The position numbers and the translations under genes were made by a program. The notes beneath the pieces were generated by a model that ran no database searches, was not told the origin of the DNA, and saw only the letters and a list, made by a program, of their open reading frames with translations. 64,000 nucleotides of DNA from Scenedesmus sp. PABB004. Its lineage: Eukaryota. Where the stretch lies: the NCBI GenBank assembly GCA_014905635.1, contig CM026547.1, positions 868,001 to 932,000 of the forward strand. Direction: 5' to 3'. The stretch's first letter is position 1. Each line of letters begins with the position of its first letter. Positions 1 through 64,000 of this stretch are shown here, piece after piece.

Positions 1-464
1 CCATCCACCTGCACCACTTCCTCGAAGACGACGCGTGCAGCAGCCCGCTGCTCGGCGGCATGCTCGGCGGCAGCATGGACGACCTCGCGGCCGCGGGCGC
101 CAAGGCCGCGGCCGCCGGCGGCGGCGGCGCTGGCGCGCCGGGGGGGCAGCAGCAGCCGCAGCCGCCGCAGCTCAAGCTCGAGCAGCTGGCGCCCGGGGGC
201 GGGCAGCAGCAGCCCAGGCGGCAGCCCGAGCAGCAGCAGCAGCAGCAGCAGCAGCACCAGCAGCACCTGCAGCACCAGCAGCAGCACTCGGCGCAGCAGT
301 GCGGCGCGGCCGCCGCGCACGCGGCGCCGCTCAACGGCACCAACGGCGTGCTCGGGGGCCAGTGTGGCGCGGCGTCGGTGCAGCTGCAGCTGCACGTGCA
401 GCTGGAGGCCAGCGCTGGCGGCGTGCAGATCAAGGGCGAGGCCATGGCCAGCCGCGCGACGTGA
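1..464 (+). CDS. 3' end of a gene entering from the left; Gln/Ala/Gly-rich low-complexity C-terminus
   Basis: Frame open from position 3 (IHLHHFLEDDACSSPLLGGMLGG...QIKGEAMASRAT*), strong GC3 bias, polyQ, TGA at 462-464; TGTAA at 1421-1425 may be its poly(A) signal. Confidence 0.7.
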   Translation, partial: IHLHHFLEDDACSSPLLGGMLGGSMDDLAAAGAKAAAAGGGGAGAPGGQQQPQPPQLKLEQLAPGGGQQQPRRQPEQQQQQQQQHQQHLQHQQQHSAQQCGAAAAHAAPLNGTNGVLGGQCGAASVQLQLHVQLEASAGGVQIKGEAMASRAT

Positions 465-1548
465 CGCCCTCGGCGCGCACGACCGGCGGGCGGGGCCATC
501 CAAGCGGGGCTGCGGGCCGCGCGGGCGAGGGGGATGCTTAACGCTCTGCAGGCCTGCCTGGTGCGTGCCCGTCAGGCGCAAGTGGTGGTGTGGGGTGCAC
601 GAGGCCGCGCCCGGCGGCGGCCTCCGGAGACGCCATGAACCCGCTGGGTTGGGCGGGGCGCTCGTATTACCAGGGCCGTGTGCTGGTTTGGGGGCAAAGC
701 ACGCGCGGTGTGCTGGAGTGGCAGCCGAGCGCTGCGCGGGCCTGGCCCGGCCAGGCCGGGCGCGCGCCGGCGCGCCGCCCGCCCCTCGGGCCACCGCCGG
801 GGCGCCGCTGTTTTGGCACGGCTCGCGGCACGGCCCCCACGCGTGCGTGTGTGCGAGCGCGCGTGGGCCGGCAGAGCTGCCGCCGCCCCTGCTGCTGCGA
901 GCATGACGCGGCGCCCACGCGCCGACACGCCACGCGCGCGCGCCGGGCGCCGGGCGCGGCGGCGGCCGCCCGAGCTGCCGCCGCCGGCGCCCGGGCGCCC
1001 ATGCCGGTGTCCGTCGAGCGTGTGCGGCGCCTCCAACCCAACCTCCTCTCGGTGCCCCGTACCCCTATTACCCCCTGCATGCATGCCGAGGCCACGTGCA
1101 CTCGCCACCCCTCTTGGGGGGCGGCGCAGCACGGGCGCGGACGCTCCCGCGCGCGCGTGTGCTCGGGCGCCGCCGTCGCGTGGTCGGGCGCCGCCGTGTG
1201 GCGGCTGGCTGCCTGCGCGCTCTGATTGCCTGGAGAGGCCTTGCCAGTCCCGCCGCGCCCGAGTTGTTTGTTTTGTGCCACGCTCATGGGTGGGCCAGCT
1301 TGGCCGCGGCGATGCGAGCACTGGAATTGCTGTCGGGCGGTGCTGGCGCGCGGCTGCGCGGCCGGCCATGGCGTATGGACACCACCCAAAACCGCGCGGG
1401 CTTTCTCGTACGACCACTGCTGTAACTCCCCTTTTCTTACCGCCACGATCCAGCAGCTCCGCACCGCACCGCCGCCGACAGCCCGGCACGCGAGCAGCAG
1501 GCCGCGCTGCCGCCGCTGCTGCTGCCGCCTCTGCGGCCGTCGCCGCTC

Positions 1549-3214
1549 ATGGGCGACAGCCTGGAGCTGCTGCAGACGCTGCAGGGCCACACAGACCGCG
1601 TCTGGCACTGCGCGTGGTCGCCCGACGGTGCGGCGGCCGCGGCGGATGGCGGCCCGCCGCTGCGCCCGCCCCCGCGCCCAGCGCGGCTCGATCGCCCCCG
1701 CAGGCAGCGCCCTGGCCTCCTGCAGCGGAGACCGCACCGTCCGCATCTGGAGCCGCAGCGCGCAGCGCGAGCGCGGGTGGCGCTGCGCCGCCGTGCTCGA
1801 GGACACGCACACCAAGTCCATCCGCAGCTGCTGCTGGTCCCCGGGCGGCACGCACCTGGCCACCGCCAGCTTCGACGGCAGCACCTCCATATGGCAGCTG
1901 CAGGGCGGGCTGTGGGAGGAGGTGCGCCGCCGGCGCTGGCTGCGTCGGCGCGGGCGCTGCCGCTGCGCTGGCGCTGGCGCCGCCGCCCCGGCCGGCGACC
2001 CGCGCAGCCCGCGCGCAGCCAGCCGCCCGCGCGCCGCCGCCCGCGCGCCGCAGGTGCTGAAGCTGGAGGGCCACGAGAACGAGGTCAAGGGCGTGGCGTG
2101 GTCGCCGTGCGGCAACTACCTCGCGACGTGCGGGCGCGACAAGAGCGTGTGGTTCTGGGAGCGCGGGCCCGGCCCGGGCACCGAGTTTGACTGCATGGAC
2201 GTCAAGCACGGCCACGCGCAGGCGCGGGCGGCGCCGCTGCCGCGGCCGCGGCCGCGCCGCGCGGCACGGCGTGGCGAGGACGCGAGCTGGGCTCCGCGCG
2301 CCGCGCCGCGCAGGACGTCAAGGCCGTCGCGTGGCACCCGTCGCGGGAGCTGCTCGCGAGCTGCAGCTACGACGACAGCGTCAAGCTCTGGACGCACAGC
2401 GACGGCGACTGGGACTGCGCGCAGACGCTCGCGGGTGCGCGCGGCGCGCGGCGCGCACTGCGCACGCGGCGGCGCCGCGGCCGCCCGCGGGCGCGGCCAC
2501 TGGCGCAGACGCCCCCATCTGGGACTCGGCCGCGGCCGCGGCCGCCGCAGGCGGCGCCGAGGGCCACACCTCTACCGTGTGGGGCGTGGCGTTCAGCCCC
2601 GACGGCGGGCTCCTGGCGAGCGTGAGCGACGACCGCACCCTGCGCGTGTGGCGGCTTGAGTGGAGCGGGGGCGTGCCCTCGGAACCGCGCGCCGCGCTGG
2701 TGGCCTGCGTGAACGGCGCGCACACGCGCGCCGTTTACAGCGTGGACTGGTCGCCAGGGCCGGGCGCCAGCCTGCTTGCCACAGGTGCGCCGGCGCACGG
2801 CCGCGACCCCGTGAGGGGCCGCCGCTCGCTGCGGCACCGCTGCACCGCGCTGCCGCCCGCCCCCGCCCCGCAGGCGACGGCTCCAACGCAATCAAGCTGT
2901 TCTGCCTCGCCGGCGAGCTGGCGCAGGACGGCGCCAGCAGCGCGGTGCAGCCGCCGTTGCCGCCGGCAGCGGGCGCAGCAACGGGCGGGTCGGACGCGCA
3001 AGGTGCAGCCAGCGAGGGGAGCGGGCCCGCGCTGCTGCTGTGCCGGTGCAGCATGGAGCAGGCGCACGCCGCCGACGTCAACTGCGTGCGGTGGCACCCC
3101 AGCCAGCGCGGCCTGCTGGCGTCGGCGGGGGACGACGGCGTGGTGAAGCTCTGGCTGCACCGGCCAGCGGGCGGCGCGGCGGGCGAGGGGGCTGCAGGCG
3201 CGGGGGAGCGGTGA
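1549..3214 (+). CDS. CIA1: Cytosolic Fe-S cluster assembly WD40 protein CIA1/CIAO1 (6 exons)
   Basis: Spliced product has LQGHTDRVWHCAWSP, LASCSGDRTVRIW, LATASFDGSTSIW, LEGHENEVKGVAWS, LATCGRDKSVWFWE, HAQDVKAVAWHP, AHAADVNCVRWHP; 5 introns, with a GC donor at 2222. Confidence 0.93.
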
Positions 3215-3217
3215 GGT

Positions 3218-3222
3218 TGTAA
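3218..3222 (+). terminator. Chlorophyte UGUAA polyadenylation signal (example; others at 1421+, 28633+, 28782-, 41337-, 62769-, 62825+)
   Basis: TGTAA lies downstream of stop codons on the matching strand; UGUAA is the established chlorophyte poly(A) element. Confidence 0.65.
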
Positions 3223-4585
3223 GTGTGTTGCTTGCGCCCGCCTCCGCGTGCACGCTCCAGCACCTCCACAAACGGCCCGCGTGCGCGCTGCGCGGCGCGG
3301 TGCGCGGCGAGCTGACCGAGCACCGATTGGCATTGGCGGCGGCGCGTTGCCGTCAGAGGGCATTCGCCCTCAACAAACAGCAAATCATATCAAGCCCTTA
3401 TGATTCAAACGCCCTGCAGACTGCAGCTCGCGGGCCCCCAGGCCCGCTCGTGCGCCCTCTGGCTTGACTAGCAATGCCAACAACCATTCCCGAGGGCAGG
3501 GCAAGGCGCTGCAGAGGCGCGCGCCCGCAGGCCTGGGCGCACGCCCGGTCGAGAGCGGCTCCCCTCCCGAGCAGTTCACTGCTCGCTTCACTGCTGAGCT
3601 CGTACGACGGGGATCCACATCCAGCCGCAGCACACAGTCCATCAAGCGCCGCGGGCCGGTTGAGCAGCAGAGCATGCACACGGCGACGCGCCTCCCTGCA
3701 GGCTCCCCAATGCAGCACGCGGTCCGCCCCGAGCAGCCCCGCACCCCAACTTGTGCCTCAGTTGCTGTGAGCAGCCCAGACGCCAGCAGCACCAGCACAC
3801 CAGTGGCAGGCAGGCAGGCACAGTGCGTGTGCGTGCGAGTTAGTGTTGGGGCAGGCGTGCCCCAGGCGTGTCCCAGCCCCAGTATGAGTTGCCCCCCCTC
3901 TCCATTGGTCCCATACCCAATTTGGTCAAAGTCGCCCGCCAGGTCGTGCGTGACACCTGGCCCAGCCGCGCGCGCCCAGGCCCCGGAGTTGCGCGGCGTT
4001 CAGGCCGCGCTGGGTGGCAGTGCGCTACGCGTGGATGTTCCACGTTCCGAGCCGGTGCGTGTGTCCAGAGCCCACCCTTTCAACCTCACACACCTTCACA
4101 CACGCGTGGTGATGCAATGCAAGCCAAACCTCAACATCCGTAGTTGTCCGTCGCGCGCCACGCGTGCCACCGTGAGTCTGGGCTTCCCCCCTCGCACCCA
4201 GCCGCCCAGGCGAGGGTGTTTGTTTCCCACTGGCCCCCGGCGCCGCCCTCCCTTGGACAAGGGTGCTACGCGCAGCGTCGCGCAAGGCTTGGCGCGCCCG
4301 GCTGCGCGGCGCCATGCAGACACAGCGCAGATGCCATGCAAGCGGGGGCCAGCCGGACCAAGTGGCCGGCCCGCAGGTTCCCGTCCATAAATGCTTTTCA
4401 GGCTTGCAGGCAAACAGGTTGGCAGGCACGTGAGTTGGACGGTCCCTCCCTTCCGTCCCTCCCTCCCTTTCTCCAGTTGCACGGCGCGTGCGCCAATCGG
4501 GCAGAGCCAGCGCAGGCGCGCGGCCGCCTGCCGTGCCGGTGGCCAATCGTGCGGCGCCGGGCCGCGCCGCCGCCCGCGGCGCGCG

Positions 4586-6355
4586 TCAGTTGAGGCGCCG
4601 CGCCGGCGGCGAGGGCGGGTCGCACGCGTCGCCGTGGTCGTCGCCGTGCTCCTCGGCCGCCAGCGCGGCGAGCACGTACTCGTCGAGGCGCTCCGCGGCG
4701 CCCGACTCGTGCGTGAAGCCGCTGAACGCCACCGACAGGCGCGCCTCGGCGACCGCGGTCATCCCGGGCAGGTCGGGGCCGCCAAAGCCGTGGTCGGCGA
4801 CGAGCAGCTGCGCGAGGCGGGGCATGCCGCGCCCGCGCAGCGCCTCGAGCACGCCGCGCACGGTCACGTTGCAGGCGCCGAGGCCGAGCACGCGCAGCGC
4901 GGCGAGGTTGTTTGCGATGCAGAAGAGCCCCTCGTCGCCCACGTCCTCGCACGTGAGCAGCAGCAGGCGCAGCCGCGTCGCGCCGTAGACCTGGGTGAGC
5001 GCGAGCAGCCGCGCCTCCGGCCAGCAGAGCTGCAGCGACGTGAGGCGGCACAGCGCCGTCTCCAGCACGCGCCCGAGGCTCGCCAGCGGCCCCGCGGGCG
5101 CGCGCGCGGCGAGCGTGAGCCTGCGCAGGCCGCGCAGCGGCGCCAGCAGCGCCGGCGCCTCCACGCCGGGCGCGAGGTCGGCGACGCACATGCGCAGCGT
5201 GCTGAGCCGCGTCGCGCCCAGCAGCCCTGCCGCGAGGCGGGCGCTGAGCGGCGCCTCCTCCTGCCACTCGAGCGCGAGCTCGCGCAGCGCGGCGAGCTGC
5301 GCCCACGCGCCCGCCTGCGCCTCGGCCGCCTCGGCGTCGCCCCAGCCGTAGCCGAGGCGCAGGTGCGTCAGGCTCGGCAGCTGCCCCAGCGCCGCCAGCT
5401 CGCGCGCGCTGCACCCGGGCGAGCTCAGCTCCAGGCTGCTCAGCGCGGCGAGGTGGCCGAGCGCCGCGCCGGGCGGCAGGCAGCTGAGCCGCGCGGCGGC
5501 CAGCTGCACGGGCAGCTCCGCGTACGCCGGCGCGGGGAGGCGCACGTCGAGCTCCAGCCGCGACAGCTGCGCCGCGCCCGCCAGCGCCGCGGCAAAGTTG
5601 GGCGCGAGCTCGAGCTCGTCGTTCGCCGTGCTGAGTGCGAGCTCTCGCAGCTGCGCCAGGCGCGACAGCTGCGCGCACACCGACGGCGCCGCGTACACGT
5701 CGCACGCGCTGACCGCGAGCCGCGTGAGGTGCGCGGCGTCGAGGCTGCGCAGCGCCAGGTCGGGGCGGCGCAGGGAGAGCGCGGCGCGCAGCGGCGCCAG
5801 CCCCGGCGCCGCCGCCGCGAGCAGCATCGCCTCCTCGTCCGCGCCGTTGTGCAGCGCGTCGCTCGACGCCAGGTCCAGCCCCGCCACGAGCGGGCCGTGC
5901 CGGAACACCCAGTACGCGGTGTGCACCACGCGCTGCAGGCACAGCGCGCCGGGCGACGGCGGCTCGCCCGCCGGCGCGTCGTCGTCCGCGTCCGCGACGT
6001 CTCCGTCCGCCGCCGCATGCGCCGCTGCGGCCGCCGCGGCCGCCGCAGGCGCCGCGTCCGCGCCGGCGGCATCTGGCTCCGCGGCGCCGCCGCCGTCTGG
6101 TGCCGCCGCGCCGTCCGCGCCGCCCGCCGCGGCGGCGGGCCGCAGGCTGCCGTGGAGAGCGACGTCCACCGTGCGGGCGCAGTCGCGCCCCACCAGCGCG
6201 TTGGCGCCCCGGCTCACGCACAGGGCGGCGCAGGTTGTGGGGGCATCGGCTGCAGCCCTCGCCACCAGCGCCAGCGCCTCCTCACGCGCCGTCTGAGCCG
6301 GCCGGGCGATCCAGCGCCGGCCAGAGGTCTGGCCGGGCCCGGTCGGGGGCGGCAT
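4586..6355 (-). CDS. Intronless leucine-rich repeat protein (RNI-like / F-box-LRR-like), 589 aa
   Basis: ATG-initiated ORF with repeated LxxLxxLxL motifs (LAQLRELALS, LPSLTHLRLG, LAALRVLGLGACNVT, CEDVGDEGLFCIA); GC3-biased codons. Confidence 0.8.
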   Translation of the reverse strand: MPPPTGPGQTSGRRWIARPAQTAREEALALVARAAADAPTTCAALCVSRGANALVGRDCARTVDVALHGSLRPAAAAGGADGAAAPDGGGAAEPDAAGADAAPAAAAAAAAAHAAADGDVADADDDAPAGEPPSPGALCLQRVVHTAYWVFRHGPLVAGLDLASSDALHNGADEEAMLLAAAAPGLAPLRAALSLRRPDLALRSLDAAHLTRLAVSACDVYAAPSVCAQLSRLAQLRELALSTANDELELAPNFAAALAGAAQLSRLELDVRLPAPAYAELPVQLAAARLSCLPPGAALGHLAALSSLELSSPGCSARELAALGQLPSLTHLRLGYGWGDAEAAEAQAGAWAQLAALRELALEWQEEAPLSARLAAGLLGATRLSTLRMCVADLAPGVEAPALLAPLRGLRRLTLAARAPAGPLASLGRVLETALCRLTSLQLCWPEARLLALTQVYGATRLRLLLLTCEDVGDEGLFCIANNLAALRVLGLGACNVTVRGVLEALRGRGMPRLAQLLVADHGFGGPDLPGMTAVAEARLSVAFSGFTHESGAAERLDEYVLAALAAEEHGDDHGDACDPPSPPARRLN

Positions 6356-7177
6356 GGCCCGCGATCAAGCGCGGAACTGCGGGGCAGCTGCACTGGGCAT
6401 CACGTTTCCCCGGGGAGCAAGCCCGGCGTGCGCCGCCGATGCGCCGGCGGGATGCCCGAGCGCGTCGCGGGCAACGGGAACGGCTGCCCTCAACAGGCCG
6501 CCGCTGCCTGCGCGAGATGCTGGGCGGAGAGGCACGTGCAGCCCCCCTTTTTCGAGGCGCCGGCTGCGGGTGGAAGGGCCGAGCTGTGCGGCCGCCGGGC
6601 GGCGGGCTCGGCGGCGGGCCGGGCGCCGGACGGCGGCGGTCCGGCAGGGCGCAGGCATCAATCGCCACGCGGTGAGGGGGCCGCCCCCCTGGAGCCGCCC
6701 GAGGCCTGCTCGTGCGGAAACGTGATGGTGACGAGGCGATGCGTGGATGGGGCGGAGGTCGTAGCTTTTGAGCCCATGTCACCTCGGCCGTGCGCTGCTG
6801 CGCGGCGGCCGCGATCGATCGCTGCGGCCGCGCCGGCCGCGCGGGGCGCTGGCGGTGGTGCCGGGTGGCTCAGGCACGGCTCCCTGCTCCTCGTCGCGCG
6901 CTCCCAGGTCCCTATCACCGCCCCTGCTCCCTCGGACTGCGCGATCCAGTTCGTGAGGAGGCACCCACCGCATTCATCAGGCGGCACACCTGCACACAAA
7001 CAACAGCAACAGCAACAGCAACACCAGCCCCACCGCCCGCGCCGCCGCCGGCTCCCCCCGGCCGGCGGCCGCCCCGCGGCGGCGTCCACATCGCCCGCCG
7101 CTCGCATCCCCGGCCCGCCGCCGCGCCGCGCCCGCGCCTCGCGCGCGCCGCCGCGGCGAGCGCCCCCGCCGGCGCGC

Positions 7178-10100
7178 TCAGCACTTGCCGCGCGCGGTGA
7201 AGCTCTTGAGCCGGTCCATCGACGGCCAGTGCCGCGACTTGTGCGCGTGCGCCTCGCGCTTGGCCTGCACCGCCTCGAGCTGGTCCTTCGTGTAGATGTA
7301 GTGGCACTGCGCGCGCGTGGGCGTGCGTGAGCGTGCGCGAGCGTGTGCTTGTGCGTGCGTGAGCGCGCGCGCGCGCGTGTGTGGGGGGGGGGGGGGAGGG
7401 CGAACGCGCTGGGCGTCCAAACGCGCTGGGCGCGCAAACGCGCGCGGCGGCGCCTCACGTCGAGCCAGGCGAGGGCGTCCTTGATGTCCTCCAGCAGCTC
7501 GGCGCACATCGTGGGCCCAAAGTCCCACCGGCACACCACGCGCAGCACCTGCCGCGGCCGCCCGACGTAAGGGCGCCGCCGCGCTGCGCCGCGCCGCGCC
7601 GCGCGCGCCCGCGCGCCCGCGCGCCCCGCCGCCCCGCGCGCCCGGCGCGCGCCGCGCCGCGCCTTGCGCGTCTGGTTGCTCGGCGCGAGCGTGTACGCGG
7701 GCACGACCCAGCCGCTCGTGCGGAGGCGGTCGGCGAGGTTGAATTCGTCAAACGCGCGGCCGGGCACATCCTTGAGGTGGAACGCGACGAGCGGGAGGCA
7801 CTTGTCGGCCTCGCTGATGAGCTCAAACGCGCCGAGCGCGGTCAGGCCCGCGCGCAGCTGCGCCTTGGTGTGCAGCATGTGCTTGTTGATCTCCCTGTAC
7901 CCGTCGCGGCCCATGCGGATGAACTGGTACAGCTGTGGGTGAAGGAGGGGGGGGCGGGGGGCGGGAGCGGGGCGGGGGCGGCGTGCGGCGGGGGCGCAGG
8001 GGCGCGGCGGCGCAGGCGGCGCGGGGCGGGGGCGGCGGCGCTGAGCGAGGTCGGGCGCGGCGGCGGCGGGCAGGCGGGCGGGGTCCGCGCGCTGCGCGCC
8101 GCGCCGCCGGCCGGCCGGCCGCGCCACACAGCTCGCGCGCGGCGCGGCGCGGCGCGTTGCGGTGCGGCGTGCGTGGGCCGCACCTGGCCAACCACGTTCA
8201 TGGCTCCCTTGCTGAAGTTGAGCGTGATTGTGATCTGGTCCTTGCCCAGGTAGTTGTCGTGGAAGACCTGGGGTTGTAGGGGGTGGTGTTTAGGGTTCAA
8301 GGGTTGCAGGGTTGCAGGGTTCAAGGGTTGCAGGGTTGCAGGGTTCAAGGGTTCCAAGGGTTTAACGGTTCAAGGGCGGGGAGGAGGCGCGTGCTGGGCG
8401 CGGCGGCGTGCTGGGCGCGCGCGCGCGCACCAGGCTCTCGGGCAGGTACTCGCGGCTGCGCCACATCACCCACCCCTGCGCGCGCGCGGGCGGCGCGCAC
8501 GCGCGCGCGCGTCGCTGCCAACGCGCTCACCGCCCCGGCGCCGCGCCGCGCGCGCGAGGCCGCGCGCGGTTGGCGGTGCAGCGCTGCCGCGCGTGCGGCG
8601 CGCCGCACCAGGCCGGGGTAGACGAGGCCATACTTGTGCCCGCTCGCGTTGATCGACACCACGTGCGGCAGCCGGAAGTCCCTGGCGCGGCGCGCGCGCG
8701 GCGGCGGCGGCGCAGCCCAGTGGGCAGCCGCGCGCGGCGCCGGCGCCGGCGCGCGGGGAGCAGTGGCTCGCGCTGCCCGCGCGGCGCAGCGATTGGCGCC
8801 ACCGCGCCCGCACCCCCCCCCCCCCCTCCCTCCCCTCCCCGCGGGGCGCACCACTTGAGGTCGGGATAAATGAATGGCGCCACGAAGCCGCCGCTCGCGC
8901 CGTCGACGTGGATGACGAGCTGCCAGCCCGTCTCGGCGTTGCGCGCCGCCACGCGGGCGTCGAGGTCCTCCACGTCGTAGAAAGCGCCGGTGTAGGTCGT
9001 GCTGGGGTTTAGGGGGCGCGGGCGGAAGGGGGAGGGAGGGTGGGCAGCGGGCAGGGGCGGCGGCGGGGGAAGGCGGGGCGGGCGGGTTGGGAGGGGTGGG
9101 CGGGCGGGGCGGGCGAGGCGAGGTGGGGTGGGCGGGGGCGCGGGCGGCGCGTGCGGGGGGCGCGGGAGCGGGGCCGCGCCGGCGGCGGCGCCCCGCCGCA
9201 CCCCAGGATGGCGACCACGCCTGCGCGGCGGGCGGCGGGCGGCGGGCGGGCGGGCGGGCGGCGGCGCGTCCGCGCGCGGCGCGGGGGCGGGCGCGGCGCG
9301 GCGCGGCGCCGGCGCGGCGCGGCGCGGCGCCGGCGCGGCGCGGCGGGCCGGCACACAGCACTCAGCACAAGGCGCGCATGCGGTGCGGTGGCCGCACCGA
9401 TGGTGTTCTCGTCGCACGCGGCCACCAGGTCCTCGTTGGCCGCGACGTACTTCCCCGGCCGGTTGTCCACCCAGCGCGGCTCGATCTGCGAGGCGGCGGC
9501 GGGCGCGGCGGACGCGGCGGCGGCTGTGTGCGCGTGCTGCGGCCTGTGGAGTTTGTGGGCAGTGTTGAGCGTGCTCAAGCTAAGCCCTGCGCCGCCGCAC
9601 AGAGAAGTAGTTGGTCAGCTTCTCCCAGACCACGTGCGTCTCGCGGCCCATGACGATGTTGGGCCGGCTCACGTCCAGCCCCGCGGCCTTGCGTCGCTCC
9701 GACCAGCGGCGCAGCATCGCGAGGCCGCCGAGCAGCACCGCCTCGCTCGACCCGACCGTGTCGGTGCCGGTCGGCTTGCTCGCCGCGAGGTCTGCGCCGC
9801 GGGCGCGGGCGCGGCGCGCTCGGCGGCCGCTGGCCGCCGGCCGCGCGGGCCCGCGGGCGCCGGGGCGCCCCGCCCGCGCGCGGGCGGGCCGCCGGCGGTG
9901 CCGGTGCCGTTGCTGGTGCCGGAGCCTCACCGGCGTGCCAGAGGTCTGCGAGCATGCTGACGCACATCTCCTTGATCTTCTCCGTGCTCGGGTACTCCTC
10001 AGTGTCAATGTACTGCAGGCGCGGTGTGGAGCGGCGGCGCGGTGTAGTTTAGAGCGGCAGCGGCGTGGTGTCGGGTGCCGGGGGGCGGCCGACGTCGCGC

Positions 10101-10708
10101 CCGCTGCAGGCGGCGACGGCGGGGCGCGGGCGCGGGCGTGCCGCGGCGGCGGCGGGCGTGCTGCGTCGGCTGCGGCGGCGGGCGCGGCGCACGTTGACGG
10201 CGATGGCGTCCTCCATGAGCTCGCGGCACTCGGGCTCCATGAACGTCGTCACAAACGACGCGAGGTTGAGGCTGCGCAGCGGGCGGGGCCGCGCGCAGCA
10301 CGCGCGGCGCGGGCGGTGTGTGGGGGCGGCGTGCGCGGGTGGCGTGCGCGGTCACGCACCCGCGTGCACGTGCTGGAAGCGCGTTTGGGGGGCCGGGGGC
10401 GGGGGCCCCGCGGCCGGGCGCGCAGTGTCATGCGCACGAGCAGCGCCGCTGCCCGCTGCCCGGCGCCGCACCGCGGCGTCGCGTCGAGGTTGCGCAGGCC
10501 CTGAATCTGGCTCTGGGCCATGCGGGGTGCGACCGCGGAGGTGGGAAACTTGGAGGCATCGATCGGCTCCCACATGAATCTGCAGACAGGCGCGGCGCGG
10601 GGTCGTCGCTGCCAGCAGCGGGGCGCCGCCGCGGGATCGCGCGTCCCCTCACCGCGGGATGAAGCTCGCGTCGTCCAGGGGGTCCACCGCGCCCTGGCGA
10701 CCCGCCAT
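7178..10708 (-). CDS. GAD: Glutamate decarboxylase, PLP-dependent (14 exons)
   Basis: LNLASFVTTFMEPEC, YIDTEEYP, TVGSSEAVLLGGLA, IHVDGASGGFVAPF, DFRLPHVVSINASGHKYGLVYPG (PLP lysine), YLGKDQITITLNFSK, GWVVPAY; ends ...TARGKC*. Confidence 0.95.
8289..8376 (+). repeat. Degenerate telomere-like tandem array (TTTAGGG/TTCAAGGG/TTGCAGGG) in a GAD intron
   Basis: tttaggg ttcaaggg ttgcaggg ttgcaggg ttcaaggg ttgcaggg ttgcaggg ttcaaggg ttccaaggg tttaacgg ttcaaggg. Confidence 0.85.
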
Positions 10709-11176
10709 GGTGGCCTGGAGCTCAAGAATCAATGGGTAACCACGCGTGACGGGAGCGAGCCCTCTCGTGGCGTGTGCGGTCGCGGATCGGCTGCAAGCTG
10801 CCGCGGAGCAGGCAGGGCGCATGCGGCGCAAGCAGGGGGAAGCAGCGGCGGCGGCGATCGGTGCCGCAAGACCCTGGCGCGCTCGGTCGTCTGCTCGTGC
10901 CGTGACCACCGCCACGCCGCCACGCCCGAGGTGGGCGCGGCGATCGCGGCTGGGCCGGAGGCGCCCACGCAGCGCGCTGGGCTGGCGGCGCTGCGGCCCG
11001 GCGCGGCGGCGGCGGCGCGGACGGGGCGCGCGGGGCGGGGCGCTTCAGCGGCGCGACCGGGCGGCGGTGCGTCCTCCCCGCCGTCGCTGCGCCGTGCTGG
11101 GGCACCGCTGTGGCAGTGGCCGTGCAGTGCGACCTCCAGCGCGCCCCCCAGCCCGCCCCACGAGCCAGCGCGCAGG

Positions 11177-12403
11177 ATGCTGCTGCTGCTCTCCCGCGCC
11201 GCCCGCGGCGCTGCGGCCCTCACGCAGCAGGCCCCACTGGCAGGGGCACTCTCGCATGCCTCCCGACTCCTCGCCTCCGCGCCTGGTGCCGCTTGCAGCA
11301 CGCGGGCCTCGCATGAGCCGGAGGCCAAGGCTTCCATCCGCGCCCACAAGGCTGGGCGCCTGCTGGCTGAGTCGCGAATTGGCGTGCAGGGGCAGGAGAG
11401 CAGCTGGGGCGGTCGCAGCGGCGGCAGCTGGGCGGTGGCGGCGCAGCAGCAGCAGCGCGGCGTGAGCACGTCCGCGCCGGCGGCGCACGGCGGCTGCGGG
11501 CACGGTGCGTGGGCTGGTCTCCTGGCGGCGGCGCGCAGCCCCCAGCCTCGGCGGCGGCGGTCCCGTGCGCGCGCGGCTCACGCGCCCCGCGCGGCGCCCG
11601 CAGACCACGCCAAGGCGCCCGAGCCCAACCTCTATTCGCAGCACGCCGACCTGCCGGCGCTGACCGCCGCGGTCGCGGCGGCGGGCGACGGCCTCGACGC
11701 GGCGCACGTGGCCGACGCGCTCGCGCGCTGCGCCGCGCTCGCCGTCGGGCAGCCCGCGGGCGCGTCGGCGCCGCTGCTGGCGCAGCTGGCGCCGGCGTGG
11801 CTCGCGGCGCTGCCGGGCGCGCACGTGCAGGCGCTCGGGCGCGCGCTGCTGAGCTTTGTCAAGCTCGGCGTGCGCGACGGCGCGCTGTGGGGCCCGACGC
11901 TCGCCGCCGTCACGGCGCCCGTCTGCAAGGAGGCGGGCGGCAAAGACCTGCACTCCATCGCCTTTGCCATAGGTGCGCGCCCCTGCGGCGCAAGCCAGCG
12001 GCCGGCTGGCTGCCTGCCCGCGCGATGCGATGCGCCGGCCCGGCCGCCGAGCTGACCGCCGCGCCGCACCGCCCCGCCCGCCGCGCGGCGCAGGCTACAT
12101 GGCCGAGACGGGCGAGGGCGCCGTGCCGGGCGCGCCGCGCGCGGCGGTCGAGGCGGCGCTGACCGCGGTGACGCAGCAGCTCGTGGTGATGGTCACGGCG
12201 CCGCCGCCGGGGGCGACGCGCCGGGCGGCGCCGCGCCCGCCGCGGCGCACGGCCATGACCACGACCACGACCACGGCGCGTGTGACGACCCCAGCCACGC
12301 GCACGGCCACGGCGACGACGACGACAAGGGCGTGACGGCGGAGCACATCAGCGCGGTGCGCTGGGCGCACGAGGTGCTCGAGGAGTTTGCGCCGCGCGAC
12401 TAG
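11177..12403 (+). CDS. Organelle-targeted alpha-solenoid (OPR-like) protein with a His/Asp-rich insert; apparent 1-nt frameshift near 12210
   Basis: Arg/Ala/Ser-rich presequence MLLLLSRAARGAAAL; helical repeats QALGRALLSFVKLG, KDLHSIAFAIGYM, EHISAVRWAHEVL; two GT-AG introns; TAG at 12401-12403. Confidence 0.6.
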
Positions 12404-12632
12404 TCCGGCTGGTCTGGTCTGTGCGGCAGAGCGCTCCGCGCGGCGGACGCGCGCGCACGAGGGCAGGGAGGGCCGGCCGAGCTGAGGCGGCGAGCGTGGC
12501 GGACGTCGCAGCGGCAACTCGCGGCCTCACAAGACTCGCAGCCTCCGCACGCACGCCTGCCGCGCGCTGGACAGCCTGGACACGCCGCCGCCTCTCTGGG
12601 CCGGCTCTCTCCTCCCCCCCGCACGCGCCGCG

Positions 12633-15600
12633 TCAGTGCAGGCGCTGCAGCTCCTCCACGCGCCGGCTGACGTCGTCGACGCTGACCTCGCCGCCCGGCC
12701 AGACCGCCGCCACGACCTCGGCCGCGCGCGCCGGCGGGAGGTCAAGGAACGCCTCGACCAGGTCCCCGTCGATGAAGTGCGTCGCCGGCTCGCTGCGCCG
12801 CTCGTCCTTGAAGCGCCGCCACGACTCCCAGTCCAGCCCGCCCACGCCGCGCACGACCTGCGCGGCGGCGGCGGCGCGGCGGCTCGCGGCGCGGGCGTGC
12901 CGGGCGCGCGCGGGCAGCGCCGACAGACAGGCAGCGCGCGGCGCCCTGCCGTGGCGCGGCGGGCGCGCCTTTTTGAGGCCGTCCTGCAGCGCCGCGAGCA
13001 TCGTGTAGAGCTCCTTGGGCAGGCTCGCGAGCAGGCCCACGCTGCCGGCGACGCCGCCGTAGAGCAGCGTCGGCACGCCCCCGAGCTCGCTGTCGGGCAG
13101 GCGCATGACGAGGCTGCCGGGGCGGATGCGGTTGACAAACTCGCCTGGCCGGACGACAGAGGGGCGTGGATGCGGATGCAACAGCGCGGCGCGTTGGCGG
13201 CGCGGGCGGCGCGGCGCGGGCGGGGCGGCGCGGCCGGGGCGGGGAGGGGCGACAAGGCGCGGGCGAAGGCGCGGGGCGGCGCGGCGCGCACCCGTGTGGA
13301 AGCGGCCGACGACCTCCAGCCGCGCGCGCTCCTCGTCGGTCGCGGCGTCAGGGTTTTTGCGCACGACGACCATGTTGCTGCTGTTGTCGGCCGCGACGTA
13401 CGTGTCGTCGTCGAGCAGCGCGAGCGCGGTCAGCCACTTGCTCTCCTGGTCGCGCGCGCGCACCTGGCCGGCAGGCGCCGGCGGCGGCGGGCGGGCGCGA
13501 CGGTGTTCTCGCGCGCGCGGCGGGCGCGTGCGTGGGCGGGAGCGCCCACCCCCCGTGCGGCCGCGCGCCCCCGGCGGCCGCGCCGCGCCGCACCTCGAGC
13601 GCGCCCTCGGCCGCCTTGTACTCGAGCAGCGTGATGCTGTTCATGAGGTCGCCCACGACCACGTAGTCACCCCTGCGCGGCGGCACAGCATCACGTGTGT
13701 TATTCGTTGTGTTATGAGCGTGTTAGTCTGTCCGTTTGCCGGCGAGCGGCGCCGGCGGCGCAGCGGCGCGGCGGCGCGGCGCGGCGCGGCGCGGCAGCGC
13801 GCGCCTGACGGCGAGGTGCAGGCAGAGGACCTGCACGCCGATGGGGCTGCAGTCGGACACGAGCTCATGCCGCCCGTCGCCCGCGGCGGCCCACTTGTAG
13901 AGGTGGACCTTGTTGTTGGCCGTCGCGAGCAGCTTGCCCTGGAACTCTGCGACGTTGTACACCGCGCCCCGCACCTCGAGCTGCTCCACGAGCGTCAGGG
14001 ACGCCGCGCCGGGCGTGTAGGAGAGCAGCAGGATGTGGCCCTTGCTCGGCTCGACCTCGGTCGGCCGGATGACCGCCGTGCCGACCACAAACAGCGCGCC
14101 GCTCTCGTCGCCGCCGGCGGCGCCGCCGGCGGCCGACGGCCCCGCGCCGTCGGCGGCGGCGCCAGCGCCGCCGCCGGCGCCACCGAGGGCCATGCTGGCG
14201 ATCGCGGTGGGGATCTCTTGCGGGCCGAGCGCGTACGAGGCGAGCAGGTCGAACGTGGTGTCGCTGAACACGCGCAGGTGGCCCTTGCCCACGTCGCCTG
14301 CGTGCGCGAGGGGCGCGCGCAGTCACGGGCGCGGGCGTGTCAGGTGAGGCTGACACGGCGCACCGGGAGAAGGGGAGGTGCGCGCAGTGTGATGCCGAAG
14401 CGCGCGCGCCCCGCACACCAACCTGGGCTGATGCCAGCGGGCGTGCTGATGGTCGCCACGCCGAGCGTCTTGGTCTCGGGCTGGTGCGCGATGCGGCGCG
14501 GCTGCTCGCCCAGCGGCACGGTGCGGATGTGCAGCTTCTGGATGCCTGCGCCCCGCGGCGGCGGCAGCGGCGGGGGCGGAGAAGGGTCGGCACGGCGCGC
14601 GGCGCCCCGCCTGCCCGCGCGCTCGCTGGCGCGGCGGCGGCGGCCGCGGCGGCGGCGGCGGTGGCGGCGGCGCGCACCGTCGATGGCTCCGAGGCTGAGC
14701 TGCTGGCCCTTGACGAGCGCGAGGCTGTCGGGGAAGCTGCTGGTGTTGAAGGAGCAGAGGAAGGCGACCTGCGACCGGGCGGGCGGGCAGAGGCGCGGGC
14801 GGGGTCGCGAGCGTGGGCGCCCGGGCGGCGTGGGGCAGGGCACACGGAGCCGCCCGCCGCGGCGGGCAGGGGGCTCGCTCCGCCGCCGCCGAGGCGCGCG
14901 TGGCGCGGCGCGCGGGAGGGCAGGTGTGGGGCGCACTGCGCGCGGCTGGCTGCGCCCGGCCCCGCCCCGGGGCCCCTGCCGGCACCTCGTTTGCATTGAG
15001 GTTTGAGTAGAGCAGCTTGCGGTTGGCGCTGTAGATGATGGTCGGCCGGTCGCTCGCGGCAAACACGTGGCGCTGCCCGCCGCTGCTGAACGCGCTCAGC
15101 AGGATGGGCTTGGTGCCGAGCACGACCTTCTTGTGCTCTGCACAGGCGGGCGGATGCGGGCGGCGGTGGCGGCGGGCGTGTGGCCCGCTGCGCGCGCGCG
15201 CGGCGCCGACGCCGCCGCGGGCCGGCGCCGCGCGCCGCGCACCGCTGAGCGCGGCAGTCTCCGGCGCGAGGCGCCAGTTGTGCAGCTGGCCGTCGCCGAG
15301 GCCGCACAGGAGGTACGCGGCGCCCTCAAACTCGGCGAGCGCCACGGAGCGGGGTATGACCTCGCCGCCGAGCGGCTGCGTCACGAGCGGCGTCAGCCCC
15401 GGCAGCGCGAGCAGGCTGGCCTGCATCGACCAGCTGCCGATGGCCGCCAGGCTCGCGCGGTGCGGGTCGGCGCCTGCGCGCGCGCGGCAGGCGGGCGGGC
15501 GGGCGCGGGGCGGCGCGTCGGCGCGCAGGCGGCACCTCTGGCGCTGCCGGCGGCCGCGTGACCCGCGCGCCGCCGGGGCACTGTGTGCTCACCCACGGGC

Positions 15601-18600
15601 GTGATGTCCAGGCAGGACACCTCGGCGTCCATCACAGCGCCTGCCACCTCCGTGAGCTCGCCGCCCTCGGTCGCTTCCAGCAGCCACAGCCGGCCGCCGC
15701 CCGCCGCGACGAGCACCTGGCAGGGGCTGGCCGCCGCGAGTGTGATGCTGCCCGGCGTCGCGTTGCGCGCCGCGCTCGCCGGCGCCCACTGCGCCAGCAG
15801 CGCGCCGCTGCTCGCCGACACGAGGCGCACCGCGCCGCTCGTGACCTGCGGCGGCGCGGCGGGTGCGCTCGGCTCAGCGCGCCGCCGCCGCAGCCGCCGC
15901 AGCCGCCGCCGCGCCGCCGCCGCCGCCGTCGCTGCGCCGCGCGCGCGCGCCTGCAGCAGCTGGTCGTGCAGCGTCGTCGCCGCGAGCAGCGTCTGCGCGT
16001 CGGCGTCAAAGCCGGGAATGGCGGCCTCGTCGAGCACGTCGTCGTCGCTGATGGCCAGCAGCCGCGTCTCGCGCACAAAGCTGAGCACCAGGTGGGAGTG
16101 GTACGCGTCGAGCCAGCCGCGCCGCAGCCCCCACACGCCCTTGATGCCTGGCCGGCGGCGGGCGGCGTGTGAGGCGGTGCGAGAGGCGGTGCACGGGGCG
16201 TGAGGCGTGGGGGCCCGCGGGCGCAGGCGCGGCGCGGTGCGGCGCACCCGGGAGCTCCATGGCGGCCGCCTCGTGGATGCCGATGCCGTTGCGCACGACG
16301 CGCAGGCTGCCGTCCTGGAACACGCCGCTGCACGCGACGAGCTGCGCGGCGCGGCGCGGCCGGCGCGGGCGGGTGCGTCGGCGCCGTGCGGAGACCAGCG
16401 CGCGGCGCCCAGGCGTCGGCGCGCGCTGCGCGGCGCGCGCGCGCGCGCGCGCACCTGGCCCTGGCCCTGGCGCTCCAGATCCATCACCACAAAGTCGACG
16501 ATCGGCGCCAGGCTCGGCCAGCTGTCCACGACCTCCACGTAGCTCGGCCCGCCGTCGTCGGCCGGCGCGTCGGCGCCGGCGCCGGCGCCGGCGCCGCCGC
16601 CGCCCCCCGCGCCGGCGCCGTCGGCGTCCATCGCGCCCGCGCCCGCGGCGCCGCCCGGCGGCGGCAGGGGCTCGGTGTGCAGGCGGATGAGCTGGCTGTC
16701 GCCACCCTTGCTGCCGAGGAAGACGTAGGCGTTGTCCAGGTAGGCCATGCAGCTGGTGGACGTGGTGCGCCCTGGGCGCGCCGCGGCGGGCGGGGCGGCG
16801 CGGCGCGGCGCGCGTCGGGCGCGGCGCGCGTCGGGCGCGGCGGCGGGGCGCGCGGGGAGCCGCCAGGCGCGGCGCCGCTCGGCGCCGGTTCCGCCCCCCG
16901 CGCCGGGCGCGCGCGGCTCACCCAGGGTCTGGACCTTGAGCCCTGCGACGCGGTTGTCCGCGTGCGCGAGGACGAGGAGGTGCAGCCCGCCCGCAAAGTC
17001 GCTCAGCAGGTAGCGGCTGCCGTCGTCGTCGACCTTGCACCACGACTGCGGCGCGGCGCGGCGCGGCGCCGCGGGCGGGCGGGGTGAGGCCCGCGCCCCA
17101 GCCTGGGGCGCCCTCTGAGCGCGGGGCCGCTGCTGCTGCCGCCGTCGCAGCCGCCGCCGGCGCCGCTGCCGGCGCGGCACCTGGATGGCGGTGTTGGGCT
17201 TGATCTGCGTGCTGCGCGTGGGCTGCTGGTCGTTGAGGTACGTCAGCACGCTCTCGCCCACCACGATCGCGCCGCCGAGCGGGTGCGGCACCGGGATGAG
17301 CCGGCTGCTGCCCGCGTCGAGGTTGGGCTGCGTGAGCGGCCCGTCCTCGAGCTCCTGCGCGGCGCGCCGGCGTGCTCGCGCGCACGCGCGGGCGGCTCGG
17401 CGCAGCGCCCGCGCCGCCTCTCCGCAGCAGCGCCGCAACCGGCGCGGCGCAGCCGGCGCGCTCGGCTGGCAGCGCGCGCAGCGCGCGCGGCGCGCGCGGC
17501 GCGCCTTGGTCGCGAGGTTGAGCGTGTAGGTCTTCAGGTGCCGCGCCTGCTTCGTGTCCTCGTACAGAATCGCGAGCACGGGGTTGCCGCCGCCCGCCGC
17601 GGCGGCCGCGCTGCTGCCCGCGCCGCCGGCACCGCTGCTTGCGCCGCCGCTGGGCGCCAGGAAGGCGAGGTCAATCACGCCCAGCTCCTCCAGGCGCACG
17701 TTGAACGTCTCGCCCGCGACGCGCAGCGCCGGGCCGCCGTCGTCGAGCTGCAGCACCTGCAGCACGGGGAGGGCGGGAGGAGGTGGGCGGGAGAGCGCGG
17801 CGCGCGCTGCCCAGCGCCGCCGCGCAGCGCAGCGCCCGCGCCCACCCACGCCCGGATGCCCCCCGCCCCCGCGCGCCGCACACCTTGAGCTGGCCGTCGT
17901 AGAGCTGCAGGGCGATGGCCCGGCAGTCGGGGTCGACCGCCGCGAGCTGCCCCGCCTCGACGGGCCGCCCGATCGCGTCGCGCACGTCGGCGCTCGCGCG
18001 CGTGACGAGCTCGGGCGCGCCGTCGGGCCCCGCCGCGTTGAACTCGAGCAGCGCAAACTTGTAGTGCTCCGTCAGCAGCAGCAGCAGGTCCTTGCTCGCG
18101 TTCTGCGGCGGCGCGGCCCGGCGGCGGCGGCGGCGGCGGCGGGCGCGGGGTCGGCGCCGGCCCGGCGCGCGCGGGCAGCGCGTGCCGGCCCCGCGAGCGG
18201 AAGGCGCGCGCCACGCAGCCGCGCGCCTTGGGCCTGAAGAGCTTCATCGCTGAGAGCACGCCCCACAGCGGCACAGTCAGCACGCCCTGCGCGCGTGCGG
18301 CAACGCGTGCGGCAGCGCGGCGCACGGCTCGGCGCGCGCGCATGCGTGCGCTCTCGCCGCTGCGGGCGCCGCGCCGCCGTTGCTGCGCGCGCCGCCGCTG
18401 CGGGGGCTGCGCGCCGCCGCGCCTTGAGCCCGTCGCCCTCCAGCCGCTGGATCTCGAGGTGCGTGGAGCGCCTGCGCGCCGCGCGCCGGCGGCGTCGGCG
18501 CGCGCGGCGGCGCCCCCGCGGCCGCGAACTGCGCTGCCGCGCTGCCCTGTGCTGCGGCGTGGCAGCCCACGCCGTGCGGCAGGCGCTGCCGCGGCACGCG

Positions 18601-19009
18601 GTGCTGCCGCTGCCAAGCCTGCACTGCGCCGCGCTGCCGCGCTGCCTTGCGCTTGCCGCGGCACACAGGGCCCCACCCGATGATGAGGTTGGTCTCGTTG
18701 GGCGCGGTGAAGTGCCCCACCGCGCAGTGCCGCACCGCGGTCGGCTTGTGCGCGGTGACGGCGTAGTTGAACAGCACGCTGTGCGGCGGCGGCGCCGCTG
18801 CGCCGCCGGCGCCCTGCGAGCGGCGGCGGCGGGCGCTCGGCGCAGCGCCGCGGGCGCCCGGCGGCCGCCGCCGCTGCCGCCGTCGGGCAGGGCAGCGGCC
18901 CCGCCGGCCGTCCACGGGGCGGCGGGCCGCGCGGCGGCCCGCGCGCCCCGCAGCGGCCGCTGCTGCGCACCGGCAGCGCGTTGCCGTCCACCGCCATCGG
19001 CGCCGCCAT
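12633..19009 (-). CDS. DDB1: DNA damage-binding protein 1 (CUL4 adaptor), 21 exons
   Basis: [122 protein letters not shown]. Confidence 0.96.
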
Positions 19010-19413
19010 GCCGGCGGCCCCGGCAGCGCGCGCCCGGGTGGTGGGGAGGTGGCAGCACGGCGCCTAGGCGGGCATGCCGGAGGAGCGGCGGCTGCGGGGC
19101 CTGGGCGGCGCGCGTCGGCGGCGGCAGCGCGGCGCAGATTGCTGGGGGAGCACTCGCAGGCCACACCGTCGCGGGCGCGCGATCGCGGCGACGTGGGGAT
19201 CGGCGGGGGCTCGCGAGGGACAACGGCGGGCGGCAACCAGGCGTCGCGCGGTTTGCGAGACAGCAGCAGCTCGCGCGGTGCGTGGTCGCAGCGCGGCACC
19301 CGCCTCCGCAAACGCCCCGGCTGCGGTGCCAGGCCGTTCGGCGGGCCGCGTCAAGCCGGACGTATTTCCGCCGCGCCAGCCCGCGGGGTGCCCATGCCGT
19401 GAGAGGAGCAGCG

Positions 19414-22400
19414 ATGCGCGCCGCGGCAGCAGCGCTGGTCGCGCTGCTGCTGGGCGGCGCGGCGGCCTCGGGCGTGCCCTGCGATGTTGAAGACGCGGCC
19501 GGCCTGGAGGCGGCCCTGGCGCAGCGCTCCTGCGACGCAATCTTGCTGCGCTCGCGCATCGCCTGGGCCGGCCCGCGCCGACGCCTCGCCCTGGAGCGGC
19601 GCCTGGTGCTCACCGGCGGCGCCCTGGACCTCAGCGCCGCGTCAGGGCCCCTGCTGGCGGTGCGGCGAGGTGGGGAGCTGGTGGTGGCCAACCTGTCGCT
19701 CGTGCTGCCACACAGCGGAGCGCCGCGCGCGGGCGCGGAGGGGCCCGTGCCGGGCCTCGACGCCGACGGCGGTGAGGTCAGCTTCACGGGGGTGCTGTTC
19801 GTGGCGCCCGCGCTGCCGGGCTGGGCCGCCGGCGCGCCGTTCTGGCGGCAGCAGCGCCGCTGGGCGGCGCGCGGCGCCGGCCGCGGCGCCGCCGGCAGCT
19901 GGCCGGCGCGCGCGGCGGCGGCGGCGCGCGCGCCCGCTGCCCCTGGCCGACTGGGCCTCGGGCGACGCGGCGCAGCGCGTGGCGGGCAGCGCGCTGCTGC
20001 TCGGCGCGGGCGGCAGCGGCGGCGCCCCGCCCGCGTGGGCGGCGGCGCGCCGGCGCCTCGCGCAGCAGCAGGCGCCGCCCCCGGCCGCGAGCAACGCGAG
20101 CGCGGCGGGCAACGCGAGCGCGGCGGGCAACGCGAGCGCGGCGGGCAGCGCGGGCAGCGCGAGCGCGCCCGCCCGCGGCGCGGCGCTGCCGCCGATCGGG
20201 CCGCGCGAGAGCCCGGAGACGAGCCACTGGGTCGCCGGCAACGAGGCGCGGTGGACGCAGACCTACGACCCGGCCGCGTGCTTCCGGGACTACCGCTTCC
20301 TGGCCAAGAACATCGTGGACTTTGTGCGCCTCCTGCGCGACCCCGCGGCGACGCACATCGAGCTCGAGGGCGACATCACCTTCACCGACGACCTCTTCCC
20401 CCCGGGCAACGCCAACGACCAGGCCAAGGGCATCAACGTCACGCACCAGGCGCGCGCCCGGCGGCGGCAGGGCGACGCCGCGGCGGCAGGGCGGCGCCGC
20501 GGCGGAAGGGCGGCGCCGCGGCGGCAGGGCGGCGCCGCGGCGGCAGGGCAGCGGCGGGCGGAGCCCCGGCGGCGACGCCCCGGCGGCGGCGCCCGGCGCC
20601 GAATGCCGCACCCGCCCCGGCCGCCGCCGCGCCCTGGCCGCCGCGCCGCGCAGGTCGTCATCCGCGCGTGCACGGGCAGCGCGGACGCGCCGATCGTGGT
20701 GGACGTGAACAACCTGCAGCAGCAGATCTACGTCTACGGCCGCATGCGCTGGGAGGGCAACATCAAGTTCATCAACTCCTTCCCCAGCCAGCGCCGGGGG
20801 GGGCTCTTCCCGCTGATCAGCATCCTCTCGGTCGAGCGCGACGGGATCATTGAATTCAAGGCGCGGCGGCGCGGCGCGCCGAACGACGGCATGGCCCCCG
20901 CACGACGCCGCGCCGCGCGGCGGCCCGCGCGGCGGCCCGCGCCCGCGCGCCGGCCGGCCATGTTCCGCGCAACACGCCCCGCGGCCACCGCCGCCGCCGG
21001 TGCGCGCAGGACCTGCTGATCCACGGCAACGAGCCCTGCCCGCTCTTCAACCTGGACGACCCGTTTTGGGACAAGTACGGCGCCAACCCGCTCAGCGTCG
21101 AGTTTGTGCCACAGCCGGGCGACTTCATCACCTTCAGTGACCGCAAGGTCCTGCTGCTCGAGTGGACCTTCAACAAGACCGCCTGGGTGCTCAACTCGCA
21201 GGCGCGGCGCGGGCGGCGCGGGCGCGGGCGCGCGTGCTGCGGCCGGGGCGCCGCGCGCGGGCGGGCCGCCGCGGCCGCGCGGGCCCGGCCGGCGGCCCGC
21301 GGGCTGACCGCGCGCCCCGCGCCGCGCGCGCGCGCGCGTCGTGCGGCGCGCAGGGCTCCAAGGGCGTGGTCAAGGCGGTGGGGAACGGGTACTGGCACTG
21401 GACCGATGTGCTGGTCACCTGGTCGCCGCCGCCGGGCGGGCCGGGCCTGACCGGCACCGCGCTGACGCTCGCGATCGTGCTGCCCCTCGTGCTCGGCGGC
21501 GCCGCGCTCGCCGCGGCCGCGCTGGGGCTGGTGCTCTGGCGCAAGCGCAGCAGGTGGGCGCGCGAGGCCGGGCGGGGGTGGGGAGCCCCGCGCGCCTTGC
21601 CCTGCGCCGCGCCGGCGCCGACCCGGGGCGCCGCTGCCGCGGGCGCCGCGCCGCAGGCGGCCCGCGGACGAGTCCACGGCCGGCAGCCTCGCGAGCAAGG
21701 ACCTCACGCGCGTCTTCTCCTCGGGCGGCGGCACGAGCATGCAGCGCACGGGCACGTTCGGCGGCGATTCAGTCGCGTCCAAGGCCGACAGCAGCAAGCA
21801 CAGCTACGGCACGCACGGTGCGGCCGCGCGCGGCGCCGGCCGCCGCGGCACGGCTGCAGCGGCGGTTCCCCCCGCCGCCGGCTGCGCGCGGCGGCCGCGC
21901 CCACGCCGCCGCCGCCGCCGCCGCCACCGCCGCTGCTGTCGCCGCCGCGGCTGCCGCGGCGCAGAGCTGATCGAGGAGGCGCGCCGGCGCATGGCCGCCA
22001 ACAGCGGGGCGCGCAAGGACGCCGTCGTAACGCTCGAAGGCCTCGTGGGCGAGGGCACGTTTGGCAAGGTCTACCGGGGTGAGCCGCCGCCGCCGCGCGG
22101 CGAGCGCCGCTTGGCGCGCCGCGCGCGCCGCGCTCGCCGCTCGCCGCGCCCCGCGAGCCGCGCCGCGCTCGCCGCGCTCGCCGCTCGCCACTGCCAACGG
22201 GGCGCCGCGGCCGCCGACGCTGCGCGTGCGCTCGCGCGCGCAGGCAAGTGGCAGGGCACCACGGTGGCGGTGAAGACGATGCTCTTCCCTGCTGCCATGA
22301 GCGGCAAGGAGAAGCGGGAGAAGATGTGCGGCGCGGCGCGGCGCAGGGCGCGGCGGGCCGCGCGCGGGCGCAGGGGCGCCGCGGCCCGGCGCGCGCGCCC

Positions 22401-24664
22401 GCCGCCCACGGCCGCCGCGTCCCCGCTGCCGCCGCCGCGTGGCGCAGGGCGATCATGGAGACGGCGATCAGCAGCAGCCTGAGCCACCCCAACATCGTGC
22501 AGACCTACACCTATGTCGTCCGGCCCCTCACCGGCGAGCTGGCCGCGCAGGTGCGCGCCGCCGCGCGCTGCGCACGGCGCGCGCTGCGCACGGCGCGGCG
22601 CGGCGCGACCCCGCGGCCGCGGCGCGCAGGCGATGGAGCGCGGCAAGGGCGCGGCCGTGAGCGGGGAGGACGAGAGCGAGCCCTCGACAGGCATGGTCAG
22701 CGAGACCGGAGAGAACCACGGCTGGGAGGTGCGGGGGCCCACACCGCCGCCGGGGCCGCGCCGCGCGGCGCCGCGCGCCGCCGCCGCTGGCGCTGGCACC
22801 CCGCGAGCCTGTGGGCCTCACCGACGGCGCGCCGCCCGCCCGGCCCGGCCGCCTCGGCGCGCGCGCGGCACGCAGGTGCGGCTCGTGCTGGAGCTGTGCG
22901 ACCGCGGGAGCCTGAAGGAGCTGCTCAACGCGGGCGGCTTCCACGGCTCCGACGGCGGCGTCGACATGGTGCCGATCGTCGCGACGGCGCTCGACGTCGC
23001 GCGCGCGATGCTGCACCTGCACAGCGAAAACATCGTCCACTCTGACCTCAAGGCGCGCGCCGCCGCGTCCGCCGCGTCCGCCGCTGCCGCCGCTGCCGCC
23101 GCCGCCGGGGACGCCGCCGCCGCGCCCGCCCGGCCCGCCGCGGGGGGCGCGGCCGCGCCGCGCGCGCCTGGGCTGTGGCCCGACGCGCGCGCCCGCGCAC
23201 GCGCGCCGGCGCCGCCGCCGCAGGCGCGCAACGTGCTGCTCAAGAGCGCGGGCGATGACGTGCGCGGCTTTGTGGCCAAGGTCTCCGACTTTGGCCTGAG
23301 CGTGCGCATGGACCCGAGTGAGACGCACGTGTCAAACGTCTACCAGGGCACGCTCACACACATGGCGCCCGAGCTGCTCATGTTTGGGAAAATCAGCCGC
23401 GCGAGCGACGTGAGCGCGGCGCCGCGCCGCGCCGCCGCCGCAGCCCGCGCGCCGCACCCCGCGCCGCAGCGCCGCAGCCCGTGCGCCGCCGCCGCGCCCG
23501 CGCGTCGCGCCCACGTGGCGCCGCGCCCCGCGCGCCCGCGCGCCCGCGTGCCCTAGGTCTACGCCTTTGGGATCCTGCTGTGGGAGCTCTTCACCGCGCA
23601 GCAGGCGTTCAAGGGCACGCCGCGCGTGCTGCTGGGCCACGAGGTCACCAAGATGGGCCGCCGCCCAGAGTTCCCGCCCGACTGCCCCTTTGAGTACACG
23701 CTGCTCGCGTGCCGCTGCTGGGAGAGCGACCCCGCGATCCGGTGCGACCGCGTGCGGGCCGCCGCCGCTCGCGGCGCTGCGCGCCTGCCGCGAGCGCCGC
23801 CGCGAGCGCCGCCGAGAGCGCCGCCGCCGCCGCCACTGCCGGGTCGCCAGGCCATCGTTCCAGGAGATCCTGGCCGATCTGCAGCGCATGGCCAGCAAGC
23901 TGCACATGGCGGGCTGCGACAGCGCCGCCAGCCTGCCCACGCTGCCGAGCGCGCCGTGCGGCGCGGGCGGCGCCGCCGCCGGCGGCGGCGCGGCGCTCGG
24001 CGGCGCGGCGGGCATCGACCCCGCCCGGCTGCACAACTGGGAGCCCCGCACAAGCCTGCTGGACCTCAATACAATGGACAGCACCTGCGGCGGCGCCCAG
24101 GAGCCTGCGGCGGCAGCGCACGCGCAGTTGGGCGTGTCGGGCAGCCAGCCCGCGAGCCTGAGCTGGGGCACGCACAGCGGCGGCGGGCTGTGGCTCGGCG
24201 GTGACCTCGCGCCCAGCGAGCTGCCGAGCGACGTGCAGCTGCCGGTGCACGGCGCGAGCGACGCCGGCACCGACGGCGGCGGCTGCCCCGCGCCGCCGGC
24301 GGTGGAGTGGCCGGGGCTGGCGGGCCCCGCGGCGGGCGGCGGCCAGCAGCAGGCGGCGCAGCCGGCGGCGCAGCAGGCGGCGCAGCACTGGCGGGCGGAC
24401 ATCGCGCAGCCGCAGGACCTGCGCGACGTGCGGGCGCCGCCGCACCACGCAGCGCCGGGCGAGCACCAGGCGCCGCTCATCCTGGGCAGCCTGGACGGCT
24501 CGGGCAGCCTCGACCGCAGCGCCGGCAGCGCGAGCAGCAGCGGCGTGTACGTGGAGGACCCGTCGTCGACGCTCGACGCCGGCACGCCGTGCGCCGGCGC
24601 GCATGTGGGCCGGGGAATGGCCACGATCCGTGAGGAGGACACGGCGCCCAGCCAGAGCCAGTGA
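19414..24664 (+). CDS. Single-pass receptor-like protein kinase (TKL group); apparent 1-nt frameshift near 19934
   Basis: Signal peptide MRAAAAALVALLLGGAAA; TM segment LAIVLPLVLGGAALAAAALGLVLWRKR; kinase motifs GEGTFGKVY, VAVK, HPNIVQ, HSDLKARNVLL, DFG, HMAPE, DVYAFGILLWE; 12 introns. Confidence 0.9.
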
Positions 24665-25766
24665 CGGGCCAGCGCCAGCAGCGCGGCGCGCCGCCGCCGG
24701 GGCCGGGCCGGCGCGCCTACGCGCTGACGCCGCTCCGCCGTCCTGGCGCGGGGGGCCTCGCGGCCAGCGGCGCCGCCTCGGCCGGGCTGGGCAGGCGCGC
24801 GCGCCGCGCCTTGGCGCGGGGCAAACCAAGCGCACGGCGCGGCGGCCGCACTCACGCCACGGTGAGAGCCCCGGGCGAGCACTGCTTGCGCCGCGCGCCT
24901 TTCCACGCAGCTAGCCGCGAGCACCTCACACACTGCACACTTGCCGGGGAAGGGCCATGCCGGGGTCGCACAGCGTGCCGTTGGTGGTGGTTTTGCTCGG
25001 AGCGTGGCGCGCCGCCTTTGCGCGCCCTCGCGTGCACGGAGGCCTCCCCGCCGCGCCGCGCGCGCACTGCACGAAAACTCGAACAGCGTTATTCGTGAAA
25101 GGAGGGGGAGGGCGAGAGAGCGGGGGGGGGGGGGGGGCAAGCGCGCACGCGCGTGTGCGGCGGCCGTGCGGCGGCCTGGCCGACGAACGCGCGCATTCCT
25201 CATCACTTGCCACTGGCGGCACCTGGCGGCGTCGGGGCAAAAGAGGGGGCGGCCTAGTACGACGCGGCGAGAGGGGAACGGCGGCGCGCGCGGAACGCCT
25301 GCCGCGATCTGTGTGCAACCTTGCGGGTCTGGACGGCCGCTGCTGCTTCAGCCCCGCGCGCCCCCCGCCGCGGCCTCCCCTCCGCAGCCGCGCACCGGCG
25401 GCAGCGCAGCCGGCTGCGCCGCCGCCGCTGCGGCGCCGCGCCCGCGCGCGGCGGCACCGGCGCTGGCACCGGCTGCCGGTGACGCCGCTGCGCTTGCGCT
25501 TGGTGCTGACAGTGAGGCAGCACGGCTCAGCGCGAGTGCGTTCCCGCGGTCGAGAGCTCGCCCGGCTCTGGGCGCCCGTGGCGTGTGGGCGTGGCGCGAC
25601 ATCGCGGGCCCCAGTCTGCTCGAGCGCCTGCCCGCGCGCCTGCGCCGCCGCAACGCGCGCGCCCGGCCGCGCTGACCGCGCGTGCGCAGCCGCCCCACGG
25701 ACGCGTACGGAGCGAGCGAGAAGCAGGACCGCCGGGGTTTCTCCTGACCTTCCAGTCCCGGTCAGG

Positions 25767-25774
25767 TATATATA
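25767..25774 (+). promoter_or_regulatory. TATA box candidate for the secreted Pro/Gly-rich gene
   Basis: TATATATA in very GC-rich DNA, about 130 bp upstream of the ATG at 25904. Confidence 0.6.
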
Positions 25775-25903
25775 GCTGCATGCCACGATCGCCGCCCGCC
25801 CGCCGGAGGCACGCCGGCATTCTCCTTGCCGCAGTCGCCCATCCACCCAACCCGCTGCTCGAGCAGCACGAGCTCGTGCCGCGCGGCCCTACTTTCCTTC
25901 GCC

Positions 25904-28128
25904 ATGGCGCGCTGCCGGCGCACCCTGCTGGCCCTGGCCGCCCTGGCCGCGCTGCTCCTGATCATGGCTGACGCCGCTCCCGGCGGCGGTGGGGGCGGTG
26001 GTGGCAATGGTGGGGGCAATGGCGGTGGCGGTGGCGGTGGCGGCAAGCCCGAGGACCCGCCCGGCGGCGGTGGCAACCCCAACGGCCCGCCAGGTGAGGC
26101 CGAGCGCTGGGCGCGGCTGACGCGCCTTCACTCCGGGCCGGCGACCCGGCTCGGAAGTTCCAGCATCTGACGCACAGCCCCGGCAGCCCGTGGCTGCATG
26201 AACGCAGCCGCGGCGCGGCGTGGCGGCATCAGCACACGAGTGCCGCGCCGGGCGCGGCGGCGATCGGCCCCGGGCGGGGGGCGCACGCACGGCGTCACCC
26301 GTACTCGCTGCTGCCGCCGCGCTCGCAGGCGGCGGCCCGCTGCCCGGCGAGAGCCCCAAGCCCCGCGAGAGCCCCAAGCCTGAGGGTGGTGCGTCTCCGC
26401 GCCGGCACGCACCGTCCCCCCTGCGCCGCACGCCGCTGACGCCCACGCCGCGCCGCCGCCGTGCCCGCAGGCGAGCCGCCCGAGAGCCCCGACCCGAATG
26501 GCCCCGTTGGCGGCGAGGGCGCTCCAGATGCGAGCCCAGCGCCCGGCGATGACAAGGGCGGCAGGCCCGGTGACAAGGGCGGCAAGCCCGGCGACAAGGG
26601 CGGTGCGTGTCTGGCGCCGCGCGCGGCTGCCGCCCGCCCTAGCCCCCCCCCCCCGCTCACGCCTGCGCCGCGCCTGCGGGCCGCAGGCAAGCCCGGCGAG
26701 AGCCCTGAGCCCGGCGAGAGCCCCAAGCCCGACGGTGACAAGGGCGGCAAGCCCGGCGACAAGGGCGGTGCGTGTCTGGCGCCGCGCGCGGCTGCCGCCC
26801 GCCCTAGTCCCCCCCCCCGCTCACGCCTGCGCCGCGCCTGCGGGCCGCAGGCAAGCCCGGCGAGAGCCCTGAGCCCGGCGAGAGCCCCAAGCCCGACGGT
26901 GACAAGGGCGGCAAGCCCGGCGACAAGGGCGGTGCGTGTCTGGCGCCGCGCGCGGCTGCCGCCCGCCCTAGTCCCCCCCCCCCCCGCTCACGCCTGCGCC
27001 GCGCCTGCGGGCCGCAGGCAAGCCCGGCGAGAGCCCTGAGCCCGGCGAGAGCCCCAAGCCCGACGGTGACAAGGGCGGCAAGCCCGGCGACAAGGGCGGT
27101 GCGTGTCTGGCGCCGCCGCGCGCCCGCCGCTGCCTGCCCTCGGCACCCGCGCGGCGGCCCCGCCCGCTCACGCCTGCGCCGCGCCTGCCGTCTGCAGGCA
27201 AGCCCGGCAAGAGCCCCAAGCCGGGCGAGAGCCCCAAGCCCGGCGAGAGCCCCAAGCCCGGCAAGCCCAAGTGCGGCGGCGCGGGCCAGCCGTGCTGCAG
27301 TCGGGGCAACAGCGGCGGTGGCCAGCTGTACTGCAATGGCCAGACGCTCGTGTGCGACGGCACCACCGACTCTGGGGTGCCGACCTGCGCCGCGTGCGGC
27401 CTCCTGGGCATAAGGTGCGCGCGCGCGCACCAAACAGGCGCACGCCTACTACTGTCACTGGCGGCCAGGCCGCCGGCGCACGTGTGCGACGCGCCGCGCG
27501 GGACAGCGCCGACCACCGCGCGCCGCGCCGCCGCCGCCGCCGGCTGCCAGGTGCTGCAAGGGAGCCAAGACGCCGAGCGGCAACTCGCTGCGCTCGTGCC
27601 GCGGCAACTTCAAGTGCCTCGAGGGCACCATTCCCGACCCGAGCGACGACGCGAAGAACATCACCGTCGCCGTGTGCCAGGCCAAGGGCAAGAAGCTCAA
27701 CCCCGGCAGGGTGCGCTGATTTCGGCGGCGGCCGCCCGCGCGCGCCTCGTGTGCGCCCGGGCCCCCGCGGCCGCCGGCGGCGCGGCAGGGCCGTGCGCGC
27801 GCGCGCCCGCGGGCGCACACACACCTGCTGCGCCGCTCACCACGCGCCCGCCGCCCCTCACCGCCGCTGCCAGATCAACGACTCCGACCTGTCCGACGGC
27901 GACGGCTTGAGGGTCGTCGACACGCCTGCCAGCCCCGAGCCCGGCAGCTCCCCCTCGCCCGAGCCCGACAGCTCCTCCTCGCCCGAGCCGGGGAGCCCCT
28001 CGCCCGAGCCCGACAGCCCCAGCCCCTCGCCCGAGCCCGACAGCCCCAGCCCCTCGCCCGAGCCCGACAGCCCCTCGCCCGACCCCACGACGACGCCCGA
28101 TCCCAACACCTCCTCGCCGGCCCCTTGA
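25904..28128 (+). CDS. Secreted Gly/Pro-rich (HRGP-like) protein with KPGESP/GDKG repeats, two Cys-rich modules and an SP-rich tail (9 exons)
   Basis: Signal peptide MARCRRTLLALAALAALLLIMADA; phase-consistent GT-AG introns; CGGAGQPCC and CGLLGIRCC modules; SPSPEPD repeats; TGTAA at 28633. Confidence 0.85.
26603..27197 (+). repeat. Tandem ~165-bp intron+exon repeat (about 3.5 copies)
   Basis: Three identical 81-nt exons (26687-26767, 26851-26931, 27018-27098) separated by near-identical introns differing mainly in poly-C length. Confidence 0.95.
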
Positions 28129-28898
28129 GCATGCAATGCGCTGGGTGAAGACTGAGAACGTAGCACGCGGGGCTGGGTCGGGGCATGTGCCGGCGACGCC
28201 GCGTGGGCCGTTGCTGTCAGACTTGGGACTTGGTCGCCCGCCAGCCGGACGCTGGCGTGGACACTGGGTGGCTGCTGCTGCTGCATGCAGCGCATGCACG
28301 AGCACATCCAAAGGGACGCACTTGCTGCACTTGATCGCCCCTCATCCGCGCCCAGCTCCTCGCCAGCCGCTGCTCAGATCCTTTGGTGGCACGCGCGCGC
28401 AACCGGGTGGGACCCCCCGCCCGCAGCATTTCATCGCCGCGGGGGCGCTGATTCCCAGGCTCTGCCGCGCTCTCTTTGTTCCCACAAGCGCCGCGGCTCT
28501 TCGCCGCCACTGCGCACCAGCGCGGCGCGCAGCGCTGGTGCTAACGTGCAGCTTGATTGCCACGTGACTGTTGCTGCCCGCCACCATCTCACACCTGCCG
28601 GCCCTCTGCACTTGAGCCCCTCGCCGCCGCGCTGTAATGGAAAGAGCGCCCTTGCGCGAGGGAGGGGGCCGCCCCATGGTTGGGGCCTGCGCGGGCGAAC
28701 GGGTAACCAGCCGCGGACGGTGGGGCAGAATCCGCTGCTGAGCACGCGCCGCGCGCGCAGCCGCGCGGCGCCAACGGCCTGTTACAGCAGCTTGGCCAAG
28801 CGCCACCCCGCGCATTCACAGCCGTGCCTGGCTGAGCGCAACGCCAGCATTCGCAGCCGTGCCTGGCCAGCCATGGCTGAGCGCAACGCCGACCGCCG

Positions 28899-29595
28899 TC
28901 ACTCATCAAAGTCTAGTGTGAACTCCTCATCATCGTCGGCACCGCCGGCGGCGCGCAGCTGCTCCGAGCCGGCGGCCGCAGCAGCCGCCGCCGCCGCCGC
29001 CGGGCGGCGGCTGCGCCGCCGCGGCGCCGCCCGCCGCCGACGGCTCGCCGTTGGCCGCCGCAGCGCCCGCGCCCGCGGCGGCGGCGGCCGCCTTTTCCTT
29101 TGTGCGCGCGGCGAGGCGGTCGAGAAAGATGGCCAGCACGTCCCGCACCGGCTGGAACACGGGCACGGCGCACTCGGGGCCCGTCGCGTAGCGCAGCAGC
29201 TCGCGCCAGTGGCGCTCCGGCAGCCTCCCCAGCGCGGCCTCGAGCACGCTCGGCGGCAGCGTCAGCAGCACCGGGTACGACGCGGGCGCGGCCTTCTCAG
29301 CAGCGATGAGGAAGCCCCGCCACTGGCTCTCGCTCGTCCACACCTGCGCCCGCGGCGGCGGCGCACGCGGCGCGGCGGCGCGTGGGCGGCGGCGCGGCGC
29401 GGCGGCGGCGCAGGGTGGCCGCCGCGCCGGTCGACCCGCGGGACACGTCTGCGCGCCTGCTTGGTGATGAGTCGCTTGAGCAGCTCCATCACGGTGTCCG
29501 TGAGCTTGGGGCTGATCTGCAGCGCCGTGATGACGGTGCGCATGAACAACTGCGGCAGCGGCGTCAGCGCCTCGAGGCGCCGGATGGCCTGACGC

Positions 29596-29626
<31 letters not shown>

Positions 29627-31176
29627 ACGCGCGTGAGCGTGAGCGGCGCAAGTGAGCGGTGCCGCGCGTGGGTGGTGCGCGGGCGGCGCAGGGCGCGTGG
29701 GCGGCGCGGGGCGCGGCACGGCGCGGCGCGGCGCGCCCGGAACGCCGCGGCCGCCCACCTGCACCACCACGGCCACCGGGAAGACCTCTGGCGCGTGCAG
29801 CGCGACGTCCAGCGCGGCGGTCTGCTGCTTGGTGGTCAGCCGCAGCGGCGGCGCGGGCTTGAGCTGGTGCAGCGCGACGAGCAGCTCCGTGGGCTTGAAC
29901 AGCGGCTCCGCGTCGCCCGCGCGCGACGTGAGCTTGCGGAAGGCGGCGCGCAGCTGCGGCCGGTCGAGCTGCGCAACCAGGTGGGGCAGCAGCCGCGCCG
30001 CCTCCGCCTTGCGCAGGCCCGTCGCGACCGCCGCGAGCAGCTGGACGTCGCCGGTCGCCTCAAAGTGCGCACGCGCGGCGGCCACGAGCGGCGGCGACGG
30101 CGCCGCCGACTCGGCCAGCGCCGCCAGCATCGTCAGCAGCAGGTGCCGCGCGCCCGGCGGCGGCGCCGCCACGAGCGCGAGCAGCGCCGCGTCGGCGGGG
30201 CCGAGCGCGCGCGCGCGAGGCTGGGCGCCCAGCGCTCCATGCCCGCGCGCGCGCCCGCCCCCGCGCCGCCATAGGCCTCCAGCAGCCCCGGCAGCAGCTC
30301 GTGCTTGAGCGCGCACACCGCCATGTACAGCATGCACCGCGTCGCCGCGACCTCCACGTCCAGCTCCGGCTCCGGCTCTGGCTCGGGCTCCGCCTCGGGC
30401 TCTGCCTGCCCGCCTGGCTGCTGCTGCCCCTCACCCTGCGCTGCCTGCTCTCCCTGCCCTGCCTGCGCTGCCTGGCCTGCCTGCTGCTCTGCCTGGCCTG
30501 CCTGCTCCTCCGGCTTGACCGCCGGCTGCCCCCGCCCAGCCGCCGGCGCCGCCGCCGCGCCGCCCTGCGCCGGCTGCTGCTGCTCCTGCTGCTGCTGCAG
30601 CTCCAGGGCCATGAGCTTGCGCGGCTCCAGCAGCAGCAGCAGCTGCTGCCGCGCAAAGCACACCACCTCGTCCTCAAAGGCGGGCCGCGCCTTGAGCTGG
30701 CGCACGACCAGGTTGACAGCCGCCTCGCGTGTGGGCGCCTCCCGGCGCACCGCCGCATCCAGCGCAAAGCGCAGCAGGCGCCGCCGCAGCGGCGGCCGCC
30801 CCTCCATGAGGGCGTCGGCTGCGCCCAGCGCCAGCGCCGCCCAGTCGGGCGCGTCGTCGAGCAGCTGCGCCAGGAAGGCCAGCGTCGGCGACACCGGCAG
30901 CACCGGCGCGTCCGCGAGCAGCCGCGCGATGGCGCCGTCCGTGCTAGGAAGCGTGCGGCGCAGGCCCCGCAGCAGCTCCAGCAGCACCGCTTCATACTCT
31001 GTGCCCGCGAGGTCGGGCGCGTCGCCGCCGCCGCCGGCGCCGTCGCTGCCACGCCGCTGCCCGCCCGGCGAGCCGCCGCCCGCCGCGCCGCCGGGCGCGG
31101 GCTCGCCGTCCGCCATGGGCGCGTCCTCGCCGGCGCCTCCCTGCTCCGGCTGCTGCTGCTGCTGCTGCTGCTCCTG

Positions 31177-31213
<37 letters not shown>

Positions 31214-33744
31214 GGCGGCGAACGCCGACGCGCACCGCCGCCGCCGCCGCCGCCGCCGCCGTCGCCGCCGGCCCGCGCCGCAAGCGCCGCCGCGAGGGCG
31301 TAGAGCCAGCGGACCACGAGCACGTGCCCCCGCCGGCCGTGGAAGTCAGTGAGCACATACTGCAGCACCAGGTCCGCCAGGCCGTCCGCCTGCGGCGCCT
31401 GCGCGACCAGCCGGCTCAGCAGCAGCTCCCGAAAGTGCCGGATCGGCCGGCTCTTGTCCGCGGCGAGGATGCGCTGCACCGCCGCCTGGCGCATGCCCGC
31501 GACCTGCCGGTCGCTCAGGGAGAGCGGCAGCGGGCCGGGCGGCGGCGCGGCGCCCGCCGCGCCCGCGGCCGGCCGCCGCGCGGCGGCCACCGCCGCGCCC
31601 GCCGCCGCGCGGCGCCGCGGGTCGACCGGCGCCGCGGCGACGGCCTGCTGCTGCTGCGCGGCGGCCGCAAACAGCGCGGCCGCGGGCGCCTGGCCCACCA
31701 GCGCCATGGGGCCGCCGAGCGCCGCGTCTGGCACACCGGCGACCGCCGCGGGCTGCGGGACATCGCTCGTGGGCTTGGCTGGCAGATTGTCCATCCACCG
31801 CAGCACCAGCTCCGACAGCACCTCGGGCGGCAGCTGCGCCAGAACCATCTGCGCGCGGCGGCGGCGGCGGCGTCAAGGGCGGCGGCAGCGGCGCCGGTGC
31901 AAGCGGCGCACGCGCCGCGCCAAGCAGAGTTGGCTGCCTGCCCTGGGCCCTGGCGCCCCGCGTGCCGCCGCCCGTACCTCCACGGCCTGGGCCTGCTGGC
32001 TCGCCACGAGCGCCTCCAGCACGCGCTGCACGTCCGTGGTGGGGTCGGCGGTGCGCGACAGGCCCCCCGGCAGCAGCGCGGCCAGCATGTCGCCGCCGCC
32101 GTGCTGCCCGCCTCCCAGCATGGGCGTCGGCGTGGGCGTGCGCGCGGGCGTGTCGCCAATGGACGAGTCGGCGCCCGCGAACGCCACCCCGCGCGCGTGC
32201 TTGGCCTCGGGCCCGCCCTGCTGCTCCGCCTTTCGCTTCTCGGCGCGCGCCCTGCAGCGCGCAGCGTGCGGAGCGGGCGGCGGCGGTGGTGCCGCGGCGC
32301 AGCAGCCACGCCGCACACACGGGCTGGCGCGGCGCGCAGACGCCCGCCCGCGCGCGCCGCGCACCTCGCCGCCTGGCGCTCGATGTGGCGCTGCGCCGAG
32401 TCGGCCACGGCGTCGGCGCCCATCGCCCGCAGCGCGCCGTCCAGCCGCGCCTGCCAGGGCCGCAGGGGCTCGGCGTTGCCGCGCAGCAGGCGGGCCAGCA
32501 CGTCCCTGAGCGCCGCGCCGCAGCTCGCTGCGACGCCTGACTGGCCGTCGCCCGGCGCCGGCGCCTTGAGCACGCCCTGGCGCGCGGGCGGGATGCGGGC
32601 GGGGTCGGGCGTTGCGCGGCGGCGGCCGGGTCGCGCCGCGCCGGGGCGCGGCAGCCGCGGTCGGCGCAGCGCCGCGCGCCGCGGCGCGCGCCGCACCTGC
32701 GTGGCCAGCTCCAGCAGCGGCGGCAGCGCGCCACCCAGCAGCGCGTCGCGCGCGGCGCACAGCGTGGCCAGCGCCTTGATGGCACAGATGGTCACCGGCC
32801 CCGGCTGCGCCGCCGGCGGCGCGAGCAGGCCGCCGAGCGCCGCGACGAGCCCGGCCGCGTCCGCACCCAGCGCCGCCGCGTCGGGCGTGCCCGCCGCCGC
32901 GCCGCCGGTGAAGACGAGCGCCGCCTGCTCGGCGAGCTTGATGCACGCCACGCGCAGGCCCACGTCGCCGCCGCCCGCCGCGAGGCCACGCGCCGTGTCG
33001 GCGAGCTGCCGCGCCGCGCACGCCGCGGCGGCGGCAGCGTCGTCGCCACGCGGCGCCGCCGCGCGCGCCGCGAGGCCCGCGCGCAGCACGGCGTGCGCCG
33101 CGAGCGCCGCGTGCTTTGCGAGCGGGACGTGCTCGTCCTGCAGCAGCGCCGCGAGCGCAGGCGCGGCGTGCGAGATGACGCCCGGCGCGATGCCGCGCGC
33201 CTCCACCGCGGCCGCGAGCAGCTCCACCAGCCGCCGCCGCACCGACGCCGCCTTGTCGACCTGCCGCACGCGGCGGCCGGGGCGGTGGTGTGCGTGTGTG
33301 CGTGTGTGTGTGTGTGGGGGGGGGGTGCGCTGGGGCTGGGGAGAGCGCCCAGCCGCAGCGCGGCGCGTGCGGGCGCCGCCCGGCCCGGCCGCTGCGGCGG
33401 CGTGCTGAGCTGGGGCCGCGCAGCAGCGCGGCCGCGGCACCGCTGTGCTGCTGGCGGTGCCGCGGCGGTCGCGGCGGCGCGCACCTGAAAGTCAAGCAGC
33501 TCCGGCAGGAACGCCTCGAGCAGCGCCGGCTCGCCCTTCACCAGCAGCTCGTGCACCTCGCCCAGATGCTGCACCTGCGCGCGCGCAGGCCAGCAGCGGA
33601 CTGAGCTGAGGTCGCGGCGGCGGGCGCCCGCTGCGGCCGCCGCCGCTACTGCTGCTGCCGCCGCCGCACCTTCTGCGCCGCCTTGCTGGCGAGCTTGGCC
33701 GCGTTGATGGCCACCACCACCATGTCCTCAGTCCCGCCCGACAT
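28899..33744 (-). CDS. SYMPK: Symplekin (Pta1/ESP4-like 3'-end processing scaffold); two apparent frameshifts (near 30210 and 29003)
   Basis: FLPELLDFQVDKAASVRRRLVELL at the N-terminus; C-terminal motifs FKPTELLVALH, PLPQLFMRTVITAL, LKRLITKQVW, WRGFL, SYPVLLTLP; minus-strand TGTAA at 28782-28786. Confidence 0.9.
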
Positions 33745-34094
33745 GGCGCCCGGGCGCCGAGCGCTGGTGGCGAGCGTCAGCCCATCAATCACTCGCTGCT
33801 GCCGCCCCCTGCTGCCGCGTTTTGCCTCCGCAGAGCGCGGCCTCCGGCCAAGAGCCACGGCGCGAGCGGGCGCGCGGGGGTTGAGTTCGGTTGAGCCCTG
33901 GGCAAGTCCAAACCTGCCGCTGCTGAGCGCAGCTTCTCCTCTCCTCAGTCTTCTCTCTGCACCGCCGCCGCAGCACACCGCCGTCTTTGCAGCCGCAGCC
34001 GCACCGCGATCGGCGGCCGCCGCAGCGATCGGCCGCGCGTGCGCCGCCGCCGGAGCAGCGCGCGAGCGGCGGCGAGCGCCGCGAGCGGCGGGCG

Positions 34095-35802
34095 ATGGCC
34101 CCCGACGACGCAGGGGAGCTGGAGGGCTACCTGCGCCGCCGCGTGGCGAAGGCCTTCCCGGGCTACGGGCCGGAGCCGTTCGGCGGTGCGCGCGGCGGCG
34201 GCGGCGGCGTGCGCACGCCCCAGGCGCGCGGCGTGCGCACGCCGCGCGAGACGCCCGCCGCGCCCCGCAGGCGTGGTGGACAAGGTGGATGCCAGAGACG
34301 CGGAGACGCCGTTCCACGTGAGCGGCGGCCGCAGCGCGCGAGCTGCGGGGCGCGGGCGCGCGGGCGCGCGGCCGCCGACGGCGCCCCCTGCTGGCGCGGC
34401 GCAGATCGCCTACGATGACGGCGACAGCGAGTGGGTGTCGGCCGCAGAGTGAGCGCGCAGCGCGGCGGCGCTCGGCGCGCGCCCTCGCCGCGCGGCGCTG
34501 CCCAGTTCACGCCGCCCGCCCGCGCCGCGCAGGCTGCAAAAGATCCTCCTGGCGCCGGCCAGCGCCCGCGGCGGCGGCGCGGCGGCGTCCCAGAGTGAGC
34601 GCCCCCGCGCCCGGCACCGCGGGCAGCTGCACGGCCGGCGCGCGTCCCCGCGCCCACGCATCTTTGCCCGCCCGCCCCGCAGAGAAGCGCGGCCGGCCGC
34701 CCGAGAGCGCGGCGGCTGCCGCGGACGACGCGCCGCCCCGTGAGCGCGCACTCCAGCGGCGGCAGCGTCTGCAGCGCGGCAGCGGCTGCGCGACGACGCC
34801 CCGCCCGCCCGCGCCGCACCGCAGCCAAGAAGCGTGGACGGCCACCCAAGAACGCGGCCGCCGCGGGCGCCCCCGCCGACGCCAAGCCCGCCGACACCGC
34901 AGCCAAGAGTGCGCAGTGCGCTGGGCTCGCTCGCGCCGCGGGCCGTCACCCCGCGCCAGCCCCGCGCCGCTCAGACGGTCGCTCGCGCCCCGCCCACAGA
35001 GCCGCGCGGGCGGCCGCCGTCGGCGGCCAAGGGCGACGAGCAGCCGGCGGGCAGCGGCACCGCTCCTGGCGTCGCGTCGGCCGGCAGGGGCGGCAGGGGC
35101 GGCAGGGGCGGCGGCCGCGGCGGCGGCGGCGGCCGCGGCAGGGGCGGCCGCGGGTCGGGCGCGGGCTCCAGCAGGGCGGCGGCCGCCGCACCGCCGGCCA
35201 GCCCCCTGGTCGACCTGTCCGCCCTGGTCGGCGCCATCGCGCGCAGCGCGGACGCCAGCAAGGTGCGCGGCGCGCCTGTCGGCACGCGCCTGCCCCGTGC
35301 GCGGCGCCGCACGGGCCGCCGCCAACAGCCGCCGCCGCTCCGCGCGCGCCCGAAGCTCGCCGCCGCGCGCCAGGTGTCTCGCGTGGCCTACCGGGGCGCG
35401 GGCGCGGCGGCGCTGCCTGGCATGAGCTCGGCGGTCGTCGCCGGCGGCACGCTGCAAGCGACGCTGTACGGCGCGCCGCGCGCCGCGGCCGCCCCCGGCC
35501 GCGCGGGTGCCAGCGGCGGCGGCGGCGGCGGCGGCGGCCCCGACTATGCGTCAGAGGCGCGGGCGCTGCTGGCGGAGCTCGACCGGCTGCTCGCCGGCGC
35601 GGGCGCGAGCAAGCACGCGCTGGTGCGCGTTCGCGTGACCCTACGGAGCGTCGCTGCCGGCCTGCCCCCATTCAGGGCCGCGTGGGACGCGTGGGTCGAC
35701 TGCGCGTCGCTGCCGGTGCTGACGCTCGTCGAGGGCGCCGGGCCCCTCGCGGGCGCGGGCGTCGTGCTCGAGGCCACCGCGGCGCTGCCGGGCGCGGAGT
35801 AA
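34095..35802 (+). CDS. Tudor-like + 3 AT-hooks + RGG + RidA/YjgF/UK114-fold fusion protein (~358 aa, 8 exons)
   Basis: Exons 34095-34185, 34271-34317, 34405-34448, 34533-34594, 34683-34739, 34825-34908, 35000-35262, 35374-35802 join in frame through GT-AG introns; RRVAKAF...FHIAYDDGDSEW; KKRGRPP x2, KPRGRPP; LAELDRLLAGAGASK...AAWDAWVD. Confidence 0.82.
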
Positions 35803-36023
35803 ACGCTGCCAGCGTTTACTCGACGGTTTGCTTGCGCGCGCGGCGTTAGAACGGCGGCCGCGCGGCGGTTCAACACAGCGGTCCCGCGCCGCCTCTCCCG
35901 TGACCGCGCGCCCATCGCTGCTGCCGCCGCACAGCCGACGCGCCCGCCGCTGCCAGCCGCACAGCCCGGCCGCCGGCGGCCGCGCACCAGCGCGCACGCA
36001 GACGCGCGCGGCGTTCGCTGGCA

Positions 36024-37954
36024 ATGGAAGGTCCGATGGATCCCGCGCTGCTGGCGTGGATGCTGCGCATCGAGGAGACGGAGGTGCGGGCCTGAGAGGC
36101 TCGAGCCGAGCACCGCCGACGCCGCCTGCTGATTCGGGCGGCGGGCGCCGCCGCCGACGCGGGCGCCGCGGGGCCGCAGAAGCTTCTGGGCACGCGGAAG
36201 GCCGACCTGGCGGCCCAGCAGGCGCGGCGGATCGAGCTGGAGCGCGAGCTGGCTGCAGAGGACGCGGCGCACGTGCGGCGCGCTGCTCGCGGCTCGCGCA
36301 GGCCCGGCCGCGCTGCGGCGCCGTGCTGCCTGCCGCGGCTCTGCCGCAGGCCAAGGCAGCAATCTGCCCCCCTGCTCCAGGACGCGGCGCGCGAGGAGCT
36401 GGCGGCCGTGCGGGAGGCGACGCACGCGCTCATGCGCGCGCGGCTCGCGGCGGGCCGCGACATCCAGGCGGCGCGCGATCAGCTCGCCGCGGCGCAGGCC
36501 ACCGCACCGTGAGCGGCGCACGCGCGGCCGGCCCGCACCGCGCCGCGCCGCGCCCACGCTGCGCCGCCCGGCTGCAGGCTGGTGGTGGAGCAGCGGTGCC
36601 TGCAGGAGCGGCTGGCGCGCCTCGCCGCCGCCCCGCGCGGTGAGGAGCAGGTGCAGCAGCAGTACGAGGCCAGCGTGGCGACGCACATGGACGACTGCGC
36701 CGCGCCGGCCAGGGCGTTGGAGGCCAAGGCTGCCAAGGTGCGCCGCGCGACGTCGCTGGTGACCCGGCGTGCGGCTGTGTGCTGCCTCGGCGCGCGTGCG
36801 AGGTCCTGCACACCCACCGCGCGCTGTGGAAGGGGCCGGGGAGGGCTGGCGGCCAGGCGCGCGCCGCGGTGCCGCCCTGTTAGTCGCCACCCGCCCGGCG
36901 GGGGCCGCCTGCGCGGTGTGCGTGGCGCGCGTGGGCGCTCACAAGGCTCGGGGGCGTGTCTGCAGCAGTCCTCAGGGCCTGGCGCGCGCGGTCAACCCGC
37001 CCTGCTTTGGCCGGTGTCACCGGCGCCGCGCCGGCAGCCGCACCGGGCAGGCACGCGTGCAGCGGGGTCTCTCGGTCACAGCGCGAGGCGCTGCCCCGCG
37101 CGTCCCCGGCACCGCGGCTGCCCCCGCTGATACGCTCGCATCCGGGGCCGCGGTCGCGGCCCGCTGCGCCAACCGGGGGCCGGCACGCCCCGTCGCGCGG
37201 CGCACGTTGCGTCGCCCCACAAGCGTCGGCGCTCGCCCGGGCGACGCGGCGAGGCTCGGGGCGCAGCAGTCCTCGGAGCCTGGCGTGCGCGGTCAGCCCC
37301 GGCTCCGCCGCCCTGCAGCGGCGCTGCACTCGGGCACCGCCGGCGGTGCCTCGAGGCGTTTCGAGAGACTGACGGCGCGCCCCCGCTGCGCCACACAGGC
37401 CGAGGCGGCGCTGGAGCGGCTGCAGCGGCAGCACGCGGAGCTGGGTCTGGAGCAGCAGCTGGCGCAGCTCGCAGCGGAGCGCGAGGAGCTGCGCGGCGAG
37501 GCGGAGCGCCTGACGCGCGCGCTGGCGACGGCCGAGCATGCCAGCGCCGCCCGGGCGGCCAAGGTCGCGGCCGCCGCCGCCAGCACCGCCGCCGAGCTCG
37601 CGGCCGCCCAGGTGGGCAGCGGCGCAGCGCGGCAGCGGGGGAATCGGGCGCGCGGCGGCTGACGCGGCGCCGCGGCGCGTCGCAGGAGCGGCTGGCCGTG
37701 CTCAGGGCCGAGGCGTTTGAGGGCGGCCGCCGCCACGCCGTGAACGGCGCCAGGTGAGGGCCTCGGCCGAGCGCCGGCGGGCGGCGCGCTGCGCCGACGC
37801 GCGCGCGCGCGCGCTCAGCCCCGCCCCGCCCCCGCCGCGCAGGCTGCGGCAGCTCTGCGTGGAGGAGGGGGCGCTCGCGCAGCAGGCTGCCGAGCTCGAC
37901 GCCCAGATCGCCCGCGCGGCGGCCGCGCTGGACCAGCTGGCCGGCGACGTGTGA
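36024..37954 (+). CDS. Uncharacterised coiled-coil protein (7 exons)
   Basis: MEGPMDPALLAWMLRIEETE|KLLGTRKADLAAQQARRIELERELAAE...AEAALERLQRQHAELGLEQQLAQLAAEREELRGEAERL...LDQLAGDV*; six phase-consistent GT-AG introns; E/Q/A/L/R heptads. Confidence 0.72.
36754..37254 (+). repeat. Left arm of a ~500-bp inverted repeat (inside intron 36738-37398)
   Basis: Reverse complement of 38181-38683; I saw 2 substitutions and one 2-bp indel. Confidence 0.95.
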
Positions 37955-38180
37955 CGGACGGCGCCGCCGCGCGTAGCGGCCGGCGAGCGCCCGCCAGTTG
38001 CGGGCGGTTGGCGCCCGCAACTGGCGGGCGCGGCGGCTGCGGCGGCTCTCTGCGGCCTGCGCGGCTGCGCGTCGGCCGCGCGTCGCAGCGTGCGCGCCGC
38101 GCTCGGCGCCGTGCGCGCCCGGGCGCGCGGGCAGAGCCTGGGCAGGCCGGGCCGGCCGCCCTGGCGCGCGCGCGGACGCC

Positions 38181-38683
38181 CCTCGCCGCGTCGCCCGGGC
38201 GAGCGCCGACGCTTGTGGGGCGACGCAACGTGCGCCGCGCGACGGGGCGTGCCGTGGCCCCCGGTTGGCGCAGCGGGCCGCGACCGCGGCCCCGGATGCG
38301 AGCGTACCAGCGGGGGCAGCCGCGGTGCCGGGGACGCGCGGGGCAGCGCCTCGCGCTGTGACCGAGAGACCCCGCTGCACGCGTGCCTGCCCGGTGCGGC
38401 TGCCGGCGCGGCGCCGGTGACACCGGCCAAAGCAGGGCGGGTTGACCGCGCGCGCCAGGCCCTGAGGACTGCTGCAGACACGCCCCCGAGCCTTGTGAGC
38501 GCCCACGCGCGCCACGCACACCGCGCAGGCGGCCCCCGCCGGGCGGGTGGCGACTAACAGGGCGGCACCGCGGCGCGCGCCTGGCCGCCGGCCCTCCCCG
38601 GCCCCTTCCACAGCGCGCGGTGGGTGTGCAGGACCTCGCACGCGCGCCGAGGCAGCACACAGCCGCACGCCGGGTCACCAGCG
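38181..38683 (-). repeat. Right arm of the ~500-bp inverted repeat (between the coiled-coil gene stop and the cyclin-like gene)
   Basis: Reverse complement of 36754-37254; the ORF track shows near-identical translations on opposite strands. Confidence 0.95.
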
Positions 38684-39062
38684 CCCGCCCGGCCAGCACG
38701 GCAGCAGCGCCGTGCGCGCGCGCTGCAGCGCCTGGCCGCCCGCGTGCAGCAGGGAGCTGTTAAGCCAGACCCGTCGGCGGCGCGCGTGGAGCTGGAGGGC
38801 CCCAGGTGCGCCGGGGCGCGGCAGCGCGCGGCAGCAGCGGGCGCGGCCCCGCGCCGGCCGGGCCGCGCCGCCCGCGCGGACCTCCCACGCGCACGTGGAC
38901 GCGCCTGGGCGCGCCCTGGGGCGCGCGCCGTGCCGGGACGCGGGCCCCGCGGCCCCGGCTGCCGCCCTCAACACCTGCCCGCCCCGCGCCCGCGCCGCAG
39001 TCGCGCCGTCCGGCGCGCGCCGGCGGCCTGGGAGGGCGCCTGAGCGCCCAGGGCGCGGCCCG

Positions 39063-40697
39063 ATGGCGGTCCCGCGCGACGCCTGCTTCGGCAGCGTGCT
39101 GGCGCTGCAGATTGCGGGCAGCGCAGCGGCGCTGGCGCCGGCGCCCTGCGCCCTGACCGCCTGCGGCGGCGCCCACGAGGAGGCGGGCAGCACCAGCAGC
39201 ACGCCGCTCGCGGCGCCGGGCCTGGCGCCGTGCGCGCGCGGCGCGCCGGGCCGCGGCGGCGCCGCGTGCTGCGGCGCGCCCGCGCCGGCGCCGCCGCCCT
39301 GCGCCCCGGGGGGCTCCCTTGGCGGCGCGCCGTACTTCTACGCCTCTTCTCATGGCGGCGCCGGCCTGGACGACGCGAGCGCGAGCCCGCTGTCGTCGAG
39401 CAGCCGCGTCGCGCTGGGCGGCGGCGCGCTCACGCCCGCCTCGGGCGCCGAGGCGGTCAGCGCGGCGCGCGTGGCCGGCTGCAAGCGCGCCCACGACGGC
39501 GCCGCGGCCGCGGCGGAGCTCGCGGCGGCGGCGCAGCAGCAGCACGAGCAGCGCGCGCGCCGGACGCTCCTGGCGCAGCGGCAGGCGCAGCTGCTGGCGG
39601 CCGGCCGCCAGCAGCAGCAGCAGGCCCAGCTCGCGGCGGCGGCACAGCAGGCGCAGCTGGCGCAGCTGGCGCAGCTGGCGCAGCTGGCACGGCAGGCGCA
39701 GCAGGCGCAGCAGGCGCAGCAGGCGCAGCAGGCGCAGCAGGCGCAGCTCGCGGCGGCACACCTCGGCGGCGCTGGCCAGCGCGGCGGGCGCCACGCAGGG
39801 CCCGACGGCGCGGCCGCCGCCGGCTGCGCGCTCGTGTCGCAGGGCAGCGGCACCAGCAGCGGCAGCAGCTGGAGCAGCGGCGCCGGGCTGCCCTGCGGCG
39901 GCGGCGCGAGCTTCGCGGGCGCGAGCTTCACGAGCGGCGGCAGCAGCTCCTCGGCGCACTCGGCCTGGCAGGCGCTGGTGCAGCAGCAGCAGGCCAAGGC
40001 GGTCGCGGCGTCGGCCGACGCGCACGCCTTCGTGCGGCGCCAGCAGCAGGAGCAGCTGCAGCTGCAGCAGCAGCTGCAGCAGCCCGCCAAGCGTGCGGCG
40101 ACGCAGTCGGCCGTCGCCGCGCTGCTGCGCACGTCGGCCGGCGCCGCGCAGCACGGGCTGCAGCTCGCGTGCGCGGGCGGCCAGCGCCACGCCCCGCCCG
40201 CGCGCGGCAGCAGCAACTGCCTGGCGGGCCTGGCCGCGGCGGCGGCCGCGGCCGCGGCCGCGGCGGCCGCGGCCTCCGCTGCCGCGACCGCCGCGGCGGG
40301 CGCGCCGCGGCGCTGCCCCGAGCCCGTGTGCAACCGCCTGCTCGCGTGGGCGGGGCAGGTGCTCAACTGCCAGACGCAGGACGCGTACCTGCTGGCGGTG
40401 CACATCTTCCGCCGCGTGGCGGGGCGGCTGGACGAGCTGCTGCTCATCAGCCTCGGCGCCGCCGCGCCGGCGGACGAGCTCGCGATGCTCGTGTCGCTCT
40501 GGCTCGCGACCAAGCTCGAGGGCCACCGCCGCCAGGTCGCGGCCTGCAGCCGGCTCGCGCGCGCGCTGCGGCTGCTGCCGTGGGCGGTGACGTCGGTCGA
40601 GCTGCACCTCATGCAGCTCATGGACTGGCAGCCCTACGCCGGCTGGGCGGCGCGGCCCGCGGAGCCGAGCTGCGTCGTCACAGAGTGCTGCTGCTGA
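39063..40697 (+). CDS. Intronless divergent cyclin-box protein with a long Gln/Ala-rich N-terminus (544 aa)
   Basis: C-terminal AYLLAVHIFRR...LVSLWLATKLE...VELHLMQLMDWQ follows the cyclin N-box helices, including the conserved Lys and Glu. Confidence 0.75.
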   Translation: MAVPRDACFGSVLALQIAGSAAALAPAPCALTACGGAHEEAGSTSSTPLAAPGLAPCARGAPGRGGAACCGAPAPAPPPCAPGGSLGGAPYFYASSHGGAGLDDASASPLSSSSRVALGGGALTPASGAEAVSAARVAGCKRAHDGAAAAAELAAAAQQQHEQRARRTLLAQRQAQLLAAGRQQQQQAQLAAAAQQAQLAQLAQLAQLARQAQQAQQAQQAQQAQQAQLAAAHLGGAGQRGGRHAGPDGAAAAGCALVSQGSGTSSGSSWSSGAGLPCGGGASFAGASFTSGGSSSSAHSAWQALVQQQQAKAVAASADAHAFVRRQQQEQLQLQQQLQQPAKRAATQSAVAALLRTSAGAAQHGLQLACAGGQRHAPPARGSSNCLAGLAAAAAAAAAAAAAASAAATAAAGAPRRCPEPVCNRLLAWAGQVLNCQTQDAYLLAVHIFRRVAGRLDELLLISLGAAAPADELAMLVSLWLATKLEGHRRQVAACSRLARALRLLPWAVTSVELHLMQLMDWQPYAGWAARPAEPSCVVTECCC

Positions 40698-41417
40698 GCG
40701 CCGCGGGCGCGGCGCCCTTTTTTTGCGCCCTCCCTTGTAGATTCGGCTGCGGCTGCCGCCGGCGAGCGGCGCCGCAGCCTAGCGTAGAGGCCGCACCGTC
40801 TGCTCCCAGCACGCACACCCTCTTGCTCCCTCGCTGAACGCGGGCACTGCCGATGAAGTTTTTTCCGCGCCGACCCTTTGGGGCGGCGGCGCGTGCTGGT
40901 TGGTTGGGGAACCGGATGCCGCCGGCGCCGCCGGCGCCTGGATTCTTGTTGGCATTGCGGCACCGCCGGCGTAGAGCAGCAGAGACGATTGCGCGCCGTG
41001 CGGCCAGGGGCCCCTGGCCGCCCCTGCTGCGCGCCATGCACATGAGGCGGGGGCTAGGGAGCTGCTGCTGCTGCTGGCGGGCCTGGCCACAATCAATCAG
41101 CGGGCGCGCGGCGTGAGACAGCGCTGCGCCGCGCCCCGCAGGGCACGCGTGGCGCCGCAGCGCTCGAGGCCGCCGCTCGCGCGGCCCGCCTCTGGAGCGC
41201 CGGCGGCCGTGCGTGCCCTCTCTCACGTGGGGCTGCGCCGGGTAGCGGCGCCTCGCTGTTGCTTGCTGTACAGTCGCGTCTGCTGCGGCGCTGCAGCTGC
41301 AGCACATTGGTAACCGATCCGTAGCTCGGCGCAACGTTACACGTGCCCGCGGCCCGCCCGGCCCGTCCGCCCTCAAACGCCCCTGTGGCCCTCGCCCCGC
41401 GTCGGCCGGCACCGCGC

Positions 41418-44400
41418 TCACTTCACGGCCTTGGCGGCGCCTGCGGGCGGGTGCGGGCAGGCGCCGGCGGGTCAGCGGCTGCAGCCGCCGCGGGGCGGGG
41501 CGCGCGCGAAACACACAACACCCCACCCGCCCTCGTGCCGCGCGCCGCCGCAGCCCCGCACCCGTCGCGGCGGGCGAGCGGCGCTTCTTGCCCGCGGCCG
41601 CGGCCTTGGCCTTGCGCTTCTTGCCGCCGTCCGAGGCGTCCGACTCGGGCGCGGTGTCGACGCCGCCGTCGTCGGCCGCGTTCTCCTTCTCACCGTCGGT
41701 GCCGGCCGCGTCGCCGTTGGCGTGGCCGTTGGCGCGCGCCGCGGGCTCGGCGTCGGCCATCTCGGCCTCAGACGCCGCCGCCGCGCCCTCGCCCGCGGCG
41801 CCGGCCTCGCCGTCGCTGCTGTCGCCCGCGGCGGCCGCCGCCTTGCGGCCGCGGCCCTTGGCCTTGCCGGGCTTGCCGGCCTTGGCCGCGGCCGCCTTCT
41901 TGGCCGCCGCCGGCTTCTTGGCCGCCGGCGACTTGGCGCTCGCCGCGCGCTTCTCCTGGTTGCGCATGCGCTGCGCGGGCGCGGGCGCCGCGGCGCCGCC
42001 GCGTCGGCGCGCGCCCGGCCGCCCGGCAGCCCGGCCGCCCGCCGCGCCGCGCCCGCGCCCCCCGCCCCCGCCCCCGCGCCCGCGCCCGCCCGCACCTTGA
42101 GGTACGCGCGGACCTCCTCCGCGTCGCCGCCCTGGTCGTCCATGAAGCAGGAGATGAGGCCGGCGTCAAACTCGGGGAACTCGGACGACAGCGCCGCGAT
42201 CTCAGCCCCGTAGCGCGACGCCGGCGCGGCCGCCGCGGGCGCCGCGGGCGCCGCGGGCGCCGCGGCGGGCTCGGCAGCGGCGGGCTCGGCCGCGGCGGGC
42301 TCGGCAGCCGGCTCGGCGGCCGGCTCGGCGGCGGGCTCGACGGGCGCCGCGCCGCTCGCCTCGGCGGCGGCGCTGCTGCCGGCCGCGGCGCCGGGCGCGA
42401 CGCGCTGCTTCTTGCGCGGCTGCTTGGCGGCGCCGGCCTCGTCCTCCTCCTCCTCGTCGCCGCTGCCCGCCTCCTCGCCGTCGCTGCCGGCCTCCTCGTC
42501 CTCCTCGCCGTCGGCCTCGCCCTTGAGGCCCGCCGCCTCCTCGTCCGCCTGCTTGCGCGCCGCCTCGGCGGCCTCCTGCGCGGCGCGGCGGCGCGCGCGC
42601 CCCGCTCAGCGGCCGCGGCGCTGCCGCGCTGCCGCCGCCGGCAGCCGACCGCCGCCCGCCGCCCGCGGCGCGCACCTGCAGGCGGCGGATGAGCTCAGCC
42701 ATCTCGCGGTTGACCGCGGCGTGGGCCATGTAGTCAGCAATGTCGGTCTTGCACGTGGGGCAGGGCTTGGGCACCTGGCAGCACGCCGCGCCGGGCGCGG
42801 CGCGGCGCCGGCTTGCGTCGGGCGCTGGCCCGCGGCGCGGCGCTGGCCCGCGGCGCGGCGCGGGGCGCGCAGCGCGGGCCGCACCTTGCGCACGCGCATC
42901 GAGCGCGCGGGCTGCGCCTCGGCGAGCGCCTTGCTGCCGGCCTTGCTGGCCTCGATCTCGGCGAAGCGCCGGTCGAGGCAGCCCTTGCAGAAGTTGTGGC
43001 CGCACGGCATCGACAGCGGGTCGCCGAGCACGCCCTTGCACAGCCCGCACGCAAAGTCCTTGAGCAGCCGCTCGTGCGCCGACGCCTGCGCGCGGCGCGC
43101 GCGCGACGCGGCGGCGTTGGTGTGCGGCGCGTGGCGTGGCGTGGCGCGGCGCGCGTGCACGCGCACGAGCCGGCGGGGGCTACCCGGGGGCTGAGCGGGC
43201 GGGGCCTGGTCGGGGGCTGGCCGGGGCTGGGCGGGCGGGGCCTGGCCGGGGCTGGGCAGGCCAGGGGCTGCCCAGGGGCTGGCCGGGCGGGGCAGGGGCT
43301 GGGCGCACCTTCTTCTTCAGCTTCTTCACCGTGTCGCCGCCGCCGGGCGCCTTCTGGCTCGGCGGCGCCTCGCGCGCCCAGCCCCACTCGCCCTTGGCCG
43401 CGTCAAAGTCCCTGGCGGCGCGCGCGCGGCGCGGCGCGGCGCGGCGCGGCGCGGCGCGGCGGCGTCGGCGCGCGCGCGCCGGCGCGGGCGGGCGCGGGCA
43501 CCGCACGCGGTGCGGGTGCGGCGCGGGCGGTGCGGGCGCGGCGCGGCGCGCGCACCAGTAGGGCGTGTCTGCCATCTCGTGCACCGTGCCCTTGGCCGCC
43601 TCGATCTCCGCCGCCGCGAGCGCGGGCACCTCGAGCCGCACCGCGTCGCCGCTCTCGTCGCTCGTCCACGGCGCGGGCGCGTTGTCGGCGCGCACGAACA
43701 GGTACCTGGCCGGGCGGCAGACGCCGGCTCGCCTCGCGCCCCGCGCGCCGGCGCGCGGCCGCCTGTCGCCTGCCGCCTGCCGCCTGCCGCCTGCCGCCCT
43801 GCCGCCTGCCGCCGGCACGGCCGCTGCGCGCCGCCCGCCGCGCATCGCCTGCCGCCCGCGCCCGCGTGCGCCGCACCTGCACATGAGGTAGCCCTGCGCG
43901 CCCTTCTTGCGCCACGCGCGGAGGATGCGGTAGATGCCGTCGTAGCGCACCGGCGTCTCCTGCAAGCACCAACAACACACGGCGGCGGCGGCGCGGCGCG
44001 GTCAGGCGCAGCGCGGAGCAGCGGCGGCGGCACGCGGGCCGGCGGCGGCGGTACGGCGGCGGCGGCGCGCGGGCGAGCAGCGCGGCGCGGCGCGCCTGGC
44101 CGGGCGCGTAGCTCGAGCGCTTCTCCTTGTAGCTGCGCACGACGCGCACGGGCAGGCCGCGCAGGCAGCTGATCTTGAGCGCCTTGTTCATGGCCTCAAA
44201 CTCCTGGTCAAACGACTGGTTCTGCGCGGCACACAACGCAGAGAGGCCGCGCGGCGGGCACGCAGGCAGCTCGGCGCTCGGGCGGCTCGGCGCGCGGCGC
44301 GGCGCGACGCGACGCGGCTCGGCGTGCGGCGCGACGCGGCGCGGCGCGCGGGCCACGCTGCGAGACGGCCGGCAGCCGCGGCGCGGCGCGGCGGGGGGGG

Positions 44401-45996
44401 GGGGGGCAGCAGCACGGCGCGGCGCGGCGCAAGACAGCGCGCCTTGTTGGTGCGCTTGTTGCCGGAGAGGTCGCGCCCGCCGCTGCCTGTGTACAGGAAC
44501 CACTCGCCCTCGTCGTGGTCGTCCTCGTAGCCCCCGCTCAGCACGACGCTCTGGCGGTTGTTGTTTCCATGGCGCGCGCAGGGGAGAGGGGAGCGGTGGG
44601 CGGGCGGCGAGGGCGGCGCGGCGTGGGCGCGGCGCGCGGGGGAGGGGCGGGGGAGGGGCACACGCGCGCGGGCGCGCGGGCGCGCGGGCGCGCGGGCGCT
44701 GCCGGCGCCGCGGCGCACCTGCGCGCCGCGGTTGCTCTGCCCCGCGATGCCCGCGACGTGCGGGAAGTGCGCGCCCCACTGGCGGCAGTCGAGCCGGTCC
44801 TTCCACCAGTCGCCCACCTGCACGCCCTGCGGCAACGACAGCAGCGGCCGCGGCGGCGGACGCGCGTGTCGTACGGGTACGCGCGCGGCGCGCCGGCGCG
44901 CGCGCGGGCGGCCGCCCGCCCGCCGCGGTCGCGGCGGCGGCGGCTTTGGCCGCACGCACCTTGCCGTTGGTGGGGTCGTGCTCGGGCAGGATGGGGCCGA
45001 AGTGGTCGTTGGGCACGGTGACCATGATGCGACCCGACGCCGCGTTGGCGCGGCCCGCGCGCACCGCGCGCTCGGTCGTGAACGCCTCGGCGGGGCGGCT
45101 CTCGTCGGCGATGCGCGTGTAGGTCTTGGCCGCGTCGCTCTTGATGCCCTGCGCGCGCGGGGCGGGCGCGGCGGGCGGGCGCGCGTGGGCGGCCCGCCGC
45201 TGCCCCGCCGCGGCCGCCCCGCGGGCGCTGCGCTGCGCGGCGGCGGCGGCGCGCGGCCGCCGCCGCGCGCCGCGCCTGCTTGGCCTGGCGGATGGCGTAG
45301 GTGAGCAGCGTGTTGATGCGGGGGTTTTCGATGAACTTGGCGGGGAACGCAGCGCGGCAGGTCGGGCACGTCTTCTTGCCCTGCCCCAGCCAGCGCTTGA
45401 AGCAGTTGAGGCAGTAGTTGTGCTGGCACGGGCCCTGCGCCGCGCGGCGCGCAGCGCGTGCGGGCGCGCGTCGGCGTGGCGCGGCGGCGCGGCGCCGCCC
45501 CAACCGCCGGCGGCCGCGGCCCGCCTGCTCCGCGCGCTGTGCCGCGGGCGCTGCCGCGCGGCGCACCGTGACGGGGCGCTCGCAGAGGTTGAAGCAGATC
45601 ACGCACTTGAGCGTGTCCTCGAGCAGGTCGGCCGCCTTGTCGCCGCCGGCGCCGCCCGCGCTCGCGCCGGCCTTGCCCTCCTCTGCGCGCGCGAGCGGTG
45701 AGCAGCGGTGGCGGCGGCGGGGCGGCGCTGGGGGCGCCGCCGCGGCGCCGCGGCGGGGCCGGCGGCGCGCGGGCGGCGCGGGGCAGCAGCAGCGGCGTTC
45801 GAACGCGCGCGGCGCGCGCACCCTTCTTCCCGCCCGCGGGCTTCTCCTCGGCCTTGGGCGCCGCCCAGCCGCCGCACATCAGCTCCTGGCGCTTGGTGGC
45901 CTTCTCGGCGTCGGTGAGGCTCGTGTCGCGCATGATGGCCATGATTTTGGAGCGCAGGTCATTCTGCCCGTCCGCCTCGGGCTGCCCGTCCGACAT
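41418..45996 (-). CDS. ORTH: VIM/ORTHRUS (UHRF1-like) RING-SRA-RING E3 ligase and methyl-DNA reader (15 exons)
   Basis: RING CVICFNLCERPVTGPCQHNYCLNCF...CPTCR; SRA CRQWGAHFPHVAGIAGQ, SVVLSGGYEDDHDEGEWFLYTGSGGRDLSGNKRT, LPVRVVRS, VRYDGIYRI; second RING CGLC...PCGHNFCKGC...CPTC; minus-strand TGTAA at 41337-41341. Confidence 0.95.
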
Positions 45997-46298
45997 GGCC
46001 GCTGCGTTCGAATGCGGGCCTCGTGCGCGGGCAACCAGGCCGCCGGGCGGCACAGCGGCGCGCGGGCGCGCGCGAGGCGGGCTCGGGCGCGGCGGGCGCG
46101 CGGGCGCTGCGCAGCGGGGTGGGCCACGCGGGGGGTGGCAGGGGAGCGGTGTGTGCCGGTGCCCGGAGCGCTGCCCGGGGCGAGCGGCGGCGCGCGCGGC
46201 AGGCGGTCGGCGCAGCGGCGGTGCAGGGTCTGGCCGCGCGACGCGGCGGAGGCGCTGCGGGGTCGAGCAGGCTCCCCGCTGCCCCCCCCCCCCCAGCG

Positions 46299-47411
46299 AT
46301 GCTGCTCCGCCGTGCCGCGCGCGCCGCCGCCGCCCCGTTGCCCGCAGCGCGCCGCCGCTGCTGCCGGCCCCCGCCGCGGCGCGCCATGACCGCAGGTGGC
46401 GCCGGCGCCGTCCAGGAAGGGGACCAGACGCTCTGGGTGTTTGACTTTGACCACACCATCGTCGACGGCAACACCGGTGCGCCGCGCGGCCGGCCGCGCC
46501 GCCGCTCCGTCTCCGGCGCAGACGGAGCGGCGGCGCAGACTCTCTCCGCCGCTCGGAGCTCTCCGCCGCTCGGAGCAGCAGAGACTCTCTCCGCCGGCGC
46601 AGCCGGCCCACCGCCGCCGCCGCCGCCTGCGGGCGCCACAGACACGTGGATCACGCGCGCCGCGCCGGGCGGCGACATCCCCGCCGCGCTGCGCGCGAGC
46701 GCGGCGCCGGGGCAGTGGACCGCTTTCATGCAGCGCGTGCTCACGCACCTCCACGCGCACGGCGTGCGCGCCGCGCAGCTGCAGGACGCGCTGGCGTCGC
46801 TGCCGTACACGGCCGGCATGGAGGCGCTGCTGGCGCACGTGCAGGCCGAGGTGCGGAGCGGCTCGGCGGAGGCGATCATCGTGTCCGACAGCAACTCCGC
46901 CTTCATCGACTGGATCCTCACCAGCCGCGGCCACGCCGGCGTGTTCAGGCGCGCGCGCGCGCGGGGTGCCGGGCCCCGCCCCGCGCCCGCCGCGGCGGCG
47001 CGCCGGGCCCGCCCCGCCGAGCGCCGCCCGCGCCGCGCGCCGTGCGCCGCGCTGCGCAGCCGCGTCTACACCAACCCGGCGACGCTCGCGCCAACCGGGG
47101 AGCTGCTCGTGGCGCCGCACCACACGCACGGGTGCACCGAGTGCCCTTCGAACCTGTGCAAACGCACAGTGCTCGCCGCCGCGCGGCGGCCGGCGCACTG
47201 GCGGGTCGTGTACGTCGGCGACGGCGCCAACGACCTCTGCCCGCTGCGGGCGCTGGAGCCCGGCGACGTCGCGTGCGTGCGGGCGGGCTACGCGCTGGAG
47301 CGGCTCGTCACACGCGCGGGCCCTGACGGCGGGCTCGCCGCGAGGCTCGTGACGTGGGCGAGCGGCGCCGACATCCTTGCCGCGGTCGCGGAGGGGGGCG
47401 GCACCTGCTGA
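46299..47411 (+). CDS. PHOSPHO1/2-type HAD phosphatase (phosphoethanolamine/phosphocholine, pyridoxal-phosphate or thiamine-phosphate phosphatase-like), 3 exons
   Basis: VFDFDHTIVDGNTD, IIVSDSNSAFIDWIL, VYTNPA, CPSNLCK, VVYVGDGANDLCP; introns 46477-46641 (GT) and 46949-47059 (GC). Confidence 0.9.
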   Translation: MLLRRAARAAAAPLPAARRRCCRPPPRRAMTAGGAGAVQEGDQTLWVFDFDHTIVDGNTGAPRGRPRRRSVSGADGAAAQTLSAARSSPPLGAAETLSAGAAGPPPPPPPAGATDTWITRAAPGGDIPAALRASAAPGQWTAFMQRVLTHLHAHGVRAAQLQDALASLPYTAGMEALLAHVQAEVRSGSAEAIIVSDSNSAFIDWILTSRGHAGVFRRARARGAGPRPAPAAAARRARPAERRPRRAPCAALRSRVYTNPATLAPTGELLVAPHHTHGCTECPSNLCKRTVLAAARRPAHWRVVYVGDGANDLCPLRALEPGDVACVRAGYALERLVTRAGPDGGLAARLVTWASGADILAAVAEGGGTC

Positions 47412-47842
47412 AGCAACGAGCAGCAGCGTGAGGAGTCCTGCGGAGCGCCCCAAGGGAGAGGAGAGGGCCCCTGGGCCAGCAGCAGCAGCGGCGTCACCGA
47501 CGGCGGTGCCGCCGCGCCGGGCGGTTGTGCGCGGCATGCCGGCGAGCAGGAGCCGGGCGCGGCCGCGGCGCGCTGCGATGCGGTCCAGATGCGCCGGGCC
47601 GCGCTCAAATCGAGGGTTGAACTGTGTGGGTTAGTTGCGGGCCCTGGACCGCGCGCGGCTCGCCATAAGACTCCCGCCGTCCCCGCGCTTCCCACACTGC
47701 CGTCCAGCGCCCAGCGTCGTCCGCAGCGCCGCCCGCAGCTCCAACCACTTTTCTGCTCCCGCGCCCCTGCCCTGCTCCCGGCGCGGTCTCCGCCCGGCAC
47801 ACTCACACACGCGTCGCACGCACGCAAGCGCCGTTTGACGCC

Positions 47843-49048
47843 ATGGCCAAGGCGCAGCTCCTGGTGGCGGCCTGCCTCGCGCTCCTGGTGGCCGCCTCCG
47901 CGGCGCCGGCGGACTCCTGCACCGTCCGTGAGTCGGCACACGCACGCACTCGCGTTTTCGGCGTGGCCTGCGGCTCGACAGCGCCGCGCTGGGCCGGGGG
48001 GCCGCGTCGCATGCCGGGCCAGTGACCAGCTCCCGCCCGGCTCCAGCGCGCGCCTGCGCCGCCCGGTCAGCCGGCCACGGGGCTGGCAGTGGCAGCACGT
48101 GCTCCCCGGCGCAGCGCGGCAGGCTGTGGCGCCGCCAGGGGCCCGCGCCGCCGCGCCGGCGGCACGCCGCCGCCTCCGCCGCCGCGCCAGCCCCTGGCCC
48201 GGCCCCGCGGCGGCGCCGCGGCCGCCGCCGCGCCGCCAGCAGCGCCGGCGCAGCTTGTCCGCGCTGGGGCGAGCTGCGCGGCCCGCCCGCGCCGCCCCCC
48301 GCCGCGGCGGCGCCGTAACTAACTCCGCGCGCGCGCCCGCCGCGCCGCCAGTCTCCGACGTGCAGACCGGCACGCTCAAGTCGGCCGCGCCCAAGGGCTG
48401 CCTGAACGAGGACGTGACCATGGGCATCGTGGAGGCCAAGTGCTTTGACTCGGTGGCCATGAACGTCACCAACACCACCGGCGCGGGCTGCGCCGAGGAG
48501 TCAGCGGTCTTCAACGTCACCTTTGGCGCCAAGGACTGCCAGAAGGCGCTCGCCGACATGGGCATCGACAACGTGGGCACCGGCGTGATGACGCCCGACG
48601 CCGGTGCGCGCCCTCCCGCCCGCGCAGCACGGCCCGCGCGCGGCCGCGCCCGCCCGCGTGCGCCGCCGCCGGCCCTCCGCCGCCGCCGAACCCCCGCCGC
48701 TGACCCCGCCGGCCCCGCCGCGCAGCCGGCGGCAGCGTGATCAGCGGCAACCTCACCACGGGCCAGTCGTTCAAGGGCAGCAGCGACCCGGCCGGCAACT
48801 TCATCATGAGCGTGGACGGCGTGAAGTGCGACCTCACCTACGCGGTCAAGTCGGTCGGCAAGCCGACCGCCGCCAACGCGACCGTGCTCGCCAAGGCCAA
48901 CGCGACGCTCGCCAACCTCACCGCCGCCGCCAAGGACCTGCCCGCCGCCGCGGTTGCCGCCGCGACGACCGCCGCCAAGAGCGGCGCGTCGGCGGCCGTG
49001 CCCGGCGCGCTCGCGGTCATCGCCGCCGCGCTCGCGCTCGCAATGTGA
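47843..49048 (+). CDS. Secreted, probably GPI-anchored glycoprotein (3 exons)
   Basis: Signal peptide MAKAQLLVAACLALLVAASA; 6 Cys in the mature part; 7 N-x-T sequons; C-terminal KSGA followed by hydrophobic tail VPGALAVIAAALALAM*. Confidence 0.82.
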
Positions 49049-49370
49049 GCGGCTAGCCGGCTGGCCAGTACCAGCTGGGGCGCGCCGCGCTGCTGCCGCG
49101 CGTGCGCTCGCTCGGTGCTGAGGGCCCTGGAAGCGGGCTCGCGCAGAGCGCGTTGCGTTGTCATTGCTGCCGACCGGCCGCCAGCGAGCGGCCGTGTGTG
49201 TGGGCGGACGGGCGGGCGCGCCGCCTCGGTGCGCGCTGCGCAGGGCGGCGCCGCCCGCTCGGTGTGGTGGCTGGGACCGCGGCGCGGCTGCCGACGTGCC
49301 GCGTTACGCGCGCCCAGCGCCACTGCAACCGAATCCAACCGTCCCGCGGTCACGCCGCCGGCTCGGTCGC

Positions 49371-50659
49371 TCAGCCCAGCCACGCGTTTGACTTGGCGTC
49401 GCCCTGCCCGCCGACCTTGCCGCGCGCGCTCACCGCCGCGGAGCCCCACTCGGCGCGCTGGCGCTCAAATGTGGTGGCGTAGTCGCCCGTGCCCTTGCCG
49501 CCGGGGCGGCGGTTCACGCCCGAGCGCCGCGCCGCGCGCTCCGCGTTCACAAACTTCAGCAGCTCGCCCAGCGCCGCGCGCTGCCCGGCCGCAAAGCGGC
49601 CCACGAGCCCGCCCTGCGCCGGCGGCTTGGCCACGTCCTCGATGAGCACCTCCACGCCGGTGCGCGCCCACGCGAGCTTGTGGCAGTGCGTCTTGGCCGC
49701 GACGAGGCAGTCCAGCAGCGCCTGGCGGCGCATCACCTCCAGCGTGGCGCCGTCCCACAGCGGGCCGCCGCCGCCGCCGCCGGCTGCCGCGTCGGCGGCC
49801 GCGCCAAGCGCTGGCCCCGGCGCCGCCGCCTCTGCCGCCGCCTCTGCCCTGGCCATGACCTCGCCCAGCCCAAACGGGTCGTCCTCGGCCAGCGCTGCCG
49901 CGCCCGGAGCCCCGGCCGCCGCCGGCGCCGGCGCTGTGTGCTGCGGCGCGGCCGTGCCGCCCTGCCCGCCGCTGCCCGCGCCGGCGCCGCCGCTGCTGCC
50001 CGCCCCGCCGCCGGCGCTGCTGCCCACGCCAGCGCCGGCACCGCCGCCGCCGGCGCCCGGGTGCAGGCGCGCCGCCGCGGCCTCGACGTCGGCGTCGGCG
50101 TCCGGCAGCGCCGCGATGGCGGTCTTGATGCGCGCGAGCACCTTGTTGAGGGCGAAGCTGTCGTCCGTGAACAGCTCGCCGCGCAGCAGCGCCCAGGTCT
50201 CGTAGACGCGGAGCTGCGCGCGCTGCGCCTCGCTCAACGCGTCCTCGCGCAGCAGCACCGCCTTGACCAACCGCGCATAGTCGCGGCGCAGCTGCGGCTC
50301 CAGCGCGTGCTCGGGGTGCGCAAACGCGGCGGCGACGGCCGCAAAGAGCGCGTCGACGTGCTCCGCGCCGACCGCGTCGAGCAGCTGCCGCAGCAGCGCG
50401 GCGGCCTTGGCAAACTTGGCCGCGCTGCCGATGTGGCCCGCGATCTTGGCCAGCGCCATGGCCACCTGGTCGCCCGCCGGCGGCGGCGGCGGCGGCGCGC
50501 CGTCGTCGTCGCCGCCGCCGCCCGCCGCGGGCGCCGCCTCGCTCGGCGCGTCGGGCGCCGCTGCCGCTTCCGCTGCTGCCGCCGGCTCCTCCCCCGCCTC
50601 CTCCTCCAGGCGAGCGCGCTTCTCGGGCCGCCCCTCGTCGCCCCCTGCGCCGCCTGCAT
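49371..50659 (-). CDS. Conserved green-lineage protein of unknown function, intronless; start needs a 1-nt correction near 50643
   Basis: ALAKIAGHI..KFAKA, LFTDDSF, DDPFGL and C-terminal ...AWLG* recall an uncharacterised land-plant family (from memory); GC3-biased frame. Confidence 0.72.
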
Positions 50660-51075
50660 GCCGGCGCGGCGCCTGCGGCGCGGCGCGGTGCGCGAGCAGC
50701 GGCGCGGAGCGGCGGGCCGTCTGCTGCTGCCGGCGGCGCGACTGCGACTGCGTCTGAGGGACAGTCAGGACTGGGACCGCGTGCGGCGAGTGGGTGGTGG
50801 GCAGGGGGGTGAGGGGGAGTGAAAGCTCCCCTAAATCCGAGCAGCGAGCGCTCGCGACGCACGGGTTTCTGGGCCCCCAGCCCTCGCGGCTCACGGCGTT
50901 GCGGCCAGCCGCCGGCAACCGAGCTGCCGTGCACACCCCGTCGCCTTCAACCCTCGCCGCGCCCGAGAGGCCGCGCCGCCGACGCTGCCGCCGCTGCTGC
51001 CGCTGCCGCTGCCGCGTCCGCACGCGCGCCGCCGCCGCTGGCGCGCGCCTGCCCTGGGCGCGAGGGGGCGGCTGC

Positions 51076-51717
51076 ATGGCGCAGCAGGCCGACGCCGCAA
51101 GCAGCGGCGCCGGCGGCGCGGAGCAGCGGCCGGGCAGCAGCGACGACGCGGCGCCGGCCGCGGAGCAGCGGCCGGGCAGCAGCGGCGACGGCGGCGCGGA
51201 GGAGCCGGGCGGCTGCCCCATCTGCCAGTTCATCGAGGCGGGGCCCTGCGGCGGCGAGCACAAGGTCTGGTTCGCCTGCCGGCAGGAGGCCAAGGACGCG
51301 GGCGCCGACTTTGTGCAGCACTGCGGCGACACGGTGCGCGCCGCCGGGGCCGCCGCCGTGGGCGCCGCGCCGCGGCCGCCGGCGCGGCGCCGCCGGCGCG
51401 CCGCCCGACTCCGGGCTGCGCGGCCGCGCCGCGCGCCGCAGTTTCGGGGCTTCTTCGGCTGCATGCTCGCGCACCAGGAGTACTACGCGCCCTTCCTCGA
51501 GGCCTTCCACGTCGACGCGGCGGCCTCGCAGGCGGCCATCGACGCCGCGGGCGCGGCGCCGGCGGGCGGGGCAGCGGGGGAGCAGCAGCAGGACCTGGGG
51601 CAGCGAGAGCAGCGAGAGCAGCGAGAGCAGCGAGAGCAGCGAGAGCAGCGGCAGCCAGCGGTGGGCGGGGCAGCGCCAACCGGCGGCGGCGGCAGCGGCG
51701 GGCCGGGCGGCGGCTGA
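51076..51717 (+). CDS. GCK-domain (twin-Cys, mitochondrial intermembrane-space type) protein, 2 exons
   Basis: CPICQFIEAGPCGGEHKVWFAC...DFVQHC..T|FRGFFGCMLAHQEYY; intron 51334-51441; (QRE)5 tail. Confidence 0.8.
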   Translation: MAQQADAASSGAGGAEQRPGSSDDAAPAAEQRPGSSGDGGAEEPGGCPICQFIEAGPCGGEHKVWFACRQEAKDAGADFVQHCGDTVRAAGAAAVGAAPRPPARRRRRAARLRAARPRRAPQFRGFFGCMLAHQEYYAPFLEAFHVDAAASQAAIDAAGAAPAGGAAGEQQQDLGQREQREQREQREQREQRQPAVGGAAPTGGGGSGGPGGG

Positions 51718-51973
51718 CGAGCGAGGCGGGTGCGGGTGAGCGAGCGACGCAAGTGACGCGGACGATGCGAGAGCGCATTCCTCTGAACGGATTAGCTGCG
51801 GCGCGGCGCGCCGCAGCCGAGCAACTGCGGCGGCCGACGCGGCGGGTCGTAACGCGAGCAGGCCGCCGCGTTACCGCGGCTCGGCGCGCGACCGCGCGCC
51901 TGCGCCGCGCGCTCCTGCGCGCCGCCCGCCCGGCAGCTCCGAGCCGCGCGCGCCCAGGCGCCCGCGCGCGCTT

Positions 51974-52468
51974 TCAGCCCTGGCGCCGCTCCATGCGCCG
52001 GTGCGGGAACATCTTGTCGCGCTGCTCGTACTGCGGTCGGCGGCGGCCCAGGCGGCGCGCAGAGGTCGGCGGGCGGGCGCGGCGCCGCTGCCGCCGCCGC
52101 TGCCGCCACTGCTGCTGCTGCCAGCGCGCTGCGGCCCCCGCGGCGGCGCTCACGAACGGGTTCATGCGCAGGTGGCCGTAGGCGTACGCGGGCTTGGCGT
52201 CCAGTGCCGCGTACGTGCGCCTGCGGGGGGGGGCGCGCAGCGGCGGCGCGGTGGCGCGCGGGCGCTGCTGCTGCTCGCTGCCCGCCGCTGCGCGCCGCCG
52301 CTGCGCGCCGCCGCCCCGCCGCCGGCCGGCGCCGCCCTGGGGCCCTCACGTGTCGTCCTGGTTGGACCGCGCGTTGGCCAGGCCCTCCAGGAAGCTGCTG
52401 GCGCGGGCGGAGGCGTCCTCCCGGCTCGCGGAGACGCTGTGGGAGAACCAGTCCACAATGAAGCCCAT
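51974..52468 (-). CDS. Small 80-aa protein of unknown function (3 exons)
   Basis: MGFIVDWFSH...NQDDT|RTYAALDAKPAYAYGHLRMNPF|YEQRDKMFPHRRMERRQG*; two GTGAG...CAG introns with compatible phases. Confidence 0.7.
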
Positions 52469-52806
52469 CGCGGCGGCCTGGGCAGGCCCGGGGGCGCTGC
52501 GGGGGGCCCGCGCCGCGCGGAGCCGGGGTGCGGTGGGTCGGGGGATCGACTGCCTCTCGGCCCGAGCAGCCCGCTGCGGCGTGAGCTGCGCCGGCGCTCT
52601 GCGGCCTGGGTGTGCTGGTGCCGCGCCGGGCCGGTGGTGGACGAGCGGCGCGGGCGCTAGACCTCGCCGCTGCGCCCGCGGCACGTGGTCCATCCGCGCC
52701 CGCCAGCCCGGCAGCGCCAGATCGGGGGTTTCGCCGGTGTTCCCAACGACCTCGTGTGCGTGCCGGGGGCCCGATCGCGCCGCGGGCGACGGGCGAGAGG
52801 CCCGCG

Positions 52807-54257
52807 ATGATGGCGCACCGCGGCGCCAGCGGCTTTAGCGCCCTGCCGCGGCCGCCGAGCATGCTGTTCGATCTCGAGGTGCGCGAGCGGAACCCGGGCG
52901 GCCGCTGCGCCCGCGCGGCGGTCGGGCCAGCTCGGCCGTCGGTGTCGTGCGGCCGGGCGCCGCGGCGCGGGCCCCTCGCGGCGCGCGGCGCGCTCAGGGC
53001 GGCCGCCCCGCCGCCCCCGCGCCCACAGATGGAGGACGCCGGCCAGGCGGCCACGCTGGACGCCGAGAGCTGTGCAGCCGTGCTTGCGGTCCGGGCCCTG
53101 GTCGCCAGGGCGCTCGGCGCGGCCGCGCGGGTGCGTCCCCAGGGCGCCCCAGGCGCCCCGCCGCGCCCCCACCGCCCCGCGCGGGCGCGGGCGGGCCGCA
53201 AACAGCTCCGCGTGTGCCACGGGGGCGGGCCACGGGCTAATCGGTTGCCCACCCGCCGCGCGCCCGCCCGCCCCGCTCCGCCCCGCGCGCGCAGGTCGTG
53301 GCGGACGTCGAGGCCGCGGCGGCGGCGCTCGCGGCGGCCGGCGCGCCGCTCGACGCGGCGGGCCTGGCGGCGCGCCTCGCCGCGGCGGGCTGGCGGCCGT
53401 CCGTGCGCGAGTCGCTCGGCGGCGGCGAGGGCGGCGCGTGCCTGCGCAACCTGCGCCACGCCTGCGTCGTGCTCGCGCCCCGCGGCGGCGGCTCGCCGGG
53501 CGGCTCGCCGGGCGGCGGCGGCGAGGCGGTGATCGTCGACCCGACCTTCCGCGACCAGTTTGCGATCGCGCACCCAAGCCCCCGCTACGCGGCGGTGCTC
53601 GACGCGCTGCCGCCGGTGTGGGTCGGGTCGGCGCCGCGGCTCGCGGCGCTCGTCGAGCTCGTGTGCGGCGAGATGGTGCTCGCGTTCCGCGCCGCCGGCG
53701 CGGTGCTGCCGCCGTGGCGGCAGACGGCGAGCATGCTCAGCAAGTGGCAGCCGCGGCGCTCGGTCGACCTGCCGCTCCCGGCGCCGGGGCCGCCCGGCGG
53801 CCCCGGGGCGGCGCCGCCGGCGGCGCCGGCGGCCCACCCGCGCGTGCCGCGCGTGGCCGCGCCCGCGCAGTCGCCGCACGGCCTGCTGCGCGGCGGCGCG
53901 CCGGCGGCGGCGCCGGCGCGCGCGGGCTGCGCGGCCTTCGGCAGCGCTGCGGCGAGCAGCGGCGCCAGCACCGGCAGCGCGCTCGCCGGCAGCGCGCTCG
54001 CCGGCAGCAGCACCGGCAGCTCCTGCAGCGGCGCGCGCTGCAACACGGGCGTCGCGCGCGCGCTCCTGCTGGGGCCGGAGCCGGGCAGCGCGGCGGCGGG
54101 GCAGGCGCTGTCGCGCCTGGCGCGCCAGGTGTCGGCCGGCTGCGGGTCGCGCGCGGACGAGGGCGTGCCGGCGCGGCGGCAGGTGTCCGAGCCGCTGCAG
54201 CGCGTGGTCGGCGGCTTTGCCGCGTCCGTCGCCGCGCGCGGACCGCTGGTGCTGTGA
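52807..54257 (+). CDS. DUF506 / PDDEXK-like plant-family protein (3 exons)
   Basis: IVDPTFRDQFAIAHPSPRYAAVLDALPPVWVG...EMVLAF...LPPWRQTASMLSKWQP. Confidence 0.9.
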
Positions 54258-55367
54258 AGCAGCGTGGGCGCTGGTCCCGACCAGTTGCGCATGAATTGGG
54301 AGCGTCCGGGCGCGGGGCCCCGCCCCGCCCCGCCCCGCGAGTCGCATTGCCGGCCAGGCTCTTAGGGTCCCAAGGTCTGCGTGCGTGGGCGCGTGCGCAT
54401 GGTTGCGCATGCGAGAGGGCTGGCGCATGCCATGCGCACTCGTGCGAGAGAGGCGGCCTCCTGCGCTGCCGCCGGCGCCAAGGTTCCGAGGTTCCGCTGG
54501 GAGGCGCGCGCGGCCTGCGTTTTTTTGCGCGAGGCAGGGCACACCAGGCGCAGCAGCATCAGAATCAGGTGGGGCAGTTTGGGGCGCGCCATCATCGTTG
54601 GCGCCCGGGCGCTCCGCCCAGTTTTGCCCCCACAAGGTGAAGCAGCTCAGGAGCTCAGCAGCTCGGCAGCAGCAACAGCCGGCCACGTTTTGGGCGCGAC
54701 AACGCGCCGCGGGCGGCGGCGGTGCTCGGGGGCGCCCCCCAGGGCGCGCCGCAGGCCCGCGCGCTGCGCGCTGTGGCCGGCGGACGGACGGCTCTCCCTG
54801 GAGGGCTCACGCACTTGCATCACTCTTGTGGAGGTTCACGGGTTGACGGGTCTCTGGGAGCGGGTGCGTCGTGCAGCTGCCCTGCCCTGCGCAGGCGGCT
54901 GGGTGGGTGTGCGCGTGCGTGCGTTGCGCGCAAGCGTGTGTGTGCTGACAGGTGCCTCGTCCGTCTGTCTGAACTGGGCATCGTGACGTCAGACGCCGTG
55001 TGCGCTCTCGGGCTCCCGCAAGAACTGGAGACTATGCATCGCAACGCACGGACGTAGTGGGCGGGTGCGCCGCCCGCCTGGAGCAACCGCGGCACACCAG
55101 CGGACCTCGCGGCATGCACCCAGGCGGGCAGCGGCGCTTGATGCTTGCTTGACGGCACGCCCCGCGGCGTGCTGCTGCTGCTGTGCGGGAGGTGGAGGCG
55201 GAGCGGAGGCGGCCCTGCGACGACGGGCCTGCGGCGACGCTCGGGCAGCCAAAGCGGGGCGAGGGTGCGGTGCGCGTCGGAAGGGACATGTGTGCGCGGC
55301 GGCGAGAACTGCGGGTGACGGTGACGTTCCTGTCGTAGTGACGTTCCTGTCGTAACAAGATGACGAC

Positions 55368-56480
55368 TCACCGCACGCCGCCGCTGCCCGGCTGCTGCTG
55401 CTGCTGCTTGCCGCTCCAGGGCTTGGGCCCGACCCGGCTGGCCTTGGCGCTGACCGTCTTGGCCCTGCCGCGGTGCTTGCGCGCGTCCCGCCGGTCCAGG
55501 GCCGCGACGTCCCTGCAGCCCTGCCCGCCCTCCCAGAACCGGCTGCTGCGCCCCGAGGGCTGCGCCGCCGACGAGGCGAGGCGCTTGCCGCAGAACCTGC
55601 ACGCGGCCTCGGCCGCGCTCTGCTCGCGCGAGCAGAACCCACACACCTGGCGCTTCGCCCACGCGGCGTCGTGGCCGTCAGGGACGGCCTCCTCGTGGCA
55701 CCTGCGGCGTTTGGTCGACAGCGCAGCACGCAGCACGCGGGTCGACCGGCGCGGCGCCCGCAGCCCGCGACGCGGCGGGAGCGCGCTGCCCCGAAGGCGC
55801 GGCGCCTGGCGGCTCGTCAGCGACGCACAGGTCGCACGCATAGAGGCCACCGCAGCACGGGAATCGAAGCCATCGGTGGGAGTGCCTGTAGTGCTTGCAT
55901 GACCCGTTGTAAGGTAGCGCCTCGCCCTCGCGGAGCCCCTCGGAGCCTCGGAGCCTCGCAGAGCCTCGGCCGGGGCCCCTGCCGCCGCCGGGGCCGCCGG
56001 CGGGGCCGCCCCCGCTCGGCCGCGGGCCGCGGGTGCCGCCGCCGCTGGGCGGGCCGCGCGGGACAAACGCGGCGCTGGGAAACACGACACCCAGCGTGCG
56101 GTGGCAGTGGTTGCACGCGCGGCTGGCCGGCAGCCCCACCTGCGCGTGGGCGGGAGCGGGGCGAGCGGCGCGAGCGCGGGGGTGAGCGGCGCGGCGGCGC
56201 GCGCCAGCCCGCGCGGCCTGCCCCCACGCCCTCCCTTGCTCGCCTGCTGGCCGCGCAGCGCGACGACCGCGTCACACTTTGCGCACGTGGCGGCGTAGGT
56301 CGAGGGCAGCAGGTCGAGGGGCGCACAGCCGACCACCTTGAGCCCAGCCAGCACGTTGCTGGCCTCGTGCACCAGGCGCGGGCGCAGCAGCACCGCCAGC
56401 GCCTGGCTGCACACGGGGCAGGGGCCCGCCCACTCAAACCCGCGGGCGCCCGCGCCGCGCCCGGCCCCGCCGCCGCGCGG

Positions 56481-56525
<45 letters not shown>

Positions 56526-57858
56526 GCCGGCCGCCAGCGCGCCGCCCTCAGCCGACAGCGCCGCGGTGAGGCGCGCGGCGCAGCGCCCGCACACCAGCGC
56601 CAGCTGCGCCTGGACCACCTCCAGCACGCCCACGCCGTCGAGGCTCAGCCCCTGCAGGAGCAGCGCAAAGCCGCCGGGCCCCGAGGCCTCGCCGCCCGCG
56701 CCGCCGCCGCGCAGCTGCAGCTCGTCGTCCGGTGCGCCGCCCTCGCTGCGCGCGTCGCTGCTGCCGTCGCCGTCGCTGGCGCTGCCGCTGCTGTCGCTGC
56801 TGCCGCTGCTGTAGCTGCTGCTGCTGCCGCCGGCGCCATCCTGCTGCAGCTCGTTCGGCGTGCCCGCCTCCGCGCCACCCGGCGCGGGCTCCGCTGCCGC
56901 CCCTGCCGCAGCGCTGCTGCCGGCGCCCCCACCCGCCTGCTTGGTGCGCAGCACGCGGATGCCGCCAGCGCTGCCGACCACGCGCGGCACGGCTGGCCGC
57001 GCCGCGAGCTGCCGAGGCTGCCCCGCCGGGCGCTCGCCGCCGGCACCGCCGGCACCGCCGCCGGCAAGCTGCTGCAGCTGCTCCTGCTGCTGATGGTACG
57101 CCTGCTCGAGCGTGGCGCCCGCGTGGTTTTCCAGAAAGCGGAGCGCCGAGCGCAGCTGCCACGCGGCGCCGGCGCTCCGCGCGAGCTCCGCGTCCAGCGC
57201 GCCCTGGAGCACAAACACCTCGGCCGCGGTCACGCCCCGGCTGGGCTCGACGCGCAGGCGCAGGCCGCCCTCGTCAGGGTAGCGCGCCGGCGCGAGCGAT
57301 CCCGTCACACGCAGCGCGCCGCGCCCCGGCGGCGAGCGCCACGCCGGGTCCGTGGGGCTGAGCATGAGCGAGAAATGCTGCAGCGGCGCCGCCGGCGACT
57401 CGCTGCCCTGCGCGCCGTCGTGTGCTTGCTGCTGCTGCTGCTGCGGCGGCGCCTGCTGCTCCTGCGGCGGCGGCGCCTGCTCCTGCACCGGCCGCCGCGG
57501 CGACCCTGGGGCCTGGAGCCTGAAAGCATCGCCGTAGCGGCGCTGTGCGGCGGCCACGTCCTGCAGCGCCGCCAGGTGGGGCGGCGGCTGCTCCTGCGGC
57601 CCGGGCGCCCGCGAGCCGCGGCCGCCAGCGACGCTGCTGATGCTGCCGCGGCCGCCGGGCTCGCCGCGGCCCCTGCCTCGGCCAGCCGGTCGGCCGGGGC
57701 CGGGCGCGGCGCTGCCGCACGGCGCCTGCCCCGGCACCCACGGCGCCGCAGCGGCCGACAGACGGCCAGCCGCTGAGGGCGCTGGCGGCGCTCGCAGCGC
57801 CGCTGCCGGCGCCGCCGCGGCCGCGGCCGGCGTCGGCGGCTCATGCGCGGGTGTCGGC

Positions 57859-57902
<44 letters not shown>

Positions 57903-58616
57903 TGCTGCTGCTTCTGCTCCTGCTCCAGTTGCTGCTGCTGGTGGTGCTGCTGCTGGTGGTGCTGCTGCTACGTCTGGGTCTGCTTCTGCTGGTGCTGGCG
58001 CTGGCAGTGTTGGTGCTGGTGGCGCTTGCGCCGCCGCTGCCGCCTGCGCCGCTGGGGGCGTGTCCGACTCTGCTATCGCGAAGCGCCGCTGGCTCGCGCC
58101 CGACGCGTCGACGGCCTCGTACGGCTCCACCAGCTCGGGCAGGCAGGTGATGAGCGGGACGAAGCTCGCCGCCGCGTGCGCCACGAGCTCCCGCAGCTGG
58201 AACGCGCCCGCCGGCGCCGCGGGCCCCGCCGCGGTCGCCGCGCCGACCGCGGCCGCCCAGCGCGCGTGCAGGCGCGCCGCGACGGCGGCGCGCAGCCGCG
58301 GCGGAAGCTCCTCGCCCACGACCGCCACACGGAGCGCGTCCGCGGGCGGCGGCGCGCGCAGCAGCGAGCCGCGCAGCCGCAGGCGCAGGCGCAGCGCCGG
58401 GACGTCGTAGTGCGCTGCCGCGGCGGGCGGCGCGTCGACGTCGACGCTCACCACGATCGGGAATGGCGGCGCGTCCACCGCTGCGCTGCCGTCCGCCGAC
58501 GGCGCCGCCGCCCGGCTCGCGCTCGCCCGCGACACGCGCGCGCCGGTCGCCGCCTTGAGCGCCAGCAGCTCCTCCTGCAGCCGCCGCAGCGCCGCCGCGT
58601 CCGGCGGCGCTGCCAT
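55368..58616 (-). CDS. Multi-zinc-finger protein with a C-terminal CHY-type finger (fission-yeast C18H10.09-like), 3 exons
   Basis: LPYNGSCKHYRHSHRWLRFPCCGGLYACDLCHEE..H...AKRQVCGFCSREQ...CRFCG...FWEGGQGCRD; upstream CxxC pairs (CGRC, CPVC, CAKC, CNHC). Confidence 0.82.
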
Positions 58617-58990
58617 CTGCTGCTGCACGGCGCGGCGGGCGGCTGCGTGCGGGGGGAGCGCGGTGCTCGCGCCGCGCGGCCGCGACGCCGCCGTGGGCCG
58701 CCGCCGACGCCTGCTCTGCTCGGCTGCAGTGACTGCGGGGGAGGGGAGCCCGCGCGCACTTGGTGAGCCCGCGGCGGCGCGCGAGCGGACGCGCCCGCGT
58801 CAGCAGCGGCGTCGCAGCGCCGCTGCAAGATCGCGTCCCGCGCCGGTGCTCCTCGGCACAACGTCGGGACAACGCACAGCTGCCGCGCGGCCCCAGGCGA
58901 CCAACGGGCGCGCGCAGCAGCAATCTCGGCCAGAGGCCCGCCTGCTGCGCGGTGCACGCCACCGGCCGGTCGTCCACGCCTGACTCAACC

Positions 58991-60279
58991 ATGCGCGCCT
59001 GCGCAGCGCGGCAGAGCCGGCCCCTGGGCGCGGGGCCCCGGCAGGCGAGCGCGGCTGTCGCTCCCGGCGCCAGCGCGCGCCCGATTGCCCGCCTGGCGGA
59101 CGCCCTGCGCCGCTCCCGGTCGGCCCTCTCCGCGAGGCCGGCAGGCACGCTCCGCGCCCTCACGCCCGCGCCGCGCCGCCGCTGCCCCCAGGTCGTCGCG
59201 CGCCGCCGGCCGGCGGGCGCGCCCGCGGCCGCGGGCAAGGGCTTCGGCGCGGCCGAGGGCAAGCAGGTGCGCCGGGTGGCTGCGTGGCGTGCTGCCGCGA
59301 CGCGACGGCGGGCCGCCGCAGCACAGGCGCCGCGCCGACGCCGTGCCCGAGGCCGCGCAGGCTGTGGACGCGGCGCCGACGGCGGCCGTGACGGAGCAGC
59401 CGCAGCAGCCGCAGCAGCCGGAGCAGCACCAGTCGCAGTCGCAGTCGCAGCCGTCGCCGCCAGCCGCCTCGCCCGCTGCCGCCGCGGACGGCAAGGAGGA
59501 GGCGCTCGAGGCGCTGCTGGTGCGGCCGCCGCCGCCGCCGCACGCGCGCGGCTCGCCCGCGCGCCCGCCCCGCGCGCCGCCCGACCCGCCCCTGCGCCGG
59601 CCGGCGGCGCGCGCAGCGCAAGCGCAAGAGCAGGAAGGGCCGCGTTGAGCCAAAGGTCAAGGTCGAGAGCGCGGTCGTGGACATGGCCACCGGCAAGGTC
59701 GCCACCAACCCGGCGGGCGAGGCCGAGACGCGCGTGATCCAGGTGGCGACCCACACGCGCACGGGCGCTGCACACACACGCGCACGGGCGCGCCGCACGC
59801 CCGGGGGCGGCCCGGGTCGCGTCGGCGCCGCCGCCGCCCGAGCCCGTGCGCGCCGCCCGCCCGCCGGCGCCGCCTCCCACGCTGGGGGCCGCCGCCCCGC
59901 GCGCCGCGCACGCGCGCCGCCCCCGCCTGCTGCTCGCCCCAGGTGCTGCTGGGCTTCTTTGGTATCCTCATGACCGAGGGCCTCGTGCTGGCGGCCTCGG
60001 TGCGCGGCGGGGCAGGCCCCGGCGCGCCCGCCGCACCTCGGCGCGGGCGGCGCGCGGCGCCGCGCCCGCCCCGGCGCCCGCGCCGACGCGCGCCGCGCGC
60101 GCGCGCGCGCCGCGCCGCGCCGCGCCGCGCAGGGCTTCCTGCCGGCCGAGTACGACGCGTGGGTGCAGGACGTGCTGTACCCGAGCTTCTCGCCACAGAT
60201 GCTGCTCTTCCTCGGCATGTCCAGCGCGTACGGGCTGTTCAAGACGGGCAAGCTGCCGGGGCAGGCGCAGATGAAGTGA
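58991..60279 (+). CDS. LPA2: LOW PSII ACCUMULATION 2-like thylakoid protein
   Basis: Transit-peptide-like N-terminus with KGFG; C-terminal TM pair VLLGFFGILMTEGLVLAAS|GFLPAEYDAWVQDVLYPSFSP...AYGLFK. Confidence 0.85.
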
Positions 60280-60721
60280 AGCGAGGGGCCGGGCCGGCGG
60301 CGGTAAACAGGCGTCGCCGCGAGACGCGCGCGGCGCGAGCCGCGTGCGCTGCGCTGCGCCGCGCGCGCCGCGCCGCGGTGCCGGCACCGGCGCGGCCGGC
60401 GGCGGCAGGCTCAGCCCTCCTCGCTCCACGCGCACGGCGCGGCGTGGCGCGCCCAGGATTGTGCCGCCACGGGTGCCGAGCAGCGGCGCCGTCGTCAAAA
60501 GCCCTGCTGCCGCCCAGCCTCCGCGCACGCCCTCCCCAGGCCCCAGGCGGTCTCGCGCGACACCCCTCGGCCGCCGCGGCCCGTCTAGCACACCGCCGCG
60601 CTCCTTAGGGCCAGGGCGATCTCCGCCAGGCCCCGCGCGCAGCGCAGGGCCCTCCGGTCCGTGCGCCCGCTGCTCCGTGCGCCGTGGCCGCCTGCCCGCG
60701 CGGCCGCGCTGCCCGGGCGCC

Positions 60722-62722
60722 ATGGCGCTGCCGGCGGGCTTCGGCGCGCCGCCGACGGCGGACGACGGCGCGGACCTCGCTGAAATCCTCGCCCGCGACA
60801 TCCCCTGGGAGACCTACATGACCGCCCGGCTCATAGCCGACAAGGACCTGCAGCTGATCCGGCGGTGAGGCCGCGCGGCGCCCCCCGGGGGCCGGCGGGC
60901 GCGCGCGGGCGCCGACCGCCGCTGCTTGCGCGCCCGCGCCCGCGCCCGCACCCGCGCGCCGCGGCACCCATGGCGGCGCCCGCGCGCGCCGCAGGTACGA
61001 CAAGCGCTCCGAGGAGCTGCAGGCGTCGCTGCTGGACGAGTCGGGCCCCGCGTACGTGGAGGCGTTCCTCGCCGTGCTCCGCAGCGTGACCAAGGAGGAG
61101 ACTGTGCAGTACATCCTCGCCCTGCTGCTCGCGATGCTGCGCGCCAACCCCTCGCGCGCGTCGCTCTTCCACGCCGCGGGCGACGCGCCCGGCGCGCCCG
61201 GCGGCGGCGAGCCCTACGGCGTCTTCCTGCGCCTGCTGCAGCGCAGCGACTGGTTCACGCAGGAGAAGGCGTGCGCGCTGCTCGCGGCGGTGCTGCGCGC
61301 GCGGCCGCACCGTGGCGCGCCCTTTGCCGCGCCGCCGGGCAGCAGCGCCGCGGCGGCGGCGGGCCCTGCCGCGCCGGCGGGGCCGGCCGACCCCGCCGAG
61401 GCGGCGATCGCGGCGTTTGTGGACTGGCTGTGCGGGCAGCTCCGGCGCCCAAGCAACCCGACCAAGGCGGTGCCGACCGCGGTGTCGGCGCTCGCGGTGC
61501 TGCTGCGCGACAAGGGCGGCCGCGCGCTCTTCACCGCCGCCGGCGGCGTGGCGCTGCTCGCGCCGCTGCTGCGCAGCTGCACCGGCCCGACCAGCAGCCA
61601 GCTCGCCTACGAGATCTGCCTCTGCATCTGGCAGCTCAGCTACCACAAGCCCGCGCTGCAGGCGCTCGCCGCGTCGGGTGCGCGCGAGCGCGCGGGGGCG
61701 GGCGGGCCGCGCCGCGCCGCCGCGGCGGCCGCCGGCTGCGCGGCGCCGGCGCCCGCCGACGCTGCCGCCGCGCCGCGCCGCCGCCGCCGCCGCGCCGCGC
61801 AGGCGTGGCCAAGGGCCTGGTCGAGGTCGTGCGCGGCGCTCAAAAGGAAAAGGTCGTCCGCGTGGCCCTGCTCTCGCTGCGCAACCTGCTCGCCGAGCCA
61901 GAGCTCGGCCTCGCGAGCGACATGGTCGACGCCGGCCTGCCCAAGGTGCTGGCCACGCGCAGTCTGCAGGTGTGTGTGTGTGCGCGCGGGCCGGGGGCGC
62001 CACGGGCGCGGCGCCGGGCTGCCGCGCGGCGGCGGCGGCGCGCGCTCCAGGGCCCAGAGCCCACGCCTCGCCGCGCCGCGCCGCGCAGTCGTGGGGCGAC
62101 GAGGACATCCCGGCCCTGCTGGAGTCGCTGTCCGACGCGCTCAAGGAGCAGGCGGTGGCGCTCTCCAGCTGGGACAAGTACAAGAAGGAGGTGACCCAAC
62201 GCCACCGCCCACAGCAGCGGCCCGGCTCAGCGCGCGCGCGCGCATGCGGCAGCGCCGCGTGCGCTGCAGCCGGCGCGGCGGCGCGCGGCCTCCGACGCGC
62301 CGCGCGCCGCGCGCCCGCCCTCGCCGCGCCAGGTGCTGAGCGGCAGCCTCGACTGGAGCCCCATGCACGGCAGCGAGCTCTTCTGGCGGCAGCACGTCGA
62401 CAAGTTTGAGGAGAAGGACTTCCAGACGCTGCGCGTGCTGCTGAAGCTGCTCGAGACGTCGCGCGAGACGCGCACGCTCGCGGTCGCGTGCAACGACGTC
62501 GGGCGGTTCGTCGAGTTCCACCCGCACGGCCGCTTCATCGTGTCCGACCTGCGCGGCAAGGAGCTCATCATGCGGCTCATGAGCCACCCCGACCCGGAGG
62601 TCCAGAAGCGCGCGCTGCTGGCGGTGCAGAAGATCATGCTGCCCCGCGACAAGCTCGGCTTCATCGCCGCCGCGGCGGGCGGCGGCGGCGGCGGCGCGCC
62701 GGGCGCGACCGCGAGCGCGTGA
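60722..62722 (+). CDS. VHA-H: V-type proton ATPase subunit H (5 exons)
   Basis: RDIPWETYMTARLI, KEETVQY, LCIWQLSY, KEKVVRV, YKKEVLSGSLDWSPMH..ELFW, FEEKDFQ.LRVL, LAVACND, ALLAVQK; TGTAA at 62825. Confidence 0.96.
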
Positions 62723-63947
62723 GCCGGCGGCGGCGGCGGCGGCCGGTGTGTGGGCGGCGCGGGGGAGGTTACAGATTTGCGGTCCGCCAAGATCCAAGGC
62801 CCGATCGCCAGATGGGGCCGCCGCTGTAACGAGGGCCCCGCCGCCGCGACGCGCATAGCATAGCATAGGGCCAGCACCACCACCCGCCGGCAGCCAGCCA
62901 GGCCCGGCGGGGCAAGACGCCCCGCGCCGCCGTTCTTGGGAGAGGAAGAACCGGCTGCTGCTGCTCGCGATCATAAACAAACAGACGGCCAGACGGCTGG
63001 CCGCTAGTGCAGTGCCGCAGACGCAGACGACGGCGCAGCGCGCCAGGAGGCAAGGGGCCGCACGCGCGGCGCCGACGCGCGCGCTCAGGTGGCGCGGGTT
63101 CACAAGCAGGCCGGGGCTCAGATCATGATGGTCATTGGTTGAAGGGGGGGCGGGGCGCAAACACGACGCAGACACGCGACGCAGGCCAGGCGACAAAGGG
63201 AGCGCCGATTGTGTGCGAGCTTGCTGGCGCGGCGGCGGGCCGAGTGCCCCGCCCGCGAGCCCGAGCCGGCGCGCGCAGCGCCGGCGATCCCTGCCCCGCC
63301 GTCACCGTGTGTGCGTTTGAGGGTGCGCGTGCTGTGCCCCGGCACGCACACACGCGCACACCCTCCCCGGCCATCATCAGGCCGACGCGACGCCCAGCAG
63401 GACTAGCAACAACGGTGTGGTGCGACCCAAAGTTTGCAAGGAAGTAAACCTCGGGTGGCGACGGGGCGGGGCGGCGCGGGCGCGCTGACCAAGCGGCCGC
63501 GCTGCGCCCGCCCGCTCGCTCGCGACAGCCCACGCGCGGACGCGCGCGCCGTCCTCGGTGCAGCGCGGGGCAGTCCTGCCTGCGCGCCGCCGCTGGTGCG
63601 CCAGCAGCGCGCGGCGCGCCCCTGATTCGCATTCACACGCACCAGAGCGGACACCGCCCGTCCGCGCCCCTGCCCCAAGTGAAGAGAGTTCACGGACCTG
63701 GCCAAAGGCACACAAGCAATCAATGCCCCCAGACACCTGGTGCTTGTTAGTAACGTCTTGGGCGCCGGCGTGTGCATAGTACGGTGTGCGTGGTTGTGTG
63801 GGTGTTGTGCAGGTCGTCTGTGCGTGCGCGAGCGCGCGTGCGCACGCACGCGCGCGTCGGCGCGCGCGCACGCCCGGTGGCGCGCGCGGCTCGGTCGCGC
63901 CCTTTGGGCGGCCCAGCCGCCGCGGCGCGGCTGGCTCCGCGGCTGGC

Positions 63948-64000
63948 TCACTGCCCCGAGTGCTGCTGCTGGAACGTCTGCGCCGCCGGCGCGGGGGCGC
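63948..64000 (-). CDS. 3' end of a gene entering from the right edge
   Basis: ...APAPAAQTFQQQHSGQ* with TGA at 63950-63948, followed by UTR-like sequence. Confidence 0.5.
   Translation of the reverse strand, partial: APAPAAQTFQQQHSGQ

Follow-up and report, generated by a model that had tools for sequence, protein, structure and literature searches.

Rid-family proteins are small, stand-alone enzymes that shield metabolism from reactive imines; they were first named endoribonuclease L-PSP. Imine hydrolysis requires an arginine (Arg105 of RidA) that binds the carboxylate of the substrate (PMC4433059, PMC5619798), and replacement of this residue by alanine nearly abolishes activity (PMC4433059). 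Rid4 to Rid7 are presented in the same source as separate bacterial subfamilies with Trp or a variable residue in place of the arginine, and with functions that are unknown or not those of a deaminase; the Arg-less Rid7 is described as inactive (PMC4433059). Rid1 to Rid7 are stated to occur in prokaryotes only, and Table 3 of that work classes PA5083 and PSPTO_0102 as Rid2 (PMC5619798). The Tudor domain of Arabidopsis RDM15 (PDS5C, PDB 7DE9) is a reader of H3K4me1, for which the reported binding residues are W616, Y623, Y641, D643, D645 and E647 (PMC8184781). In ECOD, the PTM/DIR17-like Tudor family (PF21743) joins the Tudor domains within the SH3-like group (PMC11836899).

The locus described here lies in a 64,000-nt stretch of DNA from Scenedesmus sp. 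PABB004 (the window) and brings a Tudor-like and a Rid-like module together in one gene. The gene (34095-35802, + strand) runs from an ATG at 34095 to a TAA at 35800-35802 and consists of eight exons (34095-34185, 34271-34317, 34405-34448, 34533-34594, 34683-34739, 34825-34908, 35000-35262 and 35374-35802, all + strand), giving a coding sequence of 1077 nt (358 amino acids plus stop). All seven introns are of the GT..AG type and 84-111 nt long, with GTGAGC or GTGCGC donors and CAG acceptors. Intron 7 (35263-35373, + strand, 111 nt, GTGCGC...CCAG) has a length that is a multiple of three, and is in frame and stop-free. The eight in-frame exons, the 35262/35374 junction and the peptides given in the first-pass annotation are all correct. 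Alignment places the start 8 residues ahead of the Met of the homologues and the stop level with their ends. The window DNA is about 80% G+C, so its 42 long stop-free open reading frames are no evidence of genes; Pfam finds no match in six overlapping antisense or alternative-frame ORFs, and only a weak TolA_bind_tri (17.9 bits, short of the 30.1 cut-off) in four neighbouring ones. Among the sequencing runs listed for the locus there was no RNA run, only three metagenome DNA runs, each sharing 0.05-0.07 of its words. The locus is a real nuclear gene with introns, from a green alga of very high GC content, and confidence in both the gene and its architecture is high.

Evidence for the architecture comes from other green algae. 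A search with exon 8 only, among 1.84 billion representatives, returns 70 matches at E<=1e-3 (best 2.8e-31), five of which have N-termini that match the upstream exons of the window gene. At least seven other public proteins show the Tudor-Rid order (P0011, P0014, P0016, P0036, P0066, P0071 and P0072). The four named carriers belong to three Coccomyxa species and Parachlorella kessleri, and the named relatives of the window gene are trebouxiophytes: P. kessleri N2152v2_009843 (P0016), a Coccomyxa sp. Obi protein annotated 'probable rutC family protein YoaB at C-terminar half' (P0036), C. elongata g2455 (P0071) and C. subellipsoidea WJX75_003727 (P0072). Both Pfam domains exceed their cut-offs in P0011, P0014, P0036, P0071 and P0072, while in P0016 the Tudor domain does so and the Rid domain reaches 27.2 against a cut-off of 27.3. 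Because exon-8 matches from Coccomyxa, Parachlorella and further sources carry the same Tudor domain N-terminally and the N-terminus of the window protein aligns to them, the fusion is real and conserved, and the two parts form one gene, as first proposed. Like the window protein, these algal proteins combine a PF21743 Tudor domain, a disordered basic linker and a C-terminal PF01042 domain; in contrast, their Rid domains are just 29-38% identical to that of the window protein and none combines three AT-hooks with an RGG box. The model of P0036 contains two folded domains (pLDDT 74-91) separated by a disordered linker of about 135 residues. P0001, at 55% identity the closest relative, has a database entry of 167 amino acids that lacks a Tudor domain, and a database search with residues 285-393 of P0016 returns P0016 itself only. 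A literature search, subscription journals aside, found no paper on the architecture, in agreement with the first-pass statement that no such protein had been described; the statement does not hold for sequence records, where at least seven other proteins have this order and one of them is annotated. The window protein is therefore not an isolated case but a variant, so far uncharacterised, built from known domains. It belongs to a conserved, unstudied algal family whose members begin with a Tudor domain of the PTM/DIR17 type, continue through a long linker that is basic and disordered, and end in a Rid2-like domain.

The Tudor module occupies residues 12-66 (34128-34548, + strand), spread over exons 1-4 and interrupted by introns 1-3. 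Pfam gives no match on the unspliced N-terminal pieces of the window gene. Once spliced, the N-terminus matches P0016, P0014, P0011 and P0036 (phmmer 1e-10 to 1e-13) and scores 71.1 bits on a proxy HMM made of six Tudor segments from relatives that pass PF21743, whereas none of 2000 shuffles exceeds 12.4 bits. Since the Tudor-bearing relatives pass PF21743 (at 44-52 bits) and the spliced N-terminus aligns with them, the assignment of this module to the PTM/DIR17 type is supported. The family Tudor profile matches 7de9, the RDM15 Tudor domain with H3K4me1, at E 1.5e-4, and the LBR Tudor domain at 1.1e-3. The six RDM15 binding residues (W616, Y623, Y641, D643, D645 and E647) correspond, in this order, to F, F, Y, D, D and E, which are invariant in the family and whose counterparts in the window protein, placed via the family profile, are F21, F29, Y49, D51, D53 and E55. 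On sequence grounds the window domain would possess a three-residue aromatic cage, two Asp residues to hold the methylammonium and the Glu for H3R2, a putative arrangement resembling that of RDM15. Unlike in RDM15, the cage has Phe twice, at the positions of Trp and Tyr. The context is also different: RDM15, of the PDS5 type, carries its Tudor domain at the C-terminus and lacks a Rid domain, whereas the Tudor domain of the window protein is N-terminal. In the model of the orthologue P0036, residues 8-54 fold into four strands and a short helix (pLDDT 83-91).

Exon 8 contains the Rid2-like domain (35374-35799, + strand), with a fold core at residues 232-356 (35419-35793). On PF01042, exon 8 stays under the gathering cut-off of 27.3, at 19.3 bits (E 1.2e-3); its homology is nonetheless shown by phmmer, which matches exon 8 alone to the solved Rid2 protein PA5083 at E 4e-6. 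NCBIfam assigns exon 8 to no family; the Rid domains of the relatives pass PF01042 at 71-80 bits. Judged from these alignments, the Rid and Tudor matches of the window gene exceed chance. The AF2 model of exon 8 has a Rid fold (pLDDT 84.4, pTM 0.77, core pLDDT 95-97). With this model Foldseek finds 154 PDB matches at E<=1e-3, among them 9bk1 (2.3e-9); all matches listed are Rid-family and the top TM(target) values are 0.80-0.83. The best solved relatives are PA5083, PSPTO_0102, NMB1025 and 3gtz, and the Coccomyxa orthologue matches PSPTO_0102 at 6e-20 versus 3.5e-9 for Arabidopsis RidA. This kinship with PA5083 and PSPTO_0102, by sequence and by fold, agrees with the Rid2/YoaB type given to the module at first pass. 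The domain is like the bacterial Rid2 proteins (PA5083, PSPTO_0102, S. enterica YoaB) in fold, in its predicted trimer and in its best sequence matches, but these are stand-alone proteins of about 115 amino acids that keep the Arg, whereas in the window the domain is the C-terminal module of a multi-exon eukaryotic gene and has Leu. As it lacks the Arg and is not stand-alone, being encoded by the last exon of eight, it is Rid2-derived rather than a Rid2 member. Other searches added no relatives: among 8000 candidates no homologue longer than exon 8 appeared at E<=1e-3, a list probably crowded by low-complexity words; 599 pattern matches in metagenome contigs gave no confirmed related locus; and the ESM Atlas, queried with P0016, yielded no usable feature match, its structure rows being bacterial PF01042 clusters only.

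Three copies of the Rid domain are predicted to assemble, with an ipSAE of 0.90 against 0.03 for the best of three controls, a contact agreement of at least 98% across runs and a partner pLDDT of at least 84. Of 30 proteins solved as same-chain pairs, 21 attain the ipSAE mark, as against none of 23 single chains; for eukaryotes the figures are 17 of 29 and none of 30, falling to one of seven for proteins without an older solved relative. The predictor was run without the family alignment. A trimer, as proposed at first pass, is predicted, but solved Rid trimers exist and the score may only echo them; it shows likeness to those trimers.

The catalytic Arg site (Arg105 of RidA) is occupied by Leu, exon-8 residue 116 (35719-35721, + strand), in three alignments, so that the PVLT reading of the first-pass annotation is upheld. 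The Glu120 site of RidA falls on V131-L132-E133 (35764-35772, + strand), where the proposed change of Glu to Val is alignment-dependent: two family alignments place V131 (exon-8 numbering) on the conserved Glu and so agree with it, whereas the pairwise phmmer alignment to PA5083 places E133 there by means of a 2-residue gap. A clear retention of the Glu was considered and rejected, as the family alignments put V131 at this position and make the site ambiguous. Both V131 and E133 face the predicted subunit interface. Across the family, the Arg and the Glu of V-E-I/V are kept in five of eight Tudor-Rid proteins, the window protein included in the eight; the Coccomyxa-type fusions have both residues, and P0016 (Parachlorella) has Met for Arg. 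In a 35-row tree the Arg state takes 3 changes, against a mean of 10.7 for shuffled states, with none of 500 shuffles as low. The same tree groups the window protein with P0001 (support 97/90), a placement that the odd amino-acid make-up of the window row can distort. The Arg-less state is common to the window protein and relatives 30-55% identical to it. Loss of the Arg is inherited within a diverged clade and is not private decay. The retention of Arg and Glu in five of the eight also means that the fusion was not born with a dead domain; the loss of Arg in the window protein is a lineage state. It further suggests that the ancestral role of the family may be catalytic, not structural. Absence of the catalytic Arg is shared with Rid4 to Rid7, but the window domain sits among Rid2-like sequences and has lost the residue secondarily.

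AT-hooks are DNA minor-groove motifs with an R-G-R-P core and basic flanks, and an RGG/RG box consists of at least three closely spaced RGG/RG repeats. The linker of the window protein has the three AT-hooks and the RGG box described at first pass. AT-hook 1 (KKRGRPP, residues 82-88) lies at 34683-34702, with the codon of its first Lys beginning at 34594; AT-hook 2 (KKRGRPP, residues 102-108) at 34827-34847; AT-hook 3 (KPRGRPP, residues 129-135) at 35000-35019, with its first Lys codon beginning at 34908; and the RGG box, a 23-residue run of RG(G) repeats (residues 158-180), at 35086-35154, all on the + strand. The three Lys/Pro-flanked R-G-R-P cores and the RGG/RG run are like those of HMGA-type AT-hook and RGG-box proteins, but here they lie in a linker that joins two domains, and the surrounding DNA is about 80% G+C. 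AT-hook-like RGR(P/K) cores also occur in P0011, P0036 and P0066. The RGG box is found only in the window copy among the Tudor-bearing relatives examined, and is therefore not a family feature. AT-rich targets for the AT-hooks are few in DNA of this composition, an observation that counts against the scaffold considered below.

The explanation that we favour, and regard as probable when taken as a whole, is that the window protein is a trimeric chromatin/RNA-binding scaffold in which the Rid module does not act as an imine deaminase. Its mechanism is proposed more tentatively, as slightly less likely than not. The Rid domain would form the usual homotrimer, thereby displaying three Tudor modules and nine AT-hooks. 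Since the binding residues of RDM15 correspond to the invariant residues of the family, the Tudor domain may read a lysine mark with few methyl groups, akin to H3K4me1, while the AT-hooks and the RGG box would contribute contacts to DNA and RNA. The Arg-less window copy would probably lack 2-imino acid hydrolysis, and the inter-subunit pocket may be only structural or may bind a non-carboxylate ligand. The overall product would be a multivalent chromatin/RNA scaffold.

Two alternatives question the gene itself, and both are highly improbable. Two genes may have been wrongly joined, one for the Tudor/AT-hook/RGG part, with its end within intron 7 or close to it, and a separate small one for the Rid domain that begins at ATG 35422. 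This ATG immediately precedes the first Rid strand, and P0001 is recorded as a stand-alone protein of 167 amino acids; however, P0001 aligns through the spliced exon 7/exon 8 junction with 4 extra residues only and also conserves VSRVAYRGAGAAALPG, a stretch that precedes the sole exon-8 Met. The same domain order in the seven other proteins, recovered with the Rid exon only, also speaks against two genes. Furthermore, exon 7 is stop-free, ends on a canonical donor and is separated from ATG 35422 by just 160 nt, and the preceding open frame (34744-35421, 678 nt) contains no in-frame ATG. The other alternative is a decaying relic, with a Rid domain that is drifting, has lost the Arg and has gained poly-Gly/poly-Ala loop inserts. 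Loss of the Arg, the score of exon 8 under the Pfam cut-off and a Gly-rich insert at exon-8 residues 48-52 (pLDDT <50) fit such decay, but the frame is open through eight exons with 14 of 14 splice sites canonical, GC3 of the coding sequence is 0.93 versus 0.68 for GC2, the Rid core is predicted with high pLDDT and the Arg-less state is shared with the diverged relatives.

Other alternatives accept the gene and assign it a different role. It is unlikely that the Rid-like domain is still chemically active, as a chromatin-tethered enzyme or small-molecule sensor; Arg-retaining orthologues would then hydrolyse imines near chromatin, and the Arg-less pocket would be retuned to a non-carboxylate substrate or ligand. 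Consistent with this, five of the eight Tudor-Rid proteins keep Arg and Glu, the pocket-lining F..W..W and LP motifs are kept in Arg-less members, Arg-less domains persist throughout the diverged clade, and Rid2 proteins are described as hydrolysing the imines of FAD-dependent oxidases (PMC4433059, PMC5619798). The near inactivity of the Arg-to-Ala variant and the inactivity of the Arg-less Rid7, as reported in the first of these sources (PMC4433059), argue against it, as does the lack of any known ligand for Arg-less Rid proteins. A mainly RNA-binding protein, for example a nucleolar one or one of RNP granules, is a distinctly unlikely reading. RNA would then be the target of both its RGG box and its Rid ('L-PSP') domain, and its Tudor domain would read methyl-arginine or methyl-lysine on proteins other than histones. 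The Tudor class includes methyl-arginine readers, and RGG boxes are themselves methylated. The 23-residue RGG run in the linker and the Pfam name of PF01042, endoribonuclease L-PSP, favour such a role, but the RGG box is confined to the window copy, the AT-hooks point to DNA, and the invariant Tudor residues match a histone methyl-lysine reader.

It is conceivable, if very improbable, that the Tudor-Rid family forms a link between the methylation of histone lysines and the chemistry of imines, with the Tudor domain docking on H3K4me1-type marks. LSD1, an FAD-dependent amine-oxidase demethylase, works via an imine. The Rid2-derived trimer would act on or sense the lysine imines from LSD1-type demethylases, or related small imines, and the Arg-less copies would have exchanged the carboxylate-binding Arg for a hydrophobic residue, fitting a substrate or ligand free of a carboxylate. 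If true, this would be the first chromatin role of the Rid family and the first eukaryotic Rid2-type lineage.

In this green-algal protein a Rid2-derived domain is conserved as the C-terminal module, alongside parts that resemble a reader of methylated histone lysines and motifs for binding DNA and RNA. Should the family prove to be nuclear, a metabolic fold would have found a new use on chromatin, as a hub for trimerisation or for ligand binding; alternatively, an imine-handling activity would have been brought to chromatin in the Arg-retaining orthologues. The occurrence of Arg-retaining fusions (Coccomyxa type) beside Arg-less ones (the window and Parachlorella) provides a ready-made comparison.

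The gene lies on the + strand at 34095–35802 and is predicted to be spliced at GT..AG sites into eight exons: exon 1 (34095–34185), exon 2 (34271–34317), exon 3 (34405–34448), exon 4 (34533–34594), exon 5 (34683–34739), exon 6 (34825–34908), exon 7 (35000–35262) and exon 8 (35374–35802). The predicted CDS of 1077 nt encodes 358 amino acids plus a stop, with GTGAGC or GTGCGC donors, CAG acceptors and introns of 84–111 nt; its start and stop agree with the ends of the homologues. The surrounding region has a G+C content of 73–85%, and the 42 stop-free ORFs of at least 60 aa overlapping 33000–37000 are spread over every frame; an open frame by itself is therefore no evidence in this window. Within the CDS, GC3 is 0.93 vs. 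a GC2 of 0.68. Every peptide quoted in the first-pass annotation is found in the spliced product, as are the three AT-hook cores (starting at residues 82, 102, and 129) and the RGG run (residues 158–180). The AT-hooks (34683–35019) stand at the very start of exons 5, 6, and 7, and the first Lys codon of hooks 1 and 3 is interrupted by the preceding phase-1 intron. These exons resemble repeated units, which suggests that hook number has grown via exon duplication. Introns 2 (34318–34404), 3 (34449–34532) and 7 (35263–35373) have lengths divisible by three, and introns 2 and 7 also contain no in-frame stop, so that retention of either would only insert residues. This probably arises as a side effect of the extreme G+C content.

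A minus-strand neighbor is arranged head-to-head upstream (area 33500–34094), with an apparent start near 33746 (reverse-strand ATG); Pfam gave no match to its long ORFs. The shared upstream region of about 350 nt is the least G+C-rich stretch nearby (0.726). The downstream neighbor (36025–37662, + strand, ATG at 36025) has Ala/Glu/Arg-rich, coiled-coil-like exons, and its sole Pfam match is a weak TolA_bind_tri (17.9 bits vs. a cut-off of 30.1).

With the Rid exon (exon 8) as sole query, a search across 1.84 billion protein representatives gave 70 matches at E<=1e-3, the top one being P0001 (167 aa, 55% identical, 2.8e-31). Among them, P0011, P0014, P0016, P0036, and P0066 have N-termini matching the spliced upstream exons: P0066, a fragment, at 5e-5 and the other four at 1e-10 to 1e-13. 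The remaining 65 show no such match. Because these Tudor-bearing relatives were recovered through the Rid exon only, they support the fusion independently, and their N-terminal alignments cross three splice junctions, supporting exons 1–4. Pfam assigns both PF21743 (PTM/DIR17-like Tudor, 44–52 bits) and PF01042 to P0011, P0014, P0036 (Coccomyxa sp. Obi), P0071 (C. elongata) and P0072 (C. subellipsoidea); in P0016, from Parachlorella kessleri, the Tudor is above cut-off and the Rid domain, at 27.2 bits, is 0.1 short. The component domains are known, and the architecture, first annotated as one not known from any described protein, is already present in public proteomes (Coccomyxa, Parachlorella), although unstudied: a literature search found no published account of it.

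The PTM/DIR17-type assignment of the N-terminal module is supported by the PF21743 scores of relatives whose N-termini align with it. A profile of six homologue N-termini matches PDB 7de9 (1.5e-4) and the lamin-B-receptor Tudor (1.1e-3). The former is the Arabidopsis RDM15 Tudor with H3K4me1 bound, which is recognized through W616, Y623, Y641, D643, D645, and E647 (PMC8184781). These residues align with family-invariant F, F, Y, D, D, and E (F21, F29, Y49, D51, D53, and E55 here), and, judging from sequence, the module may thus read low-methyl lysine. The title of bioRxiv 10.1101/2021.09.19.460975 indicates that H3K4me1 occurs in green algae. The model of the Coccomyxa orthologue has two folded domains (pLDDT 74–91) separated by a disordered linker (residues 60–194).

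The C-terminal domain, queried as unspliced 35374–35799, matches PF01042 weakly (E 1.2e-3, 19.3 bits, below the cut-off of 27.3) and no NCBIfam model. Direct matches to solved Rid proteins are PA5083 (4e-6), NMB1025 (5e-4) and PSPTO_0102 (8.5e-4). An AlphaFold2 model built from 44 aligned sequences (pLDDT 84.4, pTM 0.77) is placed among Rid structures by 154 Foldseek matches at E<=1e-3, led by 9bk1 (PSPTO0102, 2.3e-9), then NMB1025 and PA5083. Table 3 of PMC5619798 gives PA5083 and PSPTO_0102 as its Rid2 representatives. The Coccomyxa orthologue matches these two at 2e-15 and 6e-20, respectively, and RidA proper much more weakly (Arabidopsis RidA, 3.5e-9; E. coli YjgF, 1.2e-5). Since the best solved and fold matches are PA5083 and PSPTO_0102 and the orthologue favors them over RidA, the domain is Rid2-derived, as the first-pass annotation suggested. 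A Gly-rich insert (35506–35538, exon-8 residues about 45–55) with an eight-Gly run occupies the loop separating the first strands from helix 1 and is the only part of the Rid core region with pLDDT <50; P0001 carries a still longer Ser/Ala-rich insert there.

Three copies of exon 8 are predicted to form the proposed trimer, scoring 0.90 vs. 0.03 for the best of 3 controls, with contact agreement of at least 98% and partner pLDDT of at least 84 across runs; the prediction did not draw on the author's own alignment. In calibration, 21 of 30 proteins with solved one-chain pairs attained this mark, as did 0 of 23 known as single chains; for eukaryotes the figures were 17/29 and 0/30, with only 1 success among the 7 of those 29 that lack an older solved relative. 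Because many Rid trimers are already solved, the pass indicates likeness and may merely echo those structures. Outside the window, relatives of the Rid exon include single chains of three to six tandem Rid2-like domains (P0002, P0005, P0010, P0023, P0024, and P0031); P0002, with Arg absent from two domains and kept in one, appears to be a covalent trimer combining both kinds of site.

The reported replacement of the substrate-carboxylate-binding Arg by Leu is borne out in three alignments. The accompanying Glu-to-Val change holds in family alignments in which the C-terminal AAxP serves as anchor (V131), but not in the pairwise alignment to PA5083, which places E133 there via a 2-residue gap; both residues would face the predicted trimer interface. 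In a quick tree (78 domain segments of at least 95 aa, kept from 87 extracted), every Tudor- or AT-hook-linked protein falls inside one 24-row group (SH-aLRT 93), 14 rows of which lack the Arg. A careful tree of 35 rows, including 12 outgroup rows chosen by the author and omitting P0035, P0039, P0062, and P0066 (truncated or doubtful C-termini), pairs the window's domain with P0001 (97/90), the window's row being flagged for unusual composition. Clustering with the window's domain are the Arg-less C-terminal Rid domains of the long proteins P0026, P0027, and P0045 (593–687 aa). P0027 and P0045 have a KKGRPR/KRGRPR AT-hook-like core and P0026 an RGG-like run, and none of the three has a Pfam Tudor match. 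Either their gene models are incomplete or the Arg-less lineage may include this as a second architecture.

That the window's copy is a decaying gene, with the lost Arg as a symptom, is highly improbable: Arg state needs only 3 changes on the careful tree (shuffled mean 10.7; 0 of 500 shuffles as low), so the loss is inherited within a diverged lineage rather than private. Two separate genes are equally hard to credit. A search for RNA runs covering the region listed none, and one for related genomic DNA came back empty. Against separation, VSRVAYRGAGAAALPG, upstream of exon 8's sole Met, is conserved in P0001, whose alignment runs through from exon 7 into exon 8 and adds only four residues, and the 678-nt open frame preceding that Met holds no in-frame ATG. 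Together with the shared Tudor N-termini, this argues for both domains in one gene.

A pocket still active or ligand-sensing is unlikely, though the least so of the alternatives. Of the 8 Tudor-Rid proteins, 5 (P0011, P0014, P0036, P0071, P0072) retain both Arg and Glu, which counts against a "dead domain" framing. Imine hydrolysis is almost lost when this Arg is substituted (PMC4433059). A mainly RNA-directed role, to which the RGG run would point and the Tudor module would not, is somewhat less likely again. The fusion is older than the Arg loss. Most likely, the protein is a trimeric, multivalent scaffold that would bind chromatin and RNA, its Rid module probably no longer an imine deaminase in the window's lineage.

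Follow-up and report, generated by a model that had tools for sequence, protein, structure and literature searches.

How does an intron come to hold a nearly perfect, reversed copy of DNA that lies beyond the end of its own gene? We addressed this question for a locus in the green alga Scenedesmus sp. PABB004. The window, that is, the whole stretch of DNA analysed, comprises 64,000 nucleotides (contig CM026547.1, positions 868,001 to 932,000, forward strand), has a G+C content of about 79% and contains genes with short spliceosomal introns. Coordinates below are those of the window.

A near-perfect inverted pair split between an intron and the 3' flank

The initial annotation had described a near-perfect inverted duplication of about 500 bp around the terminal exons of a gene, here called gene A, and global alignment of the two arms bears this out. 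The left arm (501 nt) and the right arm (503 nt) are mutual reverse complements with three sites of difference: two substitutions, at 36847/38590 and 37130/38307, and one 2-nt indel, at 37181/38255-38256. This likeness is far above chance (1.9e-257 in a search of the organism's own genome), the arm edges are sharp on both sides, and all four arm junctions lead into unique sequence. The parts of the pair are as follows.

36754..37254, no strand assigned: left arm, inside intron 4; putative inserted copy
38181..38683, no strand assigned: right arm, non-coding, between the gene A stop and a cyclin-like gene; putative donor
37255..38180, plus strand: spacer of 926 nt, with exons 5-7 and the beginning of the 3' flank

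That the spacer holds the terminal exons (37399-37954), as first described, follows from the alignment together with a seven-exon gene model. The two substitutions amount to 0.4% and suggest, from the sequence comparison, either a recent origin or recent conversion between the arms.

The absence of a target-site duplication and of internal terminal inverted repeats, also remarked on initially, held up under measurement: we found no target-site duplication longer than 3 nt at the left arm, no flanking duplication longer than 2 nt around the whole arm-spacer-arm unit, and a terminal inverted repeat of 1 nt at most within either arm. Near the edges of the right arm lies a 5-nt direct repeat, of a kind seen equally in 10% of random position pairs. 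The arm had no Rfam family match at E up to 1, and its CpG observed/expected ratio (1.12, against 1.19 in the background) shows no CpG loss. A coding role for the right arm was ruled out: under a codon model trained on 92 sample loci it scored -0.2 or lower in all six frames, compared with 0.26-0.34 for the seven gene A exons in their expected frame.

Gene A and the anatomy of intron 4

Two features describe the gene into which the left arm falls.

36024..37954, plus strand: gene A, seven exons, 277 aa, coiled-coil-like; its last exon has a counterpart on a related metagenome contig (L086)
37317..37398, plus strand: rest of intron 4, with a branch-like CTGAC at 37369 and the acceptor; without significant likeness to the arm

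The seven-exon model is open across all 277 codons with the frame intact, and exons 5-7, inside the spacer, occupy 37399-37611, 37686-37753 and 37843-37954. Families were scanned for with pieces of both flanking genes and two frames over the right arm. With the exon pieces of gene A as queries we found no homologue and no family match above the cut-off, Pfam included; the look-alikes were weak coiled-coil matches only.

Introns 1-6 measure 96, 108, 69, 661, 74 and 89 nt. The donor of intron 4 lies at 36738 and the left arm begins 16 nt into the intron, exactly as had been annotated. Taking out the left arm leaves 160 nt; taking out a second, diverged piece beside it (patch 2, below) as well leaves about 98 nt, which resembles the other five introns of the gene (69-108 nt). 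Intron size alone is nevertheless weak evidence of an insertion, because the median of 61 introns, a rough and biased set, was 187 nt. We also considered, and rejected, that the arm had been copied long ago into the remainder of intron 4 and the beginning of exon 5: 880 of 1500 random windows score as high against the arm as 37319-37398, and 314 of 1500 equal the exon 5 start.

Two further right-arm pieces adjoin the left arm

Beside the left arm lie two further pieces of the right arm that the initial annotation had overlooked.

36738..36752, plus strand: patch 1, opening intron 4 with 15 nt that include the donor GT; an exact direct-orientation match to 38230-38244
37252..37316, plus strand: patch 2, a diverged inverted copy of 38432-38493 (48-65 nt)

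The core of patch 2 (37252-37299) aligns to 38439-38493 with 44 of 48 positions matching; the four differences are transitions, and 7 nt are missing. Beyond the core, a further 9-nt match extends up to 37316. At its joint, patch 2 shares a 3-nt overlap with the last three bases of the left arm, and it is more diverged than the long arm. Among 1500 random windows drawn from 78 loci, one reached the score of patch 1 and none that of patch 2, and the 15-mer of patch 1 occurs once in 1.56 Mb of background. A stricter control took the neighbours of random 501-nt stretches in 92 loci, with one satellite locus (L063) excluded. Here patch 1 was equalled in 38 of 3000 trials and patch 2 in 76 of 3000, and both kinds of neighbour occurred together in 9 of 3000; the control cases listed resemble GC-rich DNA or tandem repeats. 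Beside the right arm no patch was found, with 1296 and 1095 of 1500 random windows scoring as high as its flanks.

Because both extra patches adjoin the left arm and none adjoins the right, the sequence points to the intron as recipient and to the non-coding DNA upstream of the cyclin-like gene as donor. The direction of copying rests on this patchwork, as no pre-insertion allele occurs in the data examined. The initial annotation had taken the left copy for a recent insertion. Its first half is strengthened by the patches at the left arm only and by the non-coding nature of the right arm; 'recent' is likely without being certain, since an older pair could have stayed alike through conversion between its arms.

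Being identical to 38230-38244, patch 1 is complementary to 37191-37205 within the left arm, and the 15-bp helix between the two forms in the predicted fold of the intron alone. As a switch masking the intron-4 donor, patch 1 was rejected: the cost of opening this donor (8.3-10.1 kcal/mol) lies within the range of the other five donors (1.7-11.9 kcal/mol).

The order of gene A and the cyclin-like gene is conserved

The right arm lies upstream of a gene on the same strand as gene A.

39063..40697, plus strand: downstream gene (P0001), 544 aa, with a cyclin-box-like C-terminal domain
38806..39000, plus strand: putative intron in the 5' untranslated part of the downstream gene, suggested by its donor and acceptor motifs

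Over the C-terminal domain, P0001 has 19 green-algal relatives at 58-80% identity, the best named one from Tetradesmus obliquus, and an alignment with seven of the 19 places the protein start at about the same position as theirs. The domain has Cyclin_N look-alikes at 0.91. Despite this cyclin-box-like conserved domain P0001 gave no Pfam match, and a profile of its family compared with solved structures found no cyclin.

Among 405 candidate stretches, one related locus was confirmed, the metagenome contig L086. It carries a counterpart of the last exon of gene A that agrees in phase and length and shares 14 of 36 residues, and the cyclin-like gene follows it there as it does here, in unchanged orientation; the contig ends short of intron 4. 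Judged by this shared arrangement, the order of gene A followed by the cyclin-like gene is old and the spacer unflipped, because L086 keeps the last exon upstream of the cyclin-like gene in the same orientation. Within this assembly, too, the spacer is unflipped: exons 5-7 continue the frame, and the last exon is oriented as in L086. From the gene A stop to the start of the next gene there are 673 nt in L086, compared with 1108 nt here and 605 nt here without the right arm. From the same stop to a conserved motif of the next gene the distances are 1147, 1429 and 926 nt, respectively; the L086 value falls between the other two and therefore gives no direction of copying. Among the matches listed, the L086 DNA had no convincing likeness to the arm.

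The arm is locus-specific, and local inverted pairs recur in the genome

The initial annotation had left open that the arm is an ordinary dispersed repeat, to be settled by copy number. It is not: only two full copies were found in the 40-Mb genome (39,974,002 bases in 80 contigs). The search, which is a lower bound, returned at least five matches, namely the two arms, patch 2 and two partial matches of 69-74%, the last two being GC-rich look-alikes in unrelated genes.

How often local inverted pairs arise elsewhere was judged from 95 stretches of 10 kb, of which 93 were placed at round coordinates blind to content and 2 were chosen later and left uncounted. Pairs were called comparable when inverted arms of at least 300 nt were at least 85% alike and at most 2 kb apart. 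Four of the 93 blind loci held such a pair, with identities of 89.6-98.8%.

L007: comparable pair, arms of 908 nt, 98.5% identical
L033: comparable pair, arms of 356 nt, 89.6% identical
L062: comparable pair, arms of 670 nt, 98.8% identical
L088: comparable pair, arms of at least 971 nt, 95.3% identical

Extrapolation of 4/93 gives about 170 pairs genome-wide (47-440), before losses at locus edges. In two additional pairs from blind loci the spacers measure 4.0 and 5.4 kb; for the former pair, arm length was seen only in a chosen locus. Overall, the other local pairs range from 87.5 to 98.8% identity. As local inverted pairs recur in this way (4 of 93 sampled loci), the pair studied here is less surprising. 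The comparable pairs differ in anatomy (one tRNA-Asp pair, one head-to-head SBP-domain pair and one bracketing an IspD gene), and none of those inspected is an intron insertion. We found no description of such nuclear pairs in this algal group in the literature, which was covered mainly through open-access papers.

The closest parallel, at L033 4183-6391 (G000:C7), is a two-copy, non-coding inverted pair of 356 nt and 89.6% identity that brackets the whole IspD gene; it is the one comparable pair searched genome-wide, and it is likewise two-copy. At L062 2388-4742 (G000:C20), head-to-head SBP-domain genes are 98.8% identical over 670 nt, introns included, with dissimilar flanks, which looks like a recent duplication or conversion between inverted paralogues. 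Inverted tRNA-Asp(GTC) genes at L066 4667-8507 (G000:C1, about 299.7-303.5 kb) lie in arms that are 98-99% identical over 908 nt plus 402 nt; about 78 nt of AT-richer DNA break up one side.

Other repeats were seen in passing. A tandem repeat of about 164-nt units, two of them identical, occupies 26480-27319 of the window, and a 231-nt satellite array fills the whole 10-kb sample L063 1-10000 (G000:C21). Imperfect spacerless hairpins of 110-150 nt (78-85%) occur at L009 1664-1806, L043 9330-9436, L076 600-735, L085 1027-1139 and L093 6001-6140; they are candidates for miRNA-like precursors or small elements.

Origin of the pair

The reading that we favour, with a probability of roughly 0.62, is that the left arm is a templated insertion: non-coding DNA from 1.4-1.9 kb downstream was copied backwards into intron 4 by break repair or a replication template switch, leaving a putatively neutral scar that would be spliced out with the intron. 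The three inserted pieces and their sources can be read off the sequence; the path between them is our reconstruction. The lower strand of the donor region could have served as template for all three pieces, and it would become exposed if a break near the start of the intron were resected to the right. Copying at the left end would then yield 15 nt in direct orientation from 38230-38244, while the right end would fold back, copy approximately 38432-38493, re-prime through the 3-nt overlap, copy 38181-38683 (503 nt) and join. The greater divergence of the short piece could mean that it stems from an older event with the long arm added later, that the long arm was refreshed by conversion, or that synthesis was error-prone. 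Among the points against this explanation are a length and a distance from the template well beyond those of usual polymerase-theta patches, a divergence of patch 2 that exceeds what one clean event would give, and the 5-nt direct repeat flanking the right arm. The genome has five family-A polymerase loci (assigned at family level). For Chlamydomonas, the available text of PMC8495919 describes templated insertions and microhomology use in break repair, and that of PMC9977147 describes clustered mutations beside one microhomology-associated deletion.

The opposite direction, with the right arm as the new copy between genes and a native long intron grown by older local duplications, seems improbable to us. 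It could draw on the 5-nt direct repeat flanking the right arm and on the stop-to-start distance in L086, which is nearer to the value without the right arm (605 nt) than to the present one (1108 nt). Against this, so short a repeat flanks one random pair in ten, the L086 distance to the conserved motif favours neither direction, the other gene A introns are only 69-108 nt long, and both ends of the copy must hit the edges of two older internal repeats by chance. An assembly artefact, in which one arm is a misplaced copy, is very unlikely. Arms that are 99% alike and a structure seen in the assembly only would suit it, but three sites differ between the arms, the sequence beyond each of the four junctions is unique, the frame is picked up again correctly, and the joint carries a diverged patch; the other local pairs, moreover, range from 87.5 to 98.8% identity.

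Sharp edges and arms of this length also fit certain mobile elements: a rare non-autonomous transposon that left two copies after hopping locally, or a Mutator-like element whose long terminal repeats the arms would be. Such an origin is slightly less credible again, since only two copies were found in the genome, no terminal inverted repeat lies within the arm, the duplication around the whole unit is at most 2 nt, and the exons between the arms belong by nature at the end of the gene around them. We give least credence of all to the arms acting as a switch, whether through recombination that flips exons 5-7 or through a copied promoter that drives antisense transcription, both of which the initial annotation had raised. 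The arm is indeed DNA from upstream of the cyclin-like gene, and template switching between inverted arms can invert spacers (PMC8604942); however, the spacers inverted in the cases that this source describes in its available text are a few bases long, a flip here would cut off 130 of the 277 gene A codons, and the orientation is the same as in L086. Taken together, the pair is probably ordinary: a templated inverted insertion in an intron, locus-specific and one of many local inverted pairs in this genome.

Possible consequences for RNA

An effect on RNA could be added to the same origin. Transcription of gene A would have to continue for more than 226 nt beyond the stop, reaching the right arm while intron 4 is still in place; the arms would then pair, and the duplex would be cut into small RNAs by a Dicer-like enzyme or promote back-splicing into a circle of exons 5-6. 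We consider this unlikely. The intronic arm would be lost on splicing, which may come first, the loop would measure 926 nt, the arm matches no Rfam family up to E = 1 and has not lost CpG (1.12 versus 1.19), and such pairs are common in the genome. In its favour, minimum-energy folding predicts 217 paired left-arm bases for a transcript reaching 38400 and 500 for one reaching 38720, and the genome has three Piwi-domain loci and one locus with two tandem RNase III domains (both at domain level). According to the available text of PMC4817775, Chlamydomonas DCL3 cuts mRNA stem-loops in introns and untranslated regions.

Whether transcripts extend so far bears on the poly(A) signal. In green algae this is usually TGTAA, and the initial annotation was correct that the motif is missing between the gene A stop and the right arm and that a TGTTA lies at 38758; we found no TGTAA from the stop as far as 39063. 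In this genome TGTAA is hardly enriched (89 observed against 76 expected, a ratio of 1.18, in 92 sample loci), and we rejected it as a poly(A) marker here; because of this low enrichment its absence is no evidence of read-through. The poly(A) signal of this genome may differ from TGTAA.

The 3' flank of gene A contains one more structure.

37987..38031, no strand assigned: hairpin with a perfect 20-bp stem and a 5-nt loop, 32 nt past the gene A stop

The initial annotation had overlooked this hairpin. It is a nested palindrome in which each half is itself a 7-bp hairpin, and it has a single copy in the genome; no other perfect stem in the 61 sequences scanned is as long. It may be the scar of a further snap-back, or else a small substrate for Dicer.

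A broader conjecture, which we hold to be more doubtful still than the RNA effect just described, is that local inverted duplications number about a hundred or more in this very GC-rich alga, with arms of 0.3-1 kb at distances of about 1-2 kb, that they arose by template switching and that conversion keeps their arms alike. The present locus would then be a unit that has only just begun to feed Dicer or to form circles: read-through into the upstream DNA of the next gene would pair with intron 4 and couple both genes.

On the favoured reading of a templated insertion, the locus is a clear natural case of a multi-step event with all pieces traceable to one local donor. If a census and small-RNA data indicated that many such pairs are transcribed across both arms, the alga would be a good one in which to watch hairpin-RNA loci arise from repair errors.

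Comparison with known systems

The locus differs from DNA transposons such as MITEs and Mutator-like elements in having neither the terminal inverted repeats nor the target-site duplications nor the dispersed copies by which these are recognized. With the hairpin siRNA and miRNA precursors of Chlamydomonas, as presented in PMC4817775, it shares a long inverted repeat lying where a protein-coding transcript would run. Here too the host is an alga with Argonaute and Dicer-like domains, and the arms are predicted to be able to form a long, stable duplex. In contrast to those precursors, one arm here is intronic and the other lies in the 3' flank, and the loop would hold three exons.

Closer in form is the four-point template switch of type 1-4-3-2 / 3-2-1-4 set out in the available text of PMC5453318. 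Common to both are a nearby reverse complement copied into a collinear locus and an inverted repeat with the spacer uninverted and the flanks collinear. That model covers short-range, single-round events, whereas here 501 nt came from 1.4-1.9 kb away and two patches accompany them. Complex inverted templated insertions in yeast mutants, in which two same-locus fragments in opposite orientation are a frequent class (PMC11724301), likewise share with our locus the paired fragments, their opposite orientations and, putatively, short microhomology. The yeast insertions, as far as this source describes them, draw on distant donors, with 2-119 bp between the two switch points; our locus has a local donor and 439 nt between the switch points.

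Insertions made by polymerase theta or synthesis-dependent end joining (SD-MMEJ) resemble the locus in being a patchwork of flanking DNA in direct and inverted orientation (PMC8495919, PMC5728401). The 3-nt overlap seen here at the joint between the arm and patch 2 may be a microhomology like theirs; to judge the other joints would take the ancestral sequence. The snap-back and in-trans copying described for SD-MMEJ in PMC5728401 would explain the order of the pieces. The available text gives usual polymerase-theta patches as 3-30 bp (PMC8495919) and places templating structures within 30 nt of the break (PMC5728401), a size and a distance both well below those seen here. In length and distance, the insertion fits break-induced or replication template switching better than polymerase-theta or SD-MMEJ patches.
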